NCBI GenBank assembly: GCA_964580065.1
Contig: CAZOJE010000002.1
Span: forward strand, 66,978 to 130,977
DNA: 64,000 nucleotides
Direction of reading: 5' to 3'
Source: an uncultured Candidatus Saccharibacteria bacterium
Lineage (GTDB): Bacteria > Patescibacteriota > UBA1384 > DTJR01
Below, piece after piece: positions 1-64,000 of the stretch. A program made the translations under genes and the position numbers. Numbering within the stretch: the first letter of the stretch is position 1; the number at the start of each line of letters is the position of its first letter. The notes under the pieces were generated by a model. It made no database searches. It saw nothing but the letters and a program-made list of their open reading frames with translations, and was not told the origin of the DNA.

Positions 1-94
1 GTTCTTCAACCTCAAAATCTTCTTTCGAAGATTCGGTTGGCTCGGACGGTTCGTAATCTTTTTCGGGGTGAATTATATCAAGTGATTTTGGCAT
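1..94 (-). CDS. Partial hypothetical protein, N-terminal 31 codons only; the gene runs off the window start
   Basis: Reverse-strand ATG (complement of 92-94) gives MPKSLDIIHPEKDYEPSEPTESSKEDFEVEE..., open to the window edge. No recognisable family. Confidence 0.2.
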   Translation of the reverse strand, partial: MPKSLDIIHPEKDYEPSEPTESSKEDFEVEE

Positions 95-123
95 TAACTA
101 TATTATACAAAATCAATTACATT

Positions 124-753
124 TTATGCAAATTTTCTGATCACCCCTTTTACTCTTCCCTGAACAAGGGCTTTTTTGGTATAAATCGGCTTGTAGCTTT
201 TATTAGCCGGTTGAAGACGAATCCGTCTGTTTTCGCGATAAAATCGTTTAAGAGTTACGTTATCTTGATCGAGCAGGGCAACAACAATTTCACCATTTTT
301 AGGATTATTGGTTTTTTCGATAATAACGTAATCGCCCTCGAGAATTCCGTCATCAATCATCGAATCGCCGATGACTTTTAAAGCAAAAACGTTTGGCCCC
401 ATCATATCGCGAGGAATATCAATCGTTTCGTTAGTCCGAATTGCTTCAATGGGTTTTCCGGCGGCAATCGTGCCAACCAGAGGAATCTCAAAAGACGCTT
501 CGTCCCAAGTTGGGGTTAACTGCAAAGAACGAGCGCAAGAGGAGTCTTTTTTGAGATAACCTTTCTGTTGCAAAATATTAATATATTCCGCCACTGTTGC
601 GACCGAAGAAAAATTCAACTCTCGAGCGATTTCGCGGTAGCTGGGGGCATACTCGTTATCTTCAATAAAATTCTTTACAAAGTTAAAGATCTCGAGTTGT
701 TTCTTGGTTAAGGGCGAGATGTTTTGTCTCATTAAAGTAAGCTTACCAAACAA
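124..753 (-). CDS. lexA: LexA transcriptional repressor (S24 peptidase)
   Basis: N-terminal wHTH (LTKKQLEIFNFVKNFI...YAPSYREIA) and a C-terminal S24 autopeptidase domain with the GDSM motif (KVIGDSMIDDGI). The true start is probably the internal Met near 732. Confidence 0.85.
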   Translation of the reverse strand: MFGKLTLMRQNISPLTKKQLEIFNFVKNFIEDNEYAPSYREIARELNFSSVATVAEYINILQQKGYLKKDSSCARSLQLTPTWDEASFEIPLVGTIAAGKPIEAIRTNETIDIPRDMMGPNVFALKVIGDSMIDDGILEGDYVIIEKTNNPKNGEIVVALLDQDNVTLKRFYRENRRIRLQPANKSYKPIYTKKALVQGRVKGVIRKFA

Positions 754-782
754 AGACCGAACGTGTCAAGAGCTCAAAAAAA

Positions 783-2297
783 CTATTTGACGTATCTTTT
801 GATGCGAGAACGGGCGGATTGCGATTTGACAAATTTTAGCCAGTCTACTTTGGGCTTGGCTGATTTTCGTTTGATAATTTCTACAATATCGCCATTTTGC
901 AAAGCCGTGTCCAAGGAAGCAATCCTGCCGTTAACGATGGCGCCAGCACAATTATCACCAAGATCGCTGTGAACGCTATAAGCAAAATCAACCGGTGTGG
1001 CATCTTTGGGCAAATCCTTAACATCACCAACAGGAGTAAAAACAAAAATTCTGTCGCCAAAAATGTCCATTCTAAATGAATTGCCTAGTTCCTCAAGATC
1101 AGTGTATTTTTGGTTTTGGGAAAATTCCTTAATCCATTTTAATTGATCTTTGTTGGCCCTTTCTGAAGTGGAAGTTTTATAAACCCAATGGCTGGCAATA
1201 CCAAACTTAGCACTATGGTCCATTTCCTTCGTTCTGATTTGAAATTCAACAATGCGTCCTTCGTCGCAGAAAACAGTTGTGTGTAGCGATTGGTAGCCGT
1301 TAGGTTTTGGCAAGGCGATATAATCTTTAATTCTGCCCGGCAATGGTTTCCAAATACTATGAATAATACCCAAAACAGCGTAGCACTCCTCTAATGTGTC
1401 AACGACGACGCGCAAAGCAACAAGATCATAAATTTTAGTGATGTCATTATCATACTTTTTAAGCTTTTTGTGGAGGGAATACCACTGCTTCGCTCTAAAA
1501 CTAATTTCATTAGAAATATTATTTTTTTTCAAAATGCTTTCGAGCTTGTTTTGAATTTTTTTCAAATATTTCTCCCTTACTTTAATCTCGGGAATCGCCA
1601 GCTCGCGAAGTTCTTTATATTTTTCCGGCGATGCCATGGGGAAAGCCAGGTTTTCGATTTCCGCTTGCCACTTGGCAATTCCAAGTCGTTCAGCAATGGG
1701 CGCAAAAATTTCTAACGCTTCCTTGGCAATTCGTTCGCGCTTTTCAATTGGAAGATATTCCAGCGTTTCGAGATTATGGATCTTATCAGAAAGTTTAATC
1801 AAAATTACACGTATGTCTTTCGACATAGCCAAAAGCATTTTGCGCAACGTTTCAACTTGCCGCTCATATTCAGGGATTTCTTCTTTTTGGATTTTGATAG
1901 TTGGAAACCACGATTTTTTAATCCTAACAGAAGAAAGCTTGGTGACCGACTCGACAAGATTCGCGACATCACCGCCGAATTGCTTTCGAATCTCCTGAAA
2001 TACCATGGGCGTGTCTTCTAGTGTATCGTGTAAAATCGCCGCGACAATGGCGTCTTTATCGAGCATGAGATTGGTCAATCTGATGGCTGTATACAAAGGG
2101 TGAATAATAAATGGCTCACCTGAAGCCCTTTTTGATTCACTGTGAGCTTTTTCGGCCACTCCGATAGCTTTTTCTACTACAGCAATATCAGCTTTACTCA
2201 AATAAGATAATTTGTTGAGAAGTTCTTTTTTAAGATCTTGAGGTAATAAATTTTTCTTCATCAAAGTCGATCGTAATAATTTTTGCTTTTTTTTCAC
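783..2297 (-). CDS. rel: Short bifunctional (p)ppGpp synthetase/hydrolase (RelA/SpoT homolog with HD, synthetase and TGS domains, no ACT domain)
   Basis: HD motif AILHDTLEDT, RelA/SpoT synthetase motif (KPNGYQSLHTTV) and a TGS domain (VFTPVGDV...). The protein ends after TGS at about 500 aa. The likely start is near 2261 (MKKNLLPQD). Confidence 0.8.
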   Translation of the reverse strand: MKKKQKLLRSTLMKKNLLPQDLKKELLNKLSYLSKADIAVVEKAIGVAEKAHSESKRASGEPFIIHPLYTAIRLTNLMLDKDAIVAAILHDTLEDTPMVFQEIRKQFGGDVANLVESVTKLSSVRIKKSWFPTIKIQKEEIPEYERQVETLRKMLLAMSKDIRVILIKLSDKIHNLETLEYLPIEKRERIAKEALEIFAPIAERLGIAKWQAEIENLAFPMASPEKYKELRELAIPEIKVREKYLKKIQNKLESILKKNNISNEISFRAKQWYSLHKKLKKYDNDITKIYDLVALRVVVDTLEECYAVLGIIHSIWKPLPGRIKDYIALPKPNGYQSLHTTVFCDEGRIVEFQIRTKEMDHSAKFGIASHWVYKTSTSERANKDQLKWIKEFSQNQKYTDLEELGNSFRMDIFGDRIFVFTPVGDVKDLPKDATPVDFAYSVHSDLGDNCAGAIVNGRIASLDTALQNGDIVEIIKRKSAKPKVDWLKFVKSQSARSRIKRYVK

Positions 2298-4773
2298 TGG
2301 AAAGAATTTCTTTAGAAATTTCGTTTTCTATTTCGGTTTCTATCAGACGTTTTAAAGGCCTGGCGCCGTATAATTTATCATATCCCATTTTGGAAAGAGC
2401 TTTAATAACTGCTGGCGTATAATTCAGCTGAATTCCCTTTTCCTTGAGACGGCTTTTAAGTTCATCGAGTTTTATTTTTGCAATTTTTTCCAAATCTTTA
2501 GATTTTAGCGGATCGAAAACTATGACCTTATCAAGTCGATTCAAAAGTTCTGGCCGAAAAATATCGGCTAGTTTAGAACCGATGACTTCTTTGATTTGCT
2601 GGCCCGATTCTTCAACATTTTTACTTAAATCAAAACCAATTTTTCGAATTTGGTCATATTCTTCTATGCCGATATTGGTTGTCAAAATAACAATTGTGTT
2701 TTTAAAGTCTACCTCCCGACCTTTTGCATCAGTCAGATGGCCTTCGTCCATAATTTGCAATAAAATATTAAAAATGTCGGGATGGGCTTTCTCTATTTCG
2801 TCAAACAAAACCACAGAATAAGGATTTTTGCGCACCGCTTCGGTTAATTTGCCGGCTTCTTCGTAACCGACATAACCCGGGGGCGCACCAGTCAATCGGG
2901 CAACGGTGTGGCGCTCGGAAAATTCGCTCAAATCAATTTTGATCAAAGCGTCATTTGAGCCAAAAATCTTTTTTGCAATCACTTTGGCTAATTCTGTTTT
3001 ACCCACACCGCTTGGACCCATAAAAACAAAACAGCCGATGGGCCGATCAAGGGCGCCAATGCCAGCCCGCGTGCGGCGCAAAGCGTTTGACACTTCCTTT
3101 ACGGCCTCTTCTTGTCCAATGATGTAACGGGACAGCTCTTGCTCTAAATTAAGAAACTTTTTTGACTCCTCTGTGTCAATTTCGCCTACCGGCACACCTG
3201 TTATTTTTGAAATCAAACCGGCAATATCATTTTTCTTTAAAATAATTTTTTTGCCCGATTCACTTATTTTTTTCTCAATAAGCTTTTCTTTGGCTCTTAA
3301 TTTTGCCTCTTGATCTCGAACCTTAGCGGCATCTTCAAATTTTTCCTGGTCAATTAAGCGATCTTTGATTGCGATGACCGAGTTTAGTTTTTGCTGAATC
3401 TTGTCTCGCTCTTGACTCAAGTCGTTTTTCGGCACATAAGCTACTAAACCGGCCGCCGCTTCGTCAATTAAATCTATGGCTTTGTCGGGTAAAAATCGAT
3501 CTTTAATATATCTGGCCGATAATTGCGCGGCGGCCAAAATGGCCTCATCAGAAATTTCAATACCGTGATGCTTTTCGTAAACTGCCTTCAACCCTTTTAG
3601 AATTTTAATCGTTTCCTCTACTGTCGGTTCGGAAACCTGAATCGGCTGCAATCTTCTCTCCAAGGCCTGATCTTTTTCGATGTGTTTACGATATTCGTCG
3701 TAAGTTGTGGCACCGATTAATCTGATTTCACCGCGGCTTAAAGCCGGCTTTAAAATATTTGCGGCATCCATTGACCCTTCGGCCGCACCGGCACCGACGA
3801 TGGTGTGCAATTCATCTATAAATAAAATAATATTTTTATCCTTAATACATTCCTGAATCACTCTTTTCAAACGGTCTTCAAATTGGCCGCGGTACATTGT
3901 TCCGGCAATCAAAAGGCCAAGATCAAGTTGAATAACTTTTTTTCCTGATAGTTTTTCTGGCGCCTGGCCTGAAGCAATACGACTAGCAATCCCTTCTACC
4001 ACCGCCGTTTTACCTACGCCCGGATCGCCGATAAAAATCGGATTATTTTTAGTACGGCGGAGAAGGATTTGAATTGCACGCTCAACCTCAACTTCACGGC
4101 CGATCACTGGATCAAGCTTCTTTTCTTTGGCTTTTTTGGTCAGGTCAATACCAAAATATTCAAGCAGAGATTTTTTTGCTTCGCGAGGCAATGGCGGCTT
4201 GGTTGCTCCCACCGCGCCTAACGGTTCGCCTGTTATATCTTCTTCAGCAAAACCGCCTTCTGGTACCGGTGGGATTGGTGGCATTTTTTGGCGAGAAAGC
4301 ATTTCATTCATTTCGGCCAAATCATTAAAAATCCCCAAAATTTGATTTTTTATTTGTTCAGGGTTAATGCCAACCTGTTCGACGCAAAGATAGCTGCCAA
4401 ATTTTTTGTCTGATAAAACAGCAATCAGCAAATGTTCTGTGTCAACATTATAATGACCGTAGTCGGCTGAAATCCGGAAAGAAATCTTGAGACATTCACG
4501 AGCGTTATCTGTCATATTGGTACCGTATTTCACTTTTGAGACAAGATGATTTTTTTTCAAACTCAAAACAAGCCGTACCTGGTCGTAAGTTACGGAATAC
4601 TCACGCAAAATATCATGGGCGAGAGTGCCGGGCACTTGGATTAGAGCAAGCAGGATATATTCGGTCGAAATGGGTTTTTTGTCAGACTCGGCAATCTTCT
4701 GCGATTCCTCGAGAACTATTTTTGCGTTTTGAGAAAATTTATCTAAGATATCTTTCTCATCCATCTTACCCAC
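2230..4773 (-). CDS. clpC: ATP-dependent Clp protease ATP-binding subunit ClpC-type AAA+ chaperone
   Basis: Clp_N repeats, two AAA+ modules with Walker A ([13 protein letters not shown] and [12 protein letters not shown]) and a short UVR-like middle domain. Confidence 0.9.
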
Positions 4774-5946
4774 TTATTTTTTCTTTTTCTTAGACTTGGC
4801 CTTGCCTGTCTCTTTAGTCTCCTCGTTTGATTTTTCTTCTGGCAAAGATTCTTCCGAAGATTCTTGTTTCTCTTCTTCGATTAATTCGGCTGATTTCTCG
4901 GTCTTATTGTCTTTGACAATATCGAGAGTCCAGCCAGTTAGTTTACTGGCTAAGCGGACATTCTGGCCGCCCCGACCAATAGCTAAAGAAAGCTGATCAT
5001 CAGGAACCCAAATTTTAGCAGAATTTTCTTTGTTATTGAATTTTATCTTGTCGATTTTAGCCGGAGAAAGAGCATTTTTGACTAACTGCTCCATATCATC
5101 ATCATAAAGAATGATATCGATTTTTTCATTTGGCAATTCAGTCAAGATGGCTTGAACTCTTGTACCGCGTTGTCCAACCACCGACCCAACCGCATCCAAG
5201 CTTTCGTCGTTCGATCGAACGGCTAGCTTCGTTCGTGAACCGGCCTCGCGGGCAATGCTAACAATTTCGATAGAACCGGATTCAATTTCCGGAACTTCTT
5301 GGGCAAATAAACCCTTAATGAACTCTGTTCGCGATCGTGAAACTAGAATACGTGGTCCTTTGTTAGTTTCTTCGACCTCGCTAACATAAACTTTCAAGCG
5401 CTGACCAGTATAATATCTTTCACCTTGAATTTGGTCGTTGGAAAGCATGATGCCGTTAATTTTGCCTAAATCGACGATAACATTTGGCCCTTCAAGCCGT
5501 TGAATGACACCGTTGACAATTTTATTTTCTCTACCCTTAAATTCTTCATAAAGCATTTCGCGTTCGGCTTCGCGAAGCTTTTGAATAATAACTTGTTTGG
5601 CGGTTTGAGCGGCAACGCGGCCAAAATCAGATTGTTCTTCTAGTTCCTCAAGAATCTCGTCGCCGGCTTGAATATCTTTCTTCTTTTTTCGGGCCTCAGT
5701 AATCGAAACTTGTGCTTCAGGGTTGGCGATTTCCTCGTCTTCTCCCATTACAGTGAAAACGCGCCAGACTTTCATTGAGTTAGAAGCGGGGTCTAATTTA
5801 ATTTTAATCGCTTGACCCGGTCGACCATAATCTTTGCGGTAAGCCGCAGCAAGGGCGGACTCGACAGCACTAAAAACAATTTCTTCGGGTAAATTTTTTT
5901 CGTCAGAGAGTTGTTTTATGACGGATAAAAACTCTGATATTTGCAT
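4774..5946 (-). CDS. nusA: Transcription termination/antitermination factor NusA with a lysine-rich C-terminal tail
   Basis: NusA N-terminal domain (FLSVIKQLSDEKNLPEEIVFSAVESAL), S1 and KH regions. The protein ends in KAKSKKKKK. Confidence 0.9.
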   Translation of the reverse strand: MQISEFLSVIKQLSDEKNLPEEIVFSAVESALAAAYRKDYGRPGQAIKIKLDPASNSMKVWRVFTVMGEDEEIANPEAQVSITEARKKKKDIQAGDEILEELEEQSDFGRVAAQTAKQVIIQKLREAEREMLYEEFKGRENKIVNGVIQRLEGPNVIVDLGKINGIMLSNDQIQGERYYTGQRLKVYVSEVEETNKGPRILVSRSRTEFIKGLFAQEVPEIESGSIEIVSIAREAGSRTKLAVRSNDESLDAVGSVVGQRGTRVQAILTELPNEKIDIILYDDDMEQLVKNALSPAKIDKIKFNNKENSAKIWVPDDQLSLAIGRGGQNVRLASKLTGWTLDIVKDNKTEKSAELIEEEKQESSEESLPEEKSNEETKETGKAKSKKKKK

Positions 5947-6013
5947 TTTGCTCCTTATATTGGTTAAATTTACAAATTAAAGCGGCCATAGCCGCTTCAT
6001 TAAATAATCTAGC

Positions 6014-6766
6014 TTATTTTCTGCTAAAAGTCAACCTCTTTACCCCCTGTCCGACCACCCTAAAGGGAAAAATAATAACGGCCGAAAATATTCTCTTGTA
6101 ACGCCTCGGTTCTATGACTAAACGATAAAGCCATTCCAGCCCCAGCGATTGCGCAACTTTTGGCGCGCGTGGGAGTGTTTTAGAGATAAAATCCAGCGTT
6201 CCACCCAAACCAATAAATATATTTGCCCCAACATCGGCAATATTGTTTGCGATCCACTTTTCTTGTTTTGGCGCCCCCAAACAAACAAAAACAATCTCGG
6301 CGCCAGAGCCATTAATAAGCTTTGTGATTTCGGGATTTTTTTCTTGAGATATAATGGCGCCGTCATACCACCCTGCAATTTTTAAATCAGGATAAATCTT
6401 TTTAAGTTCATCGCGCGATTTTTCGCCTACGCCACTTCGACCACCTAAAAAATAAATTGATTTATTGTTTTTTTGAGCAATTCGACAGAGGTCAAAAACA
6501 AAATTCGCTCCTTGGATACGCTCAATTTTTTCCCGCCCCAACAAACGAGCGGCTGTTGCTACGCCGACGCTGTCAGCCAGTTTTATATCAAATTCATTTA
6601 TTATTTTTCGATAATCGCTATGGGTATGAGCGTAATTGGCAATTTCATTGTTAATAGTAGCGATTTTTATTTTTGTGTTGCTTATTAGAGCGTCTTCAAC
6701 GGACTGAATTAGTTGATTGCGATTAAAACAGTTTATTTGAACGCCAAGAACGTCAATATTTTTCAT
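6014..6766 (-). CDS. WecG/TagA/CpsF-family glycosyltransferase (GT26)
   Basis: About 250 aa with the C-terminal GT26 signature (GGTLDF...RAPK...GLEWLYRLVIEPRRYKR). Confidence 0.8.
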   Translation of the reverse strand: MKNIDVLGVQINCFNRNQLIQSVEDALISNTKIKIATINNEIANYAHTHSDYRKIINEFDIKLADSVGVATAARLLGREKIERIQGANFVFDLCRIAQKNNKSIYFLGGRSGVGEKSRDELKKIYPDLKIAGWYDGAIISQEKNPEITKLINGSGAEIVFVCLGAPKQEKWIANNIADVGANIFIGLGGTLDFISKTLPRAPKVAQSLGLEWLYRLVIEPRRYKRIFSAVIIFPFRVVGQGVKRLTFSRK

Positions 6767-7428
6767 CTGATTAAAGCCCGATAAACTTTTCCGCCATTTT
6801 CATAAATTACTGATTTACCGGAATTAACAAAAACAACCGGTGTATCAGAATCTTTATCAAGAATTTCGGTTAAATTAGTCCCGTTAGTGTCCATTATTTT
6901 AAGCTTTTTGTTTTGCGTAAAAGCAATATAGCGAGTTGAATAACGGCATAAGCCCGTTACTTTGTCCGAAAATCTGGTGATTAAGGTGTCGTCTTGGTAA
7001 ATTTCACCGTTAGAATTAACTAAATTGTAAACGTCAGCCATTTCCGTAATAGATTGAGTTGAGTCTTTCAGGGCGTATTCTTCAATTTTTGGCTGCATTG
7101 AGAACAAAACGATATCGGAAATTACTTCGGCTTGTCCGGCAATCAAATTAACGCTTTTTTGCCACGAATGGTAGCCCTCTTTTTTGACTTCTACATTATA
7201 TAAATCAGCTTTAAGCCCCCTTTTGACAACGTGGCCGTTGCCAGAAAGTTCATCATCAATGTATATTTGAGCGTCAGCATCACGAGATTGAATCTCCAGA
7301 GTTGAAGTCGGTAGCAAACTTTTATTGGTTAGGTCTATTCGATAGCCAGCGGCATAAATTACAATTAAGCCGGCGGCAAGACAAAAAAGAACCACTGACG
7401 AGATATAACTAAATATTTTGTAAATCAT
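6763..7428 (-). CDS. Membrane-anchored PEGA-domain protein
   Basis: N-terminal transmembrane helix followed by a PEGA-like beta domain (VEVKKEGYHSWQKSVNL). Confidence 0.55.
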   Translation of the reverse strand: MIYKIFSYISSVVLFCLAAGLIVIYAAGYRIDLTNKSLLPTSTLEIQSRDADAQIYIDDELSGNGHVVKRGLKADLYNVEVKKEGYHSWQKSVNLIAGQAEVISDIVLFSMQPKIEEYALKDSTQSITEMADVYNLVNSNGEIYQDDTLITRFSDKVTGLCRYSTRYIAFTQNKKLKIMDTNGTNLTEILDKDSDTPVVFVNSGKSVIYENGGKVYRALIR

Positions 7429-7434
7429 TTTTTA

Positions 7435-7480
7435 TTGCTAAATGTTATTTTTCAAGATAAATTATACTATTGTGGAGGAT
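7435..7480 (+). promoter_or_regulatory. Putative murA promoter: TTGCTA (-35), 17 nt spacer, TAAATT (-10), GGAGG RBS
   Basis: Seen in sequence at 7435-7478 in the divergent intergenic region between the PEGA gene and murA. A weak by-eye call. Confidence 0.25.
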
Positions 7481-7482
7481 AT

Positions 7483-8736
7483 ATGGCTAGATTAAAAATA
7501 TATGGGAAAACAAAACTTTGCGGAAGAGTAAAAATCAGCGGGGCCAAAAACGAAGCCCTTAAAGCAATCCCGCTGACTGTTATTTTGAAAAACAAAGTTA
7601 GAATTTGCAATGCCCCGAATATTATTGATGTTGTCAATCAAGCAAAAATTCTCGAATCTCTTGGCGCAAAAATAAGCTTTGCCGACAATGTAATTTCGGT
7701 TGATCCAACTTTAATTACCCGTCACGACATCACTTCAACTTGCGCCGGAAAATTACGGGCTTCGATTGTTTTTGCCGGTCCCCTTTTGGCAAGATTTGGC
7801 GAAGTAAGCTTGCCTTACCCGGGTGGCTGTTTGATTGGAGCCAGACCAATAGACACTCATTTAAACGCTTTTCGTCAAGTAGGTGCCAAAATAAAGGAAA
7901 ATAAAGATGTTTTCTCAATTTGTTTAGCCAATCCAACTAACAGCAATGTAATTTTGCAAGAAAAAAGTGTGACAGCCACCGAAAATATTGTTTTATACGC
8001 CGCCGGTGTACCAGTAAAAACTAAAATCGAAAATTGTGCGATCGAGCCGGAAATAACCGATCTTTTGCACCAACTTGTCAAAGCCGGCTGTCGGATAAAA
8101 GGTATCGGTGAAAGGTCTATCGAAATAATCGGCTCAAAAGACTTATCTTTAGATGAGTTCACTGTAATGCCAGACAGAATTGAAGCTGGTACATTTGCCG
8201 CCGCCTTTATTTCTACTGGCGGACAAGGTGAAATTTCTCCTTTTCCTGCGGAAAGTTTAACCTCATTTTTGGATATATTAGAAGACTGCGGCGCGAAGAT
8301 TAAAATTAAAGATGACACAGCCATCGTTAGCGGCGGCGGCAAATTAAAACCCTTCAAAATCTCTACTGCGCCATATCCGGATTTTCCTACCGACCTGCAA
8401 TCGCCGATGTCTTTAATTGCCGCTTGCGCCGAAGGCGAATCAATAATTATTGAAAATATGTTTGAGAATCGCCTTTTTTATTTAAATGAATTAAAGAAAA
8501 TGGGGCTTAAAGCAGAAATCCTAGACCCCCACACAGCTAAAATTAACGGCGGGGCGAATCTTAAGCCAACAACTATCGAATCTCTAGATTTACGATCGGG
8601 AATTACCTTACTAATTGCCGCTATCATGACCGAGGGAACGACAATCATTGAAAATGCCCAAATTATTGATCGTGGTTACGAAAAAATTGAAGAAAAATTA
8701 AAAGCTTTGGGGGCAAAAATTGAAAGGATTGACTAA
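7483..8736 (+). CDS. murA: UDP-N-acetylglucosamine 1-carboxyvinyltransferase
   Basis: EPSP-synthase-fold signature (KISGAKNEALK..., active-site Cys region PYPGGCLIG). The start is taken at MARLKIYG, preceded by GGAGG. Confidence 0.9.
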   Translation: MARLKIYGKTKLCGRVKISGAKNEALKAIPLTVILKNKVRICNAPNIIDVVNQAKILESLGAKISFADNVISVDPTLITRHDITSTCAGKLRASIVFAGPLLARFGEVSLPYPGGCLIGARPIDTHLNAFRQVGAKIKENKDVFSICLANPTNSNVILQEKSVTATENIVLYAAGVPVKTKIENCAIEPEITDLLHQLVKAGCRIKGIGERSIEIIGSKDLSLDEFTVMPDRIEAGTFAAAFISTGGQGEISPFPAESLTSFLDILEDCGAKIKIKDDTAIVSGGGKLKPFKISTAPYPDFPTDLQSPMSLIAACAEGESIIIENMFENRLFYLNELKKMGLKAEILDPHTAKINGGANLKPTTIESLDLRSGITLLIAAIMTEGTTIIENAQIIDRGYEKIEEKLKALGAKIERID

Positions 8737-9743
8737 TGGCACAGCAAATTGGAATTGATTTAGGTACTTCAAATATTAGGTTTTTTATTCCCAAACGAGG
8801 CATTGTTATTGATGAACCAAATGTTGTGGCTCTTTCAACCGCTAGCCAAAAAGTTATTTCCGTCGGCGAAGAAGCAAAATTGATGCTCGGGCGAACACCC
8901 GATTCGATTATCGCCTGTTATCCTTTAACCGGCGGCGTTATTGCCAGCTATAAAACAACCAAGCAAATGCTTAGTATTTACCTTGGAAAACTACTGGGGA
9001 AAGTCCGGCTTTTTAAGCCGGATATTCTTATAAATGTGCCGGTCGGCGCAACCTCAACAGAAAGAAAAGCTGTTTTTGATGCGGCGGAATCAGTTGGCGC
9101 TCGAAATGTTTATCTTGTTAAATCTCCTTTGGCTGCCGCCATCGGCGCCGGTATCGACATAGTTTCAAGCTCGGGAAATATGCTTATTGATATCGGTGGC
9201 GGCAAAACTGAAGTAGTCGTTATTTCTTTGGGAGATATTGTTTGCTCTAGTTCTGTCCGCTACGGCGGAGAAAAGATTGATGAAGCGGTTATTTCTTATA
9301 TCCGCAAAAAACATAATTTAGTTGTTGGGGCGCAAACGGCCGAAAAAATCAAAAAATCAATTGGTTCGGCCATGACCGCCAAATCCGATGCAAAAGAAGA
9401 AATTTCGGGTAGCAATACCATTTCGGGTTTGCCGGAAAGCATCATGGTTTCTTCTTCTGACATAGTTGCCGCTATTAAGCCAGTCCTTAATGAAATTATC
9501 TTATCGGTTAAGCAAGTTTTGCAAAAAACTCCGCCGGAACTTTCCAGCGATGTTATGGATAAAGGAATTTTAATGAGTGGCGGCGGGGCTAAATTAAACA
9601 AGTTTGACGATTTGCTAACTAAAATCAGTGGTGTCCCCTGTCAAGTTGCAGAAGAACCAGACCTGTGTACAATTAAAGGCATAGGAATAATTCTGGAAAA
9701 TTTTGAGAATTTTTCGGATTCATTAATATGGAAAAACAAATAA
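8736..9743 (+). CDS. mreB: Rod-shape-determining actin homolog MreB
   Basis: IGIDLGTSNI N-terminus and the actin/Hsp70 fold motifs (DIGGGKTEV). Confidence 0.9.
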   Translation: MAQQIGIDLGTSNIRFFIPKRGIVIDEPNVVALSTASQKVISVGEEAKLMLGRTPDSIIACYPLTGGVIASYKTTKQMLSIYLGKLLGKVRLFKPDILINVPVGATSTERKAVFDAAESVGARNVYLVKSPLAAAIGAGIDIVSSSGNMLIDIGGGKTEVVVISLGDIVCSSSVRYGGEKIDEAVISYIRKKHNLVVGAQTAEKIKKSIGSAMTAKSDAKEEISGSNTISGLPESIMVSSSDIVAAIKPVLNEIILSVKQVLQKTPPELSSDVMDKGILMSGGGAKLNKFDDLLTKISGVPCQVAEEPDLCTIKGIGIILENFENFSDSLIWKNK

Positions 9744-10837
9744 TTGGCGTTGACGCTTCTCGTTCAAATTCGACTCAGAAAACCGGAACCGAGTACTATT
9801 CTTACGAGTTAATCAGAAATCTAGCTAAGTTTGATAATGCTTTTTTTCGCTTATATTCAAAAGAACCGTTGGATTATTTACCAAAAAGTGACCATTGCGA
9901 AAACAAAGTGATGCAGTTTCCTCGGCTTTGGAGCCAGATTCGTTTAAGCTGGGAAATATTTCAAAATCCACCGGCCGTTTTGTTTGAACCAGCCCATACA
10001 ATCCCCCTTTACCATGGCAAAAAAACGGTCGTCACCTTGCACGATTTGGGTTTTAAACATTTTCCAGAGCTCTACACACCGCTAGAGCGAATTTACCACA
10101 GTTTTTGTATGGATTTTTCAACGCGACATGCTATAAAAATTATTGCTATTTCGCAGGCCACAAAGAAAGACCTCATTGATATTTATCATGTCGACGAGAA
10201 AAAGATCGAAGTTATTTATCATGGCTTTGACAAGGATAAATTTTATCCGGCTCAAAAACCGGCCGGCGAAAAAATCAAAGCTTTAATGCCATATATATTT
10301 TTTATCGGCCGGCTTGAGGCCAAGAAAAATATTGTAAATTTGATAAAATCTTACGGTTTATTGCGCCAAAACGATCAGATCAAAGAAAAATTAGTTTTAG
10401 CCGGCCGGCCTGGTTATTTGTATGAGGATATCAAAAAAGAAATCGACGCTCTCCCAGCCAAAATTCGCCAAGATGTTATTGAGCTTGGCTATGTGCCCGA
10501 TGAAGAAGTTGGCGATCTTTCGAGATATGCTTCGGTTTTTGCCTTTCCTAGTCGCTTTGAAGGATTTGGTATGCCGCTACTGGAGGAAATGGCTTGTGGC
10601 GTGCCGGTTGTCGCTTCAAATACCACCTCAATTCCCGAAATTGTGGGTGAAGCCGGACTTTTAAGCGATCCTGACGATGCAGAAAAATTTTCCTATAATC
10701 TCGAACAAGCCATTACAAATATCGACCTAAGAAAGAAAATTATTGAAAAAGGTCTTAAAAGATCCGCGGAATTTTCTTGGGAAAAATGCGCTCGAGAAAC
10801 TCTCAACCTAATCTTATCAGTAGCAAATAAACAATAG
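9728..10837 (+). CDS. GT4-family glycosyltransferase (group 1)
   Basis: C-terminal EGFGMPLLEEMACGVPVVASN motif typical of GT4 enzymes. Confidence 0.8.
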   Translation: MEKQIIGVDASRSNSTQKTGTEYYSYELIRNLAKFDNAFFRLYSKEPLDYLPKSDHCENKVMQFPRLWSQIRLSWEIFQNPPAVLFEPAHTIPLYHGKKTVVTLHDLGFKHFPELYTPLERIYHSFCMDFSTRHAIKIIAISQATKKDLIDIYHVDEKKIEVIYHGFDKDKFYPAQKPAGEKIKALMPYIFFIGRLEAKKNIVNLIKSYGLLRQNDQIKEKLVLAGRPGYLYEDIKKEIDALPAKIRQDVIELGYVPDEEVGDLSRYASVFAFPSRFEGFGMPLLEEMACGVPVVASNTTSIPEIVGEAGLLSDPDDAEKFSYNLEQAITNIDLRKKIIEKGLKRSAEFSWEKCARETLNLILSVANKQ

Positions 10838-11707
10838 CTAAATATCAACCCTAACTAAATTGGCTTGAATAATGAGCCGGTTTAATGACGTACCAACCGG
10901 CCAACAAGTCATCAAGGTCAGTGTTTCGAGTTTTGTTTCGTCTAATACTTCTACGTTTTTTGCCTCGATAACACGTTTGTCGGACACGGAGTAAACGTAA
11001 CGGCGGCCGTTGGCGTAAATTTCAACCTGATCGCCGCGAATCAGCTTGTCTAAAAGGGCAAAAACCGAATTATAGTCGCTATGAATCCAACTATAATTTG
11101 AAGAATGGCCGACAATGAAAATATTTCCGCCGTTGCCGGGCAAAGAAGTATTTTCATAATGAACCACGCCGCTGGTAAGTTTACTTAAGATTTCGTTTTC
11201 CGGCACGTTCCAGCTGATTGGTACATCTACCGAAATTTTTCCAATGATTAAGCGATCTTGTTTTGTCGGGTCTTCATTGAACGACGGAATGGACTCCGGT
11301 AGCCCAAGCGAATCGGGCGTGCTAGTAGCGGTTGGTGTTGATGTGCGCGTCGGGCTATTCGTGCTAATTTTGCCTTCTGGCGCTTTTTGATTGAGGTATT
11401 CGCTGTAATAGAGCCAATAAAATTGCTTCTTGAAGGCCGTGTAATTCATTGCCACGTAAAAGCTAAAAGTGACTATGCCGACAACAGCCGAAAACATCAG
11501 CAGGCGGTCGAGACTGTCAGGCCCTTTTTTATTTTTTTTCTCTTTGCTTTTTTTCGTCAGCGCAGTTTTACTGATTTCCTTTTTGACCTTTTTTAGCATC
11601 AGCTCATCTTGATGCGGCCGAATTTTTTTTACTTTTAAATTCGGCTCAAATTTTGGCCCATCGTTGTCTTTAAATATCTTCTTGAGATCGTCTTCAGTAA
11701 TTTTCAT
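10838..11707 (-). CDS. Sortase-family transpeptidase with a lysine-rich cytoplasmic N-terminus and a TM anchor
   Basis: Catalytic His (NIFIVGHSS) and the TLMTCWP Cys motif. An S/T/P-rich linker follows the TM helix. Confidence 0.7.
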   Translation of the reverse strand: MKITEDDLKKIFKDNDGPKFEPNLKVKKIRPHQDELMLKKVKKEISKTALTKKSKEKKNKKGPDSLDRLLMFSAVVGIVTFSFYVAMNYTAFKKQFYWLYYSEYLNQKAPEGKISTNSPTRTSTPTATSTPDSLGLPESIPSFNEDPTKQDRLIIGKISVDVPISWNVPENEILSKLTSGVVHYENTSLPGNGGNIFIVGHSSNYSWIHSDYNSVFALLDKLIRGDQVEIYANGRRYVYSVSDKRVIEAKNVEVLDETKLETLTLMTCWPVGTSLNRLIIQANLVRVDI

Positions 11708-13047
11708 TTATGGAAGTTTTTGCTGATAAATATAAGTGTTTGCTTTTTGCTTGCCGAGTTAGAAATAGCATAATCGTTGGCCTGCTCCAAGATTTGCTTG
11801 AATTTTGGACTCGGCTCAAAGCCAAGCTTAATCAAATCGTCTCCGGTAATGAGATTTTTTTTGGGAAATTTTGACATTTCCCTTTGATTTTTTTTCGCCG
11901 CGACTAAGTCGGATTGCATTTTTTCAACCAACTCCGTATTAACTGGATAAGTACCTTCGCTGTCAGCGCGCACTAACTCAATTAACATCGGAAAACGTGG
12001 GTCGAGGACAAAATTCATTTTTTTGCTGGGGCGCATTTTATCTATATCGCCAATGCGCATGTGGTAATGAATCAGCCATTCGACTGTTTCGATCTCATAA
12101 TTGGGAAATTTCAATCGACGCAATATTTCTGTGGCCTTAGCAGCAGACTGTTCAGCGTGATTATAAAAAGTAATACGGCCATTTTCTTCGTTAAAAGTTT
12201 GCGGCTTGGCAATATCGTGCAAAAGTACTGCCCACGCAATAAAACTAGGCGTGTCGCGTTTAAGCGAACGCAAAGCCAGATAAACGTGCGTAAAAACATC
12301 ACCCTCGTGATGATATTCTAATGGTTGCGGCACACCTTTAAGCGCCTCAAGCTCGGGAATAACTTCCTCTAAAATTCCGCTTTGAGAAAGTTCAATTAAC
12401 CCTATGTGACGATTAAAAGAAGAAAAAATGAGATTTAATTCGTCTCTTATTCTCTCGGGTGCCACTTCTTTGATTAGTTTTGATTTTGATTTGATAATGT
12501 TAAAGGTTTCGCGTGAATACTGAAAACCCAAAATTACCTTAAACCTTACCGCCCGAATCAAACGCAGATGATCTTCCTCGATTCTTTCCGAAGCGTCGCC
12601 AACAAATCTGATTACCCCTTTTTTGAGATCTTCTTCGCCGCCAACATAATCAATAACTTTATTTTTCAGCGGATCAAAAAAAAGGGCGTTAATTGTTAGG
12701 TCGCGTCGCCGGCAATCTTCTTGAGCTGACGAAAATTCAACATGGCTGGGGCGCCTTTTGTCCTCGTAACCGCTTTCAATTCTGAAAGTGGCCACTTCAA
12801 AATTTTCCTTTTGTTCAATCACATTTATGACGCCAAAACTTTTGCCGATTGCCACGGTAGAGGAAAAAAGTCTTTCAATCTCTTCTGGCAAAGCCGAAGT
12901 GGCAATATCATAGTCCTTAGCAGTTCTCCCTAAGAGCATGTCACGAACGCAGCCACCCGCAAAATAAGCTTCGTGGCCATTTTTCACGAGTTTTTTGACT
13001 ATTTCTGTCGCAAGCTGTTTTTTAGTTTTTTTCATCGGCTTTTTCAA
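11704..13047 (-). CDS. cca: CCA tRNA nucleotidyltransferase (poly(A) polymerase family head plus HD domain)
   Basis: Nucleotidyltransferase motif GGCVRDMLLGRTAKDYDIAT and an HD domain (HDIAK). Confidence 0.85.
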   Translation of the reverse strand: MKKPMKKTKKQLATEIVKKLVKNGHEAYFAGGCVRDMLLGRTAKDYDIATSALPEEIERLFSSTVAIGKSFGVINVIEQKENFEVATFRIESGYEDKRRPSHVEFSSAQEDCRRRDLTINALFFDPLKNKVIDYVGGEEDLKKGVIRFVGDASERIEEDHLRLIRAVRFKVILGFQYSRETFNIIKSKSKLIKEVAPERIRDELNLIFSSFNRHIGLIELSQSGILEEVIPELEALKGVPQPLEYHHEGDVFTHVYLALRSLKRDTPSFIAWAVLLHDIAKPQTFNEENGRITFYNHAEQSAAKATEILRRLKFPNYEIETVEWLIHYHMRIGDIDKMRPSKKMNFVLDPRFPMLIELVRADSEGTYPVNTELVEKMQSDLVAAKKNQREMSKFPKKNLITGDDLIKLGFEPSPKFKQILEQANDYAISNSASKKQTLIFISKNFHK

Positions 13048-13621
13048 CTTTCATAAGGCCGTGCCACCAGCTTGCCGTAAAGTTTACATCATTTTTCACC
13101 AAATTAAGGATTTGTTTGGCCGAATCGGTTTTGAGAGCATTTTCTACGTTTATTATCCATTCCCAACAGCCCCTATAGCCCGCTTCAAAATAAATTTTGG
13201 CTTGAATAGCGACTTCGAGCCAGTCGGCATCTTGGCAAATTATTCCTTCTTGGGTATTACGCGATCTTTTTTCTTCCGTTAAGGCAGCAATTTTTTCAGC
13301 TAATTCCTGCGGCAACATCGTTAATTGATCGGCTTCAACTTTCGACTCGACTTTTTTTGAGTCAATATAGCGTGCGCCAACCTTGTGTATGTCGCCAATT
13401 CTGATTTCGGCGATATCGTGAAAGATTGCCATCGAAGCAGTTTTCTCTGGATCAGCGCCCTCAAGATAGGCCAAAACATAAGCAATTTGGGCGGTTAGCA
13501 AGGAGTGTTCGGCAATGCTGTCAGGAAATGGAACCGAGGTCATTCGCACACCTTCGTGTTTGACTCGTTTCAACATTTGAAATTCTGAAAATAATTTCTT
13601 GATATTATTAAAATCCGTCAT
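13022..13621 (-). CDS. HD-domain phosphohydrolase (YfbR-like 5'-deoxynucleotidase)
   Basis: HS...HD motif (AEHSLL...IFHDIAEIRIGD), about 200 aa. Confidence 0.65.
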   Translation of the reverse strand: MTDFNNIKKLFSEFQMLKRVKHEGVRMTSVPFPDSIAEHSLLTAQIAYVLAYLEGADPEKTASMAIFHDIAEIRIGDIHKVGARYIDSKKVESKVEADQLTMLPQELAEKIAALTEEKRSRNTQEGIICQDADWLEVAIQAKIYFEAGYRGCWEWIINVENALKTDSAKQILNLVKNDVNFTASWWHGLMKVEKADEKN

Positions 13622-13837
13622 GCCCCTCCAGTTTCTATAATAAAGTTCTTTTTACGAAAACGTTTTTACCTAAAACGTTTCCGATTCCAGCTTTCTTATC
13701 TGATAAAATAGTATCAAATTGTCCTATTGGAAACAATGATACGACTTAGATACCGAAAAATCTTACCGAAATATTCTTCGTTAGATAGTTAAGAATCTTA
13801 CCAAAGTCTGTTAAACTGCCAAGATTATGTACGAAAA

Positions 13838-13858
13838 GGCCTCGCCAGAGGCGAGGCC
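13838..13858 (-). terminator. Perfect 9-bp hairpin GGCCTCGCC-AGA-GGCGAGGCC just downstream of the GC-rich ORF, with a short U run on the minus strand
   Basis: Seen in sequence. It sits 40 nt after the stop of ORF 13901-14581. Confidence 0.5.
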
Positions 13859-13900
13859 CGAACTACAAAGCGAAAGGGTTTATAAGTTAGAAGACAAGGG

Positions 13901-14581
13901 CTACGTGCGGGTATACACCCAGATCTTGTCGCCTTCGCAGAAGGCCTCTGGATCGCCGCAGAAGCCGTATAGACAGAGGCCATCGTCACCGTGTTCGACG
14001 CTGAAGACCCCGGAGGAGCAATGATCCGGGCAGGCGATAGGATCCATGTACATCAAACACTGTTCACCGAGAGGCTGTTGCCCTGGGTACTGCAATCGTA
14101 GCTGCGCGCCGGATTCGATCGGGAGCTTCTTTGCGCCGATCTTCTCAAGCGCTTCGAAGTTCTGCTTAACCTTGCAGCCGCAGGGATAGCCGAGTTCGGC
14201 GCTACTGGCCCTGTAGAGGTCTAGCGTGCCGAGCTCCGAGAGGAGTGTGAACTTCTCGCAACCCATGAGGTTGCCAGCCCAGTTGCCAATGTAGTAGCCC
14301 CTGCTCTGCAGGGCATGCTCCAAGGTAGGGACCGAAGCGAAATTGCCGACAGTAATCGTGGCAAACGGCGGGCGCTCGGGCAGCGGCATGTGCATCGCCT
14401 GCTCGGCAGCCAGTAGATTCCAGAGGTCGTGCATCCGACTGACTAACCAAGGGTAATCTTTGACCAGGGTGAGTTTTGCATCACAGCCCTGGTACTCCTT
14501 CGCAGCATCTTCGGCCATTTGGCCTATTTGCCGCGCCAGCCAATTCCTTTCGGTCACTTTGGAAGTACGCCGATCTGGCAC
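13901..14581 (-). CDS. Hypothetical Cys-rich protein (226 aa) encoded in GC-rich (about 56%) DNA; function unknown
   Basis: GTG start preceded by AAAGGGGAG 8 nt upstream. The C-terminus is Cys-rich (CPDHCSS...CLYGFCGDPEAFCEGD). Its composition is strongly atypical for this genome. Confidence 0.55.
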   Translation of the reverse strand: MPDRRTSKVTERNWLARQIGQMAEDAAKEYQGCDAKLTLVKDYPWLVSRMHDLWNLLAAEQAMHMPLPERPPFATITVGNFASVPTLEHALQSRGYYIGNWAGNLMGCEKFTLLSELGTLDLYRASSAELGYPCGCKVKQNFEALEKIGAKKLPIESGAQLRLQYPGQQPLGEQCLMYMDPIACPDHCSSGVFSVEHGDDGLCLYGFCGDPEAFCEGDKIWVYTRT

Positions 14582-14700
14582 CAGGTAGCTCCCCTTTCGT
14601 GTCCAACATGATATCTCGCTTCAAAGCGAGGTTCGCCCTTCGGGCTTAGCTATTTACCTGTAATTTCAGCTAAACAATTAAGCCCGAAGGATTATTGTTA
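14582..14700 (-). promoter_or_regulatory. Structured 5' leader of the GC-rich ORF
   Basis: Seen in sequence: a 12-bp perfect inverted repeat CCTTCGGGCTTA/TAAGCCCGAAGG enclosing about 30 nt, a GCCC-UUCG-GGGC tetraloop hairpin and a CTCGCT-TCAA-AGCGAG hairpin. Confidence 0.35.
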
Positions 14701-14954
14701 AGGTTCTATTCGAAGAGAAAAATATACATAAATACATTCAAAAAAACAAGGGTTCGGCTGGCATGGTGAATCCTCGTCAAAGCACATCATCTCGTTTCTA
14801 ATACCAAATCGTTCTTGTTCTGTGATAAGGTTTATCGTCCAGTGATTTTGCCTGACCCTTAAACCAAAATATTCCGTCAACTTTTACAGCGTTGGCTTGT
14901 AAAAACCTCTCCCTTAAAATTTTAGTGGCAAGCTCTATGGCCCACAGATCGTAT

Positions 14955-15317
14955 TTATTTTTCTAATTCCTCTTTCAGCAATGCAACAATTTGTTTTCTC
15001 ATAATCAGGTTTGGTCTTTCCGCTGAAATATCTGTAAATTTTATATTAAAGATTTTTTCCAATAACTCTTTTGTTCCGCTATCATGGGTAACAAAAAAGT
15101 TTTTGCAATCGGCAAGTTCAATTGTATTCTGAAAAACAAAATTTAAATTCATTGTTTGTTTAATCTTTTCAAGCGTTTGAGTAATTTCGCCACCCCTTTC
15201 TTCTATTAACTTCTTTGCGCCCATCATTTCAATTTGGGCAATACCAACTTTTTTGTCGCCCATAACAAACCATGCAAAATTGCCACTTACTTTTGCGACG
15301 CCTACTGTGCCTGGCAA
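14955..15317 (-). CDS. Hypothetical protein, possibly a 3' gene fragment. Its 5' end overlaps the IS30 remnant on the opposite strand
   Basis: ORF only; no recognisable motif. The real start may be the internal MMGAKK near 15227. Confidence 0.25.
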   Translation of the reverse strand: MPGTVGVAKVSGNFAWFVMGDKKVGIAQIEMMGAKKLIEERGGEITQTLEKIKQTMNLNFVFQNTIELADCKNFFVTHDSGTKELLEKIFNIKFTDISAERPNLIMRKQIVALLKEELEK

Positions 15318-15497
15318 AAAGGATCAATAAAAAACATTATTGGTCTAGTGAGACAATACTTGCCCAAAGGCAGTAACATCACTAATCTAACCAACGATGA
15401 CTTATACGTAATTCAAGAGCGTCTCAACAACCGACCAAGAAAAACCTTGAACTACCAAACACCAAATGAGATATTCAAACAAATAGCAACAAAGTGA
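15234..15497 (+). mobile_element. Remnant (C-terminal about 80 aa only) of an IS30-family DDE transposase
   Basis: DAYCAWQKGSIKNIIGLVRQYLPKGSNI...LNNRPRKTLNYQTPNEIF matches the IS30 transposase C-terminal signature (PYSPWQRG-NEN-NGLLRQYFPKG ... NNRPRK-LG-KTP-E-F). An in-frame stop lies at 15207, so there is no upstream DDE region. Confidence 0.6.
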
Positions 15498-15520
15498 TGT
15501 ACTAAATTCGAGAGCTCACC

Positions 15521-16424
15521 CTATTTACAATACTTTCTTAATTCTCCGGCTATTTCATCCGCGTCAATTTTGCTGTAATCTTCTCCAATCCAAAGCTTTA
15601 GTGCTTCAACAGCCTGGAATATCATCATATAGAGACCGGAACATACAGTAGCCCCCGATTGTTTTGCGTTACTTAAAAATTTCGTTTCATAGGGGTTAAA
15701 TATCGCGTCAAAAAAATACTTATTTTTCAAAGAACCGAGTTTGTTATAAATTTTTTGAGCAACTATCTCGCCATCATTGTCAGGGTACATTCCCACAGGA
15801 GTAGTATTAATTATAAAATCGGCTTTTGATATGTATTTTATTAGATTATTATCATTTAATTTTGCGTAAATTATTTTTTTATCTTTACTTGAAATATCAT
15901 CTGATAATTTCTCAGCCTGCTCTAGATCTCTGTTTACAATTAGAATGTTTTTGCTTTTTTTATATATCTCATATACAACCGCTCTAGCCGCGCCGCCCGC
16001 TCCGATAACCAACACAAAATCTCGTGGTAAAATACCTCTTAACTTCAATTCCATCGCCCTCATTGCTCCGGCTGCATCGGTATTATATCCGATTTTTTTA
16101 CCCCCCCCTGTACACAATTGTGTTTAGCGCCCCAATTTTCTTAACGGTATCATCCAACTTATCGACAAGTTTAATCGCAGTTACCTTATAAGGCAAGGTT
16201 ATATTAATTCCGGAGAATCCTAATTCTCCGAGATCATCAATATATTTGGCTAATCTTTTTTCGTTTTTGGTGAGGATTTTGACATGAGCATAACCGTCTT
16301 TAATTCCATTGGTTAAAATTCCAAACAAATAAGGCGAGATACTATGTTCAACGGGATTTCCCAATAAAGCTGAATATTTCATATCTTTGTTAATTTTAAA
16401 TATCGATTGTTTAAATCTTTCCAC
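15521..16424 (-). pseudogene. aroE: Shikimate/quinate 5-dehydrogenase (AroE family) split by a frameshift in a poly-G/poly-T tract at about 16098-16117
   Basis: The upstream ORF (16098-16424) has the substrate domain (SISPYLFG...KIGALNTIV). The downstream ORF (15521-16117) has the NTD-Gly junction plus a Rossmann GAGGAARAV motif. The junction reads IGALNTIVYRGG|GKKIGYNTDAAG across the homopolymer. Confidence 0.6.
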
Positions 16425-16954
16425 ACAGGTTCATCCTTTATCAATTCTTGGGAAACCTCTAAGAAGCACTTAATTTTGTCGATAAGATACTTTTTAAGTT
16501 TTTCATCATCAATCAACTTTATATAAAAACTATTGTCATAGATATCTGCACACTTTACAATTGTGGCTTCGTTTCCGCAGCTAACGGTGCGCTTGAACAT
16601 ATCCATATATCTATCTTTTTTATCTTTAATATCAGAATTAAATGACAATGCCGACACCACGTCTGCTATCTTGGGTCCGAATTGTTTTTTGATTTCAGAT
16701 TTGCTGGTGTTGCTGTCTTCGATCAGATCATGAAGCAACGCAACGATAATAATATCCTTGCCATATTCTTTATTCAATAGATAGAAAGCAGTTTTTACTG
16801 AGTGCAAAATAACCGGCTTGGAATTGTTGCCAGTCTCATTATATTTGGACACTAGAAAAAAAATAGCTCTTTCGATCTCTTTGGCGTTTTTGGGTTTGAT
16901 ATACAACTCATCTCCTTCTCGTAAATATACTATCACTCCTGTTAAATAATTCAA
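16379..16954 (-). CDS. Stand-alone HD-domain protein resembling the RelA/SpoT (p)ppGpp-hydrolase domain (small alarmone hydrolase-like)
   Basis: KPVILHSVKTAFYL...IIVALLHDLIEDSNTSKSEIKKQFGPKIADVV parallels the Rel HD region (ILHPL...AALLHDVVEDT...FG..VA.LV). Confidence 0.6.
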   Translation of the reverse strand: MNYLTGVIVYLREGDELYIKPKNAKEIERAIFFLVSKYNETGNNSKPVILHSVKTAFYLLNKEYGKDIIIVALLHDLIEDSNTSKSEIKKQFGPKIADVVSALSFNSDIKDKKDRYMDMFKRTVSCGNEATIVKCADIYDNSFYIKLIDDEKLKKYLIDKIKCFLEVSQELIKDEPVWKDLNNRYLKLTKI

Positions 16955-16988
16955 GGTTAATGCAAAACGGCCGCAGCTCCTTTCGGAG

Positions 16989-18050
16989 TCACGGCCGTTC
17001 GGTTAAGTTTGCGATATGATCGGCGAGAGACTTTGAATCACCGGACACATAGCGCAGGTCTGCTTGACCAAGAACCGCCGCGATGATGCTTTTACGCATC
17101 TCGAACAGTCTCTTGGAATCAAGCGAGGGGATGTATCCCATCAGGTCGTGGCTATCATTGCCGAGCATTACGGTACACGTTGATCGGATATAGCGAGAGA
17201 AGTTCTCATTCAGATACAGCCTCGTAACCAGATTGTTGGCTGCATCGGAGTAAACTTCTCCTTGATTCTCGTCTACGTGGACCATAAAGGCCCGCACAAT
17301 TGGTCTATTAGTCTGCTGTACCTCAATTTCCAGGTCTTCTGGCTGGATCTTCGTCTTGTGTAACCATGGATCAACCGTCGACTTCGGAAAAAACGGTAGC
17401 AGTTGCGGCTGACTTCTTCTGATTGACTCGTAGCGCAGGAAGAAGAATTTGGTCCCCCCAAGAGCAACCAAATCTTCTCCGGCAAGTCCGATGACTGCCA
17501 GATCGTTAGCGATCAATCTCGCGCTATGTCGCAGGCAGAGCTCAAGAGCAAGGGTGGTTTTGCCGGCCCCTTCCTTCCCAAGCAGTAATACTGCTCTGCC
17601 GTTGATTTCAACGCAAGCGGCATGCGCTGTCAGTGATGATCTCTGTTGACGTTGCAACTCGACCAGGGGATAGCCGAGATACAAAACGGTCTCCCCATTC
17701 CGCATCTGGTTCCATGGAAAGTGCACGTCAACGCTTCGTTTGCCAAACTCCAGGAGCGCTTCAGTGCTGTTGCGATACACCACTCGGTACACAGATTCGG
17801 AAGGCGAAGGCGACGCCTGAAAATCAGGAACAAAGCAGCTGTATCCCGATTTGGCAAACAACGGATACAGATCGACGTCGCTTGTGAAGTTCAAGTTGAC
17901 TCCGCACGATTCAATACTGCACAGGTGTGGCGTTTTCCTCACCTCCCTATCTGACCAGTGGAGTTTCCAGTATGTCTCGCAGATAATCGGCGTCAAGGAC
18001 GCACTCTTCGACCAGTCTTTGCACCTCTTTCTTATCAACATCTCTGTCAA
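16989..18050 (-). CDS. HPr kinase/phosphorylase-like P-loop protein (HprK C-domain homolog) in GC-rich DNA
   Basis: AVLLLGKEGAGKTTLALELCLRHSARLIANDLAVI matches the HprK signature [34 protein letters not shown] (Walker A followed by ALEL-x-R-H-x-L-ADD). Confidence 0.5.
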   Translation of the reverse strand: MTEMLIRKRCKDWSKSASLTPIICETYWKLHWSDREVRKTPHLCSIESCGVNLNFTSDVDLYPLFAKSGYSCFVPDFQASPSPSESVYRVVYRNSTEALLEFGKRSVDVHFPWNQMRNGETVLYLGYPLVELQRQQRSSLTAHAACVEINGRAVLLLGKEGAGKTTLALELCLRHSARLIANDLAVIGLAGEDLVALGGTKFFFLRYESIRRSQPQLLPFFPKSTVDPWLHKTKIQPEDLEIEVQQTNRPIVRAFMVHVDENQGEVYSDAANNLVTRLYLNENFSRYIRSTCTVMLGNDSHDLMGYIPSLDSKRLFEMRKSIIAAVLGQADLRYVSGDSKSLADHIANLTERP

Positions 18051-18504
18051 GACTGACCGACAGCATCCCGGGAGGTATCAGCGTTTGGCTGTTCTTGGAC
18101 ATGGCCAATACGGTACATCTCGCGCCCATTCGCTTCCAGATTTCTTTGGCGAGCACCGTTGTTATATGCCCCAAGACACGCCCCGTGTGGTACATGGGGT
18201 TTTTGCCGTACGGTGCTTCCATTGAGTGGAGTCGGCAGACGGAGATAACACCGTTGTTGGTGTTGCCTCTTCCGACCAGTCCCTCCTCACCAAACTCGAT
18301 ACAGCTGCCGGTTCCTAGAAGGTATAGCCTACTTGCCGAGTTCACGCTGACGGTTGCCTCATATGGACGACAACCTATCGGCGGAGAGTTCTCTTTTAGC
18401 CGTGAATTTATTAAATACTGCCGATCTAAAAAAGTATCAAGTGAAGCAAAACAATATGGAATAGATATATTTTTAACTACCCATGCGGTTGGCGGAGGAT
18501 TCAA
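17947..18504 (-). CDS. Hypothetical protein upstream of and overlapping the HprK-like gene; the two may be one gene if a frameshift is present
   Basis: ORF with a plausible amino-acid composition, co-oriented with the HprK-like gene. Competing plus-strand ORF 18095-19054 has S/P/L-rich wrong-frame-like composition in the overlapping GC-rich part. Confidence 0.3.
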   Translation of the reverse strand: MNPPPTAWVVKNISIPYCFASLDTFLDRQYLINSRLKENSPPIGCRPYEATVSVNSASRLYLLGTGSCIEFGEEGLVGRGNTNNGVISVCRLHSMEAPYGKNPMYHTGRVLGHITTVLAKEIWKRMGARCTVLAMSKNSQTLIPPGMLSVSLDRDVDKKEVQRLVEECVLDADYLRDILETPLVR

Positions 18505-18565
18505 AACGGGAGAGGTATTACTGGGCAGAAAATTTCACAAGCCCAGCTTCCCGAAGATTGTTCCG

Positions 18566-19054
18566 ATGTTTAAACAGGTTTATTCGTCAGCAATAAAAAC
18601 ATTATTAGACTATCCAATAAATAAAAATATTAATAGATCGATCAATGACCAGAAAACCATCTGCATAGATGATAATAATACGTTCAAGCACAGAGATAAG
18701 GTTAATGATCTGTTGGATTACTCTAAAAGACAGATTACAAAAAATGAACAATTATATAAGGATATTGGATTTACGAATTTTTCATTGTTTTCAAAGCAAA
18801 TTAATTCGGGTCAATCTATCACCTCAAAAGATTGGGGCAATATCTTAAGTGATTTTTTTGTTATCTTCATGAAATCTAATGATAAAAACGCAGCTTTGTC
18901 TGCAGAATTAATATCTCCATTGTTTTTTCTTAGGACAATATCATTTTGGTTTGAAGTATTAAATGAAACACCAATAGTAGTAGAAAAAAAACTTGAAGAC
19001 CAAGCAGAACTAATCAGAAAATTAACTTGGGACAAAATTAGAACCCATAAATAA
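18566..19054 (+). CDS. Hypothetical N/K-rich protein (AT-rich portion of ORF 18095-19054)
   Basis: Open frame only; internal Met at 18566. No family recognised. Confidence 0.2.
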   Translation: MFKQVYSSAIKTLLDYPINKNINRSINDQKTICIDDNNTFKHRDKVNDLLDYSKRQITKNEQLYKDIGFTNFSLFSKQINSGQSITSKDWGNILSDFFVIFMKSNDKNAALSAELISPLFFLRTISFWFEVLNETPIVVEKKLEDQAELIRKLTWDKIRTHK

Positions 19055-19159
19055 CAAACGGTTATTTACATACCTATCCTGCTATTCAATTAGGTAGAAA
19101 TTTTTATTTTCTTCTCCCACCTGTCTTCCCATCTTATAGAACAAACTTGCCTGTTCGCC

Positions 19160-19432
19160 TCAAGGTCGTTCAGGTAGAATATTTCCTTCCAAGCCGTTTA
19201 AATCACTAGAATCCACCAAAACAATTTTTTCAAAAATGCTCGTATTATTAAGCTGTTTTGGATATTCAAATTCAAAACGATCAAGCATATATTTTGCCTC
19301 ATCGTGCGGTTGTCCAAAAATTCCCGCAATTGCTTTTTTACCAGTCTTTTCAAGAAATTCTGCATAAGAAATAACGCTGGCAACGCCGTCTAAATCAGGA
19401 CTAGCGTAACATGTAATTAAAAATGGTTTCAT
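19160..19432 (-). pseudogene. ppaC: N-terminal 90-aa fragment of family II (DHH, Mn-dependent) inorganic pyrophosphatase or a DHH phosphoesterase
   Basis: MKPFLITCYASPDLDGVASVISYAEFLEK...IVLVDSSD matches the PpaC N-terminus (KILVFGHQNPDTDAI-SAIAYA...VILVDHNE). A stop follows at 90 aa. No continuation appears in any frame downstream. Confidence 0.55.
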
Positions 19433-19440
19433 ATTTATGT

Positions 19441-19540
19441 TTGCACTAATTAGTGCGGCGCTATGTGTTACTTTTCATCTTACTTCTTCGTGATGCTTCG
19501 TGTGGTGCGGCGCTAGGCGCCGCTTTCACCACGCTTAGCG
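19441..19540. repeat. Double-hairpin palindromic repeat directly 3' of tRNA-Ala(CGC): CACCACGCTAAGCGTGGTG, GCGGCGCCTAGCGCCGC and a partial third unit
   Basis: A near-identical copy, in inverted orientation, lies after tRNA-Leu at 20462-20590. Confidence 0.6.
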
Positions 19541-19614
19541 TGGTGGACCCACCGAGAATCGAACTCGGAATTCAGCAATGCGAATGCCGTGTTATACCAT
19601 TTAACTATGGGCCC
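19541..19614 (-). tRNA. tRNA-Ala (anticodon CGC), CCA encoded
   Basis: Folded by hand: acceptor GGGCCCA/TGGGTCC with the G3:U70 Ala identity pair, anticodon stem CGGCA/TGCTG, loop TTCGCAT, T-arm CCGAG-TTCGATT-CTCGG. Confidence 0.8.
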
Positions 19615-19798
19615 GTAACGGTTTAAATATACCAGAAAAATGCACTTTCGCTAGGTATAAAATATAAATTCATTGTCGGCACTTATAAATTTAGCCGATA
19701 TTGCACAGAATTTTTTCCGAAACAAACATTTTTTGAAATATTTTTTCATTTTTTATCGAAAATTTGAAAAAAATCTGTTTGCAAGATATTATTCTGTT

Positions 19799-20362
19799 AT
19801 GCAAATTATTCTTAACAACCAAAATAGGCCGAAAATTTTTGAAAAATCGCTGGCAATTTTAGCCAAGGGCGGCATGATCATTTATCCGTCCGATACCGTT
19901 TATGGCATTGCCGTAGATGCCACAAATCCCGTCGCCATTGATACTGTCGAAGTTTTAAAGGGACGGCGACCAGAGCAGAAATTTTCCTTTAATTTTGCTG
20001 ATGTCGAAATGATTGAAAAATTTTATTCCATAACCGATGAGCAAAAAGAAATTTTAGAAAAATATCTGCCCGGACCGTTTACCTTTATTCTCAATAACGA
20101 TCTATCGGTCAGAATTCCGAAGGATTCAATTATTACCGAAATCACCAGATTTTATGGCAAGCCGACAACGGCGACAAGCGCCAATCTTACTGGCGAGCAC
20201 CCAATTGACAGTATAAAAAAATTAAATGTTAAAATATATCTCGCCGCCGATCTCATCATCGAAGATTCTGACTTTGTTGGCTCGCCACCTTCTACAATAG
20301 TTGACTTAAGAAATAAACCATACAAAGTCATTCGCCAAGGGAAGCTTCCATTTAAGGAATAA
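19799..20362 (+). CDS. tsaC: L-threonylcarbamoyladenylate synthase (TsaC/YrdC/Sua5 family)
   Basis: YrdC-fold motifs (IIYPSDTVYGIAVDATN...TSANLTGE). The start is taken at the internal Met; the ORF track extends to 19673. Confidence 0.75.
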   Translation: MQIILNNQNRPKIFEKSLAILAKGGMIIYPSDTVYGIAVDATNPVAIDTVEVLKGRRPEQKFSFNFADVEMIEKFYSITDEQKEILEKYLPGPFTFILNNDLSVRIPKDSIITEITRFYGKPTTATSANLTGEHPIDSIKKLNVKIYLAADLIIEDSDFVGSPPSTIVDLRNKPYKVIRQGKLPFKE

Positions 20363-20382
20363 TTTTGATAAGATTCAACCGA

Positions 20383-20469
20383 GGGCAAGTGGCGGAACTG
20401 GTATACGCGTAGGTCTCAAAAACCTATGGCCGCAAGGCCTTGTGGGTTCGATTCCCACCTTGCCCACCA
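20383..20469 (+). tRNA. tRNA-Leu (anticodon CAA), long variable arm, CCA encoded
   Basis: Acceptor GGGCAAG/CTTGCCC, anticodon stem TAGGT/ACCTA with loop CTCAAAA, variable arm TGGCCGCAAGGCCT, T-arm GTGGG-TTCGATT-CCCAC. Confidence 0.8.
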
Positions 20470-20590
20470 CGCTTAGCGTGGTGAAAGCGGCGCTAAGCGC
20501 CGCACCACCCAAAGCATGATGCAAGTAACACCTAGCGCCGCACCACGACAGTGAGTGAAAGCGGCGCTAAGCGCCGCACCACACGAAGCA
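20462..20590. repeat. Two tandem copies of the tRNA-associated double-hairpin repeat (CACCACGCTTAGCGTGGTG, GCGGCGCTAAGCGCCGCACCAC, twice)
   Basis: Seen in sequence. The first hairpin overlaps the tRNA-Leu CCA end. Confidence 0.6.
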
Positions 20591-20668
20591 AACAACCCAA
20601 ATTAGAAAAATCGAAAAATTATATTTCTACTAACGAGTTGAGTGAAGGAAAATAAGAAAGGACGGGAA

Positions 20669-21796
20669 ATGTTGAAAATTGATCTAAAATCATTTGAACA
20701 GGCCCCAGATAATTGGAGTGAGGTTTTCGATTATCGCGAAGATCTCAATGCCCTCAAACCACAACTCGAGGAATTCGCAAGATTCAACAAAATTATCGTT
20801 ATCGGCAATGGCGGCTCTATAACCTCTTTTGATAGCTACACCGCCGCCCTAAGGCCGCAAAAACCGTCAGCCACAGTTTGGACGATGGAGCCAGACTATA
20901 TCAACAAAATTAAATCTTCCTTCGCCAAAGACGACACCCTTGTAATTGCAATTTCGAAATCAGGCAATACCTTGGGTCTGCTCGAAGCCCTTTTTGCCTT
21001 TGAAGGATATGACGTATTAGTTGTTACAAATCCCGAATCAGGCACTTTGAGCCAAGTTGCTAAGACAAAAGGTTACAGAATAATCCCCCACCCTCCAATT
21101 GGTGGGAGATTTTCGGGCGGCACTAGCTCGGCATTTGTGCCCTCATTCCTCACCGGCCTAAATGTAGAAAAAATCCAACAGGGTTTGAGCGATGGCTATA
21201 ATCTTAAAAATGAGGCCTACAGTCTGGCGAAATATTATTTTGATCTTGAAAACCAAGGTTACAACGAAGTTTATTTACCTATTTACAGCGAATCTCTCAA
21301 GGGTTTTCAAAATATGATTATTCAGTTGATGCATGAATCTGTTTGCAAATCTGGCAAAGGGCAAACTTTTTATGCCGCTTTGTCGCCCGAAGCCCAGCAT
21401 CACACCAACCAAAGGTTCTTGGGCGGTCGCGTTAATGTCATTGGCACTTTTTTTGTCGTCAATCAACCAAATGAAAATATCAAACTTTCTCTATCGGAAG
21501 AAACAAAAAATTTGGAATATAAGGGAAAAACGTTAGAAGTAATCAACGACCTCGAACTGCAAACCGGCTTAAAGGCGGAATATCTTGGTACTAAAAAAGA
21601 TGCTGATGAAAAAAATATTCCAAATGTTACAATAGAAATAGACAAAATTAACGAACAAAGCGTCGGAGAGTTGCTGGCTTTTTGGCATCTCGTGGCGTTT
21701 TACAGTGCAATCCTTCGCGACGTCGATCCTTTCGATCAACCAGCTGTTGAAAGAAGCAAGGATATTGCGCTTGAGGAAATAATTAGTTTGAAATAA
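20669..21796 (+). CDS. pgi: Glucose-6-phosphate isomerase, short (SIS-domain) type
   Basis: SIS fold with IVIGNGGS...AISKSGNT and a PGI-like C-terminus. It sits in a glycolytic cluster with eno and gpmI. Confidence 0.65.
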   Translation: MLKIDLKSFEQAPDNWSEVFDYREDLNALKPQLEEFARFNKIIVIGNGGSITSFDSYTAALRPQKPSATVWTMEPDYINKIKSSFAKDDTLVIAISKSGNTLGLLEALFAFEGYDVLVVTNPESGTLSQVAKTKGYRIIPHPPIGGRFSGGTSSAFVPSFLTGLNVEKIQQGLSDGYNLKNEAYSLAKYYFDLENQGYNEVYLPIYSESLKGFQNMIIQLMHESVCKSGKGQTFYAALSPEAQHHTNQRFLGGRVNVIGTFFVVNQPNENIKLSLSEETKNLEYKGKTLEVINDLELQTGLKAEYLGTKKDADEKNIPNVTIEIDKINEQSVGELLAFWHLVAFYSAILRDVDPFDQPAVERSKDIALEEIISLK

Positions 21797-21823
21797 TTGC
21801 TGAAATAACCACAAGGAGGGGCT

Positions 21824-22990
21824 GTGGAAAAAATAGAGTCTATAACGGGCCGTGAAATTCTTGATTCGCGCGGCGAGCCGGCTCTTGAGGTAGAGCTAGA
21901 AACGAACAATCACATTAAAACGATCGCTTCGGTGCCAAGTGGCGCTTCGGTTGGCTCATTTGAAGCTCTCGAACTAAGAGATAATGATCCGGCACGTTTT
22001 AATGGTCAGGGACTTCTAAAAGCAATCGCCAACGTTCACAATATAATCGCCCCTGCTCTCGTCGGCATCGGTATAGAAGATCAAAAAAACATAGATCAAA
22101 TTTTAATTGATTTAGACGCTACCCCTCACAAAAGTAATTTGGGCGCAAACGCCACTTTGGCAGTATCTATTGCCGCCTGCAAAGCCGCCGCGATCAAACA
22201 GCAGACTCCCCTTTTCCGATATATCGGCAATTTAGCCGAAACAGAAGGATCAAAAGTGCCCACTCCTCTATTTAATTTTATCGAGGGGGCCAAACACGCC
22301 GATAATAACTTAGTCATTCAAGAATTTCTTGCTATTGGCCAAAAGGATAATTTCAAAGCCAATTACCAAGAGGCGTCGGAACTGTTTCATCGACTCAAGG
22401 ATCTGCTCAAGGATCGTGGTCTAACTATTGCTGTCGGCCACGAAGGTGGTTTTGCTCCTAATCTCCCTTCCGACGAAGATGCTCTTCGCCTACTTCAGCA
22501 AGCCGGCGTAACAAAAATCGGTTTGGATATGGCGGGGGTGGTTCCGAAGGAAACAACTTTAAGCAAGCTCGTTTCAACCTACCCCATTGTTTTGCTCGAA
22601 GATCCGGCCGAGGAGGACGATTTTGACTATTGGGCTGAAATCACCAAGACATTTAGCAAGGATATTTTAATCGTTGCTGATGATATTTTCTCCTCAACAA
22701 CAAGCCGCCTCAAAATGGGCCACGAAAGAGGTGTAGCTAACGCTGTAATCGTCAAACCTAATCAAGTCGGAACGATTAGCGAAACAATAGATTTTGTTAA
22801 ATCAGCCCGTGAAATGAATTATAAATTAGTCGTCTCTCATCGTAGCGGCGAAACCGAAGACACTTTCATTGCCGATTTTGCCGTTGGTGTAGCGGCAGAT
22901 TATACAAAATTAGGCGCACCCTCCAGAGGTGAAAGGGTCTGTAAATATAATCGACTTTTAAGAATTGAAGAACTTTTAAGCCAAAAATGA
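21824..22990 (+). CDS. eno: Enolase (phosphopyruvate hydratase)
   Basis: REILDSRGEPALEVE...SVPSGASVG..EALELRDND ... SHRSGETEDTFIADFAV. GTG start. Confidence 0.9.
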   Translation: MEKIESITGREILDSRGEPALEVELETNNHIKTIASVPSGASVGSFEALELRDNDPARFNGQGLLKAIANVHNIIAPALVGIGIEDQKNIDQILIDLDATPHKSNLGANATLAVSIAACKAAAIKQQTPLFRYIGNLAETEGSKVPTPLFNFIEGAKHADNNLVIQEFLAIGQKDNFKANYQEASELFHRLKDLLKDRGLTIAVGHEGGFAPNLPSDEDALRLLQQAGVTKIGLDMAGVVPKETTLSKLVSTYPIVLLEDPAEEDDFDYWAEITKTFSKDILIVADDIFSSTTSRLKMGHERGVANAVIVKPNQVGTISETIDFVKSAREMNYKLVVSHRSGETEDTFIADFAVGVAADYTKLGAPSRGERVCKYNRLLRIEELLSQK

Positions 22991-24552
22991 GCAAAGTTGC
23001 GCTAATTATCCTAGATGGATTTGGCATTTCGAGAGTTCAGCAAGGGAACGCCATTCTTTCAGCCAAAACGCCCTATCTGGACCGTATATATCAAAAATTT
23101 CCCAAAGCATTGCTTAACGCTTCTAGCCAAGAAGTTGGTTTAAATTGGGGCGAGGTAGGAAATTCCGAGGTAGGACACACAAACATTGGCCTAGGGCGGA
23201 TTGTTCTACAAGATTTGCCGCAAATAGATAAATCTATTCGAAATGGCGCAATCGAATCTAAGAATACGATCGTAGAAATTAAAAAAACGCTGGCAAAAAA
23301 TAAATCAAATCTTCATTTAATGGGAATTTTTTCTGACGGCGCCGTGCATGGCCATATCGATCATATGATTTCTTTCATTCAGATGTTTCGCAATAGCCCC
23401 TCACTAGAGAAGATTTATTTGCATCTTTTTGCCGACGGACGAGACTGCGCCGAAAAATCTATAGAAAAATACATCAAGATAATTAATAGTTATTTAGATG
23501 ACAAAGTGATAATTGCCTCTTTAAGCGGACGATTCTACGCCATGGACCGCGATAAAAATTACGATCGTTTAAAGCTTGCCTATGAGGCAATTTTTTCTGC
23601 CAGCCCAAGAAAATTTGCCAACATCTCCGAAGCCGTAAAAGATTCCTACGAAAGAAAAGAAACTGATGAGTTCATAACCCCATGCTCGTTCGTGCAAGAA
23701 GTTCCGAATCTAGATGAGGACGTTTTTGTTTTTCTTAACTATCGAGCCGATCGGGCTATTCAGCTAACCAGAGCTTTTGTCGACCAAAAATTCGAAGATT
23801 TTGATCGCAGAGGTGAAGCAAAAAATTTTTATACTTTAACAACTTATGACGATAATCTAACGGCTAAAGTTATCTTTTCTAATATCGAATTAAATAACCC
23901 CGAAACTAATCCCTTATCTAACCCACTTACAAAAATTATTAGCGACAATGGTTTATCTCAATTTCACATAGCTGAAACAGAAAAATACGCTCACGTCACT
24001 TATTTTTTTGCCGGCGGCGAAAAAAATCCTTTTCAGAAGCAAGAAAATATGCTTATTGAATCGGCCAAGGTTAAATCATACGATTTAATGCCGCAGATGC
24101 GCGCTCAACAAATAAGTGATGAGGTTATTTTAGCCGCCGATAAAGGATTCGATTTTATTGTCGCTAATTACGCTAATGGAGACATGGTTGGCCATAGCGG
24201 TTCCATGGAGGCGGCTGTTGTAGCTATTGAACATCTCGACAATTGCCTTAATCAATCCGTCACAAAACTTCTAGAAACAGATTACGATGTCTTTATAACT
24301 TCAGATCACGGCAACTGTGATGAAATGATTGACCCTAAAACAAAAAGAGTTAGCAAAGAGCATAGTTTAAATCCGGTCCCCTTTATTTATGTATCTAAAA
24401 ATTCGTCTGGAAATTATATCTCAAAAGCCGAGTTCTACAATAGCCAGCCAATTGGAATTTTAGCCGATATTGCCCCGACAGTTTTAGCTGATCTCAATAT
24501 TGAACCTTCGCCAGAAATGACGGGGTTAAATTTAAAGGAGTCGTTAAATTGA
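22987..24552 (+). CDS. gpmI: 2,3-bisphosphoglycerate-independent phosphoglycerate mutase, paralog 1
   Basis: iPGM motifs (ILDGFG..., catalytic Ser in GNSEVGH, ANGDMVGH, SDHGN). Confidence 0.9.
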   Translation: MSKVALIILDGFGISRVQQGNAILSAKTPYLDRIYQKFPKALLNASSQEVGLNWGEVGNSEVGHTNIGLGRIVLQDLPQIDKSIRNGAIESKNTIVEIKKTLAKNKSNLHLMGIFSDGAVHGHIDHMISFIQMFRNSPSLEKIYLHLFADGRDCAEKSIEKYIKIINSYLDDKVIIASLSGRFYAMDRDKNYDRLKLAYEAIFSASPRKFANISEAVKDSYERKETDEFITPCSFVQEVPNLDEDVFVFLNYRADRAIQLTRAFVDQKFEDFDRRGEAKNFYTLTTYDDNLTAKVIFSNIELNNPETNPLSNPLTKIISDNGLSQFHIAETEKYAHVTYFFAGGEKNPFQKQENMLIESAKVKSYDLMPQMRAQQISDEVILAADKGFDFIVANYANGDMVGHSGSMEAAVVAIEHLDNCLNQSVTKLLETDYDVFITSDHGNCDEMIDPKTKRVSKEHSLNPVPFIYVSKNSSGNYISKAEFYNSQPIGILADIAPTVLADLNIEPSPEMTGLNLKESLN

Positions 24553-24553
24553 C

Positions 24554-26080
24554 ATGAAAAATGTTGTTTTAGTAATTTTAGACGGATGGGGCAAAGCGGC
24601 AAGCTGGGGAGGTAACGCTATTACTATTGCCAATACGCCAAATTACGATCGTATATTAAGAACATATCCAAATACGTTGATTGAGGCCTCTGGCATGAAT
24701 GTTGGCCTGCCCGGGCACGAGGTAGGCAACTCCGAGGTCGGCCATATGAACATTGGTGCCGGCTCAATCGTTTGGCAGGATATTTCAAGAATCAATAAAT
24801 CGATTATCAATGGTGATTTTTATTCAAACAAAATATTAGTTCAAGCAATAGAATCGTCGAAAAACTATAATACGGCCGTGCATTTAATGGGAATTATTTC
24901 TGACGGTGGTATCCACTCACACATCGTTCATTTGTTAGCTCTATTGAAATTGTGCTCTAAAATCGGTCACAAAAAAGTTTTTATCCATTGTTTTACCGAT
25001 GGACGTGATACCGATCCAATGAAAGGTATAGAATTTGTTAATAAAATCCAAAAAGCGACTGAAGCTCTTGGAGTTGGAAAAATTGCTACCATTACCGGCC
25101 GGGGTTTTCTAGATCGCAAGGGCGACTGGTCTAAGACTGAAAAAATTTATAACGCCATAGTGGACGGAAACGGAAAAATTGAAAAATCTCCCCTTGCCGC
25201 TATGAGCAGTGCTTATAAGTCAGGCGAAACTGACGAATTTATTAACCCTAGAGTCATCGAGGGCGTTGATGGAAAAGTGAATGATGGCGACACTATAATT
25301 TTCTTTAATTTTAGATCTGACCGCACAAGACAATTAACGACCGCATTTTTAGATGAAAATTTCGATAAATTTCCAAAACGAAAGATCGATAAATTAAATT
25401 TCATCTCCTTTATTCCTTATGGAACTGAAAAAGAGCTCGAATTAAATACTCAATCAGCTTTTGAAACAGTTAAAATAAATAACACGCTTGGAAAATATTT
25501 TGCCGACAAGGGAATGCGTCAATTCCATATTGCTGAAACCGAAAAATATGCTCATGTCACCTATTTTGTCAACGGGAATCAAAATGAGCCATATCAGATG
25601 GAAGATAGGATTCTCGTGCCATCGCCTGATGTAAAATCTTATGATCTAAAACCAGAAATGTCTGCCGAAGAAGTTAAAAACGAGCTCATCAAACATATCC
25701 AGAGGAATGAATATAGCTTTACTATTTGCAATTTCGCTAATGGGGACATGGTTGGACATACCGGCGTTTTCAATGCGGCCGTAAAAGCAGTAGAATTTCT
25801 TGACAGCAAAATCAAAGAAGTTGCCGACGCTTGTTTAAGTATTGGTGCGCCACTCATTCTCACCGCCGATCATGGCAATATTGAACAAATGGTTGATCCC
25901 CAAACCGGTCAACCCTACACTGAACACACCAATAATCCCGTACCTTTCATTGTAGTTTCTGATAGAGAGGATTTGAAACTTAAAACAGGCGGCCGGCTTT
26001 CAGACATTGCTGGAACGGTTTTGGATTTAGCTGAAATGGAAAAGCCAGAATACTTTGACGAGAGTCTAATTATCAAGTGA
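24554..26080 (+). CDS. gpmI: 2,3-bisphosphoglycerate-independent phosphoglycerate mutase, paralog 2
   Basis: The same motif set (ILDGWG, GNSEVGH, ANGDMVGH, ADHGN). Confidence 0.9.
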   Translation: MKNVVLVILDGWGKAASWGGNAITIANTPNYDRILRTYPNTLIEASGMNVGLPGHEVGNSEVGHMNIGAGSIVWQDISRINKSIINGDFYSNKILVQAIESSKNYNTAVHLMGIISDGGIHSHIVHLLALLKLCSKIGHKKVFIHCFTDGRDTDPMKGIEFVNKIQKATEALGVGKIATITGRGFLDRKGDWSKTEKIYNAIVDGNGKIEKSPLAAMSSAYKSGETDEFINPRVIEGVDGKVNDGDTIIFFNFRSDRTRQLTTAFLDENFDKFPKRKIDKLNFISFIPYGTEKELELNTQSAFETVKINNTLGKYFADKGMRQFHIAETEKYAHVTYFVNGNQNEPYQMEDRILVPSPDVKSYDLKPEMSAEEVKNELIKHIQRNEYSFTICNFANGDMVGHTGVFNAAVKAVEFLDSKIKEVADACLSIGAPLILTADHGNIEQMVDPQTGQPYTEHTNNPVPFIVVSDREDLKLKTGGRLSDIAGTVLDLAEMEKPEYFDESLIIK

Positions 26081-26123
26081 TTTTTATTGATAAAATGACT
26101 GTTTTGTGGTAATTTTATACCTT

Positions 26124-26200
26124 GGGCCTGTAGCTCAGTTGGCTAGAGCGCATGCATGGCATGCATGAGGTCAGGGGTTCGAGCCCCCTCAGGTCCACCA
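26124..26200 (+). tRNA. tRNA-Ala (anticodon GGC), CCA encoded
   Basis: GGGCCTGTAGCTCAGTTGG...anticodon loop ATGGCAT...GGTTCGAGCCCC...CAGGTCCACCA. G3:U70 present. Confidence 0.85.
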
Positions 26201-26254
26201 TGCTTCGTCGTTGCTGATAATTTGCAAACGAAAAATTAACCCAAAACTAGATTT

Positions 26255-28654
26255 ATGAAAATTGATGATAAGAAAATTCAGGAATTCTGGGAAAAGAACA
26301 AAGTATTTAAAACAGAGAACAATAAAAACAAAAAGAAGTTCTACTGTTTAGATATGTTCCCATACCCCTCTGGCGACGGTCTTCATGTCGGGCATATCAA
26401 AGGGTACACAGCCACCGATATAATCTCGCGTTTTATGAAAATGAACGGTTACAACGTTCTTCATCCCATGGGCTGGGACGCTTTTGGTTTGCCGGCCGAA
26501 AATTATGCCTTGAAAGTCGGCAAATCACCCCAAGACGCGGTTAAAAACAACATCGCCAGGTTTAAAGAGCAGCTTCAAACGCTCGGTTTTTGCTACGATT
26601 GGAGCCGAGAAATTAATACAACCGATCCAGAATATTATAAATGGACACAGTGGATTTTTTTAAAACTTTTCAAAAAGGGATTGGCCTACGAAGACGATTC
26701 CCCTATCAATTTTTGTCCCTCATGTAAAACCGGCCTTGCCAACGAAGAAGTCACTGGCGGTTTGTGTGAGCGTTGTGGCACAAAAGTTGAAAAAAAGAAA
26801 ATTAGGCAATGGATTTTAAAAATAACTGATTACGCCGAGAAGCTCTTACGAGATCTCGACGATCTCGACTGGCCAGAACCAATCAAGCAAATGCAAAGAA
26901 ACTGGATCGGCAAAAGTGAAGGGACTCAAATAGAGTTTCGGTTAGTTGATGAAAAATCAAAAGATATTGGCAAAATAACCGTTTTTACCACTAGAGCTGA
27001 CACACTATTTGGCTGTACATACATTGTCTTATCTCCAGAGCATAAACAAATAGCCAAATTAGGGAATTATTTTAAAAATATTAATGAAGTTGACTATTAT
27101 ATTAAAGAGGCCGGCAATAAATCCGATCTTGAAAGAACAGATCTGGCCAAAGAAAAAACCGGCGTTTGCTGTGAAGGGATCTGGGCAATTAATCCTATCA
27201 ATAACGAAAAATTACCGGTTTGGATTGCCGATTATGTTTTAGCTAATTACGGAACAGGCGCAATTATGGCAGTTCCAGCACATGACGAACGTGATTTTGA
27301 GTTTGCTAAAAAATACTCAATTAAAATCGCAAAAGTAATCAATCCTACAGATCAGTTAGATTCTGACAAGATAAATGAATTATTTTGCGACTATGGTGTT
27401 TTGGCTAATTCGGAAAAATTTACGGGATTAACATCCGAAGAAGCGAAAAAGAAAATTACGGAAAAATTAAAATCAATTAATGCTGGCGATTTTGCTGTAA
27501 GCTACAAATTGCGCGATTGGGTATTTTCCCGACAGAGATATTGGGGCGAGCCCATTCCCCTTATTCATTGCGAAAAATGCGGCACTGTTGCTGTTGAAGA
27601 AAAAGATCTACCAGTTCTTTTGCCAGAAATAGAAAAATATGAGCCATCTGGCACCGGAGAGTCTCCCTTAGCAAAAATCACCCAATGGGTCGAGACGGAG
27701 TGCCCGCGTTGTGGCGGCAAAGCAAAACGCGAAACAAACACTATGCCGCAATGGGCTGGATCGTGTTGGTATTATTTAAGATATATTGACCCAAATAACA
27801 AATCACAGCTATGCGGAAAAGATGAGGAAGAACATTTTATGCCAGTAGATTTATATATTGGTGGAGCCGAACACGCTGTCTTGCATCTGCTATATGCCCG
27901 CTTTTGGCATAAAGTTTTATACGAAGAAGGAATTGTTTCAACAAAAGAGCCGTTTCAAAAACTACAAAATGTTGGCTTAATTCTCGCGCCAGACCGTCAA
28001 AAAATGTCGAAATCTAGAGGCAATGTGATAAGTCCCGATACGATCGTAAATCAATACGGAATTGATGCATTAAAAGTTTATGAAATGTTTATTGGACCAT
28101 TTAATCAACCAGCTATTTTCAATACAAATGGTTTAATTGGTGTTAAAAAATTTTTAGATAAGGTAACAAATTCTTTTGAGCAAAGAAGTAAAAAAAATAA
28201 TAATGACATCGAGTTCAAACTTTCCGAGCTAGTTAATTCAACTGCAAATAAAATTGAGAAGATGCAATTTAATACAGTTGTTTCTGATTTCATGAAATTT
28301 GCCAACGAAATTGATTTATGCGATCTATCGGACGAACAATGGAAGATATTTTTACAAACATTGGCTCCATTTGCTCCCCACACCTGCGAGACTTTATGGC
28401 TTGAACTTGGTAATCAAGACTCAATTTTTAACAGCACATGGCCAAAAACCGAGTACAAAGGTACCCGCCAAACTCAATATATAATTCAGATAAACGGGAA
28501 AAAGACAACTCTAATGAATCTTGATTTTGATCTTAAGGAAACCACGGCAATCGAAATTGCAAAGAAAAATGAAAAAGTTAGAAATTCCCTAGACAGCAAG
28601 CAAATCAAAAAAACAATTTTTGTAAAGGATAAAATAATTAATTTTGTGTTATAA
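26255..28654 (+). CDS. leuS: Leucyl-tRNA synthetase
   Basis: HIGH motif (PYPSGDGLHVGH), KMSKS and the LeuS editing domain. Confidence 0.95.
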   Translation: MKIDDKKIQEFWEKNKVFKTENNKNKKKFYCLDMFPYPSGDGLHVGHIKGYTATDIISRFMKMNGYNVLHPMGWDAFGLPAENYALKVGKSPQDAVKNNIARFKEQLQTLGFCYDWSREINTTDPEYYKWTQWIFLKLFKKGLAYEDDSPINFCPSCKTGLANEEVTGGLCERCGTKVEKKKIRQWILKITDYAEKLLRDLDDLDWPEPIKQMQRNWIGKSEGTQIEFRLVDEKSKDIGKITVFTTRADTLFGCTYIVLSPEHKQIAKLGNYFKNINEVDYYIKEAGNKSDLERTDLAKEKTGVCCEGIWAINPINNEKLPVWIADYVLANYGTGAIMAVPAHDERDFEFAKKYSIKIAKVINPTDQLDSDKINELFCDYGVLANSEKFTGLTSEEAKKKITEKLKSINAGDFAVSYKLRDWVFSRQRYWGEPIPLIHCEKCGTVAVEEKDLPVLLPEIEKYEPSGTGESPLAKITQWVETECPRCGGKAKRETNTMPQWAGSCWYYLRYIDPNNKSQLCGKDEEEHFMPVDLYIGGAEHAVLHLLYARFWHKVLYEEGIVSTKEPFQKLQNVGLILAPDRQKMSKSRGNVISPDTIVNQYGIDALKVYEMFIGPFNQPAIFNTNGLIGVKKFLDKVTNSFEQRSKKNNNDIEFKLSELVNSTANKIEKMQFNTVVSDFMKFANEIDLCDLSDEQWKIFLQTLAPFAPHTCETLWLELGNQDSIFNSTWPKTEYKGTRQTQYIIQINGKKTTLMNLDFDLKETTAIEIAKKNEKVRNSLDSKQIKKTIFVKDKIINFVL

Positions 28655-28675
28655 TAACCAAGAAGAAAGGAATAT

Positions 28676-28900
28676 ATGGCAGAACCTAAAAAAAGATTAA
28701 CAAAACACAGAAGCGGAAACAGACAAAGCCACGATGCTTTAAAATCCACCTCGTTAATGGAGTGCTCGAATTGCAAAGCAAAAGTTGAGCCACACACAGC
28801 TTGCCAAAATTGCGGATATTACCGTGGAAAGAAAGTTCTGGTGCTAAAAGACGAAAAGAAAGCCAAAGCAAAAGAAACACAAGAATTATCCAATGAATAG
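28676..28900 (+). CDS. rpmF: 50S ribosomal protein L32 with a C-terminal basic extension
   Basis: [22 protein letters not shown]...CSNC...[12 protein letters not shown]. The zinc ribbon is retained. Confidence 0.8.
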
Positions 28901-29321
28901 ACATTACGCTCGTATAATTTCTATGCAAGCTTTGTACGAAGCCGATTTTAGAGCTTTGGGCAACGCGGCCGATATTTTGCACAGACAAATCAAGAAATTG
29001 GCGCAAGAAGGCGACGAGGAGAATTTTGACTTTTCCGAGGATCTTGTGAACAAAGCTGTTGAAAAGTCGGATGAAATTAACGCTATTATCGAAAAAGTTG
29101 CCCCCGAATGGCCGATACAGCAAGTTGCTGTCATTGATAGAAATATTTTGCGATTGTCTATTGCAGAGCTTTTATATTTTGACACTCCACCAAAAGTTGT
29201 CATAAACGAAGCGATCGAATTAGCTAAAACATTTGGCTCGGAAACATCGTCAAAATTTATTAACGGTGTTCTTGGAACAGTTTATCGACAAAGTAATAAA
29301 TATAAACCAGATGAAAATTGA
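28893..29321 (+). CDS. nusB: Transcription antitermination factor NusB
   Basis: [15 protein letters not shown]-terminus and an all-helical NusB fold of about 140 aa. Confidence 0.8.
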
Positions 29322-30015
29322 TACAAACGAAGAATACATTAAAAAATTAGCTCAAAAACTCGATATTGAGAAAATGGGAGTTGAAGAACTTAGAAAGTCT
29401 TTTATTCATCGATCCTACCTAAACGAAAATCATAGCGAGGGTCTCGAAAGCAACGAACGTCTTGAGTTTTTAGGCGACGCCGTTTTAGAGGTCATCGTAA
29501 CTAAGTATTTATTTAATAATTTTCGCTACCCCGAAGGCGAATTGACCGCTTTAAGAAGCGCGCTAGTTAGGGGGAAAAACCTTTCTAACATAGCAGAGAT
29601 GCTTGGATTAGATAAATGCATTTATTTAAGTGAAGGTGAGAAAAAGAATGAAGGAAAAGCCAGAAGTCTCATTCTAGCTAACACTTTTGAAGCTCTCATC
29701 GGCAATATTTATCTTTGCTTGGGCGTGCCAAAATCAGAAGAGATTATAAACAAATATGTAATTTCCAAGCTTAACGAGATAATCGAAAACAAACTTTATA
29801 TTGACAATAAAAGTGCATTCCAAGAAATTGTTCAAAGTAAAACTAAAATCACGCCCGTGTATAAGCTTATTAAAGACGAGGGGCCCGATCATTCAAAAGA
29901 ATTTACGGTTGGAGTTTATATTGGCGACGAGCTAGTAGCTGTTGGCACGGGAAGCTCAAAAAATAAAGCTGAGCAAGAAGCGGCCAGAGAAGCGATTAAG
30001 AAAAAATTTAACTGA
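29314..30015 (+). CDS. rnc: Ribonuclease III
   Basis: RNase III signature [12 protein letters not shown] and a C-terminal dsRBD. Confidence 0.9.
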
Positions 30016-30721
30016 CAATTCGGCGAATTTTTTTGTAGATCTGATCAGCTCTATATTTTGGCCAATCGGTAGGGAAAAGCTCGATGGGCAATTTTGGTTC
30101 ATTATTTAAAACTATGGCATAGTCTAAGATAATCCTTTTTGCCTCGAATTTTGAAATATTTGCACTAGTCAAATACTTCTCGTTTTTATTGATAAAATCA
30201 TAATAAAGCTTTCTGGCACCGTCAAAGTCCCAAGCTGAAGTTAGTTGATCTTGCGACAAGCCATGAACGTTATCAGATTCCATTACAAAGACTTTTCCGT
30301 CAAGGCCAAATTCATGTGTTTTAGCAAGGATCTTGTCAGTTAGGGGCAATGGTGTGAGCCAAAGACTATTTAAAGTCGGTTGCAAACCAGCAGAAATGAG
30401 ATAACGCCTAAATTTATCTCTAATTGAGCGGATATTTTCCGGAACCGAGAACCAAACTACACGCCATTTACCGTCCCAATGCAAAACGGGGGCGTGCAAA
30501 ACATCCAAAATCATATTTAAGTGTTGATATCCTTTTTGTGAAAGTCTTACTTTTGGTTTATTATCTTGCTCAAATCTTTCGATTAAGCCAAGGGCTTGCA
30601 TTTTTCCAATTACACCACGACTCGTAGTTTTGCCCCATTTTTTGAGCAATTCAATCTCGACAGATTCCTGATCTTCAATATAAATTAAGACTTCATAAAG
30701 CGGCTGTATTTGATGCTCCAT
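30008..30721 (-). CDS. PaaX-family-like transcriptional regulator
   Basis: wHTH N-terminus and the C-terminal WDGKWRVVWFSVPE...R..LISAGLQPTLNSLWLTP block typical of PaaX. Confidence 0.5.
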   Translation of the reverse strand: MEHQIQPLYEVLIYIEDQESVEIELLKKWGKTTSRGVIGKMQALGLIERFEQDNKPKVRLSQKGYQHLNMILDVLHAPVLHWDGKWRVVWFSVPENIRSIRDKFRRYLISAGLQPTLNSLWLTPLPLTDKILAKTHEFGLDGKVFVMESDNVHGLSQDQLTSAWDFDGARKLYYDFINKNEKYLTSANISKFEAKRIILDYAIVLNNEPKLPIELFPTDWPKYRADQIYKKIRRIVS

Positions 30722-30810
30722 ATTAAGTCCAAATTAGCAACTTTACGATCGTTAGTCAAGTTAATAAATTGCCATCGTTGGAACTTTCTTTTAAATTCGA
30801 TAGCACGCAA

Positions 30811-31764
30811 TTAGTTAAGAATATATGAGGCAAAGCCCCAATCAAGCAATTTTTTCGATTCTTCGGCACTAGCTGTATTTTTTTCAGATAAAGTTTTTAA
30901 GACAACACTAATTAGAATATTATTTTCTCTTTCAACCGCACAAACAAGCGTATGGCCAGCGGCGTCAGTAACACCTGTTTTTCCACCAATCACATTACCT
31001 TCAATCGGAATTTCTCCAGTTAATAATCTATTTGAGTTTTTTAGCTCGTGTACTTGGGCACCGTCAACTGATTTAATAGTTGCATCTTTGGTCCCAATGA
31101 TTTTCTTAAGAAGATCGTTATTCATACCATACGAAAACATTATGGCGATATCTCGGGCCGACGATCGGCCGCTATCGTCAAGACCAGCTGGGTCGGAAAA
31201 TTTTGTGTGAGCCATACCAAGTTCTTGGGCTTTTTTATTCATTAGCTCGACAAATTCGGCCTGCGTTGTATCAATTGTTGACAAAGCCCGCGCCGCATCA
31301 TTGCCAGAGGAAACTAAGGCGCCATAAAGTAAATTTTCGATCGTGATTTTCTCCCCCGTAGTCAAAAAAATCTTCGATGGAATTACTTCGGTATTTTCTT
31401 TTTTGACTTCTACGACGCGATCCGTTTTATATTTTTCTAAAGCAACGATTGCCGTCATTACTTTTGTAATGCTTGCAATTGCCACCTCTTGATCAGAATT
31501 TTTTTCGAATAAAGGATATTTATCTGTCTGGCGTAACAAAATCGCTGATTCAGCCGATATTTTAAGATCGGTATAATTAGCGCCTTTTACTGGCGGGGCA
31601 ATTGTATCTATCTGCTTTTGTGAGTAAATATTATTAATTGTTGCCCCTAAAACCTTGCCTTTTTCTTTTAAACCAGAGAAAGTTGCTTTATAAGCATAGA
31701 TGCCTACAACAAAAAAAAGCAATATCAGAGCAAAAAAAGCAATGTAGACTTTTTTTATTTTCAT
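30811..31764 (-). CDS. dacA: D-alanyl-D-alanine carboxypeptidase (S11 PBP5/6-type)
   Basis: SxxK (ASITKVMT), SGN (SSGNDAA) and KTG (GKTGVT) motifs; signal/TM N-terminus. Confidence 0.85.
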   Translation of the reverse strand: MKIKKVYIAFFALILLFFVVGIYAYKATFSGLKEKGKVLGATINNIYSQKQIDTIAPPVKGANYTDLKISAESAILLRQTDKYPLFEKNSDQEVAIASITKVMTAIVALEKYKTDRVVEVKKENTEVIPSKIFLTTGEKITIENLLYGALVSSGNDAARALSTIDTTQAEFVELMNKKAQELGMAHTKFSDPAGLDDSGRSSARDIAIMFSYGMNNDLLKKIIGTKDATIKSVDGAQVHELKNSNRLLTGEIPIEGNVIGGKTGVTDAAGHTLVCAVERENNILISVVLKTLSEKNTASAEESKKLLDWGFASYILN

Positions 31765-31767
31765 TTA

Positions 31768-32136
31768 TTATCCCTTCCCTTTCATTTTTTCTTGACTTGA
31801 AAAATATAGCTCAACCAAAGCAATCGCTATAACAAAAGATACTCCACTAACAACGTTCAAGACGCTGAAAGACGATAAAATCAAAAGGCCAACGATAACA
31901 GAACTTATCAAAGCAGATCTTCTAACTATGGCGAGGACGTTTGTGTTTTTTTTGCTTGGTAGAATAATAGTGTTCATACAACAAAATAAGGAAAAGAGAA
32001 AAATAAATAAAAAAAAGAAGAACGCCGAAAGCACTGCGTTTGATGCATTTTCCGGGTCAACATTAAAAAAAATTACTGTGCACGCCCCTGCACTTAATAA
32101 AAACAACGACAAAAAAAGAAATAGATATTTACGCAT
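31768..32136 (-). CDS. Small integral membrane protein, function unknown
   Basis: Three hydrophobic helices; no motif. Confidence 0.35.
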   Translation of the reverse strand: MRKYLFLFLSLFLLSAGACTVIFFNVDPENASNAVLSAFFFFLFIFLFSLFCCMNTIILPSKKNTNVLAIVRRSALISSVIVGLLILSSFSVLNVVSGVSFVIAIALVELYFSSQEKMKGKG

Positions 32137-32407
32137 TAGATATTTTTACAAACTCTATCTTAGGATAATATCTTAATCTTACCATTTGTTGGATACTTTT
32201 GTTTACTTCAGCTCGATCAATTGCAATTTCTCTATCATCATCTTTTTCGAATCTAATTAATGCCGTTGCTTTTCGCCCGTCTTCGGAGATAGTGATAGCT
32301 TCAACATAGCAATAGCCAAAAATATCGAAATTTTTCGCTAAATATAAGTCGATCGCTTTTTTGATTATTAGCGATACTTGAGTATTTTTTCTGTGTCCCC
32401 CCACCAT
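32129..32407 (-). CDS. rbfA: Ribosome-binding factor A-like protein
   Basis: The KH-like pattern (...YVEAITISEDGRKATALIRF...VRLRYYPKIEFV) resembles RbfA (VTITRVEVSRDL..AKV..; MRLRIVPELTF). Confidence 0.5.
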   Translation of the reverse strand: MVGGHRKNTQVSLIIKKAIDLYLAKNFDIFGYCYVEAITISEDGRKATALIRFEKDDDREIAIDRAEVNKSIQQMVRLRYYPKIEFVKISNA

Positions 32408-32415
32408 TTAGATCC

Positions 32416-32796
32416 TTATCTTTTCGCCCATTGTGGCGATTTTCTCGCTCTCTTCAGCCCCGGTTTCTTTCTTTCCTTTTCACGTGGATCTCTTGTAAGA
32501 AGGCCTTCTTTCTTCAAAGTTTTTTCAAAAGATTCATCAATCTTTGAAAGAGCTCTTGCCACGCCTAATTTAGCCGCTTCGGCTTGGGAAGAAAATCCGC
32601 CCCCTTTTAATACAAGCGAGATGTCAAATTTACCTTGCTGCGACACGATTTCAAAGGGTTGGGAAGTTTCTTTAATAATTTCAGCTGATGTCACTTCAGT
32701 TCCGTCAGCAAAAATTACTTTGCCGCTTCCTTTAAATATCCTTACTTGGGCAATTGCAGTTTTTCTTCTACCTGTACCAAAAAAATATTCTTTCAT
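32416..32796 (-). CDS. rpsI: 30S ribosomal protein S9
   Basis: GTGRRKTAIAQVRI...KSPQWAKR. Confidence 0.9.
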   Translation of the reverse strand: MKEYFFGTGRRKTAIAQVRIFKGSGKVIFADGTEVTSAEIIKETSQPFEIVSQQGKFDISLVLKGGGFSSQAEAAKLGVARALSKIDESFEKTLKKEGLLTRDPREKERKKPGLKRARKSPQWAKR

Positions 32797-32802
32797 CTTT
32801 GC

Positions 32803-33150
32803 CTACTTTACAAATTTTACTCTTTTTAATCTTTGCGCTCTCAAACGGTTGTTTGGAATCATACGTTTCAAGACTAGCATAAAAAGACCTTGAGGGTCCG
32901 TCTCAAACATTGTTTTATAGCTGACTGCTTTGAGTGAACCCAGATAGCCAGAATGAGTATAGTGAGTCAAGTTCGATAGTTTTCGTGGATCAAGGGCTAA
33001 TCTATCCAAATTTTCAATAATAATGATGTTTTTCGTAACAACGTTTTTAGCAAAATCAGGACTGTTTTTATCCAAAATCAATTTAGCTACCTCGCTTGCC
33101 GCTCGGCCAAGTGCCATACCACTCACATCGACTTTAATTTCATTTTTCAT
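32803..33150 (-). CDS. rplM: 50S ribosomal protein L13
   Basis: GMALGRAASEVAKLIL...HYTHSGYLG motif order. Confidence 0.85.
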   Translation of the reverse strand: MKNEIKVDVSGMALGRAASEVAKLILDKNSPDFAKNVVTKNIIIIENLDRLALDPRKLSNLTHYTHSGYLGSLKAVSYKTMFETDPQGLFMLVLKRMIPNNRLRAQRLKRVKFVK

Positions 33151-33151
33151 C

Positions 33152-33541
33152 TTACTTCACCTTTTTAGATTCGGCTGGTTTACTTTCTTTTTGACTGTCT
33201 TTGGATTTTTTCTCAACTCTATTGAGAACTACTTGGCACATTCTAGTACCATCACCATGCCTTTGAAAAAGTTTTACTGTTGAGACTGAAGCGAATTGCC
33301 CCTTGTTATCAAAAGCTTTCTTGACTGCTCCACCATACAAATTCGCCTTTAAATATCTCATTAATAAAAGATCATCTTTGGCTGTGTTTAATCTACCAAC
33401 AACCCTTTCGGTCTCTTGTTTAAGCATTCTCGCTTTTGTTTCGGTCGTTAAAACTTTTTCGTACAACAACAAAGAAGAAACCAAACCTCGGCCCAGTCTA
33501 TTTCTATTCTGAAATTTTCTTGAAAGCTTTATCTTCTTCAT
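33152..33541 (-). CDS. rplQ: 50S ribosomal protein L17
   Basis: KLSRKFQNRNRLGRGLVSSLLLYEKVLTTETKAR pattern; it sits directly after rpoA. Confidence 0.85.
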   Translation of the reverse strand: MKKIKLSRKFQNRNRLGRGLVSSLLLYEKVLTTETKARMLKQETERVVGRLNTAKDDLLLMRYLKANLYGGAVKKAFDNKGQFASVSTVKLFQRHGDGTRMCQVVLNRVEKKSKDSQKESKPAESKKVK

Positions 33542-34302
33542 TATTTTTTAGCTTTTGTTACTTTTGTAGTTTTTGCTTTTTTCTTTGGCTTTTCAATCAC
33601 GATTTGATCGCAAGCATCCGAAATGACACCAAGATGCTCGGACATTATCGTAGCCGCTTGTCTTAAAGATTCGCTTGGCGTAATTGAACCATCGGTCGTA
33701 ATTTCTAAGACCAGTCTGTTGTAGTTAGTTTGACCACCAACCCTAGCGTTTTCCACTGTATATTTAACTTTTTTCACGGGCGTGTAAATACTATCAAGCA
33801 TGATGGTTCCGATGGTTGGTTTTTCATCGGCTCTTTTTTCTACCGGTACATAACCGCGACCACGATCAATTTCTACAACCATTTCAAGTTTGCCGCCTTT
33901 TTCAAGAGTGCAAAGGTAATGATCGTTATCGACAACCTCAACCTCGGAAGTCTTCTTGAAATCCGCGGTAGTGACTTTTTTGGGACCCTTAACCAAAAGC
34001 TCTATCTTAGCCGGTTCATCGGAATTAAGTTTGAATCTAGCTACTTTTAGGTTTAAGATCAGGTCGACAATATCTTCTTTCATCCCTTTCAAAACTGAAT
34101 ATTCATGATCGGCGCCTTCGATTCTAACCGATTTAGGTGCGCTTCCTTCGAGAGATGCTAATAAAATTCTCCTTAAAGTATTACCAACGGTGATACCGTA
34201 GCCAGGAGACAGCGGCTCGATAACAAAGGTTCCAGTTTTACCATCTTCGCTAAACGAAGATTTCACTTCCAGCAAATTCAGATCAGGTAGAATATAACTC
34301 AT
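33541..34302 (-). CDS. rpoA: DNA-directed RNA polymerase alpha subunit, N-terminal (dimerisation/assembly) domain only; no alpha-CTD
   Basis: The alpha-NTD is conserved (GYGITVGNTLRRILL...RGRGYVP). The protein ends about 20 aa after the NTD with a K-rich tail. rplQ starts immediately downstream. Confidence 0.85.
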   Translation of the reverse strand: MSYILPDLNLLEVKSSFSEDGKTGTFVIEPLSPGYGITVGNTLRRILLASLEGSAPKSVRIEGADHEYSVLKGMKEDIVDLILNLKVARFKLNSDEPAKIELLVKGPKKVTTADFKKTSEVEVVDNDHYLCTLEKGGKLEMVVEIDRGRGYVPVEKRADEKPTIGTIMLDSIYTPVKKVKYTVENARVGGQTNYNRLVLEITTDGSITPSESLRQAATIMSEHLGVISDACDQIVIEKPKKKAKTTKVTKAKK

Positions 34303-34312
34303 TTTTTCTCCT

Positions 34313-34915
34313 TTATCTCGAATAAAATTCGATGACAAACTGCTCGTTCACTAAATCGGAAATGTCCGGTTTAGTCGGCAGACTTAATATTGTTATTTTT
34401 GTCGGCTCTTTTTCATTTTTAACCCAAGCAGGCAATTCTGTGTGCTTTATTTTTTCCACATTTACTTCGCTACAAAATTCAATAACATCGTTGGGGGAGA
34501 TTAAAAATCCCGGGGATTTAGTTTTTCTGTTATTTACTTTGACTTTACCGTGTGTGACCGCTTGGCGGGCGTGGTCTCTTGACTGAACCCAGCCGCACTT
34601 ATAGACAACATTATCCAAACGACGCTCCAAAATCTGTAAAAGAATCTCTCCTGAACCAGTTTTGTTTTTTCGTGCTAAGGAATAATAATTTGAAAGCTGT
34701 TTTTCACTGATACCATAAATCGCGCGCAATTTCTGCTTTTCATTTAGCTGGACCGAATAGTCACTGCCTCTTTTCATCCTTGCTCTTGCGCCTAAATGGC
34801 CGGGAGCATATGAACGTTTGGCAAAAGGACATTTATCCCCTTCACATTTTTCCCCTTTGAGAAAGAGTTTTAAGCCCGATCTTCGACAGATTCTACAATT
34901 TGAATTTTTTAACAT
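34313..34915 (-). CDS. rpsD: 30S ribosomal protein S4 (zinc-ribbon type)
   Basis: CRICRRSGLKLFLKGEKCEGDKC and the S4 domain. Confidence 0.9.
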   Translation of the reverse strand: MLKNSNCRICRRSGLKLFLKGEKCEGDKCPFAKRSYAPGHLGARARMKRGSDYSVQLNEKQKLRAIYGISEKQLSNYYSLARKNKTGSGEILLQILERRLDNVVYKCGWVQSRDHARQAVTHGKVKVNNRKTKSPGFLISPNDVIEFCSEVNVEKIKHTELPAWVKNEKEPTKITILSLPTKPDISDLVNEQFVIEFYSR

Positions 34916-34916
34916 T

Positions 34917-35306
34917 TTACACTCTTCTTGGTTTCTTAGCTCTACAGCCGTTATGGGCAATAGGCGTTATGTCTTTTAATCCATTTACTCTAAATCCGGC
35001 CGAACCGAAAGCTCTGACGGCTGAATCGCGGCCCGAGCTTACGCCAGAAACAAATATCGAAATTTCTTCAACCGCAGCATCATGCATTTTATCAATTAGA
35101 ATTTTAGCTGTTTGGCTTGAAGCATACGGCGTGGATTTTTTGCTTCCTTTGAAGCCGGCTAAGCCGGTCGATGTCCAAGCAAACACATTACCATTTTCAT
35201 CAGTTGCGGTAATTACCGTATTGTTGAACGAAGATTTTATATAAACCTTCGCACTTTTTACAATTTTTTTAACTTTTTTTGCTTTTGAAACTACTTTTTT
35301 TGCCAT
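34917..35306 (-). CDS. rpsK: 30S ribosomal protein S11
   Basis: Conserved S11 core (AWTSTGLAGFKGSKKSTPYA). Confidence 0.95.
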   Translation of the reverse strand: MAKKVVSKAKKVKKIVKSAKVYIKSSFNNTVITATDENGNVFAWTSTGLAGFKGSKKSTPYASSQTAKILIDKMHDAAVEEISIFVSGVSSGRDSAVRAFGSAGFRVNGLKDITPIAHNGCRAKKPRRV

Positions 35307-35318
35307 ATTGGTTAAAGT

Positions 35319-35705
35319 TTATGTTTTTTCTGCCGCTTTCTTTCTACCCGAGCCCACAGTCACTCTTCGGCCACGTTTTGTTCGAGCATTTGTTTTTGTT
35401 CTCTGGCCCCTAACGGGTAAATTCTTGGCGTGTCTGGTACCACGATACGACCCGCTATCTTTCAACATCTTAATATTTCTGGTCGTCTCTACTCTCAAAT
35501 CGCCTTCAACAATATATTCTTTTTCGATAATATTTCTAATTTGGTCGATTTTGGCGTCTTCCAATTTTCCTAATCGTTCATCTTCGCTGATGTTGACGCT
35601 TTTTAAAATTTTCTGTGCCGTTGTTTTCCCCACACCAGTGATAGCAGTTAAGGCAATAACGGCCCTTTTTTGTTCTGGAATTGTAACGCCTGCAATTCTA
35701 ATCAT
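35319..35705 (-). CDS. rpsM: 30S ribosomal protein S13
   Basis: MIRIAGVTIP...GVGKTTAQKIL. Confidence 0.95.
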   Translation of the reverse strand: MIRIAGVTIPEQKRAVIALTAITGVGKTTAQKILKSVNISEDERLGKLEDAKIDQIRNIIEKEYIVEGDLRVETTRNIKMLKDSGSYRGTRHAKNLPVRGQRTKTNARTKRGRRVTVGSGRKKAAEKT

Positions 35706-35707
35706 TT

Positions 35708-35836
35708 TTATCCTTGCCTTTGTTTATGTTTTGGGTTTTCGCAGACCACATATATTCTAATTTTAGAAGTTTTGCCCCTTCTTCGGACAATCTTGCATTT
35801 ATTACAAATCCGTTTTACTGATGGTCTTACCTTCAT
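35708..35836 (-). CDS. rpmJ: 50S ribosomal protein L36 (42 aa; below the ORF-track threshold)
   Basis: Hand translation of the minus strand gives [42 protein letters not shown] between infA and rpsM. Confidence 0.85.
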
Positions 35837-35838
35837 AA

Positions 35839-36063
35839 TTATCTATTATTTAATCTCGCTACTATTCTCCCCTTAGTTAAATCATAAGGGGTCATTTGAA
35901 CTTTAACCCTATCCCCAGCAACAACTTTTATATAATGAATTCTCATTTTTCCGGACAAATGTCCGATAATAACTTGACCCGTGTCGAGCTTTATCTTAAA
36001 AAGGGCATTGGGTAATGCCTCGATCACTTCACCTTCAAATTCTATTTTATCATCACTCGGCAT
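35839..36063 (-). CDS. infA: Translation initiation factor IF-1
   Basis: S1-like OB fold ([43 protein letters not shown]). Confidence 0.9.
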
Positions 36064-36102
36064 CCAACCTCTACACAATCAAGACTTAATAATCCTATCA
36101 TT

Positions 36103-36852
36103 TTATTCATATTGTGTCAATATTTTTGCTCTGTTCTTCTCGACAAGCACAGTATGCTCAAAATGAGCCCCTAAAGTACTATCAACCGACTTCACATTCC
36201 AGCCATCTTTTGACGCTTTGACACGACCATTTCCCAAGGTTGCCATCGGCTCGATCGCCAGCATTACTTTTTCGGGGATTTTGGGACCGGTTCCCGCTTT
36301 ACCATCACACATTATTGACGGTTCTTGATGAACTTTTTCGCCAATTCCATGGCCTGAAAGTGACATCACTGGCGACAAACCATATTTTTTTAATGTTTCT
36401 CCGATTTTTTCTTCGATATCACCAAGGTAAACATCTGCTTTAACAATTTTGATCGCTTCATACAAGGCCTCTCTTGTACCAAAAAAAAGTCTTTTTGTAT
36501 CCTCTGACTTGAATTTTCCCACCACATAAGTCGCTGTTGCATCAGTATTCATACCTTTATAATTCGTGCCAACATCCAAGCTGACTATATCGCCTTCTTC
36601 CAAAACCCTACCTGAAGGTACACCATGGACAACCTCATCATTTACTGAAATACAAGTGGCATATTTATATCCGTCTATACCAAGAAAAGCTGGTAGAGAA
36701 TCACGCGAAGTGATGATTCTTGTCGCAATTTTATCCATTTCCAGCGTAGTTATGCCCGGGGCAACAATTTTTTTTATTTCGCGCAAAACAAACCCTGTAA
36801 TCTCTCCAGACTTGATAGCGTTTTTTATCTGATCTTTATTTAACTTTTTCAT
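36103..36852 (-). CDS. map: Methionine aminopeptidase type I
   Basis: Pita-bread fold with metal ligands in the expected positions; conserved ribosomal-cluster position after secY. Confidence 0.9.
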   Translation of the reverse strand: MKKLNKDQIKNAIKSGEITGFVLREIKKIVAPGITTLEMDKIATRIITSRDSLPAFLGIDGYKYATCISVNDEVVHGVPSGRVLEEGDIVSLDVGTNYKGMNTDATATYVVGKFKSEDTKRLFFGTREALYEAIKIVKADVYLGDIEEKIGETLKKYGLSPVMSLSGHGIGEKVHQEPSIMCDGKAGTGPKIPEKVMLAIEPMATLGNGRVKASKDGWNVKSVDSTLGAHFEHTVLVEKNRAKILTQYE

Positions 36853-38132
36853 TAAATAATGTCGTCGTACGATCGCATAGCAAGTTGTGCTTTAATCGTA
36901 CGTACGAGTTCAAGCGTTACCGAAACAATAATTAATATACCCGTTCCACCAATTGCCAAAGTTCTGATGCCGGTTGCGTTCTGTAAAACAAACGGGAAAA
37001 TAGCCACAATCGACAAGAAAAAAGCTCCCACAAAAGTAATTTTATAAATCACCGAACCCAAGTAGTCGGCTGTTTGGTTGCCTGGACGTAATCCCGGGAC
37101 AAAACCACCTTGCTTCTGTAAATTTTCAGCGATATTTTTTGGCTGAAAAATAATTGAAGTGTAAAAAAATGTAAAAAAGAAAACCAATAGGAAGAAAAGA
37201 AGCCCGTAATAAATATCATTGGAGAGGAAAACTGTGATTTTGGTCGATATGGCTTTGATATTTTCCGAGCTTGAAGTTTGTAAAAATTGAGCAATTACAT
37301 TTGGCATAACAAGTAAACTAGTGGCAAAGATAATTGGAATTACTCCAGCGGCATTTGCCTTAATCGGTAAATATGAACTAACCGAAGTTGTTGATCGCCC
37401 CGCCCGCACACGTCGAGCATAGCTCACCGGAATACGGCGTTCCGCTTCGTTCACCCAAACAATAAAAACAATCATCGCCACCATCGCCAAAATAATTTCT
37501 CCGCCAACAACTATTTTATTTTCTAGAATTTGACTTGTTGATGACACTTGGCCGGGAATACCGGCAACGATACCGACAGCAATCAAAAGCGACAAGCCAT
37601 TACCAATTCCACGTTCGGAAATTATCTCCCCCAACCACATAGCAAAAACCGAGCCGGCCGTGGCAACTACTAAAACGAGCGTTAATTCAGACATCGAAAG
37701 AGTGGAGATAACTTTCTGGCTTTGAAGCAAACGGACTAATCCATATGCTTCGGTTAATGCTAAAGGAATAGACAAGTACCTGATATATTGGTTGATTTTT
37801 TGTTTACCATACTCGCCTTCTTTTTGCATTTCTTCAAGCGCTGGAACAGCAACCGTCAGAAGCTGAATAATAATAGAAGCGGTGATGTAGGGGCCAACGC
37901 CAAGCATAGCAAGAGAAAATTTGCTCACCGACCCGCCGGAAAATAAGTCTAACAAGCCAAAGGCCTGATTATTTTGGAAAAAACTAGCCAAGCCGGAAGC
38001 ATCTACGCCCGGCAAAGGGATATGGGCCAAAACACGATAAACGACTATGAGAGCAAAAGTCAAAATTATCTTATTCCTTAAATCTTTTAAGGAAAAGATG
38101 CGCTTAATAATATTAATTATACGATCTATCAT
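36852..38132 (-). CDS. secY: Preprotein translocase subunit SecY
   Basis: Ten TM segments and SecY motifs; position between rplO and map. Confidence 0.95.
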
Positions 38133-38542
38133 TTATTTGATATTTTCGTAAATTTTACTTCTGATGCAAACGAATATTTGGATTTGATTTTGGCGCCGTC
38201 AAGCACTTTAAGAGTTGTAAGCAATTTCGCCTCGTTTTTGGCTAGACCCATATTTTCAACAACAGCTTTTATATCAACTTTCGCGCCCTCCTTAAACATA
38301 GCGGCAAGTTGTCTAGGGCTAACCGTCAATTCTTTTTTAACTGATTTAGATTTAAAACCCTTTACTTTGGGCAAACGCATAGCGAGCTTAGTTTGGCCGC
38401 CTTCAAAAAACTTGGTCGATGAACCAGTGCGTGATTTTTGACCATTCATTCCGCGGCCCGACGTTTTTCCTTTGCCGGAAGATCGGCCGCGACCTAATCT
38501 CTTTGTGTTTTTGACTGCTTTTACTAAAATTTCTTCTGTCAT
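38129..38542 (-). CDS. rplO: 50S ribosomal protein L15
   Basis: [22 protein letters not shown] glycine-rich N-terminus. Confidence 0.9.
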
Positions 38543-38544
38543 GA

Positions 38545-39012
38545 TTATCTCGCTTGTGTTAAAGCCAAAATTGTTGCTTTGGCTGAATTTATTTTATTTG
38601 CCGAGCCAAGAGATTTTGCCACAAGATTTCTGATGCCGGCTAGCTCACAAACTGCACGTACCACGCCACCGGCAATAATCGATGTTCCTTCTGGCGCTGG
38701 GCGAAGCAAAACTTTAGCCGCGCCGAATTGGCAGGTTACTTCTTTGGCGATTGTGCCACGCTCATCGGTGTCAACTTCAATCATTTGTTTCTTGGCACGA
38801 GAAACGGCTTTTTTGATTGCGCCGGAAACTTCTACTGATTTACCCATACCAATGCCAACCTTGCCTTGTCTGTCGCCAACAACAACCAATGCTCGAAAGC
38901 CGATTCTTTTTCCACCCTTAACGGTTCGGCTAACACGAGCAATTTCGATTACCTTTTCTTCAAAATGTTTTTTATCTTGTTCCATCTCACTTTTAAAATT
39001 CGATTTTTCCAT
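38545..39012 (-). CDS. rpsE: 30S ribosomal protein S5
   Basis: [21 protein letters not shown]... It directly abuts rplO, with no L30 gene between them. Confidence 0.95.
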
Positions 39013-39274
39013 CTCTCATCCCTTCGGCAAATGATTTGACTCGACCGTGATAAATATTACCATTTCTATCAAAAGAAATTTTGGTAACTTTTTTAGTTTT
39101 TATTTTTTCGGCAAATTTAACTCCAAACTCTCTGGCTTGTTCGGCTGGTTTATTTTTAGATTTGCCAAAAACAAATCTTTCACCAACCAGTGTCCGCCCC
39201 GACGGATCAACTAATTGGGCAAAAATTGCCTTGGCACTTTTCGTTACAATTACTTTATTTCTTTTTTCCAACAT
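38993..39274 (-). CDS. rplR: 50S ribosomal protein L18 (short form). The ORF track extends to 39430, but rplF ends at 39276
   Basis: ...[29 protein letters not shown]-terminus. The start is uncertain. Confidence 0.75.
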   Translation of the reverse strand: MLEKRNKVIVTKSAKAIFAQLVDPSGRTLVGERFVFGKSKNKPAEQAREFGVKFAEKIKTKKVTKISFDRNGNIYHGRVKSFAEGMRDGKIEF

Positions 39275-39275
39275 A

Positions 39276-39821
39276 TTATGCTCCTGCACCTTTGACCGCT
39301 TTTCCAACTTTGCGGATAATCTTCTCGTCAGCATACTTAATGCCTTTACCCTTATACGGCTCTGGTTTTTTGATTTTTCTGATTTCGGCCGCCATTTGCC
39401 CAACCGCTTGCTTATCAATTCCGTTGACACAAATAGTATTCTTTTTCACCTCAAAGCTTACGCCATTCTTCGGTTCGACAACAACTTCGTGTGAAAAACC
39501 AACCTTGAGGATTAGATTTTCGTCTTCAACTCTGGCGCGATAGCCGACACCAACAATTTCCAGCTTCTTAGTATATCCCTTTGTTACACCTTCAACCGCA
39601 TTAGCAATAAGCGCTCGGGTCAAACCGTGGAGCGATTTAGCTAATTTGGTTTCATTAATTCGGCTGACTTTGACTTCCTGATCGGCACAGTCAACCTTAA
39701 CCAGTGGATGAACCGGCACTTCTAACTGACCTTTTTCGCCCGATATCGTCAAAAGACCGTTCGTTTGGGTCAAACTAACCGATTCTGGCAACTCAATTTT
39801 TTTGTTTCCTACTCTGCTCAT
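39276..39821 (-). CDS. rplF: 50S ribosomal protein L6
   Basis: Conserved two-domain L6. Confidence 0.95.
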   Translation of the reverse strand: MSRVGNKKIELPESVSLTQTNGLLTISGEKGQLEVPVHPLVKVDCADQEVKVSRINETKLAKSLHGLTRALIANAVEGVTKGYTKKLEIVGVGYRARVEDENLILKVGFSHEVVVEPKNGVSFEVKKNTICVNGIDKQAVGQMAAEIRKIKKPEPYKGKGIKYADEKIIRKVGKAVKGAGA

Positions 39822-40199
39822 TTAAAAAACCTCGCAAATTATCTCGCCGCCAACTCCGGCTCTTTTTGCTTCTCGACCGCTCAATACTCCCGAAGGAGTT
39901 GATAAAATTACCGTACCAAAACCATTCTTTGGTCGAGGAATATTGGCTGATTTAGCATACAATCTTCGTCCGGGCTTGCTAACTCTTTTAATTTTATTGA
40001 TCTGTTTTTTGCCTCCCAGCATCGCAACCTTAATTGAAGCATTTTCTTTGTTATCTTCAAAGCCAGCGATATAACCTTCGCGCTTTAAGGCACCGAGAAT
40101 AGCAATTTTCATCTTGGAAAACGGCACCTCGAAAAATTCTTTACCCAAAACGTTGGTATTGTTTATTCTATTGATCAAGTCTGCAATCGTGTCTGTCAT
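39822..40199 (-). CDS. rpsH: 30S ribosomal protein S8
   Basis: MTDTIADLINRINN... Confidence 0.95.
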   Translation of the reverse strand: MTDTIADLINRINNTNVLGKEFFEVPFSKMKIAILGALKREGYIAGFEDNKENASIKVAMLGGKKQINKIKRVSKPGRRLYAKSANIPRPKNGFGTVILSTPSGVLSGREAKRAGVGGEIICEVF

Positions 40200-40205
40200 A
40201 TCACC

Positions 40206-40391
40206 TCACCATGAAGATTTAATTACGCCCGGTATTTCGCCTTTGGAAGCAAGCTCCCTAAAGCAAATTCGACAAATGCCAAAATCGCGCATATATCCTC
40301 GGGATCTACCGCATTTTCCGCATCGGCGAATAATTCTCGTCGAGAATTTCGGTTTTCTTTGTGCTTTTATAATTAATGCTTTTCTCGCCAT
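40206..40391 (-). CDS. rpsZ: 30S ribosomal protein S14, type Z (zinc-binding, 61 aa)
   Basis: [25 protein letters not shown]. Confidence 0.9.
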
Positions 40392-40399
40392 GAATCTCC

Positions 40400-40933
40400 T
40401 TACTTAAAGATGAAACCTATTGCTTTTAGGTACTCTCTGGTCATCTCGGCGTTATCAAAATTTTTTCCGCTAATTGTAATGCTCATGCCCCAGTTTTCTT
40501 TGATTTCGTCTGGTTTAACTTCAGGGAAAATCGTCTGATCTTGAAGACCGATCGTAAAATTACCCTGTCGATCAAATTTTTGGCTGCTAATCCCTTCAAA
40601 ATCTCTGATTCTCGGTAAGGCAACATTGATAAATCTTTCCAAGAAGTCCCACATTCTGCCATTCCTTAGGGTTAAGCAGTAGCCGATCATTTGGCCTTCT
40701 CTTATTTTAAAACCAGAAACTGATTTTTTTGCCGCTGTCCATTTGGGTGCTTGACCGAAAATTTGAGTCATTTCTTTTTTAACCAAAGCTAAAATTTCTT
40801 TGCTTTCTTTAAATTTGCCCAAACCAACATTGATGGTAACTTTTTGAATTTCCGGCAATGCCATAGGATTGGCGGAATATTTCTTTACCAACTCCGGTTT
40901 GATTTGTTTTACCACCATTTCTTTAAGCCGCAT
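40400..40933 (-). CDS. rplE: 50S ribosomal protein L5
   Basis: [19 protein letters not shown]... The start is taken after the rplX stop. Confidence 0.9.
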
Positions 40934-41246
40934 CGACAACCTCCCCGCATTTTTTGCAAATTCTTCTTTTATGCGTACCTTCATTTTTAAAGCTGATTCG
41001 AGTCGCTTTTTTGCAACCCGGGCAAACCACCATCAAATTAGAACTATTGACGGGTCTTGTAATGTCAATAATTCCACCTTGAGGATATTTCTGTGAAGGT
41101 TTAGCGTGTTTTTTAAATTTATTAACACCGTCGACAGCAATCATTCCGCTGGCTGGGTTGACACTTACAACTTTGCCCGACTTGCCGCGGTCCTTACCGG
41201 ATAAAACCAACACCGTATCGTTTTTCTTTATTTTTACATTATTCAT
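40923..41246 (-). CDS. rplX: 50S ribosomal protein L24 with a C-terminal Cys4 zinc-ribbon extension
   Basis: KOW motif (VLVLSGKDRGKSGKV) followed by CPGC...CKKCG. Confidence 0.9.
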   Translation of the reverse strand: MNNVKIKKNDTVLVLSGKDRGKSGKVVSVNPASGMIAVDGVNKFKKHAKPSQKYPQGGIIDITRPVNSSNLMVVCPGCKKATRISFKNEGTHKRRICKKCGEVVDAA

Positions 41247-41614
41247 CAGACAACCTCTTTCGCCATCGAAATAATCTTCATATAACCCCGTTCCCTAAGT
41301 TCTCTGGCAATTGGGCCAAAAACACGTGTCCCCTTTGGGGTTTTGTCATTATTCACTAAAACAATTGCATTTTCGTCAAACCTAACCATCGTGCCGTCCT
41401 TGCGTTTTAACGGTTTTGTTTGTCTTACGATCACCGCTTTGTGGATTTCTTTCTTCTTCACCGATCCCCTGGGAGAAGCTGATTTGATCGAAACAGTAAT
41501 CATATCACCCACTTCGGCAAATTTTGAACGGCCGCGGCGATAAACGCTAATGCAGCCGGCTTCTTTTGCGCCGGTATTATCAGCTACCTTTAATCTTGTT
41601 ATTTGTTGAATCAT
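41246..41614 (-). CDS. rplN: 50S ribosomal protein L14
   Basis: MIQQITRLKVADNTGAKE... Confidence 0.95.
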   Translation of the reverse strand: MIQQITRLKVADNTGAKEAGCISVYRRGRSKFAEVGDMITVSIKSASPRGSVKKKEIHKAVIVRQTKPLKRKDGTMVRFDENAIVLVNNDKTPKGTRVFGPIARELRERGYMKIISMAKEVV

Positions 41615-41844
41615 TTTATTACTCTACTTACCTTAAAAGATTTTGTTTTTGAAGTTGGTCGGCACTCTTCGATTTCGATTATTTCACCCAGTTTGGCCAT
41701 GCCATTTTCGTCATGAACATGCATTTTACGAGTAATTTTATGCATTTTCAGATATTTCGGGTGTTTCTCGTAAATATCAAATTGTATTGTAACGGATTTT
41801 TGCCCTAATTTAACAACTTTTCCGCTTAATTTCTTTTTAGCCAT
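41611..41844 (-). CDS. rpsQ: 30S ribosomal protein S17
   Basis: OB-fold S17; position. Confidence 0.9.
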   Translation of the reverse strand: MAKKKLSGKVVKLGQKSVTIQFDIYEKHPKYLKMHKITRKMHVHDENGMAKLGEIIEIEECRPTSKTKSFKVSRVIK

Positions 41845-42058
41845 TTTTTACCTCATTTTCTTGGTACAGTTTCTCTGATATAAGGGTTTCGATCCAAGCA
41901 ATTTTTTTCTTAATTTCTTTAAGTTTATTAGTGTTTTTTTCTGACTTAGAGAAATTTTCGGCTCTTTGATTGATTTTTTCAATTTCAAGAGTCTTTCTTT
42001 GGTTCAGCAAAGAAGGAATGTCTTGTTTTTTTAAGTTGTCTAATTCTGTTTTTTTCAT
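41837..42058 (-). CDS. rpmC: 50S ribosomal protein L29
   Basis: Small helical protein between rplP and rpsQ. Confidence 0.8.
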   Translation of the reverse strand: MKKTELDNLKKQDIPSLLNQRKTLEIEKINQRAENFSKSEKNTNKLKEIKKKIAWIETLISEKLYQENEVKNG

Positions 42059-42059
42059 T

Positions 42060-42467
42060 TTAATCTTTAACTATATAAGCTGTTTTAAAAGGTAACTTGC
42101 TTGAAGCCAAGCGCATTGCTTCTTTGGCAGTAATCGGATCGACACCGTCAAGCTCGAAAATAATTCTGCCCGGTCTGATTACGCTAACAAAATGATCCGG
42201 ACCGCCCTTTCCGCCACCCATACCAACTTCGTCTGGTGTTTTCGTAACGACTTTATCAGGGAAAACGCGAATCCAAATCTTTCCGCCTCTTTTGCAATAT
42301 CTGGTCATGGCCCGTCTGGCGGCTTCGATTTGTCTTGAAGTCAGCCAACCACGCTCCAATGATTTAATGGCGTATTTGCCAAAATTAATTTCGCTGCCCC
42401 TAATATCTACTCCGGGCATCTTACCGCGAAAGTGTTTTCTGTATTTTAATTTTTTTGGAATTAACAT
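42060..42467 (-). CDS. rplP: 50S ribosomal protein L16
   Basis: [17 protein letters not shown]... Confidence 0.95.
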
Positions 42468-43099
42468 TATTTTCCTTCTTCACCAAGACTAATCCATACC
42501 TTAACACCGATTGTGCCGAAAGTGGTGGGGGCATGATAAATACCATAACTTATATTCCCGCGCAAAGTTGAAAGCGGAACCGATCCTTCTTGAAACTTTT
42601 CGCTTCTGGCAATTTCTGCACCGCCAAGACGCCCAGCGACAATAATTCTAGCGCCGCTCGCGCCAGCCGTCATAATTCTCTGCAAAGATTGCTTACAAGC
42701 CCTTCGAAAAGGCATTCTCTTGGAAAGTTGAATGCCAATTGTTTGGGCGACAACCATGGCGTCTAAATCGGCTTTCTTAACTTCAACAATTTCAATTTTA
42801 AACTTTTTGTTAATTTTCTTGGTAATTTGTTCGCGCAACATCTCTAATTGCTTGCCACCACGACCGATAATCATACCCGGCCTGGCCGATTTAATAATAA
42901 TGGTCAGTCGGCCCAAGCCCCTTTCGATGACAATTTCGGAAATTCCGGCTTGTGGACCCATTTTTTTATAAATAAGCTCTCGGATTTTGATGTCCTCAAG
43001 AATATTGGCGGCATAATCGCTACCTTTAGCGAACCATTTGCTTTTCCAATTTTTGTCAACGCCCAGTCTGAATCCGATTGGATTTACTTTTTGTCCCAT
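42467..43099 (-). CDS. rpsC: 30S ribosomal protein S3
   Basis: [13 protein letters not shown] start and a KH domain. The ORF track start at 43153 overlaps rplV. Confidence 0.95.
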
Positions 43100-43100
43100 T

Positions 43101-43493
43101 TTATTTTCCTGCCTTGTCCGCTTTAGTTTTCTTAGCCGTTTCTTCTTGTGCAATCGGCTCGATTTTAGCTAAAGCTATTTTAATGTGTGACATTCTTTTG
43201 TAATATCTTGTCGATCTGCCGCGGGCGCGAATAAACATTCTCTTTAACTTTCTTCCCTCTTGGCAGATGGCTTCGCAAACAACTAATTCGTCTTTTGAAA
43301 AACCTTTTTTGCTTGCCGCGTCGAAGGCACTATTTAAAAGATGAAGGACGATTTTTGATGTCTTTTTGTTTAAAAACGTAACTTCATCAATCGCTTTGCT
43401 TAATTCCTTTCCTCTAATTAAATCAACCACTAATCTGGCCTTTTTCGGGCTAACTCTTTGATCTCTGGCTGAAGCTTTCGCTACTGTCAACAT
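43101..43493 (-). CDS. rplV: 50S ribosomal protein L22
   Basis: Conserved L22; position. Confidence 0.9.
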   Translation of the reverse strand: MLTVAKASARDQRVSPKKARLVVDLIRGKELSKAIDEVTFLNKKTSKIVLHLLNSAFDAASKKGFSKDELVVCEAICQEGRKLKRMFIRARGRSTRYYKRMSHIKIALAKIEPIAQEETAKKTKADKAGK

Positions 43494-43774
43494 TACGCGT
43501 TCCCTTTCTTTTCTTGTTCCTTAGCCATTTTTCCACCATGTCGTCTGAATTTTCGAGTTGGAGCAAATTCGCCCAAGCGGTGGCCAATCATTTCTTCCGA
43601 AATTTTAACAGGAAGATGCTCTTTGCCATTATGAATAGCAATTGTCAGGCCAATCATTTCCGGAACAACCATTGAATCCCTTGACCACGTTCGAATAACA
43701 GTCGATTTATCGGCTTTGGTAACTTTTTCCATTAATTTCTCGTCAACAAAAACGCCTTTTTTCAGTGATCTCAT
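43493..43774 (-). CDS. rpsS: 30S ribosomal protein S19
   Basis: [14 protein letters not shown]... Confidence 0.95.
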
Positions 43775-43776
43775 GA

Positions 43777-44604
43777 TTACCTTCCCTTTGACCTCTTAAC
43801 AATAAACTTATCAGACTTTTTATTCCTTCGGGTTTTTTTACCGATCGCGACTTTACCCCAAGGAGTTTTCGGATATTTCAAACCAATTGGGTTAACACCT
43901 TCACCGCCGCCATGCGGGTGTGATTTCAAACTCATAACTTTTCCACGAACAGTCGGGCGAATATTCATTTTGCGCTTTCGTCCAGCTTTTCCGATTCGGA
44001 TATTAGAGTGATCGGGATTGGACATTTGTCCGATCGTGGCATAACATTTGGCATTAATTTTTCTGGTTTCGCCAGAAGGCATTTTCAAAAGGGCATAATC
44101 ACCTTCAAGCGCTAAAATCGTCGCTGAAGACCCCGCTGATCGGGCAATGTATTTTTTGCTTTCGGGATATAATTGAATGTCGCAAACCTGCATACCTGAA
44201 GGAATGTCTTTCAGCATCGAGCGATCGCCCGGATTAAAATCTTCATTTTTATTAGCTTTAATAGTTTGGCCAACGGTGAGTTTTTCTGGAGCCAAAACAT
44301 ATTTCTTGGTACCGTCGCGCAACTCAAGCAAAGCTAAACGCGCCGTGCGATTTGGGTCGTAATCTATTCTCAAAACTTTTGCTTCACCGTCCGAAATCGA
44401 CTCCAGTGTTGAAACAATTCTGTAAAGACGTTTAGCGCCGCCGCCTTTATGACGCGAGCTAATGTGACCGAATTGGTCCTTACCAACTGATTTTTTGATT
44501 TTTGTTACCAATGATCGCGGCGGTTTTTCCTTCGACAAAAAAGACCTATCTTCAAAGCTTTGATTAACGTAACCCGATGACATCGTTTTAATAACTTTAA
44601 TCAT
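43777..44604 (-). CDS. rplB: 50S ribosomal protein L2
   Basis: ...[24 protein letters not shown]. Confidence 0.95.
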
Positions 44605-45013
44605 TTTTCTCTTTCGCTTGCTTATCTTTGACTGTTTTTACTTTGGTTTTTACTTGTGTTTTAACTTCAGCATTCTTGGCTTCTGCTTTATTCTTGGTTT
44701 CGGTTTTTGCGTCAGCTTCTTGCGATTTAGATAATTCTTCGGCAAAAGTCTGGAAACCCGGAATGGTTTGTTTTTTATCTAATTTAATAATGGCTTTTTT
44801 ATAGCCCCTTTCTTTTTGATAACCTCGAATTTTTTTCGCCACAATCAATTTCTTTGTTGATGTTCTAATGGCGAGCGGGGTTACTTTAAAAACTATCTTT
44901 ACAGCCGCTAAGATTTTTTCCTTGGTGTAATCCATAGGAACCAACAAAGTATATTCACCCTTGGTGGATTGACTGACTGATTTTTCGGTAATTAGTGGCT
45001 TAATATTATACAT
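44597..45013 (-). CDS. rplW: 50S ribosomal protein L23 with a K/E-rich C-terminal extension
   Basis: L23 core; tail ...[25 protein letters not shown]. Confidence 0.85.
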
Positions 45014-45626
45014 TTTTAACTCTTTGGCTTATTTCCTCAAACGATTTTTTGGAAAAAAGAAATAATCTCTTTTTCATCAAATCACTGATATGCAAATTAT
45101 TGGTTGAATAAAACTCGGTTGCCGGCAAATTCTCAAACGGTTTGATGGCTAATTTTTCTTCTGTCGAGCTGATTACGGCAATACCAACAGCCGGAGCAAT
45201 TTTTTCCAAAATCTTGGCCGCATCTTTAGTTTTGTTCGATTTTACTTCAAAGGCTTCGATAACGGCAATATCTTTAGCTCTGAAAGACAGCATTTGGAGC
45301 ATTGCCAAACGTTTCATCTTGACTGGAATAGCCAAAACTTTTGAAACGCCGGTTGGACCAAAAGTTATACCGCCACCAGACCAAATTGGCGATCGGTTGG
45401 AGCCAGCTCGCGCGCGGCCCGTTCCTTTTTGCTTAAATGGTTTGCGGCCACCGCCAGAAACCTCACCTTTTGTCTTGGTGCGTCCATTCTTGGTCATAGT
45501 GTGATTTTGCTCAACCCGAATAACTTGAGAAACAAGTTTTTTGTTCAATTTAGCTTTTTCCGAAGAAACCTCGAGTTTTACCTCGTCGATTTTCTCGCCC
45601 TGTTTGTTATAAAGTGGAAATTTCAT
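45006..45626 (-). CDS. rplD: 50S ribosomal protein L4
   Basis: Conserved L4; position. Confidence 0.9.
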
Positions 45627-46225
45627 TATTTTTCAAGAATTAATTGCGCTTTATTGGCACCGGGAATTGATCCTTTAACCCAAATTCTGCCTTTTTCGGC
45701 TTCGATTCTAACAACTTCTACGTTTTTTAACTTAATATTTTTTGCCCCCATGTGGCCACCCATACGACGGCCAAGAATCGTTCTTTGGGGATAGGTTGGG
45801 CCAATTGAACCCGGCTGACGATAATTATCTGATCCATGGGTCTTCGGACCAGTGGCGAAACCGTGTCTTTTAACGGTACCGGCGAAACCTTTTCCTTTGG
45901 TAACAGTATAAACCGTCAGTTTGTCGCCAACGGTAAAGTCTTTGGCGCTGATTGGCGAACCGACCGACAAAGATTCGTCTGTTCCGGATTTGCTTTCTTT
46001 AATTTTGACGATATTGGGAAATTTTTTAAACTGACCCACAACAGATTTTCGGCCAACAGTGCCCTCTTTAACAAGAGCGAAAATATCGCTTTCGTAGCCA
46101 TCTTTTTCTACTGTTTTTTTGCCAATTAAAACTGATCCGAGCAAATTCAAAATCGTCACGGCTTTTTGTTCGCCGCGATCGTTGTAAATCTGCGTCATGG
46201 CTAATTTTGTTGCGAATGTTTTCAT
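45626..46225 (-). CDS. rplC: 50S ribosomal protein L3
   Basis: Conserved L3. Confidence 0.95.
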
Positions 46226-46367
46226 TTTCTAAAACTTTTAAAATAAACTTGGCCCAAAATGTGCTTTTTCAAAAAGCAATTATTTGGGCTCGAGCCATCT
46301 ATGGAAAGACAGCTAGACGATCCCGACTTACTTTATTTAAAGTACTGTCGGGACGCGTCTAATTATC

Positions 46368-46685
46368 TTACGTTTTTATCTCAATGTCAACGCCTGCAGG
46401 AAGTTCGATGCTCATCAGTTGGTCAATTGTTCTTGAAGTAAGACTGACAACATCGAGAAGTCTTTTGTGAACCCTAATCTCAAACTGATCTCGACTGTCT
46501 TTGTGAACGAAGGTTGACTTCAAAACAGTCGTTTTTCTGATTTCTGTTGGAAGCGGGATTGGGCCAACTGTTTTGGCACCCGATCGCTCAACAGTATCAA
46601 TGATGTGTTTGACTGATTTATCAAGAATACGATAATCGTAACCTCTTATTTTGATTCGAATTTTCTGGTTTTCTTCCTTTGGCAT
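46368..46685 (-). CDS. rpsJ: 30S ribosomal protein S10
   Basis: MPKEENQKIRIKIRGYDYRILD... Confidence 0.95.
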   Translation of the reverse strand: MPKEENQKIRIKIRGYDYRILDKSVKHIIDTVERSGAKTVGPIPLPTEIRKTTVLKSTFVHKDSRDQFEIRVHKRLLDVVSLTSRTIDQLMSIELPAGVDIEIKT

Positions 46686-46715
46686 GATTTGAATGTGCTA
46701 ATTATTATTTTTCTT

Positions 46716-47900
46716 TTATTTGATGATCTTGGTAACAACGCCGGCCCCAACTGTTCGGCCACCTTCTCTGATAGCAAATTTCATTTTTTCTTCCATTGCT
46801 ACCGGAGCGATGAGCTTAACGGTTAGGTCAACTGTGTCTCCCGGCATAACCATTTCAACGCCGGCTGGAATAGCTGTTACTTCGCCTGTTACATCAGTTG
46901 TTCTGATATAAAACTGCGGTTTGTAACCCTTGGTGAATGGTGAATGACGGCCACCTTCATCTTTGCTTAAAATATAAGCTTGGGTTTCGAATTCAGTGTG
47001 AGGTGTTACGGAGCCCGGTTTGGCTAAAACTTGACCTCTTTCAACATCGTCTCTTTCAATTCCTCTCAAGAGAACGCCAACATTGTCTCCGGCTCTACCT
47101 TCATCAAGCATTTTTCTGAACATTTCAACGCCGGTAACAACGGTTTTCTTGGTTGGTTTCAAGCCAACGATTTCAACTTCCTCATTAACCTTAACGATAC
47201 CTCTTTCAATTCTTCCGGTAACAACTGTACCGCGGCCTTTGATCGAGAAAACGTCTTCAATGGCTAACAAGAACGGTTTGTCAGTGGCTCTTTCTGGATC
47301 AGGAATATAATCATCAAGGGCCTTAACCAGATCTAAAATAGCTTGTTCTGACTCTGGATCGCCTTCAAGAGCTTTAAGAGCTGAACCCTTGATAACCGGT
47401 GTTTCGTCGCCCGGGAAATTATATTTAGTTAAAAGTTCCCTGACTTCGATTTCAACTAGATCCAAAAGCTCTTTATCGGAAACCATGTCAACTTTATTCA
47501 AGAAAACAATAATCCTCGGAACGCCAACTTGATTGGCCAAGAGAATGTGTTCTCTTGTTTGAGGCATCGGACCGTCGGCAGCGGAAACAACTAGAATAGC
47601 CGCGTCCATTTGAGCCGCACCGGTAATCATATTTTTGACATAGTCGGCGTGTCCCGGGCAGTCTACATGGGCATAATGCCTTTTTTCTGTTTCATATTCT
47701 TCGTGAGAAGTAGCGATTGTAATGCCCCTTTCTCTTTCTTCTGGAGCATTATCAATATCTTCAAACTTTTTCGCTGAAGCTAACCCTTTCTTTGAAAGTA
47801 CTTGGGTGATAGCAGCTGTAAGGGTGGTTTTTCCGTGGTCAACGTGGCCAATAGTACCAACGTTGACGTGGACTTTTGACCTATCAAATTTTTCTGCCAT
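46716..47900 (-). CDS. tuf: Elongation factor Tu
   Basis: [23 protein letters not shown]-motifs. Confidence 0.97.
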
Positions 47901-47979
47901 TTATTTCTCCTTTTTACTTTTTTACCAATAAAAAATCGCCATTTGGAATAATATACCTAAAAAATGCTCAAGTGTCAAC

Positions 47980-50079
47980 TTATTTTCCCTGTCTTTTCTC
48001 TATTAACTGTTGAGCAATATTTCTTGGTACTACTTCATATCGATTAAATTCCATAGTGTAACTTGCTCTGCCTTGAGTTAATGATCTAAGACTGGTAGCA
48101 TAACCAAACATTTCGCCCAAGGGAACAAATGCGGGAATCGCTTTAGCATTGCCCCTGTCTTCCACCGTGCCAATTTGAGCTCTCTTTGAATTGAGATCGC
48201 CAAGGACATCACCCATGAATTCTTCTGGGGTGACAACTTCAACTTTCATGATTGGCTCAAGCATGACCGGATCAGCATTTTTGACTGCTTCCTGAATAGC
48301 CATTGAACCTGCAATTTGGAAAGCTAGTTCCGAAGAGTCAACCTCATGATAGGAGCCGTCATAAAGGACAACGTCAACGTCAATAACCGGATAACCCGAA
48401 ATAACACCTTTGTTAAGAGCTTGCTCCACACCTTTTTGAACAGCAGGAATAAATTCTTTCGGAATCGAACCGCCAAAGATTTTGTTCACAAATTCGTTAC
48501 CCTCACCTCTTTCTCGAGGAGAAACTTCGATTAAAACGTGACCATATTGTCCGCGCCCACCAGATTGTCTGATAAATTTACCTTCGGCTTTAGTGCCTTT
48601 GGTAATTGTCTCACGATATGCTACTTGCGGCGCGCCCACATTTGCCTCAACCTTAAATTCACGCTTTAATCTGTCAACGATAATCTCCAAGTGGAGTTCA
48701 CCCATACCAGAAATCAAAGTTTGGTTCGTTTCCTGATCGGTTTTAATCCTGAAAGTAGGATCTTCTTCAGCCAGCTTCGACAAAGCCATACCCATTTTGG
48801 TTTGATCGGCTTTAGTTTTTGGCTCAATTGCAATTTCGATTACGGGTTCGGGGAATTCGATTGACTCTAAACGAACTTTACGATTTTGGGTGCAAAGCGT
48901 ATCGCCAGTAGTGGTATTCTTGAGTCCAACAATGGCAACTATTTCGCCCGCGTAAACTGCTTCAACATCTTCGCGATGATTAGCGTGCATGCGTAAAATT
49001 CGCCCCACTCTTTCTTTTTCGTTATTAGTCGCGTTGATGATGTAGCTACCCGCTTCAAGAACGCCTGAATAAACGCGAACAAAACAGAGCCGGCCGACAA
49101 AGGGATCGGTGGCAATTTTAAAAGCGAGGGCGCAAAACGGTTCTTCATCAGAAGTGACAATTTCTATTTCTTCGTCGGTGCCGGGCTTTGTTGCCACAAC
49201 CGAAGGAACATCAAGCGGATTCGGCAAATAATCGACAACGGCATCAAGAAGCAATTGAACACCTTTATTTTTTAAAGCTGAACCGGTTAAAACGGGAACA
49301 ATTTCATTTTTAATCGTTGCTTGTCTAAGGCCTTTTCGCAAAGATTCTTCATCGAGATCGTTAGTTTCAAGATACTGCTCAAGTAATTTCTCGTCTGTTT
49401 CAGCAACTTTTTCTACCAATTTAACCCGCCAATTTTTCGCTTCTTCCAACATTTCCTGCGGAATTTCTTGCTCTTCGGCCGCTTGACCAAGATCGCCTTT
49501 GAAAATAAAAGCTTTCATGTGGACGAGATCAACTAATCCTTGAAATTTTTCTTCAGAACCAATTGGAATTTGAACCGGAATGGCTTGATTTCCTAGTCGA
49601 TCGAGAATTGATTGATAGGCCTTAAAAAAATCAGCGCCTGTACGATCGAGTTTATTAACAAAGCAAATTCGCGGAACATGGTATTTATCAGCTTGACGCC
49701 AAACTGTTTCAGATTGCGGCTCAACACCAGCGACACCATCAAAAACAACCACGCCGCCATCGAGAACCCTTAGAGAACGCTCCACTTCAACCGTGAAATC
49801 AACGTGGCCGGGTGTATCAATGATATTAATGCGTGTTTTCTCATCTTCGTTATGCCTTGGGGCCCAAAAGCAAGTTGTTGCCGCTGAAGTAATCGTAATG
49901 CCGCGTTCTCTCTCTTGCTCCATCCAGTCCATTTCGGCTTGACCTTCATGAACCTCGCCAATCTTATGCTTTTTGCCAGTAAAGAAAAGAATGCGCTCCG
50001 TAACAGTTGTCTTGCCTGCATCAATATGAGCGATTATTCCAATGTTTCTTGTTTTTTCGAGCGAATATTCTCTTGGCAT
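47980..50079 (-). CDS. fusA: Elongation factor G
   Basis: [21 protein letters not shown] and EF-G domains III-V. Confidence 0.97.
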
Positions 50080-50115
50080 ACTTTACTCCAAAATTAAGCC
50101 CCCTTCCGAGGATGT

Positions 50116-50592
50116 TTATCTGATCTTAGCAAAATGAGCAAATGCCTTATTGGCTTCCGCCATTTTGTGAGTATCGATTTTCTTCTTGAATGCGGCACCA
50201 GTGCTATTTATCGAGTCAACAAATTCGGCCGCTAATTTTTTAGACATTTGAGCGCCTTTGCGATCTCTGGCGGCGTTAATAATCCAGCGCATCGCTAAAG
50301 CGGTTCTTCTCGGTTCCCTAACGTCCATCGGGATTTGATAGTTAGCGCCGCCAATACGTCGGCCGCGAACCTCAACAGACGGGGCCACAGAATTCAACGC
50401 TAAATTGAAAACGTCTAATGGCTCACGTTTTAACTGCTTGGACGCTATTTCCAGCGCATCATAAACTATCCCTTGGGCCGTTTCCTTTTTGCCGTCGGTC
50501 ATTATATGATTAATAAATTTCGTTACAGTGGTTGAATTATAGACACTGTCCGGCAAAATTGTTTGTTTTTGATATTTTGATCTTCCTCTCAT
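50116..50592 (-). CDS. rpsG: 30S ribosomal protein S7
   Basis: Conserved S7. Confidence 0.95.
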   Translation of the reverse strand: MRGRSKYQKQTILPDSVYNSTTVTKFINHIMTDGKKETAQGIVYDALEIASKQLKREPLDVFNLALNSVAPSVEVRGRRIGGANYQIPMDVREPRRTALAMRWIINAARDRKGAQMSKKLAAEFVDSINSTGAAFKKKIDTHKMAEANKAFAHFAKIR

Positions 50593-50594
50593 GA

Positions 50595-51014
50595 TTAACC
50601 TTCTGCTCTCTTTGCACCATACTTACTTCGGCTTCTTTTTCGACCACCCACACCTTGAGTATCAAGTTTTCCTCTGATTATGTGATATCGAACACCGGGA
50701 AGATCCTTAACTCTCCCGCCTCGCAACATAACAACCGAGTGCTCCTGCAAATTATGTCCAATTCCAGGAATATAAGCGGTAACTTCTTGGCCGTTCGTCA
50801 AACGTACTTTGGCAATTTTGCGCAAAGCCGAATTCGGTTTTTTCGGTGTCATTGTGGTTACTTTAACGCAGACGCCTCTTTTGAACGGATTTGAAGTAGC
50901 GGCTGTTTTTGGCTTGTTTTTGAGAAAATTAAAATTTCTCGCCAAAGCCGGGGTATTGCTTTTCTTACTTTGAACTTTTCTTTTTGTTCTAACTAATTGA
51001 TTAATTGTTGGCAT
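50595..51014 (-). CDS. rpsL: 30S ribosomal protein S12
   Basis: PTINQLVR...[10 protein letters not shown]. Confidence 0.95.
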
Positions 51015-51022
51015 TATATATC

Positions 51023-54000
51023 CTATTTTTTCTTCTTGGTTGACTGCTTTTCGGCAATGTAACCGGTTCCAGCAGGAATCAGTTTACCAATAATTACGTT
51101 TTCTTTCAACCCTCTCAAGTTATCCACCGCTCCTCTAATGGCGGCAGAAATAAGCACGCTAGTCGTTTCTTGAAACGAAGCGGCTGAAAGGAAGCTTTCC
51201 GTCTTAAGAGCAACTCTGGTAATACCCATAATGACTGGTTCAACAATTGGCGCCTTCTTCTTGCTTTTTTCGAGGCCGCTTGTAAGAATTGCTAATTCTT
51301 TTCGGTCGATAATCTGGCCTGGAACAAGTTCGCTTTCTCCTTCATCAACGACGCGAAGTTTGCTCAACATTTGTTTGATAATCGTCTCCAAATGTTTATC
51401 GTTAATCGACTGGCCCTGTGAGGAGTAAATCGCCTTTGTTTCTTTGATGATATATTTCATAGTCTCTTGAGAACCGCGTAAGCGCAAGGCCTCGGAGAGA
51501 TTCAAGTGACCGTCAGCTAGAACAGTTCCTTTGGTTACTTTTTCGCCAGCTTTAATCAGCAAAGGCATACCCGTGATAATTGGATAAGCAATTTTGATCT
51601 TGTCTTTCGATCGTATAATTACTTTGCCCTTTTCAATGGAAACAACTCCATTGATGCTTGCTCGAACGGCTTTTTTGTCTTTGCAAATGGCTACGGCCTT
51701 CTTCGCTTTGATATTTTCCTTATCTTTAACCGCTATTTCGTAGCCCTCTGGCACCTCAATGGTTTCCGACATTGGCTCGTCCGAAATAATCTCAACCGTA
51801 ATCGAATCATCGTGTTTGTTGATTTGAGCGATACCGTCAATCTCGGTAATCGGGGCTTCATACTTAGGTCGACGGGCTTCAAAAAGCTCTTCAACCCTCG
51901 GCAAGCCAGAAGTAATGTCCTCTCCGGTAACACCGCCAAGATGGAATGTTTTCATGGTTAGCTGTGTACCAGGTTCACCAATAGCTTGAGCGGCAATAAC
52001 GCCAACCGCTACGCCAAGATTGACAATTTTGCCAGTTCCAAGATCACGACCGTAACATTTCTGGCAAATTCCATGATCCGTTTGACAATAAGCAACTGAT
52101 CGGACAAATACACTTTCCAGATCACTGCCTTCGATTTCTTGAGCTTTTTCTCGGGAGATTTCTTCACCCGCTTTGACAATAACCTTAGTCTTAATTTTAA
52201 TGTCATTTAATGAAACTCGGCCATCAATTCTTTCGGCAAAGCTTTCACCAAACTCGGCTGATTCAGCTCTTTTTATCTCTAGACCTGTTTTTGTACCGCA
52301 GTCTTCCTCGACAACAATAACATCTTGCGCCACGTCAACCAATCTTCTAGTGAGATATCCTGAATCAGACGTTCTCAAAGCCGTGTCCGATCGTCCCTTT
52401 CTCGAACCATGAGAAGAGATAAAGTACTCGAATACTGTCAGACCTTCGCGATAGTTTGAAACAATCGGTAATTCAATAATTTCTCCGGTTGGGTTAACCA
52501 CCAAACCTTTCATACCAGCCATTTGCGTCAACTGTGCAACCGAGCCCCTCGTCCCAGAGGTAACATACATGAACACCGGATTATCTTCGGAAAAGTCAGT
52601 AAGCATTTTTTTCTCAATTTCTTTTCTGGCGTTATTCCACAAATCAATAACGCGAACGCTCTTTTCTTCTTCTGTAATAAGTCCCCTCTTTAGTTGCATT
52701 TCAACTTCGTCAACTTTGCTTTCAGTTCCGTTGACAATTTCTTTTTTCTCCTTAGGAATGCTGATGTCGTCAATACCGATAGACACACCAGAAATTGTGG
52801 CATATTCAAAGCCAAGGGCCTTGATTCTGTCTAGCGATTGGGCACAAGCTTCACTGCCCAATTTCTTGAAGATTCTAACAACAATTGCCTTCATTTGTTT
52901 GGCATCAATCGTCTTGTTGATAAATCTAATTTCATCAGGCAAAACATTGTTGAACAAAATTCTTCCAACGCAAGTTTCCATTATCTTGTAATCAATTTTT
53001 TCGGCAATTTCGGTGTCGGTTTCTTTAATATCATCATCAACTTTGACTTTAATTCTGGTTTTTAAGCCAATGAATCCGGTTTGCCAAGCCATAATAGCTT
53101 CATTCTTGCTGGAATAAACTTTTATTTTCTTCTCATCGCCTTTTTCCATATCGGTGATATAGAAACAACCCAAGATCATATCAAACCTTGGAGTAACGAT
53201 CGGCTCTCCCGATGCAGGTTTAAGTAGATTTTTCGCCGAAAGCATAATATTTTCAGCTTCTTCTTCCGCCCTTTCGCTTAACGGAACATGAACGGCCATT
53301 TGGTCACCGTCAAAGTCAGCATTAAACGCCTGACAGACAAGCGGGTGAACCTGAATTGCCTTACCTTCAATCAAGATTGGTCTGAATGCTTGAATACCAA
53401 GTCGATGCAACGTTGGAGCACGATTAAGCATGACGTGTCGTTCAGAAGTGATTTCCTCCAATATGTCCCAAACGATCGGATCTTTTCGTTCGATCATTTT
53501 AGTAGCATTCTTCACGTTAAATACATGGCCGTCCTTAATAAGTCTGGCAATAACGAATGTCTTAAAGAGTTCAAGAGCCATGACTTTTGGTAAACCACAT
53601 TGGTCTAACTTCAAGTCGGGGCCGACAACGATAACGCTTCGTCCAGAGTAATCAACCCTTTTACCCAAAAGATTTTGGCGAAATCGACCTTGTTTTCCAC
53701 GTAGAATATCTGAAAGACTACGCAATTTTCTCTGGTTGCCGGTAACAGCAATGCGGCCTCTTCGCGCACTGTTATCAACCAACGCATCGACTGCTTCTTG
53801 AAGCATTCTTTTTTCGTTTCGGCAAATTACTTCAGGAGCTCCGGCAGTAATTAATTTCTTTAAGCGGTTATTTCTATTTAAAACCCTTCGATAAAGATCG
53901 TTTAAGTCTGAAGCGGCAAAGCGGCCACCGTCAAGCTGAACCATCGGGCGTAAATCAGGTGGTATGACCGGAATTCTGGTCATAACAAGCCACTCTGGTC

Positions 54001-54838
54001 TGATACCGGCTAATTGCATTTCTTTGAACATTTTTAATCGGCGAAGGAGTTTTTTGCGGTTAGCGACTACTTGAATATTCAATTTCTCGGTTAAAGACTT
54101 GACCTCGCTATCCATGTCAACACTTTTAAGAAGTTCCAAAATCGCTTCGGCGCCAATGCCAACTCGGGCAACTTGACCATACTTCATTGAGATTGAGTTG
54201 TATTCCGATTCGCTTAAAACCTTCTTATCGTGGATTGAATTAAGCTCTGATTTCGAATTCTTATAAGCCGCTTCAATTTTCTGTAAAGCAATTGGATTGT
54301 TTTTAACCTTATCGTCTCTTTTTGCTTCTTCAAATTCCTTTTGTAATTGCTCTAGCGCGGACTGTCGAAGATTTTCATTTACTTCTAAAACAACAAACGA
54401 AGCAAAATAGATAACAGATTCAACATCGGTGACACTCATATCTAAAATCGTTCCAACAATGCCGCCGGCTCCTCTTAAGAACCAAACGTGCGCTACAGGA
54501 ACAACTAGATCGATGTGCCCCATTCTTTCGCGGCGAACCGAGCTTCTGGTAACTTCGACGCCACATCGGTCACAGACAATTCCTTTGTAGCGAATTTTTT
54601 TGTATTTACCGCAATAACATTCCCAGTCTTTGATTGGTCCAAAAACACGCTCGTCAAACAAGCCATCTCTTTCTGGTTTTTGAGTTCGATAGTTAATTGT
54701 TTCCGGTTTCGTGATTTCTCCATATGACCATCGGAAAATGTCATCGGGGCTAGCGACACAAAGACGAATCATGTCAAACTCTTTCATGGCGGTGTCTTTT
54801 TGATGTGATTGGGTTGAATTCATGTTTCTATTCTCCAT
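51023..54838 (-). CDS. rpoC: DNA-directed RNA polymerase beta' subunit
   Basis: Zinc-binding [35 protein letters not shown] catalytic loop, bridge helix and trigger loop. Confidence 0.97.
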
Positions 54839-57800
54839 CCTTGCCTCCTTCAGTTTCTTCCTGATCGCTGATTATTTCTTCCTCCTGACCAGCAAAGATT
54901 TCTGTTAAATCTTTATCCTCGGCATCTTCTGTATCTTCCTCTTGATTGTCTGTTTCTTCACTGGAAAGCGACGTTTTTTCAACAATTTTTGACCTATCTG
55001 CTTCACCATAAATTTTTGCTTCGCCCGATTTAGAATCAATCATTTCTACTGAAAGACCCAAACTTTGAAGCTCTCGAACTAAGACACTGAACGAAGCCGG
55101 CACTGATGGTTTCTCGATAACTTCGCCTCTGATAATAGACTCGTAGGCCTTGGCGCGACCGATAACATCATCCGATTTGATTGTTAACATTTCTTGTAAA
55201 GTGTGAGCCGAGCCATAAGCTTCCAAAGCCCAAACTTCCATTTCACCAAACCTCTGGCCACCAAATTGCGCTTTTCCGCCAAGTGGCTGTTGCGTAACCA
55301 TCGAGTAAGGACCAACCGAACGAGCGTGCATCTTGTCGTCAACAAGGTGAGCCAGTTTAAGAATATAAACGGTTCCAACGGTAGCATCTGACTGGAACGG
55401 TTCGCCAGTTTTTCCGTCATAAAGTCGCATCTTACCGCTTTCGGGAAATCCAGCTTTATTAAGCTCTTCTTTTATTTTATCAACGCTAACGCCGTCAAAA
55501 ATTGGCGTAGCAACTTTATAACCAAGTTTGTCAGCCGCTAATCCAAGATGTGTTTCCAGAATCTGTCCGAGGTTCATTCTTGAAACAACGCCGAGCGGGT
55601 TAAGAATAATGTCTACCGGTGTGCCGTCCTCCATATAAGGCATATCTTCTTCGGGCAAAATTGCCGAAATGACACCTTTATTACCATGGCGTCCAGCTAA
55701 TTTGTCACCAACCGAGATTTTTCTAAGTTGAGCGACAGCCACTTCTACCATTTGGCTAACACCTTCCGGCAATTCGTCGTTGGCTTCTTTGGAGAAAACT
55801 TTAATTTCAATGACTTTTCCTTTTTCACCATGAGGCAAACGAAGCGAGGAGTCCTTAACATCTTTCGCTTTTTCGCCGAAGATTGCGCGAAGAAGTTTTT
55901 CCTCAACTGTCAGCTCGGTTTCACCTTTAGGAGTAATTTTACCTACCAAAATGTCGCCAGCTTCAATTTCGGCGCCAAGACGGATAACACCATTCTCGTC
56001 TAAATCCGCCAAAGCATCCTCACCAACATTAGGAATGTCGCGAGTAATCATTTCCGGACCAAGCTTTGTGTCTCGAACTTCAATAGAATATTTTTCAATG
56101 TGAATCGAACTTAGCATATCCTCCTTGACTAATTTTTCCGAAAGGATGATAGCATCTTCATAGTTGCAACCGCGATAGCTCATAAAAGCAACCTTTAAGT
56201 TGCGGCCAAGAGCCAATTCGCCGTTTTGAATAGCGGCGCCGTCGGCTAAAATATCGCCTTTTTTGACTTTAGTACCCGCGTCAACAATAATTTTTTGATT
56301 CATGCAGGTAGCTTGATTTGAGCGAACAAATTTCTCTAAACGATAGGCACGGTCTTTGCCGTCTTTGCCTTTAACGACGACTCGATTAGCCGAGGCCTCA
56401 ATTACTTCACCGTCTACTTCAGAAGTAATCACATGGCCGCTTGACATAGCCGCGCCACCCTCCATTCCAGTCCCAACAACAGGAGATTCCGGTCTAACCA
56501 AAGGGACAGCTTGTCTCTGCATATTCGAGCCCATATTCGCCCTAACCGCGTCATCATGTTCAATAAATGGAATCAAAGCGGTCGTAATTGAAGCAATTTG
56601 TTGCGGGGCAACGTCAACATACTGAATTTCACTAACCGCACCAATTGACGGATCACCGAATTTTCTAACCGGAACCTTCTTGCCGACAATGTAACCGTCT
56701 TTGTCCACCTTAGTTGACGAAGGTGCAATAACAGTTTTTTCTTCGTCCGACGCATCCAAATAAACAATCTTATTAGTAACTTTGGCTTTGCCATTTTTCT
56801 GCTCAACTACAAGATAGGGCGTTTCAATAAAGCCAAATTCGTTAACTTTTCCGTAAGAGGCCAGATAACCAACCAAACCAATATTTGGTCCTTCCGGTGT
56901 TTCAATCGGACAAATCCTACCATAGTGAGATTGGTGAACGTCCCTGACTTCAAAACCTGCTCTTTCGCGGGAAAGTCCGCCCGGTCCAGTCGCTGAAAGT
57001 GTTCTTTTGTGCTCCAATTCAGCTAAAGGATTGGTTTGGTTCATAAATTGTGACATTTGCGAAGAAGCAAAAAATTCTTGCAGAACCGCTACAATCGGTC
57101 GTGAATTAACTAATTGGGTCGGCGTCGCGTTTTCGGGCTCAACAATACTCATTCTATCTTTAATAATTCTTTCCATTCTCAAGAAACCGACTCTTAGTCT
57201 GGATTGAACTAATTCACCAACAGCACGAACACGTCGATTTTTAAGGTGATCGATATCATCTGGCAAACCAGTTGGATCATTATTGAGTCTGATAATTTCT
57301 TTAATGATTTCGACTAGGTCATCTAAACGTAAAATTCGCCCTTCGGCGTTATCCTTGACTTTCAGGCCGAGACGACGATTGATTTTATATCGTCCGACAT
57401 GGCCAAGATCATATCGTTTTGGATTGAAAAACAGGGCCTCGAGAAAAACTTTAGCCGCTTCCGGCGTTGCTAGATCCCCTGGTCTGATTCTTTTGTATAC
57501 TTCAACGAGAGCGCCTTGCTGATCTTTTGCCAGATCTTTTGCCAGAGTCTGGTCAATATATTTCAGATCGATATCATCGTCAACATCAGAGAAGATCTCT
57601 TTAATTTTTTCGTTAGAGGTAACCCCTAAAGCTTTCAAAAATGTGGTAACAGGGATTTTTCTCTTACGATCAACTTTGACGTTAATAACCCCTTTATTTG
57701 AAGTTTCAAATTCCAGCCAAGCACCACGATTCGGAATTAACTTAGCTCCAAAATATTTCTTCCCCGCAATTTCTTCAGCAATATAAATAACACCATACGA

Positions 57801-58217
57801 ACGAACGATCTGCGAGACAACGACTCTTTCGACACCGTTAATAATAAAAGTGCCTCGGTCGGTCATAACTGGAAAATCGCCCAAAAAGACTCTCGAAGCT
57901 TTTTGCTTTGAAGTGATTTTATTAGTTAGGATAACATCACACATTAAGGGCGCTTTATAAGTAAGGTTCTTGTGTTTGGCAGTTGTCTCATCGACTTTTG
58001 GCTGGCCCAACTCGTAATCGCCAAATTCCAACGACATAGCTTCGTTAGTAAAATCATCAACAGGACTTACTTCGTCGAGTAATTCCCTTATCCCCTCTTT
58101 AAATAACCAATTGTATGAGCTCTTTTGAATATCGATTAAATTTGGTAGTTCGACTTTAACGTGATCTTTAGAAAACTTGATTCTTTTTGCTTGATTTTGA
58201 CCAGACTGATTGGACAT
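54828..58217 (-). CDS. rpoB: DNA-directed RNA polymerase beta subunit
   Basis: Conserved beta regions and an acidic C-terminal tail. Confidence 0.97.
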   Translation of the reverse strand: MSNQSGQNQAKRIKFSKDHVKVELPNLIDIQKSSYNWLFKEGIRELLDEVSPVDDFTNEAMSLEFGDYELGQPKVDETTAKHKNLTYKAPLMCDVILTNKITSKQKASRVFLGDFPVMTDRGTFIINGVERVVVSQIVRSYGVIYIAEEIAGKKYFGAKLIPNRGAWLEFETSNKGVINVKVDRKRKIPVTTFLKALGVTSNEKIKEIFSDVDDDIDLKYIDQTLAKDLAKDQQGALVEVYKRIRPGDLATPEAAKVFLEALFFNPKRYDLGHVGRYKINRRLGLKVKDNAEGRILRLDDLVEIIKEIIRLNNDPTGLPDDIDHLKNRRVRAVGELVQSRLRVGFLRMERIIKDRMSIVEPENATPTQLVNSRPIVAVLQEFFASSQMSQFMNQTNPLAELEHKRTLSATGPGGLSRERAGFEVRDVHQSHYGRICPIETPEGPNIGLVGYLASYGKVNEFGFIETPYLVVEQKNGKAKVTNKIVYLDASDEEKTVIAPSSTKVDKDGYIVGKKVPVRKFGDPSIGAVSEIQYVDVAPQQIASITTALIPFIEHDDAVRANMGSNMQRQAVPLVRPESPVVGTGMEGGAAMSSGHVITSEVDGEVIEASANRVVVKGKDGKDRAYRLEKFVRSNQATCMNQKIIVDAGTKVKKGDILADGAAIQNGELALGRNLKVAFMSYRGCNYEDAIILSEKLVKEDMLSSIHIEKYSIEVRDTKLGPEMITRDIPNVGEDALADLDENGVIRLGAEIEAGDILVGKITPKGETELTVEEKLLRAIFGEKAKDVKDSSLRLPHGEKGKVIEIKVFSKEANDELPEGVSQMVEVAVAQLRKISVGDKLAGRHGNKGVISAILPEEDMPYMEDGTPVDIILNPLGVVSRMNLGQILETHLGLAADKLGYKVATPIFDGVSVDKIKEELNKAGFPESGKMRLYDGKTGEPFQSDATVGTVYILKLAHLVDDKMHARSVGPYSMVTQQPLGGKAQFGGQRFGEMEVWALEAYGSAHTLQEMLTIKSDDVIGRAKAYESIIRGEVIEKPSVPASFSVLVRELQSLGLSVEMIDSKSGEAKIYGEADRSKIVEKTSLSSEETDNQEEDTEDAEDKDLTEIFAGQEEEIISDQEETEGGKDGE

Positions 58218-58403
58218 TGTGCTTATATCCTCCCCATTATTTTTCTATAAAACAGAAAACCCCTACACAAAAGTAAGAGCAAAGGAACCATCTCTTTCAT
58301 GGTTTCTTCTTATATTTAACTTGCCTGAACTACTCAATCGTGAGTTTATCTTATTATAATTTTGCGCTTTTGTCAACTAAAACACACTTCATCTAAAAGG
58401 CGG

Positions 58404-59099
58404 TCAAATCACTTCACTTGGACTAATTTTCTTATATTCTCCTTCTTTCAAATTTTTAAGACAAAATTTGCCAATTCTCGTTCTATTAAGATCAAGCACT
58501 TTAATCCCTGCCTTTTCGAATGTTCGTCTTATTTGACGTTTAACGCCTTGCGTTAAAATTATCAAAAATTCGGCCCTGCCTCCATCTTGCGATATCATTT
58601 TGATCGAAGCCGGAGCAATTTTTTTCCCGTCCAAAACATGTCCACATTTAAAAAGCTTTATAGCATAAGCAAATTTTTCCGATAAATCCTTACCTGATGT
58701 TCTGGCTTGGACTAAATATTCTTTTTCATGTTCAAAGCTGGGGTGTGTCAATTTATATGTAAAGTCACCGTCGTTAGTTAATATCATCAAACCATGGGAA
58801 TCCTTGTCTAGACGGCCGCAAATAAAAATGCTTTTTTCGTCAAAAAAATCAGCTACGGTTGTTTTGGCAAATTTTTCGAAATTTGAACTTATAACACCCT
58901 TCGGTTTGTTAAAAGCATAATAAAACTTATTTTCTGGAGAAACTTTTTTACCCCTGACACTAACAACCGAAAAAGAATCAACCAAATCAGTTAAAACGGC
59001 TTTTTGGCCGTTTATAAAAACTTCTCCGTTTTTTATCAGTTCTTCTACTTTGCGTCGAGACCCAAAGCCGCAAGACGAAAGATATTTATTTATTCTCAT
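58404..59099 (-). CDS. RsuA/RluB-family rRNA pseudouridine synthase (S4 domain plus catalytic domain)
   Basis: S4 RNA-binding N-terminus (MRINKYLSSCGFGSRRKVEELI) and catalytic Asp motif GRLDKDSHGLMILTNDG. Confidence 0.8.
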   Translation of the reverse strand: MRINKYLSSCGFGSRRKVEELIKNGEVFINGQKAVLTDLVDSFSVVSVRGKKVSPENKFYYAFNKPKGVISSNFEKFAKTTVADFFDEKSIFICGRLDKDSHGLMILTNDGDFTYKLTHPSFEHEKEYLVQARTSGKDLSEKFAYAIKLFKCGHVLDGKKIAPASIKMISQDGGRAEFLIILTQGVKRQIRRTFEKAGIKVLDLNRTRIGKFCLKNLKEGEYKKISPSEVI

Positions 59100-59104
59100 A
59101 ATTT

Positions 59105-59441
59105 TTGCCTAACTGCTCGGTAAGCTGGGTTCTGTTTTGGTAACTATCTATCTAAGCGTCAGGGCCTTTATGATATATCGAGCATCCTAGACATAAAGGT
59201 CCACCCGACTTGCACCAGAAGGAGTTTTGCACTCGCGAAATCTCTCGAATCCGCGATTGTGAGCTCTTACCTCAACTCTTTTCACCCTTGCGACCCGTCC
59301 GAAAACGGGTTTCGCGGTATAGTTTCTGTGCCACTATCCCTGGGGTCACCCCCGTCCTGATTTATCAGGATATCCTGCTCGATGGTGCCCAGACTTTCCT
59401 CCTCGGGAAAACCGAGGCAGTTACCTCGAACAGTTAGGCAA
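59105..59441 (-). ncRNA. rnpB: RNase P RNA (bacterial type A), about 337 nt
   Basis: The minus strand contains GAGGAAAGTCTGGGCACC (P4 consensus GAGGAAAGUCCGGGCUCC), AGGGTGAAAAGAGTTGAGGTAAGAGCTCAC (AGGGUGAAA..GGUAAGAGC.CACC) and a 3' ACAGAACCCAGCTTACC that pairs with a 5' UUGCCUAACUGUUCG P1 stem. Confidence 0.75.
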
Positions 59442-59479
59442 ACGAAGTATAGCATTTTCGAGTGATTTAATCTAGTACT

Positions 59480-62254
59480 TTAGAGGTATTTTCCAGTAAT
59501 TGAACGATCGCACATTTTGATGTCTTTCGGCTTGCCACAAGCGATTATCTCACCGCCTAATGACCCACCCCTCGGGCCCATGTCTATCACCCAATCAGAA
59601 TTATTGATTACGTCTATATTGTGTTCAATCATTAAAACAGTATTGCCCCGATCAACCAATTCGTGAAGAATTTGTAAAAGTTTTTTGATATCGTCAAAGT
59701 GCAATCCCGTTGTCGGTTCATCTAAAATGTAAAGGGTATTGCCGGTAGAAGTTTTTGATAATTCAGTCGAAAGTTTAATTCTTTGCGCTTCACCGCCAGA
59801 TAAAGTAGTGGCATTTTGGCCAAGCGGCAAATACCCCAACCCCACTCTTTTCAAAACTTCCAATTTTTGACAAATTTCTTCCTGATCGGCAAAGAAATCG
59901 CTTGCCTCATCTACACTCATTTCTAAAATTTCAGCGATATTTTTTTCTTTATATTTAATTTTTAAGGTTTCGCTATTGTACCGGTTTCCAGCACATTCCT
60001 CACATTTAATATAAGCATCGGGCAAAAAATACATTTCTACTTTAATATAACCATCGCCATGGCACGTTTCACAGCGCCCACCCTTCAAATTGAAACTAAA
60101 ACGGCTCGAGCTAAAACTTTTCGCTTGAGCATCAGACGTTTGAGCAAAAAGTTCCCGAATCGGCGTAAAAAGACCAGTGTAAGTTGCTAGATTGCTTCTA
60201 GGGGTACGGCCGATCGGCGATTGGTCAATCTTAATAATCTTATCGATATTTTCGACTCCTCTTATATCACGGCATCCTTCAATCTTATCGTCACCAGAAT
60301 TCAGCTTCTTGCTAACCGCTTCCGCTAAAACGTCGAAAACTAAAGTTGATTTACCACACCCCGAAACACCCGTCACGCATGTAAAAAAACCCAAGGGAAA
60401 TTTAACGTTCAAATTTTTTAAATTATTTAAACTAGCGCCGACTAATTCAATATAGCCGCTTTCTTTTTTTCTGCTGCGAGAAATCTTTATCTCATCGGCC
60501 CCAGAAAGATATCGACCGGTAATTGAATTAGGGTCAGCTAATATTTCGCTTGGCTTTCCTTGAGAAATAATTTCACCACCTAATTTACCTGCCCCCGGGC
60601 CCATATCGACAATGTAATCCGACTCCATTAGAACCGATTTATCATGTTCAACGATTAAAACCGTATTGCCTTCATTTTTTAATCTCTTAAAAGAAGAAAT
60701 CAGCTTTTCCGTGTCTGCGCTGTGCAAACTGATTGTCGGTTCATCTAAAACATATAAAACACCACTAAGAAAACTATCGAATTGCGCCCCTAAACGAATT
60801 CTTTGGGCTTCACCGCCAGACAAAGTTTCGCTCGATCGTGAAAGAGTTAAATATTCCACACCAACAGAAATTAAATTCTTAATTCGGCGCAAAAGTTCGT
60901 TGACTAAACCCCTGGCCTGCAAAGGAATTTTGTCCATATTTTTATCAAAAAAATCTACCAAATTTATTGCTTCCATATCACAAAATTCATCAATCGATAG
61001 TCCTAAAAATTTAACCGCTAATGCAAATTGGTTTAGACGTTTGCCGCTACAAACATCACAAGTTTTTTCCTCCATGTAGTTTTCAATTTCCTGCCTCAAG
61101 TAATCAGAATCGGTTTCGCGATATTTCTTCTCCAGCATGGCAATAACGCCAGCAAAATCGCCCTCGCCAAAAAGAACTGATTTAACAACTTCGTCAGACA
61201 GCTTTTCGACCGGAATATCCAGGGCAAAATGTTTTTCTTTAGCAAAATCTTCTAGCGATCGCATCAAACTACTGCCCTGACCGGCTAAACGCGTCCAAGG
61301 GCGAATGGCCCCTTCTTCAAAAGTTAATTTTTTGTTCGGAATAACTAATTCAGGAATAATTTCCTTGCTCACGCCGAGCCCTTGACACTTCAGGCAAGCG
61401 CCAAAAGGGCTATTAAAGGAAAAAAGACGCGGCTGAAGTTCCCCGTAGTGCTGACCGCATTTTTCACAATACGGTTCTTTGGAGAATTTCATTCTTTCTT
61501 GTGTCGATTGGATAATAACCGAACCACCAGAAAGATCGATGGCACGCTTTAATATTTTTAATGTTTCATCGGAAATTTTTTCAAATTCACCGCCAAACTC
61601 GATTTCGCCAACTAAAATTTCGATCGTATGCGCAGTATTTTTAGCTAATTTTATTTTTGATAATTCGCGAACGTCAATGTTGGTTCCATCGATTCTAGCT
61701 GAAACATATTTTGAAGTAGCGAACCGATTTAAAACCGATTGGTGTGAGCCAAAAACGTTTTCAATAACAGGCGCGAAAACCTCTAAACGTTGATTCTTAT
61801 AAAGATCAAAATTTAGCTTTATATACTCTATTGTCAGCTCGGGGATTTTTGTTTTGTCGCCGCTAAAGAGTTTTTCACCGCAAACCGGGCAAAGTGGCTG
61901 GCCGAATCGGGCAAAAAGCAAGCGCAAGTAATCGTATGCTTCAGTCAGTGTTCCGACGGTTGATCTCGGCGATCGAGCAACACTTTTTTGATCTATTGAA
62001 ATTGCTGGCGGAATATTTTCAATCGCATCGACATCGGGTTTTTCTAAAGCACCGATAACCTGCTTGGCATAGCTTGAGAGATTATCTACATACCGTCTTT
62101 GCCCCTCGGCAAAAACGGTATCAAAAGCAAGTGAACTTTTACCGCTACCGGAAATGCCACTTATAGAAGTAATTTTTTCTTTTTCGATCTCTAAAGAAAT
62201 ATTTTTGAGATTATGAGTCCTGGCGTTGGTAATTTTTATATTTCTCATAAGCAA
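59480..62254 (-). CDS. uvrA: Excinuclease ABC subunit A
   Basis: Two ABC ATPase modules (GISGSGKSSLAFDT, GVSGCGKSTLV), zinc fingers and the LSGGEAQRI signature. Confidence 0.97.
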   Translation of the reverse strand: MLMRNIKITNARTHNLKNISLEIEKEKITSISGISGSGKSSLAFDTVFAEGQRRYVDNLSSYAKQVIGALEKPDVDAIENIPPAISIDQKSVARSPRSTVGTLTEAYDYLRLLFARFGQPLCPVCGEKLFSGDKTKIPELTIEYIKLNFDLYKNQRLEVFAPVIENVFGSHQSVLNRFATSKYVSARIDGTNIDVRELSKIKLAKNTAHTIEILVGEIEFGGEFEKISDETLKILKRAIDLSGGSVIIQSTQERMKFSKEPYCEKCGQHYGELQPRLFSFNSPFGACLKCQGLGVSKEIIPELVIPNKKLTFEEGAIRPWTRLAGQGSSLMRSLEDFAKEKHFALDIPVEKLSDEVVKSVLFGEGDFAGVIAMLEKKYRETDSDYLRQEIENYMEEKTCDVCSGKRLNQFALAVKFLGLSIDEFCDMEAINLVDFFDKNMDKIPLQARGLVNELLRRIKNLISVGVEYLTLSRSSETLSGGEAQRIRLGAQFDSFLSGVLYVLDEPTISLHSADTEKLISSFKRLKNEGNTVLIVEHDKSVLMESDYIVDMGPGAGKLGGEIISQGKPSEILADPNSITGRYLSGADEIKISRSRKKESGYIELVGASLNNLKNLNVKFPLGFFTCVTGVSGCGKSTLVFDVLAEAVSKKLNSGDDKIEGCRDIRGVENIDKIIKIDQSPIGRTPRSNLATYTGLFTPIRELFAQTSDAQAKSFSSSRFSFNLKGGRCETCHGDGYIKVEMYFLPDAYIKCEECAGNRYNSETLKIKYKEKNIAEILEMSVDEASDFFADQEEICQKLEVLKRVGLGYLPLGQNATTLSGGEAQRIKLSTELSKTSTGNTLYILDEPTTGLHFDDIKKLLQILHELVDRGNTVLMIEHNIDVINNSDWVIDMGPRGGSLGGEIIACGKPKDIKMCDRSITGKYL

Positions 62255-62497
62255 AATTAACTTAAGGGATTATAACAATTCTGGGAAAAAAATCAAGCGT
62301 TTCCGCACCTAGAAAATGAAAAATCTATCAAAGCATTTCTTTATCTGTTAAAAGTAAAAATTTTACTCCTCTTAAAACATATTAGACAGATGGGCAGTTT
62401 AATACATATCACTACTTGTGCACTCAAGGGCGAAATACCTTTTGATTTTTTCGTTTGTTATGTTACAGTGCAATCAAGAAAATTAATAAAAAGGAGC

Positions 62498-62944
62498 GGC
62501 ATGAAACAACAAGTCGGCACAATTGTTGGCTCTAGCGTCCATTTAACTGGAGCCATTAAGGATTCAAGCGATATTACAATCTTCGGGAGCGTTGACGGCG
62601 AAGTCTCTTCAGAGCAAAAAATAATCATTGAAGAAACAGCCCAAATTAAAGGCCCCGTAAAGGCAAACGAAGTTATTATCAGTGGTATGGTTAACGGTAC
62701 CGTTACCGCAACTCAACGCCTCGAATTAAACCAAACCGCCGCTGTTAAAGGAAATATTGATACCAGTGAATTATTAATTCACGCTGGCGCAACTTTTATT
62801 GGTAAATGCAATATGCCAGACAAAAAAGTCAAAAGTGAAGATGGCACTGAAGCAAAAGAATCCTACATGGTCGAAATAGAGGGGGAAGACACGAAAATTG
62901 AAGAAACCGATGAACTCGAAGATGACGAAGAAAAGAAAAAATAA
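62498..62944 (+). CDS. Bactofilin-family cytoskeletal protein with an acidic C-terminal tail
   Basis: Bactofilin beta-helix repeats (IVGSSVHLTGAIKDSSDITIFGSVDGEV...IISGMVNGTVTA). The start is taken at MKQQVGT, preceded by AAAGGAG. Confidence 0.75.
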   Translation, partial: GMKQQVGTIVGSSVHLTGAIKDSSDITIFGSVDGEVSSEQKIIIEETAQIKGPVKANEVIISGMVNGTVTATQRLELNQTAAVKGNIDTSELLIHAGATFIGKCNMPDKKVKSEDGTEAKESYMVEIEGEDTKIEETDELEDDEEKKK

Positions 62945-62950
62945 TTCTTA

Positions 62951-63703
62951 ATGTACTATTTTATTCTGGAACCACCTAAAAATAATACCGAAAAAGTTTT
63001 TCTGGAGCGGCTCAAAGAGCTCTCAAGACAATTTGGTATTGCCAGTGAAATTAGCCAATCCTCCCCCGCCCGATCAGCATCTGAATTAGCTCAAATGGCT
63101 ATTATGAAAAATTATTCTACGATCGTAGCCGTAGGAAGCGAGAACCACATCAATAAGGTTGTTCGGGAGATAATGAAAAACAAACCCAACCAGCACATTG
63201 CTCTTGGCATTGTCTGCACCGAACCCGCTTCCATGCTTTCAGAAAAATGGGGCTTCAAAAGACCGGAGGATGCTTGCGATACGCTCAAATACCGAAAACT
63301 TTCGCGGTTTGACATCGGCTTTATTGAACCAGACATTTATTTTCTTACGAGCGTACATTTAGAGCCAAGAAATCCGATCAAATTGACAATGGAAGTGGAT
63401 AATTGGAAAGCTGAAAGTATTATTACGCGGGCAGAAATATCCAGCAATTTATATATTCTACTTGAACGTCACATTAAAGAAAAGTCTTTATTGCGTTCAA
63501 CCATAAATGTTTTAAGCGGCAGAAAAAACGAACGATACGAACATAGTATTTTTAAAGGTAGAATTATTTCTTTAGACACAATTCCGCCAATTCCTGTTTA
63601 CGTCGGGACAGAAAAAATTGCCAAAACTCCCTTAACGATATACCGCAAACTAAGCGGCTTGAATATTATTACAAAACGTGATAGAGTTTTATCCGAAAGT
63701 TGA
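62951..63703 (+). CDS. DAGK/NAD-kinase-like fold protein with a degenerate GGDGT motif (GSEN)
   Basis: YSTIVAVGSENHINKVVREIM parallels the DAGK_cat (..VAVGGDGTINEVVNGL) layout, but the glycine/aspartate signature is replaced. Confidence 0.35.
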   Translation: MYYFILEPPKNNTEKVFLERLKELSRQFGIASEISQSSPARSASELAQMAIMKNYSTIVAVGSENHINKVVREIMKNKPNQHIALGIVCTEPASMLSEKWGFKRPEDACDTLKYRKLSRFDIGFIEPDIYFLTSVHLEPRNPIKLTMEVDNWKAESIITRAEISSNLYILLERHIKEKSLLRSTINVLSGRKNERYEHSIFKGRIISLDTIPPIPVYVGTEKIAKTPLTIYRKLSGLNIITKRDRVLSES

Positions 63704-63727
63704 TGAAAATTATTAAGGAGAATAATA

Positions 63728-64000
63728 ATTAGCTACCCAAGATATTCACCAAGGGGTTTTGGACAGCAACCGCTTCACAGGATAAACGAAAACATAAGAT
63801 CTCCTCGTGTTTTTGTTGTTGATTCCAATAGTGATGTTTTGGGGGAAATGTCGGTTTACGACGCCATCAATGCGGCTAAGCAACAAGATTTGGACTTAGT
63901 CGAAGTTGGACCAAACGCTAATCCTCCTGTCTGCAAGATTATTGACTACGGAAAATTTAAATACGAGCAGGAAAAAAATCAACAAAAAAATAAGGTTAAA
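63728..64000 (+). CDS. infC: Translation initiation factor IF-3, 5' part (runs off the window), with an AUU start codon
   Basis: AAGGAG RBS 7 nt upstream of ATT. The frame gives ...NENIRSPRVFVVDSNSDVLGEMSVYDAINAAKQQDLDLVEVGPNANPPVCKIIDYGKFKYEQ (IF-3 N-domain). An in-frame stop at 63704 excludes an upstream ATG. Confidence 0.8.
   Translation, partial: MSYPRYSPRGFGQQPLHRINENIRSPRVFVVDSNSDVLGEMSVYDAINAAKQQDLDLVEVGPNANPPVCKIIDYGKFKYEQEKNQQKNKVK

Follow-up and report, generated by a model that had tools for sequence, protein, structure and literature searches.

The region at 13622-19540 of the DNA analysed here (a 64-kb stretch of assembly GCA_964580065.1, called the window) is probably a composite scar, left in the chromosome of a Patescibacteria (CPR) bacterium, rather than one tRNA-targeted, high-GC import. 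We suggest that it comprises three parts: a native family II pyrophosphatase gene (ppaC) that was broken and had its middle replaced, the replacing DNA, a degraded six-gene cluster, and a stranded target cassette of a diversity-generating retroelement (DGR), made of a structured leader, a 226-aa variable protein and a 3' hairpin. The cluster block would have arrived or been rearranged through mobile-element and IS30 activity and may later have been trimmed by illegitimate deletions. For a scar in such a tiny-celled bacterium, it is real yet fairly ordinary.

GC content was determined in 500-bp windows, and those outside 13622-19540 served as the baseline (mean 0.402, sd 0.031, maximum 0.478). 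GC peaked at 0.592 (z 6.2) at 14.0-14.5 kb and was 0.49-0.53 (z 3-4) at 17.0-18.5 kb. The tetranucleotide distance, measured in 1-kb windows, reached z 7.8-8.0 over both GC-rich blocks, and the AT-rich genes separating them had 30-37% GC, under the window mean. The compositional mosaic of the original prediction was borne out by these values (GC z about 6, tetranucleotide z about 8). The figure of about 55% GC given for both blocks was correct as to the deviation and too high for the second block: the block at 13.85-14.65 kb reached 59-61% GC, compared to 40% in the window, and the block at 16.99-18.37 kb had a mean of about 51%.

A degraded gene cluster within a broken ppaC

The left flank of the region is a core gene for an HD-domain 5'-nucleotidase (YfbR-like; 13022..13621, minus strand; Pfam HD_3, 1.8e-22), which is syntenic with a CCA-adding enzyme and a sortase in the closest relative, L008. 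The right flank is tRNA-Ala(CGC) (19541..19614, minus strand), detected by ARAGORN and Rfam, with ppaC downstream of it. Two fragments of ppaC aligned to one intact 308-aa protein, P0119. The N-terminal fragment (19169..19432, minus strand) was 87% identical to residues 1-89, and the C-terminal fragment (14955..15280, minus strand; NF003877 positions 205-307) was 81% identical to residues 197-308. Nucleotide homology to L084, a relative with an intact ppaC and different flanks, stopped at window positions 19169 and 15280, the N-terminal and C-terminal breakpoints. Codons 90-196 (337 bp) were swapped for 3,888 bp (15281-19168), leaving the two halves 3.9 kb apart, residues 90-196 gone, and DHH and DHHA2 no longer in one reading frame. 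The pyrophosphatase had been described as cut to 90 aa; the 90-aa ORF is indeed its N-terminal piece, but the gene is split, and its C-terminal third, overlooked at the time, persists at 14955-15280. No closely related genome carrying an "empty" site was found. In the nearest genomes the CCA enzyme was just 53-64% identical and shared synteny stopped at the HD gene, and the contig of the best CCA-enzyme relative (64% identity) ended 1.4 kb past that gene.

The DNA replacing the middle of ppaC is a degraded copy of a cluster of six genes that is common among CPR bacteria. The members are a mannosylglycerate-synthase (MGS)-like glycosyltransferase (GT), a CofE-like ligase, an archaeal-type SAM synthetase (methionine adenosyltransferase, MAT), an HprK-like P-loop protein, a small HD phosphohydrolase and an AroE-like dehydrogenase, and this order was intact in L047 and L050. 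MAT was followed by the HprK-like gene in every locus with sufficient flank, and the pair was accompanied by GT, CofE-like, HD and AroE genes in about 30 Patescibacteria loci ranging from 25 to 53% GC. The copy in the window kept the gene order, yet GT and MAT were truncated and the CofE-like gene was absent. About 2 kb is deleted, so that the 5' part of GT, the whole CofE-like gene and the 5' two-thirds of MAT are gone, and the deletion junction at 18368/18369 joins the GT and MAT fragments tail-to-tail. The GT fragment (GT2/mannosylglycerate-synthase-like, residues 155-379; 18368..19054, plus strand) was recognized by homology to the GT of L047 and L050 (54-57% identity), and the MAT fragment (residues ~253-398; 17947..18369, minus strand; NF003362, 6e-31) was 74% identical to residues 253-395 of the L050 MAT. 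Both fragments had escaped notice before. The overlapping ORFs reported earlier are real and can be explained by antisense read-through across a deletion junction.

The HprK-like/ScmC-like P-loop protein (16989..17894, minus strand; 51% GC, GC3 0.57) has a true length of 301 aa, and P0012, also of 301 aa, was 99% identical to it. It had 107 homologues, the majority named as Patescibacteria, and all environmental ones bearing organism names were Patescibacteria. Its identification as a full HPr kinase/phosphorylase was rejected: it fell below the family thresholds (30.3 bits against a cut-off of 33.3 for PF07475, over 51 of 171 profile positions; a score of 30 against 240 for TIGR00679), and only the P-loop region, to which the PDB HprK match was confined, resembles HPr kinase. 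The small HD_4 (SpoT-like) phosphohydrolase (16379..16906, minus strand; Pfam HD_4, 1.8e-09) is a conserved partner downstream of the HprK-like gene, and the same position was filled in at least 15 CPR loci. The gene for the AroE-like shikimate dehydrogenase (15521..16424, minus strand; Pfam Shikimate_dh_N and Shikimate_DH) is frameshifted in GCA_964580065.1 by a G8 run at 16101-16108, which yields ORFs at 15521-16117 and 16098-16424. The frameshift, previously counted as decay, is real in that assembly, but in L045 and L046, two assemblies made independently from the same strain, the run was G7 and the 300-aa gene intact. Erosion as such was confirmed by the broken ppaC, the IS30 scar, the truncated MAT and GT and the lost CofE-like gene. 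The view that these genes have no place in a CPR genome did not hold, given the Patescibacterial homologues of the HprK-like protein. Conservation of the same gene order with intact genes in relatives, named by the original prediction as evidence against itself, was found: the order of MAT, HprK-like, HD and AroE genes is shared by many CPR loci.

The two ends of the insert are an IS30 remnant and a 65-nt element. The 3' remnant of an IS30-family transposase gene (15281..15497, plus strand), as predicted, was confirmed by NF033563 (E 7.5e-18), and only profile positions 210-267 of 267 were present. Logan contigs (from other sequencing runs) broke or branched here, consistent with a repeated sequence; only one IS30 end remains, and no target-site duplications were identified. 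The 65-nt non-coding element (19105..19168, minus strand) begins exactly at the breakpoint of the N-terminal ppaC fragment. It shared at least 90% identity with L050 3652-3723 and L042 ~9735-9800, and elsewhere it adjoins the TrwB/relaxase/DUF3768 backbone of CPR conjugative-element-like loci, a backbone that L050 and L042 have in common. A link to mobile DNA was supported for part of the region, as the DGR-target cassette and the 65-nt element recur in conjugative-element-like loci of other CPR genomes.

The GC-richness, with its GC3 excess, is a property of these gene families throughout low-GC CPR genomes. In L050 and L047, the CofE-like, MAT and HprK-like genes had 51-56% GC (GC3 0.54-0.71), and the GT, HD and AroE genes had 34-38% GC (GC3 0.34-0.39); amino-acid identity was comparable for the GC-rich and AT-rich gene sets. 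A recent import is disfavored because the GC step was kept in both relatives and all cluster genes were about equally diverged. Six loci were examined for the family of the 226-aa protein, and it had 57-64% GC in each. For both GC-rich genes the closest homologues came from CPR or low-GC contigs (47-71% identity), whereas the best non-CPR relatives (Streptomyces, Bacillus, Bradyrhizobium) were 27-39% identical. Since the families are GC-rich wherever they occur, the GC-rich pieces were not freshly imported from a high-GC host; the suggestion of such a donor is not supported, given these low identities and the same GC excess of orthologues in other low-GC CPR genomes.

A cassette related to DGR targets

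The cassette at 13.84-14.75 kb encodes GC226, a 226-aa protein (13901..14581, minus strand; 58% GC, GC3 0.71). It had been noted as a Cys-rich unknown protein and is homologous to the variable (target) proteins of DGRs. In the window it is an orphan: from the lack of RT, Avd and TR within 64 kb and the identical VR in three other assemblies, we infer that GC226 is an inactive, frozen target. GC226 was 47% identical to P0007, target 1 of L042, and the alignment ran through VR and the 3' hairpin. L042 is a textbook DGR within a CPR conjugative element, with Avd and RT between two targets; 24/24 mismatches between TR and VR1 and 30/30 between TR and VR2 fell on TR adenines, that is, 100% in this complete DGR. 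The VR-equivalent region of GC226 lies at ~13901-14035 and, as in DGR targets, the hypervariable region is C-terminal, with about 43 residues in an invariant scaffold. Pfam has no model for the family, and sequence comparison gave no relative of solved structure. The C-terminal domain weakly resembled C-type lectins in a low-confidence AF2 model (pLDDT 63), with which Foldseek returned no matches.

A GC-rich hairpin with a 9-bp stem and a 3-nt loop (13839..13863, minus strand), which runs into a T-run and lies about 40-60 nt past the GC226 stop codon, is a possible further likeness to DGR targets. Over 25 nt it was identical to the hairpins after both L042 VRs, and it was absent after the L042 TR; it was kept with compensatory changes in L086, L087 and L088. 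It differs from the hairpins of DGR targets in lying ~40-75 nt past the GC226 stop codon and VR end with a T-run, it was terminator-like by pattern scan, and it may be a mere terminator. We regard it as either an intrinsic terminator or a DGR target-recognition hairpin, or both. The conserved non-coding leader of the cassette (14630..14750, minus strand) contains a stem-loop of ~21 bp (14637-14690) and shared 83% identity with L042 9822-9941 and 80% with L083. Across six sequences, 91% of cells were paired and 9 pairs carried double changes, and the structure score was reached by 0/500 shuffles. The leader matched no family in Rfam. In this conserved structured 5' leader the cassette is unlike DGR targets, for which, to our knowledge, none has been described.

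Alternative explanations

It is extremely unlikely that binning or assembly produced a chimeric mosaic or that the broken genes are sequencing errors. The aroE frameshift does sit in a homopolymer, G8 here and G7 in two other assemblies, but both GC/AT boundaries, the ppaC breakpoints and the GT/MAT deletion junction were all reproduced in independent Logan contigs that were 99.9-100% identical over all junctions (L002 spanning 12896-14441, L006 spanning 13781-15449 and L045 spanning 15411-19510). Because these independent assemblies bridge every junction, the region is not chimeric, and it is no assembly artefact. In the model drawn from the original prediction, a single island was integrated beside tRNA-Ala by a site-specific recombinase, took its GC-rich parts from a higher-GC host (e.g., an actinomycete) or the mobile elements of that host, and is now eroding. 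We consider this model largely refuted and give it little credence, although the 3' end of tRNA-Ala(CGC) faces the region, its composition is highly unusual, the related element L042, which bears a DGR, adjoins tRNA-Ala(UGC) and a serine recombinase gene, and Streptomyces has distant HprK-like homologues. The breakpoints, however, lie inside ppaC and not at the tRNA. All ORFs of at least 50 aa at 13.6-19.6 kb were accounted for, and none encodes a recombinase or integrase; the L042 serine recombinase, used as a tblastn query, had no match in the window. The 24-nt tRNA 3' end (up to 3 mismatches) had no copy in the window besides the tRNA itself, and the direct repeat that had been expected at 13.6-13.9 kb was missing, with no repeats of at least 18 nt linking the tRNA to that interval. 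The GC-rich genes are also closer to CPR and low-GC contigs than to high-GC taxa, and the GC step is conserved in orthologous loci with equal gene divergence.

A composite scar would also be compatible with GC226 still being live, as a remote target whose DGR is encoded in another part of the genome, a reading that we consider improbable. The ORF is intact with all invariant family residues present, and an active-looking DGR has an identical IMH-like VR end and an identical 3' hairpin. DGR targets remote from the core are documented, and a cellular, Patescibacteria-restricted DGR clade has been described (Roux et al., 2021; PMC8144416); target recognition requires the IMH plus a hairpin (Guo et al., 2011; PMC3240598). 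The search covered 64 kb, and the whole contig measures at least 140 kb. Within the 64-kb window, tblastn with the L042 RT and Avd proteins gave zero matches and a repeat search gave no second VR copy able to serve as TR, unlike a complete DGR, and the VR was invariant among the assemblies examined (L002, L006 and L007, contigs from three other runs that maybe represent one population). Several family members are likewise solitary, beside IS elements or unrelated genes, and the hairpin reads equally well as a terminator.

Likeness to known mobile elements and gene clusters

The composite scar resembles erosion associated with IS30-family elements in that a recognizable transposase 3' end abuts a broken gene; unlike a complete IS30, it retains ~60-75 codons and lacks a second end, and neither an inverted repeat nor a target duplication was identified. 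T4SS, relaxase, coupling-protein and serine-recombinase genes accompany relatives of two pieces of the region, at one locus beside tRNA-Ala(UGC), as in a tRNA-linked ICE. In contrast to an ICE, the window retains no conjugation, relaxase or recombinase gene, and the boundaries are inside ppaC and not at the tRNA.

An HprK-like homologue (27% identity, E 1e-16) was present in the thuringiensin (thu) cluster region of Bacillus thuringiensis CT-43 plasmid pBMB0558 (reviewed in PMC4147579), where a glycosyltransferase gene follows directly downstream and NRPS and nucleotide-sugar dehydrogenase genes are neighbours. The similarity is distant, and no MAT, CofE or AroE is annotated in the stretch shown. 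The qim operon of Streptococcus pyogenes (Spy49_0450-0460) adds a GlcNAc-ribitol, teichoic-acid-like modification to the wall (Anderson et al., 2026 preprint; PMC12803152). Compared to qim, the CPR cluster has a small HD phosphohydrolase and is without the epimerase, oxidoreductase, NRPS fragment, UDP-glucose dehydrogenase and flippase, and three of its six genes are destroyed in the window. By annotation, the two share an unusual enzyme set: an AroE-like dehydrogenase, a CofE-like F420-0:gamma-glutamyl ligase, an archaeal-type SAM synthetase, a PEPCK/HprK-like P-loop protein and a mannosylglycerate-synthase-like glycosyltransferase (PMC12803152). The CPR MAT and CofE-like proteins also matched the PDB templates given for qim (the 4l7i group and 2phn; PMC12803152).

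Composition and continuity of the region

GC content in 500-bp windows outside positions 13622-19540 averaged 40.2% (sd 3.1, maximum 47.8). Within the region, a peak of 59.2% (z 6.2) was reached at about 14.0-14.5 kb, the block at 17.0-18.5 kb measured 49-53%, and the tetranucleotide distance in 1-kb windows gave a z of about 8 across both GC-rich blocks. The genes separating the two blocks are AT-rich, with an unusually low GC content of 30-37%. The data support the atypical composition described in the original prediction, and the features that it listed were all found: a remnant of IS30, aroE in two pieces, a pyrophosphatase fragment of 90 aa, genes for an HprK-like and a small HD protein, and a Cys-rich ORF.

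Independently assembled contigs from other sequencing runs matched the window at 99.9-100% over every junction (Logan contigs L002, L006, and L045, covering 12896-14441, 13781-15449, and 15411-19510, respectively), indicating that the region is not a chimera. The breaks of Logan contigs at 13770-13781 were considered as an island boundary and rejected; a single T/C polymorphism at 13773 explains them, with five contigs ending at 13769-13771 and two starting at 13781, and no structural boundary is present.

The CCA-adding enzyme adjoining the region had matches in Patescibacteria/CPR genomes only. A MAG labelled as Saccharibacteria ranked first at 64%, followed by matches at 60%, 55%, and 53% (Berkelbacteria) and by many in Peribacteria and Peregrinibacteria. 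In the four closest relatives, synteny extends over CCA-sortase and the three genes leftward and ends at the HD gene. A scan of genome contigs for the CCA enzyme yielded 34 loci, and the HD gene was kept in only one of them (L008); an empty site was not recovered among the 34, the L008 contig stopping 1.4 kb past the HD gene. The tRNA-Ala(cgc) gene lies at 19541-19614 on the minus strand. It faces tRNA-Leu(caa), and the two have in common a 72-nt, 83%-complementary stretch (19493-19564 and 20446-20517) that comprises the tRNA 3' end and a trailer with two or three GC-rich hairpins. An identical CACCACGCTTAGCGTGGTG occurs in the two stretches, which may represent a shared processing or terminator module.

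The split ppaC gene and the damaged six-gene cluster

Two pieces of the family II pyrophosphatase gene ppaC were detected: an N-terminal 90-aa ORF at 19160-19432 (positions 4-81 of the 308 in the family model) and a C-terminal 120-aa ORF at 14955-15317 (positions 205-307 of 308). Both match the intact 308-aa pyrophosphatase P0119, over residues 1-89 at 87% and residues 197-308 at 81% identity. The gene had been described as cut to 90 aa; that fragment exists, but the gene is split and its C-terminal piece also survives. The DNA of L084, a contig with an intact ppaC, aligned to 19435-19169 and 15280-14956 of the window, and these breakpoints indicate that 337 bp of ppaC were replaced by 3,888 bp (15281-19168). 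The boundaries of the main insertion are thus inside ppaC and not at the tRNA. Since, in addition, neither an integrase nor a second copy of the tRNA-Ala 3' end was found in the window, the proposed tRNA-targeted insertion was not borne out. Upstream of its intact ppaC (1-182), L084 carries a tRNA-like sequence cut by the contig end, with the anticodon loop TGC (Ala) by eye and not called by ARAGORN, as well as an XRE-type remnant; downstream (1110-1744) are GC-rich hairpins and a SET-domain ORF with a frameshift.

At least the final 58 codons of the IS30 transposase adjoin ppaC codon 197. After this IS30 scar, contig L045 (4100-4655) departs from the path of the window into a different, unrelated GC-rich ORF (MANTTLGETLPQIAGPL...), which suggests that the IS30 fragment is also present at another site, either in the genome or in the community.

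The HprK-like protein had 107 homologues. Its 353-aa ORF extent was rejected (an exact-protein look-up gave no match); the real gene encodes 301 aa, like the 99% identical P0012. All named environmental homologues belong to Patescibacteria, Berkelbacteria, Falkowbacteria, or Buchananbacteria, and the only relatives in high-GC taxa among the 107 were 30-39% identical. In L047, a locus whose HprK-like protein is 69% identical to that of the window, the gene order is GT2/MGS-like glycosyltransferase (GT, on the opposite strand), F420-ligase-like (CofE), archaeal-type MAT, HprK-like, HD_4, and AroE. A metagenome scan returned 33 loci; among these and L047-L049, MAT followed by HprK-like was found in about 30, wherever the flank was long enough, with HD_4, GT, AroE, and CofE-like genes flanking the pair in genomes that span 25% to 53% GC. 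The view that these genes are alien to a CPR genome does not hold, as the named environmental HprK-like homologues are all from CPR and the cluster order is common among CPR loci.

The window keeps the gene order of L047 but with damaged genes. A GT fragment (18368-19054, plus strand) corresponds to GT residues 155-379 at 54-57% identity, a MAT fragment (17947-18369, minus strand) corresponds to MAT residues of about 253-398 at 74% identity to the L050 protein, and the CofE-like gene is absent from this copy. One deletion of about 2 kb has fused GT and MAT tail to tail, which also explains the previously noted overlapping, ambiguous ORFs as antisense read-throughs. Neither a plus-strand ORF of 319 aa nor residues 1-45 of the "MAT" ORF was accepted as a gene, both being antisense read-throughs over the deletion junction. 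With three of the six cluster genes lost, the pathway is probably broken in the window. The aroE frameshift lies in a G8 run (16101-16108), and two independent same-strain assemblies read G7 there, with a 300-aa gene left intact. The break may thus reflect either an error of assembly or a slippage polymorphism, and decay of aroE was not supported.

[quoted passage not shown] Compared through annotations and PDB templates, the CPR cluster has the same rare family combination, and its MAT and CofE-like proteins match PDB templates listed in the same paper (PMC12803152). On B. thuringiensis pBMB0558, an HprK-like homologue (27% identical) is next to a glycosyltransferase gene in the region of the thuringiensin cluster (PMC4147579). 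This homologue (L089, pBMB0558 49464-50324) lies between NRPS and glycosyltransferase genes, and the distant homologues of the CPR protein on Streptomyces plasmids H3-H7 and pBMB0558 are 27-30% identical. The likeliest role of the CPR cluster would be to make a sugar-based compound that is secreted or placed at the surface. Surface chemistry is central in the episymbiotic lifestyle, and the approximately 30 Patescibacteria loci with the enzyme combination of qim, a wall-decorating operon, are a by-product of possible interest.

GC226 and its DGR relatives

GC226, the 226-aa protein encoded at 13901-14581, had no Pfam or NCBIfam match and 10 homologues at 38-61% identity, one of which (P0007, 47%) is encoded in L042. 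L042 contains three copies of a 131-nt repeat: one is intergenic, and the other two are located at the 3' ends of the P0007 gene and of a paralogue. The genes for bAvd and reverse transcriptase (RT) lie between the two target genes. Differences confined to template adenines are the hallmark of a diversity-generating retroelement (DGR). All differences between the template repeat (TR) and the two variable regions (VRs) of L042 (24/24 and 30/30) were located at adenines of the intergenic copy, identifying the locus as a DGR. L042 1-20669 holds this two-target DGR in complete form, with VR1 at 10538-10668, TR at 11053-11183, VR2 at 13343-13473, bAvd, and RT. The alignment of GC226 to the L042 variable regions extends to the stop codon, and the first GC-rich block is a DGR target cassette.

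Two hairpins accompany the gene. A 25-nt hairpin 3' of GC226, GTTCGGGCCTCGCCTCTGGCGAGGCC, is identical after both L042 VRs, is absent after TR, and is kept in other family members via compensatory changes. With its T-tail and its location 40-75 nt past the stop, it may be a terminator, the hairpin of DGR target recognition (PMC3240598), or both. Upstream of the DGR-target genes is a stem-loop of about 21 bp, located at 14637-14690 (inside 14630-14750) in the window, with homologues at L042 9822-9941 and L083 2424-2535 and also in L086, L087, and L088. It is conserved more than the coding sequence and covaries: 91% of cells were paired among six sequences, 9 pairs were changed on both sides, and 0/500 shuffles matched the score. 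The conserved non-coding elements had no Rfam match.

A profile search enlarged the target family to 3,443 clusters (50% identity) at E <= 1e-3. GC226 and 62 members gave no family in Pfam, NCBIfam, and PDB sequence searches, and the GC226 model had no meaningful Foldseek match in the PDB. The family and the hairpin were absent from IMG/VR and the phage collection, and the GC-rich cassette had no blastn match in plasmids. The sole plasmid relatives of the family were hypothetical proteins encoded by symbiosis plasmids of Bradyrhizobium (31-33% over residues 71-226); no annotated RT lies within 5 kb of the one on Bradyrhizobium japonicum pS11L-1 (L085, 19130-19885). This large variable-protein family without a Pfam model and the covarying hairpin upstream of target genes are further by-products of possible interest.

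No RT, Avd, or template repeat was found in the 64-kb window, and the GC226 VR was identical in three other assemblies; the most plausible reading is that GC226 is a stranded, frozen copy. The DGR core may lie beyond the 64 kb.

Origin of the GC-rich blocks

The region is a composite decay scar of known element kinds, in which a stranded DGR target is combined with deletions and what is left of an IS. Of the original prediction, erosion and the connection to mobile elements were upheld, but tRNA-targeted insertion, alien genes, and a high-GC host donor were not. The mobile DNA involved is that of a CPR element, none of whose genes is left here. L042, whose 170-kb contig has about 43% GC, resembles a conjugative element, with a large serine recombinase gene by tRNA-Ala(UGC), a coupling protein, Replic_Relax relaxase, DUF3768, T4SS pilins, VirB4, and the DGR. 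The closest intact cluster copy, L050, has an L042-like backbone directly beside its GT gene (TrwB 41%, Replic_Relax 30%, and DUF3768 51% identical). A 65-nt non-coding element, at least 90% identical, is common to the window (19105-19168), L050 (3652-3723), and L042 (about 9735-9800); it adjoins DUF3768 in the backbones, where neighbouring proteins are only 30-51% identical, and in the window it starts exactly at the ppaC breakpoint. The element may be a promoter, an oriT, an att site, or a small RNA.

A donor of higher GC had been proposed for the GC-rich pieces, and the cluster itself contains a GC step. CofE-like, MAT, and HprK-like genes have 54/56/54% GC (GC3 0.63-0.71) in L047 and 53/53/51% in L050, compared to 38/36/38% (GC3 0.37-0.39) and 35/34/35% for GT, HD, and AroE; in the window, the MAT fragment and HprK-like gene have 49% and 51% (GC3 0.57-0.61), compared to 31/33/35%. 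Amino-acid identities among the three loci were alike for GC-rich and AT-rich genes (54-83%), indicating that the block co-diverged and that its GC-rich part was not a recent separate import. The step was inherited with the cluster and the high-GC relatives of the HprK-like protein are distant, which argues against the host donor. Outside this clade, the GC content of the CofE-like/MAT/HprK-like trio usually exceeds that of its neighbors by only 0-10 points. GC-richness is likewise a trait of the DGR-target family, as the target gene had 57-64% GC (GC3 0.68-0.83) versus 37-46% in the surroundings at 6/6 loci of the close family.

GC3 was 0.55-0.83 in CPR genomes of 35-46% GC for both the DGR-target family (6/6 loci) and the trio (at least two relatives besides the window), and the excess persists despite 30-55% protein divergence, with adjacent co-diverging genes at about 0.35. 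A rather unlikely reading is that the excess is maintained actively, not imported, and that GC226 remains the live target of a remote DGR, controlled by a structured leader of a previously undescribed kind. If true, maintenance would point to recurrent exchange among CPR lineages on L042/L050-type conjugative elements, or to a gene-specific selective or mutational regime. As an island, the region is of little importance, and its main value is a caution: a sharp GC spike in a CPR genome need not signal recent import from a host, since the same genes of distant relatives show the same spike. Two further genes of L047 (13666-15243), encoding a 315-aa protein and a YkuD-type transpeptidase, have 60-64% GC (GC3 0.78) against 34-46% in its other genes, so strong gene-to-gene GC heterogeneity may be common in this CPR clade.

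Follow-up and report, generated by a model that had tools for sequence, protein, structure and literature searches.

A GC-rich gene in a Saccharibacteria genome is probably a stand-alone copy of a DGR target gene

Results

A GC-rich gene with a conserved set of expression signals

The window analysed here, a 64-kb stretch of a 140,252-bp contig from an uncultured Candidatus Saccharibacteria bacterium, carries on its minus strand a coding sequence of 226 aa (13901–14581) that was identified from the list of open reading frames, and that begins with GTG and ends with TAG. The encoded protein divides into an N-terminal three-helix region (residues ~1–64) and a conserved alpha/beta domain of ~155 aa (residues ~65–226). 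As the original prediction held, this gene is the most GC-rich 681-nt stretch of the window, at 58.0% relative to 40.3% for the whole, with the runner-up GC island (~17450–18380) reaching ~53%. The protein has ten cysteines, five of which fall within the last 43 residues, and the dense C-terminal spacing that had been pointed out is present as described (C184-x3-C188 ... C203-x4-C208-x6-C215). The gene's surroundings are a rearranged region containing gene fragments, with an HD gene on one side of the cassette and a DHHA2 fragment on the other; proteins ~90% identical to the HD and a sortase protein (P0348 and P0356) are encoded on another contig, of 20,560 bp.

Upstream of the gene, alignment with the corresponding boxes of homologs suggests a promoter on the minus strand (14721–14749), with a -35 element TTGTTT at 14744–14749 and a -10 element TATATT at 14721–14726, separated by a 17-nt spacer. 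The boxes aligned upstream of homologs are TTGACA and TATAAT at locus L006, and TTGATT and TATATT at locus L001; a simple consensus promoter scan of the window did not call the 14721–14749 element. Between this putative promoter and the start codon lies a structured 5' leader. Its main feature is a 54-nt hairpin (14637–14690, minus strand), comprising a 12-bp outer stem (CCTTCGGGCTTA/TAAGCCCGAAGG) and an inner stem, which RNAalifold recovered from eight loci as 23 pairs, nine of them with compensatory double changes. The 134-nt leader holding this hairpin had a minimum free energy z score of -4.8, with none of 200 shuffled sequences being as stable. A covariance model of the hairpin built from the eight loci (R1) matched only upstream of family genes, including at locus L016, which was not in the training set, and found nothing elsewhere in the 64 kb, while comparison of the cassette and L001 with Rfam returned no family, only sub-threshold miRNA-like matches attributable to chance. 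Both the minimum free energy and centroid folds contain a second small leader hairpin, CTCGCT-TTGA-AGCGAG (14615–14630, minus strand), and analogous small hairpins of other sequence occupy the same place in the leaders of L001, L010 and L018.

The translation start itself (14579–14597, minus strand) consists of the Shine-Dalgarno sequence AAAGGGGAG at 14589–14597 and the GTG at 14579–14581, aligned with AAGGAG..CCTGATG in homologs; the predicted Shine-Dalgarno sequence is therefore present, although its spacer is 7 nt rather than 8 nt. The GTG start is credible because homologs place an ATG at the aligned position.

Downstream of the stop codon, a pyrimidine-rich spacer (13860–13900, minus strand), with CTTG- and CTTT-rich blocks that are retained in a 3' UTR alignment of ten loci, leads to a GC-rich hairpin. 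Folding and a terminator scan place this terminator-like element at 13832–13859 of the minus strand, as GGGCCTCGCC-TCT-GGCGAGGCC followed on the coding strand by TTTTCG; read on the plus strand, 13838–13858 is GGCCTCGCC-AGA-GGCGAGGCC, a perfect 9-bp stem of G-C pairs only (ten pairs if an RNA G-U pair is included) closed by a 3-nt loop. Hence the hairpin that had been predicted exists, but lies 41 nt after the TAG stop, not 40 nt. It is identical in sequence to the hairpins following both variable repeats (VRs) of the diversity-generating retroelement (DGR) at L001, even though the proteins encoded there are merely 36–47% identical to that of the window. At L006, L007, L011, L012, L017 and L018 the stem has changed on both sides while pairing is kept, again with G-C pairs throughout; across the family, the loops are 3–4 nt of varied sequence, the hairpin lies 40–62 nt from the end of the VR, and a run of T follows.

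These features exceed what would be expected by chance, because the open reading frame, promoter, leader and 3' hairpin are all conserved at the homologous loci of other genomes. The proposal of a complete expression signal set therefore stands: this is a real gene, and its promoter, Shine-Dalgarno sequence and terminator-like hairpin are all kept in homologs.

Conservation extends across a cassette and includes base composition

Nucleotide homology between the window and L001 runs from 14750 to 13830, defining a cassette of ~920 bp in which identity is 83% over the leader and 71% over the coding sequence. The parts that homologs have in common are the promoter, the structured leader, the open reading frame, the pyrimidine-rich spacer and the 3' hairpin. 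Retroposition of the whole cassette from an mRNA was considered and is unlikely, as the -35 box, with which inter-locus homology begins, would lie ahead of any transcript.

The unusual base composition is shared too. Across eleven family loci, the gene has a GC content of 51–64%, a GC3 of 56–83% and an A3 of 7–16%, in host flanks that are 35–50% GC at nine loci, 55% at L018 and 60% at L008. The reverse transcriptase (RT) and Avd genes adjoining the family gene at L001 are host-like and AT-rich, at 38–40% GC. An adenine-specific depletion across the whole gene was also considered, with the A3/T3 ratio being 0.69 in the window gene, falling to 0.42–0.47 in L006, L007 and L017, and ranging over 0.75–1.17 in four host genes of the window; this effect is mainly one of general GC3 enrichment.

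High GC is hence a stable trait of the family, maintained at 30–60% amino-acid identity, and gives no evidence of recent import. The original prediction of a recent acquisition from a higher-GC source had itself named, as the observation that would count against it, the same gene at similar GC in related small genomes, and this is what the family presents: a GC content of 51–64% retained in other small, mostly low-GC genomes at that level of divergence. To describe the locus as a mobile or foreign cassette is fair, in that the unit sits at differing genomic places, but the evidence does not support an Actinomyces-type host as the source of a recent import.

The protein belongs to a large uncurated family

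Searches of Pfam, NCBIfam, PHROGs, PADLOC and PDB sequences with the window protein gave no match, and comparison of 60 family members and a family profile with curated libraries and PDB chains gave matches at noise level only. Relatives are nevertheless abundant in uncurated data: a word-indexed search of 5.8 billion proteins found ten homologs, a profile extended these to 60 (61 proteins in the family set), and when 1.84 billion cluster representatives were searched exhaustively with HMMER, 6,422 clusters matched at E<=1e-3, 1,455 of them at E<=1e-30. These matches mainly cover profile positions ~60–221, and in some proteins the domain is doubled. None of the 60 homologs has a Pfam domain, and the few that are named are called "hypothetical protein"; named homologs come mostly from MAGs of Patescibacteria, Berkelbacteria and Parcubacteria. 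Therefore the window gene carries a large, uncurated domain family found mostly in Patescibacteria, and the statement that it could not be assigned to any family holds for the curated families.

Within this family, the window protein groups with a DGR-linked subfamily, being 47–61% identical to P0002 and P0007. Its identity is 47% to P0007, encoded at L001, 45–47% to the targets of L001 and L006, and 46% to the L011 target; in the comparison of hairpins, the L001 proteins spanned 36–47%. Its own cluster at 90% identity has one member. A distant Bradyrhizobium-type clade has a different C-terminus that is not VR-like in the 60-sequence alignment. No relative turned up when IMG/VR was scanned with the family alignment, the suggested check of phage collections thus being negative, and a metagenome scan recovered nothing beyond the L001 strain again.

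Homologous loci encode DGRs that vary the end of the gene

At L001 and L002, which lie on one ~170-kb metagenome contig, downstream of the gene for P0007 lie a 131-nt repeat, a bAvd gene (PF22296) on the opposite strand, an RVT_1 RT gene and a second, paralogous gene of 222 aa. Three copies of the 131-nt repeat are present, corresponding to VR1, an intergenic template repeat (TR) and VR2. Relative to the TR, VR1 has changed at 24 of 36 adenine positions and VR2 at 30 of 36, with none of the 93 non-adenine positions altered in either. The Patescibacteria MAG locus L006 has the same layout, with changes at 13 of 34 adenine positions and one of 95 others, and at L011 an Avd gene accompanies a TR with 20 mismatches, all 20 of which are at adenines. 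Hence Avd is found at all three DGR-linked loci and RT at two (L001 and L006), the L011 contig ending before the position at which the RT would lie. The cognate TR/VR pairs were also inspected for VR variation beyond TR adenines, which would indicate an alternative to TR templating, and this was not seen. These comparisons identify the last ~130 nt of the gene as the VR of a DGR at three independent homologous loci.

Within individual clusters at 90% identity, variation is almost confined to the same segment. P0027, P0196 and P0197 differ from one another at ~12–20 VR positions, with a single further difference elsewhere in the protein, and in the pair P0016 and P0199, leaving aside the C-terminal tails, ~12 positions of the VR are changed; judged from their sequences, these are natural VR alleles.

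Adjacency to a DGR is not the rule within the family. Eight loci had adequate flanks, of which two (L001 and L006) are DGR-linked and six are stand-alone between housekeeping genes, in one case between succinyl-CoA-ligase-like genes. A functional link to type IV secretion, considered because L001 is in an ICE-like region, is not recurrent, with L006 and L016–L019 located among housekeeping genes.

The C-terminal cysteines lie within a VR-equivalent segment

Codon-by-codon alignment with the VR/TR pairs of L001 and L006 places the VR-equivalent segment of the window gene at codons 183–226 (13904–14035, minus strand), which contain the whole C-terminal cysteine pattern. Compared with these two heterologous TRs, the window VR differs at 22 of 36 TR adenines and at 22 of 93 other positions (OR 5.1, p=1.4e-4), and a third-base pyrimidine is retained at 15 of the 21 shared A-codon positions, as NNY codons descended from AAY should show. 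Relaxed or diversifying selection on a binding surface could also generate an enrichment at adenine positions of this kind.

C188, C208 and C215 correspond to the TR codons AAC, TAT and TAC of related DGRs, while C203 stands where nearly all close homologs have Trp. No cysteine column is invariant, or nearly so, in alignments of 11 and of 60 homologs, and at the same positions cluster-mates and alleles have Tyr, Gly or Asp in place of Cys. As TGY is one of the 16 possible NNY outcomes, the genetic code implies that Cys, along with Tyr, Gly, Ser and Asp, should be enriched in DGR VRs as a matter of course. The C-x3-C ... C-x4-C-x6-C pattern is hence best read as one allele of a hypervariable surface, because most of its cysteines sit at hypervariable NNY codons. 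The resemblance to a metal-binding or disulfide-rich domain that had been suggested does not survive this comparison, with none of the C-terminal cysteines conserved in 60 homologs, and C188, C208 and C215 located at hypervariable codons.

The VR-bearing domain may have a C-type lectin fold

AlphaFold2, supplied with the 60-sequence alignment, returned a model with a pLDDT of 94.4 and a pTM of 0.85, in which three N-terminal helices precede an alpha/beta domain ending in the VR strands. The best Foldseek matches to this model in the PDB were C-type lectin domains (Mincle, DCIR, BDCA2 and NKR-P1), although these were weak, at E=0.07–2 and TM ~0.42–0.47. DGR VRs are generally carried by C-type lectin folds, a rule with which these weak matches agree; they also parallel the case of AvpA. 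This archaeal DGR target, which has been structurally solved, has a mammalian C-type lectin domain as its closest structural neighbour (PMC5006420). The VR-bearing domain of the window protein may have such a fold.

The window contains the cassette and no other DGR component

Searching the 64-kb window by tblastn with the L001 RT and Avd proteins gave chance matches only (E>1), and blastn with TRs and VRs, together with a repeat search, found no second copy of 13901–14050 in these 64 kb of the 140-kb contig. The ~5 kb past the right end of the window, as reached through the flanking genes, likewise had no RT, Avd or TR.

Logan contigs from at least nine sample records match the window at 100% identity through the VR, and population-level VR heterogeneity was not found in them, whereas other family members do have VR alleles; this identity across samples may reflect one clonal strain. 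Position 13773, 60 nt past the hairpin, is polymorphic, and this SNP explains the breaks in Logan contigs at 13770–13781, which had been considered as signs of VR heterogeneity or of a cassette junction.

The window copy also has changes of a non-adenine type, which mutagenesis of adenines could not produce, in scaffold residues that are otherwise conserved. Trp203 has become Cys (TGG to TGT), the invariant end VWVFARK is IWVYTRT, one extra codon is present, and two positions that are normally NNY are GAA and AAG.

Discussion

The gene is probably a DGR target (variable-protein) gene standing alone, and more likely than not a frozen allele. The mechanism envisaged is one in which, in the complete systems, a TR just downstream of the gene would be transcribed, then reverse-transcribed by an RVT_1 RT acting with Avd. 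Adenines would be copied unfaithfully, and the resulting cDNA would replace the VR at the end of the gene (~130 nt), thereby randomising ~20 codons, mostly from AAY to NNY, on the surface of a domain that is probably C-type-lectin-like. The invariant 3' end of the VR, together with the downstream GC hairpin, would mark the acceptor site. The window copy keeps the whole ~920-bp cassette, and its C-terminal cysteines would be the residues that the current VR allele happens to have at hypervariable positions. We infer from these sequence patterns that the window VR was once written by a DGR, and that it is now inactive, with the allele frozen and the protein serving a binding function, as an ordinary cytoplasmic putative binding protein. 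The gene is probably still expressed, because it is intact and all of its signals are preserved.

Were a DGR outside the 64-kb window still rewriting this VR in trans, the gene would be an active remote target, which we regard as unlikely. Targets that are non-adjacent, or more than 100 kb away, have been documented (PMC5758913), and are missed by metagenome surveys (PMC8144416); moreover, the cassette is intact, its hairpin matches those of the active-looking L001 targets, and the lack of a nearby RT at six of the eight loci with adequate flanks would be sensible were trans targeting common. These considerations are opposed by the VR being identical in every Logan contig that covers it, by the single-member cluster, by assemblies that cross the VR unbroken, and by the non-adenine-type substitutions in the scaffold and at the 3' end of the window copy. 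None of the best 120 RT homologs is on a contig of 140,252 bp, although this is a weak test. Within the DGR interpretation, a frozen allele is favoured with modest confidence, as there is no RT, Avd or TR in the 64 kb and the allele is invariant across samples.

It is improbable that the lineage was never a DGR target, with the variability of its C-terminus representing ordinary divergence of a ligand-binding loop, albeit the Bradyrhizobium-type clade has a C-terminus that is not VR-like, most family loci have no adjacent DGR, and AvpA too has homologs outside DGRs (PMC5006420). Such a history is difficult to reconcile with a protein that lies within the DGR-linked subfamily and has a VR colinear with true VRs, with differences from the TRs that concentrate at TR adenines while third-base pyrimidines are kept, and with the 3' UTR, hairpin and 83%-identical leader that are common to the window and the DGR-linked L001 copies. 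A metal-binding or disulfide-rich cysteine domain gained recently from a donor of higher GC, for instance an actinobacterial host, would account for the cysteines of the last 43 residues, for a gene of 58% GC in a window of 40%, and for the location in a rearranged region. Yet no cysteine is conserved, Cys alternates with Tyr, Gly or Asp among alleles, named homologs are mostly from Patescibacteria, high GC recurs in the gene at nearly every host locus although most of these loci are low-GC, and the viral collection was negative, making this origin highly implausible.

The 3' hairpin can be read in more than one way. In BPP-1, homing is efficient only if the VR is directly followed by a hairpin or cruciform rich in GC (Guo 2011, PMC3240598), and other phage DGRs have stems of 7–10 bp with 4-nt GRNA loops, located 4–34 bp from the VR, the resemblance of which to terminators has been noted (PMC3240598). 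The window hairpin shares with these phage elements a GC-rich stem of 9–10 bp, a short loop, conservation of structure over sequence and a following T-run, but differs in having a 3-nt TCT loop, rather than GRNA, and a distance of 41 nt that exceeds 4–34 bp (PMC3240598). It may be a plain terminator only, which would explain the 3-nt loop, the 41-nt distance and the T-run equally well. A dual role in termination and DGR homing would be plausible. The safest statement is that the hairpin is an intrinsic-terminator-like element at the position of a DGR target hairpin.

This interpretation changes an orphan, Cys-rich, foreign-looking open reading frame into one allele of a hypervariable DGR-type binding protein. 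The domain family comprises thousands of sequence clusters for which there is no Pfam or NCBIfam model, making it invisible to routine annotation. Where NNY codons encode a C-terminal patch rich in Cys, Tyr, Gly, Asp and Ser, with an invariant end strand and then a GC hairpin after it, a DGR target is a better guess than a metal site. Because their leaders and trailers are conserved, the stand-alone cassettes also make it practicable to ask whether DGRs in reduced genomes work in trans or have left frozen relics behind.

A more speculative proposal, which we consider doubtful, is that the ~920-bp unit is a self-contained and horizontally moving DGR target cassette, the conserved non-coding ends of which are undescribed functional parts of DGRs. 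Were this the case, expression of the variable protein might be under the control of the leader RNA, and through the 3' module one DGR located elsewhere in the genome might serve many scattered cassettes in trans. Such an arrangement would also explain the solitary copies inside housekeeping operons of reduced genomes, and the greater conservation of the leader (83%) than of the coding sequence (71%).

DGR systems are unusually common in Patescibacteria, and the family resembles known systems in several respects. As in the variable proteins of C-type lectin fold, Mtd of the Bordetella phage BPP-1 and TvpA of Treponema, the VR is at the extreme C-terminus, with an invariant end strand and ~20 AAY-type codons, and the complete loci of the family share with those systems a TR just downstream, Avd, an RVT_1 RT and a GC hairpin after the VR. 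However, there is no sequence similarity to Mtd or TvpA, nor a Pfam match to FGE-sulfatase, DUF1566 or Mtd, and the VR motif of the family is GLWL...P..F....VWVF.RK, whereas that of FGE-type VRs is ...GFR. The family also differs from these examples in its ~220-aa protein having neither a signal peptide nor a phage context, and the window copy in being without RT, Avd and TR.

Remote DGR targets of the Treponema and Legionella type (Wu 2018, PMC5758913) are similar in that a target-family gene is found far from any RT, among housekeeping genes. Yet what makes a gene such a target is that its own genome has a TR from which it differs only at adenines (PMC5758913), and there is no such TR within the 64-kb window.

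AvpA and the DGR targets of CPR and DPANN organisms (Handa 2016, PMC5006420; "clade 2" of Roux 2021, PMC8144416) are alike in being small, apparently cytoplasmic proteins with no recognisable domains, encoded by hosts with ultra-small genomes. AvpA has a divergent C-type lectin fold nearest to mammalian CTLDs, which the window protein may share, and some of its homologs are likewise stand-alone, outside DGRs. It nevertheless belongs to another sequence family, with a PDB-chain profile search not returning AvpA, and its VR is internal, with the hairpin inside the coding sequence, whereas genes of the window family end in the VR and have a non-coding hairpin beyond it. DGR specialists would find the window gene ordinary, apart from the corrected reading of its cysteines and GC content; of continuing interest are the size of the unannotated family, the conserved structured leader, and the many cassettes that are solitary.

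A conserved leader RNA in a large protein family

The 226-aa GC-rich ORF (window 13901-14581, minus strand) belongs to a family that includes variable proteins targeted by diversity-generating retroelements (DGRs). The family comprised 6,422 clusters at 50% identity in an exhaustive search, and Pfam holds no model for it. In some of its proteins (P0200-P0205 and P0212), a domain of ~155 aa occurs twice in tandem, with both copies ending in a C-terminus resembling a variable repeat (VR).

The 5' leader of the ORF forms an extended hairpin of 54 nt (14637-14690, minus strand), accompanied by a small second hairpin (14615-14630), and both its sequence and its structure are kept 5' of homologs at at least eight loci. 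Compensatory changes affect nine of its 23 pairs. A covariance model of the hairpin found matches solely ahead of this gene family, and the hairpin itself had no match in Rfam. It is a candidate for a new cis-regulatory or mRNA-stabilising element.

Variation between metagenome samples was detected beside the cassette, the ~920-bp unit (13830-14750) that carries promoter, leader hairpin, ORF and 3' hairpin. A T/C SNP (minus-strand bases) segregates between samples at window position 13773, causing many contigs from the Logan metagenome collection to stop at 13769-13781. The ORF, unlike this position, is invariant across samples.

An apparently rearranged genomic neighbourhood

Immediately upstream of the cassette lies a C-terminal DHHA2 fragment of a DHH/DHHA2 phosphoesterase (14955-15317, minus strand), with an N-terminal DHH fragment ~3.8 kb away (19160-19432, minus strand). 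This gene appears to be split in two, the N-terminal match being weak (E=2e-4). Between the fragments are an HD_4 protein, a GC-rich island and a split aroE, in which shikimate dehydrogenase (15521-16424, minus strand) is divided into two overlapping ORFs, Shikimate_dh_N (16098-16424) and Shikimate_DH (15521-16117), through a frameshift or pseudogene formation. An 87-aa ORF on the plus strand (15234-15497), containing …LNNRPRKTLNYQTPNEIF…, had no match in Pfam; its sequence may resemble the C-terminal tail of IS30-family transposases.

The second GC-rich island (16989-18504; ~51-53% GC) encodes a 353-aa HprK-related P-loop protein, with sub-threshold matches to Hpr_kinase_C and HprK_rel_A/B. 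It overlaps what is probably the remnant of a foreign pseudogene, a piece of 185 aa that covers positions 222-377 of 395 in PF01941, the archaeal-type S-adenosylmethionine synthetase. The entire 13.8-19.4 kb region looks like a rearrangement hotspot. Palindromic repeats rich in GC, with the units GTGAAAGCGGCGCTAAGCGCCGCACCAC and CACCACGCTTAGCGTGGTG, are present in several copies in inverted orientation at 19493-19545 and 20460-20590. They flank the Sua5/YrdC gene on both sides and adjoin tRNA-Ala(CGC) on the minus strand (19541-19614) and tRNA-Leu(CAA) on the plus strand (20383-20469).

Stand-alone and DGR-linked relatives

In other genomes, stand-alone cassettes of the family were found within housekeeping gene pairs (L019 4696-7659 and L016 5180-7129), one separating an ATP-grasp_2/Citrate_bind gene from a CoA_binding/Ligase_CoA gene, and another lying between TsaE and a TsaD fragment. 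In L016, an assembly problem at the cassette shows as a stretch of N flanked on either side by a copy of the leader.

Other relatives are linked to DGRs. In a Patescibacteria MAG (L006), the DGR reverse transcriptase is split into two ORFs of 190 and 134 aa (11475-12487) by a frameshift or assembly error; despite this, 13 of 34 adenines, and one of 95 other positions, are changed in the VR relative to the template repeat. The locus L001 (1-20669) has a complete DGR with two targets, including the ORF homolog, and a GC-rich HisG gene (GC3 0.73) in an otherwise AT-rich context. Its DGR is set among a serine recombinase, a relaxase, a VirB4-like ATPase, T4SS pilins and PrgI, making the surrounding region ICE-like.

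Follow-up and report, generated by a model that had tools for sequence, protein, structure and literature searches.

In the bacterial RNA polymerase alpha subunit, the C-terminal domain (alpha-CTD) binds the minor groove of UP elements through residues R265, N268, G296 and K298 and provides a docking surface for class-I activators. To our knowledge, textbooks treat this domain as universal in bacteria. Alpha subunits from which it has been removed, such as E. coli alpha(1-235) and the RpoA-del of B. subtilis, still allow core assembly and basal transcription, and show neither UP-element stimulation nor class-I activation. One recent paper (PMC12531629) describes the domain as "ubiquitously present across all Bacteria", and neither E. 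coli nor B. subtilis is viable without it (PMC4495994). Natural alpha subunits without a CTD have been mentioned for Parcubacteria, Hodgkinia, Tremblaya and the plastids of Euglena (Rangel-Chavez et al. 2021, PMC8321222), the Parcubacteria case consisting of a single sentence without data. The word "polymerase" appears nowhere in the main text of the source cited for that case (Nelson & Stegen 2015, PMC4508563), which leaves Rangel-Chavez et al. as the one source of the Parcubacteria statement. No replacement for the missing alpha-CTD is described in the literature that we searched.

The rpoA gene and its N-terminal domain

We analyzed a 64 kb stretch of DNA (the window) whose rpoA gene ends directly against rplQ. 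The features on which the following analysis relies are:

33152..33541, minus strand: rplQ (ribosomal protein L17), with a lysine-rich tail of its own; PF01196 at 25.3 bits, just below the 27-bit cutoff
33539..33543, minus strand: TAATG, the rpoA stop and rplQ start overlapping by one base; read in the sequence
33541..34302, minus strand: rpoA coding sequence, alpha subunit without C-terminal domain, 253 aa and a TAA stop; the Pfam matches are PF01000 and PF01193 alone
33544..33603, minus strand: lysine-rich C-terminal tail, predicted disordered, residues 234-253, IVIEKPKKKAKTTKVTKAKK; from lysine count, low pLDDT and conservation in the clade
33604..34302, minus strand: alpha N-terminal domain (dimerisation, beta/beta' assembly), residues 1-233; from PDB alignments, the AlphaFold2 model and invariant residues
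34308..34311, minus strand: ribosome-binding site GGAG, lying 5 nt upstream of the start ATG (34302); read in the sequence
34313..34960, minus strand: rpsD (S4), the next gene upstream of rpoA in the alpha operon, which is conserved; Pfam PF00163 and PF01479

The first-pass annotation had assigned rpoA to the open reading frame at 33541-34338. That frame is present, but its extent needed correction, as the gene almost certainly starts at the ATG at 34302 and encodes 253 aa rather than 265. The start is indicated by the GGAG element, by the N-termini of homologues, which read MSYILPDLN or M[DE]YILP.., and by the same 253-aa gene call made independently on Logan contigs. At the other end, the last base of the stop codon (TAA, 33543-33541) is also the first base of the rplQ ATG (33541-33539), and the statement that rplQ begins at the next codon is accurate to within that one base. 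Since the DNA downstream of rpoA is occupied by rplQ, no CTD is encoded there. The gene lies in the operon order rpsM-rpsK-rpsD-rpoA-rplQ, with rpoB and rpoC also present in the window, and relatives keep the synteny rpsD-rpoA-rplQ-rplM-rpsI around a short rpoA, in one case on a 929 kb contig (ERZ25039515:contig_29365).

The N-terminal assembly domain (NTD) was found to be as well conserved as first described. RpoA matched PF01193, the Rpb3/Rpb11-type dimerisation domain, at E=2.9e-21 (75 bits, cutoff 24), and PF01000, the bacterial insert domain that contacts beta and beta', at E=7.2e-31 with profile positions 1-119 fully covered. The NCBIfam model TIGR02027 scored 262.4 bits, above its equivalog cutoff of 227.8, with a match confined to positions 2-228 of 298. 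PDB alpha subunits, including the E. coli alpha-NTD (1bdf), likewise aligned with residues ~16-242 only (E=1e-45 to 1e-57). An AlphaFold2 model gave pLDDT values above 90 over most of the NTD and a confident insert domain, with the last helix at residues 209-233. Twenty columns of the NTD were invariant among 80 sequences; R44/R45 and further residues of the assembly region are invariant in the homologues. From these residues, and from the presence of rpoB and rpoC in the window, we infer that the protein probably enters the polymerase core as alpha2, together with beta and beta'. An archaeal/eukaryotic subunit D type was also considered and rejected (NF001988 at 21 bits, its cutoff being 153).

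Absence of the C-terminal domain in the window and in relatives

PF03118, the alpha-CTD family, was not found in RpoA even at E<=1. A general CTD HMM, run over the window in all six frames, gave no CTD (best E=0.28, in rpsM), and neither did a Patescibacteria-specific HMM (best E=0.37). As a positive control, the general HMM detected the CTD in all 77 of the non-Patescibacteria loci listed, whereas it found none in any of nine Patescibacteria loci, among them one of Moraniibacteriota. The controls were drawn from a scan of species-representative genomes with a clade alignment, whose listed matches were dominated by Firmicutes and included three Patescibacteria loci and no close Berkelbacteria genome. 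Together with the alignments to PDB alpha subunits and to TIGR02027, which break off at residue ~242 and at profile position 228, these results bear out the original reading that a normal linker and the folded alpha-CTD are missing.

The same architecture was seen in the closest relatives. All 120 of the closest protein clusters (231-287 aa, 52-99% identity, Berkelbacteria-like) lacked PF03118, and a protein identical to the window RpoA was present on contigs of an independent assembly. The NTD is intact and conserved, and the gene, the rest of the window and all close relatives lack a folded CTD. The window RpoA, from a Berkelbacteria-like bacterium of the candidate phyla radiation (Patescibacteria), is a genuine and natural "alpha-NTD-only" subunit shared by its whole lineage.

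A survey of rpoA length across this radiation had been proposed with the initial observation. We searched more widely with a profile built from other Patescibacteria alphas and took the best 120 matches, of which 119 could be classified; 101 of these had no CTD and 18 had one. The named matches include Buchananbacteria and Kerfeldbacteria. In Neighbor Joining trees of the NTD, which are too crude for counting losses, CTD-bearing and CTD-less sequences were interleaved, with approximately nine changes of state. The domain is missing across the whole lineage of the window and from most alphas in the wider Patescibacteria search, which implies that UP-element recognition and class-I activation, as they are known, play no part in transcription over a large share of bacterial diversity. 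For annotation it means that short rpoA genes in such genomes are neither truncated nor partial.

Lysine-rich tails and AT-hooks on alpha subunits

The window RpoA continues for 20 residues beyond the helix at 209-233, and the lysine-rich end that had been noticed there holds 9 lysines in those 20 residues (45%; IVIEKPKKKAKTTKVTKAKK). AlphaFold2 confidence falls towards the C-terminus, with pLDDT values of 73, 56 and 44 in successive blocks of 10 residues. The mean lysine content in the window is 9.6%; only 5 of its 75 genes encode 7 lysines or more within the final 20 residues, with RpoA sharing the top place among the 75. All 119 full-length homologues of the clade carry a lysine-rich tail, each of at least 13 aa and at least 24% lysine. 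The tails are 13-58 aa long (39-174 nt), with a median of 25 aa and 40% lysine; in the composition of the clade tails lysine accounts for 39%, and most of the remainder is E, A, V, T, S and P. Their median net charge is +7, and is +4 or more in 89% of the 119; in CTD-bearing relatives the linkers have a median net charge of 0. Comparison within the clade shows a tail whose sequence drifts freely and whose presence and positive charge are conserved. Being universal in the clade and basic, and joint richest in lysine among the C-termini of the window, the tail looks to be under selection.

The short string KPKK occurred 23 times in the clade tails, a mild enrichment over the 8.8 +/- 2.6 obtained by shuffling; since these sequences share ancestry, it was not taken for a motif.

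The AT-hook is a known binder of the minor groove in AT-rich DNA, as is the alpha-CTD. It occurs in HMGA and, in bacteria, in CarD of Myxococcus and in WhiB7 of actinobacteria, where it acts just upstream of the -35 element. A canonical AT-hook (KKRGRPKK; pattern K-[KR]-R-G-R-P-[KR]-K) ends 27 of the 101 CTD-less tails of other Patescibacteria alphas, against 0.01 occurrences of the RGRP core expected by shuffling. In every case the core is 3-14 residues away from the C-terminus and follows a variable acidic linker of 17-59 aa, on proteins whose NTDs are down to 51% identical. It is absent from the window tail and from all 119 tails of the clade. A few CTD-less Patescibacteria alphas end in short, purely acidic tails, so that a basic tail is not obligatory. 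In the literature searched we found no AT-hook on a core subunit of RNA polymerase.

These findings bear on the initial expectation that an alpha subunit of this kind implies no UP-element recognition and no class-I activator contacts. Loss of the canonical routes is reasonable and follows from established knowledge, but a stronger statement, that there is no upstream DNA contact at all, would be unsafe because the tails are conserved and basic in the clade and AT-hooks occur in other lineages. The conserved basic tails, along with the AT-hooks elsewhere, suggest a minimal DNA tether in place of the CTD and not plain loss. We consider it fairly probable that the lineage uses an alpha-NTD-only polymerase in which the basic tail serves as such a tether and partly replaces the CTD. 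In this proposal the alpha subunit would assemble without its CTD and the enzyme would carry out basal transcription directed by sigma, an ability that E. coli alpha(1-235) shows in vitro; canonical UP-element recognition and class-I activator docking would not be usable. The least certain step is that the tail would then act electrostatically, holding the enzyme to the DNA immediately upstream of the -35 region. Such a tether would be largely sequence-independent and would replace part of the DNA binding of the CTD, and not the docking of activators. Other Patescibacteria lineages seem to have met the same problem with a flexible acidic linker and a terminal canonical AT-hook.

The tether role is one that we infer by comparison. 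The alpha-CTD is indispensable in E. coli and B. subtilis; its loss must be made good by something, and the tail is a candidate for this. A broader proposal, which we put forward tentatively, is that minimal, disordered tails that bind DNA may have taken the place of the folded alpha-CTD on the polymerase core across much of the candidate phyla radiation. These tails would be lysine-rich in Berkelbacteria and made of a flexible acidic linker plus canonical AT-hook in several Parcubacteria-type lineages, and they would keep an AT-rich or non-specific "UP-like" upstream contact and drop the activator-docking surface. If true, replacement by a tail would explain life without a domain that is essential in the two model organisms. 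The basic tails, and especially the AT-hooks elsewhere, offer a concrete and cheap hypothesis on the minimum needed for upstream promoter contact.

A tail with no role at promoters is the alternative that survives best, although we think it rather unlikely. Lysine-rich extensions could be general to nucleic-acid-associated proteins in small genomes, with the CTD lost because regulation is minimal; the tail might then serve RNA or ribosome binding, transcription-translation coupling or solubility, or might reflect A-rich mRNA before packed start codons. A link to basic tails elsewhere in the window had been raised at the outset, and holds for NusA (4774-5946) and L23 (44597-45013), extends to L17 and beta' (KKKK), and is only mild for L32. 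A lysine/alanine-rich extension of ribosomal protein uS19 has also been reported for Parcubacteria (PMC9297842). With these lysine-rich ends in view, the tail may be a habit of the proteome and not a surrogate for the CTD, and the acidic tails of some CTD-less alphas point the same way. The tail codons, moreover, form an A-rich stretch that runs into the overlapping rplQ start. However, so lysine-rich an end is confined to the 5 genes of the window among which RpoA is joint first, and the AT-hook, a specific minor-groove motif, occupies the same position in other CTD-less lineages. As for a by-product of A-rich mRNA, the tails, at 39-174 nt, far exceed a translation-initiation region in length, and they remain where rplQ lies 3-18 nt away without overlap.

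It is highly improbable that the CTD has become detached and is supplied in trans by a small gene of its own at another place in the genome. Stand-alone open reading frames with PF03118 only do exist in metagenomes, for example the 78-aa P0418, and the search of the window covered 64 kb of its genome. Yet no CTD was found in the six frames of the window or in flanks of up to 10 kb around rpoA at the nine Patescibacteria loci, and a detached domain would lack the covalent tether that defines CTD function. A Patescibacteria CTD profile search for such genes returned 23 short proteins, and the loci of three were examined. P0402 proved to be a contig-end fragment of a full-length rpoA, P0406, a possible split rpoA, was broken by a run of Ns, and P0418 lay on a phage-like contig; none of these three originated in the Berkelbacteria clade.

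An artefact, whether sequencing or assembly error, frameshift or a decaying pseudogene that truncates a normal rpoA, can be dismissed with near certainty: such things occur, as in an apparent split on the unrelated contig L088 that was an N scaffold gap, but nothing favours one at this rpoA, where the NTD is highly conserved, rplQ follows directly, a frameshift restoring a CTD was looked for and no CTD-like translation was seen in any frame, and the architecture is kept in every close relative, from many samples and sources, and in independent assemblies.

Comparison with known systems

Archaeal Rpo3 (subunit D) and eukaryotic Rpb3 and AC40 are homologous dimerisation and assembly platforms that have no alpha-CTD. 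The window RpoA is likewise a platform without this domain, but it is of bacterial type, as seen in the TIGR02027 score, the PF01000 insert and the rpsD-rpoA-rplQ operon. It also resembles the engineered E. coli and B. subtilis truncations in stopping 20 residues past the equivalent of E. coli position ~237. It differs from them in that the truncations are inviable in both models (PMC4495994), whereas the window protein is the only alpha of its lineage and carries a basic tail.

Among AT-hook proteins, the likeness lies with the other CTD-less Patescibacteria alphas that bear the canonical core, and not with the window tail, which is without RGRP. The tail resembles lysine-rich, disordered DNA-binding tails, of which the histone H1-like tails of bacterial nucleoid proteins are examples. 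In archaeal Rpo13, a lysine-rich C-terminal tail of 20 aa (residues 85-104) is needed for non-specific binding of dsDNA (PMC3479171). With 45% lysine, low complexity and predicted disorder, the RpoA tail has the profile of the Rpo13 and H1-like tails; like that of Rpo13 it is about 20 aa long and stands at the end of a polymerase subunit, although the two share no sequence homology and DNA binding by the RpoA tail is putative.

The closest counterparts are the natural CTD-less alphas of Parcubacteria, Hodgkinia, Tremblaya and Euglena plastids, which keep the NTD, lack the CTD, and belong to strongly reduced genomes with few regulators. The account of these (PMC8321222) describes no Berkelbacteria, no conserved lysine-rich tail and no AT-hook tails. 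The window RpoA fits this group in ending shortly after the last helix of its NTD and in being a trait of its lineage, and is an addition to the CTD-less alpha subunits already known.

The rpoA gene and its product

The open reading frame at 33541-34338, annotated in a first pass as an rpoA gene coding for an RNA polymerase alpha subunit without its C-terminal domain (CTD, PF03118), is real, and belongs to the end of an spc/alpha operon.

secY, map, infA, rpmJ, rpsM, rpsK, rpsD, rpoA, rplQ, rplM, rpsI, minus strand: usual operon end
33541-34302, minus strand: rpoA, 253 aa
33152-33541, minus strand: rplQ, protein L17 with a lysine-rich tail; Pfam score 25.3, just under the gathering cutoff of 27
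36103-38132, minus strand: map directly after secY, with no adenylate kinase gene between
59105-59437, minus strand: RNase P RNA, bacterial class A, 167 bits
19544-19614 (minus), 20383-20466 (plus) and 26124-26197 (plus): tRNA genes

The most likely start codon of rpoA is the ATG at 34302, since GGAG lies 5 nt upstream, homologue N-termini (MSYILPDLN or M[DE]YILP..) fit this position, and an independent gene call from another assembly also gives 253 aa. Every element of the first-pass description stood except the length (253 aa, not 265) and the claim that rplQ begins at the next codon; the genes overlap by one base, the last of the rpoA TAA stop being the first of the rplQ ATG (TAATG). The adenylate kinase gene usually lies between secY and map; in a relative (L082, on a contig of 929 kb) adk is located elsewhere and unrelated genes break up the operon. 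No rRNA or riboswitch was found within the window at Rfam gathering scores.

RpoA matched PF01000 (7e-31) and PF01193 (3e-21), both N-terminal alpha domains, and had no match to PF03118 even at E<=1. The NCBIfam equivalog TIGR02027 scored 262 bits vs 227.8, covering only profile positions 2-228 of 298, and the proposed alignment to full-length alphas bore out the truncation, with only residues ~16-242 aligning to solved subunits, including the E. coli N-terminal domain (NTD) crystal construct 1bdf. R44/R45 and about 20 other residues are invariant, as in an intact assembly domain. An AlphaFold2 model built with 80 homologues (mean pLDDT 89) has its last helix at 209-233, and over the last 20 residues (IVIEKPKKKAKTTKVTKAKK) pLDDT falls to 56, then 44. 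We are almost certain that the assembly domain of this alpha is intact, that the CTD is missing and that a basic, disordered tail is conserved.

Spread of the CTD-less alpha and the search for a CTD

The CTD-less rpoA is no artefact. Logan-assembled contigs of run SRR9860463 code for an identical protein of 253 aa, and the best 120 protein clusters from NCBI, JGI, ENA and Logan (52-99% identity) are all of 231-287 aa with PF01000 and PF01193 only; the named entries, a minority, are Candidatus Berkelbacteria or 'Patescibacteria group'. Relatives, including the one on the 929 kb contig, likewise have a short rpoA followed by rplQ. A frameshift near 33.55-33.60 kb, proposed earlier as a possible refutation, is ruled out because L17 is encoded there and no shift can restore a CTD.

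About two dozen more clusters with an NTD and a short basic tail were found in a 50%-identity representative library. The suggested survey of CPR rpoA, made with a profile of such non-Berkelbacteria sequences, extended the observation: of the 119 classifiable among the best 120 matches, 101 lacked a CTD and 18 had one. The named matches, again a minority of entries, were 'Patescibacteria group', Candidatus Buchananbacteria and Candidatus Kerfeldbacteria, and the alpha at a Candidatus Moraniibacteriota genome locus also lacks a CTD. Some Patescibacteria keep it (GCA_020148085.1, a contig-end fragment before rplQ, and a Candidatus Vogelbacteria fragment). Crude NJ trees intermix the two forms with about nine changes, and are too crude for counting losses.

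Two bacterial-type CTD-less rpoA that NCBI lists as 'Nanoarchaeota archaeon' and 'Thermoplasmata archaeon' (P0057, P0283) are probably Patescibacteria contigs mis-binned in archaeal genomes. Three alpha homologues of 526-664 aa (P0121, P0122, P0138), each with two matched stretches and P0138 with two CTDs, suggest tandem or fused copies of rpoA, or else chimeric assemblies.

The possibility of a detached CTD was searched for with two HMMs, a general one from 89 CTDs among representative alpha subunits and a second from 17 Patescibacteria-type CTDs. Neither found a CTD when all six reading frames of the window (64 kb) were searched; their top hits (E=0.28, within rpsM, and E=0.37) are noise. 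The general HMM detected the CTD in all 77 control loci (Firmicutes, Bacteroidota, other phyla) and in none of nine Patescibacteria loci, up to 10 kb either side of rpoA. A detached CTD is thus excluded only locally, for the window and the rpoA flanks of those nine loci. On a phage-like metagenomic contig, a stand-alone 78-aa gene with PF03118 only (L089:1204-1440, plus strand) may be a phage-encoded CTD mimic; its neighbours are small ORFs, a faint DUF4355 match and a DNA methyltransferase. An apparently split rpoA (L088:869-1823, plus strand; a 241-aa NTD gene and a 63-aa CTD gene) was rejected, as a scaffold N-run shifts the frame in the linker.

Charged tails in the clade and in the window

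All 119 full-length homologues of the window's Berkelbacteria-like clade carry a tail of 13-58 aa (median 25), with a median lysine content of 40% (minimum 24%), a median net charge of +7 (at least +4 in 89%), almost no arginine and no positional conservation. The linkers of CTD-bearing Patescibacteria relatives, in contrast, are mixed K/E with a median net charge of 0 (rank test, p~6e-4, indicative only, the sequences being related). The last 20 residues of RpoA are the joint most lysine-rich of the 75 window genes, against a lysine background of 9.6%; NusA, L17, L23 and L2 also have at least seven lysines there, and beta' (51023-54838) ends in TKKKK.

4774-5946, minus strand: NusA, with NTD, S1 and two KH domains, and an acidic stretch ending KAKSKKKKK in place of AR1/AR2
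44597-45013, minus strand: L23, lysine-rich C-terminal extension of about 50 residues
28676-28900, plus strand: L32, tail only mildly basic
54828-58217, minus strand: rpoB; strongly acidic beta C-terminus of about 55 residues (about 54831-55000; ...EETDNQEEDTEDAEDKDL...), past the last Pfam domain
62390-62944, plus strand: bactofilin homologue (PF04519) whose C-terminal tail is very acidic, with D/E at 11 of the last 20 positions

The link drawn earlier to other basic tails is real for NusA and L23 and only mild for L32, and such tails cut both ways in interpreting that of alpha. In E. coli, the acidic AR1/AR2 repeats of NusA bind the alpha-CTD, AR2 being the binding element; the window's NusA lacks both, which fits a system in which a CTD plays no part. 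The acidic beta tail might interact with the basic alpha and beta' tails, or mimic DNA.

Proposed role and relation to known systems

The alpha-CTD has been described as ubiquitous in bacteria (PMC12531629) and is required for E. coli and B. subtilis to be viable (PMC4495994). CTD-less alphas are documented in Hodgkinia and Tremblaya by Rangel-Chavez et al. 2021, who in a single sentence extend the loss to Parcubacteria and microalgal chloroplasts (PMC8321222); RNA polymerase is absent from the main text of the source cited for Parcubacteria. The window's feature is therefore not new in kind, and the idea of a replacement by a tail may be the new part, since the searched literature yielded nothing on the Berkelbacteria alpha or a conserved lysine tail, nor any description of AT-hooks on alpha. 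Judging from work on E. coli alpha(1-235) (summarised in PMC8321222), the enzyme would assemble and support basal sigma-dependent transcription, lacking canonical UP-element stimulation and class-I activation. When extended to its full length of up to about 70 Å, the tail might reach DNA just upstream of -35 and add sequence-independent affinity, a proposal made by analogy that we consider plausible but a little short of probable.

In other Patescibacteria lineages, 27 of the 101 CTD-less alphas (within P0278-P0396, e.g. P0301, P0303, P0326, P0349) bear K-[KR]-R-G-R-P-[KR]-K (e.g. KKRGRPKK) 3-14 residues from the C-terminus, after a highly variable, glutamate-rich, mostly net-negative linker of 17-59 aa. 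RGRP with basic flanks makes up the canonical AT-hook, a binder of the minor groove in AT-rich DNA; the alpha-CTD likewise binds the minor groove, at UP elements. Per-tail shuffling predicts 0.01 occurrences of RGRP vs the 27 observed, and none occurs in 396 NTDs. The carriers group together in the tree, with NTD identity down to 51%. Their architecture of NTD, flexible linker and small minor-groove binder mirrors the NTD, linker and CTD of canonical alpha, and this is our main ground for regarding the tails as working DNA tethers and not as debris. As the window's own tail carries no AT-hook, the tether is suggested for it by analogy only. For such a tail, a direct precedent is archaeal Rpo13, a polymerase subunit in which a 20-residue lysine-rich tail gives non-specific dsDNA binding (PMC3479171).
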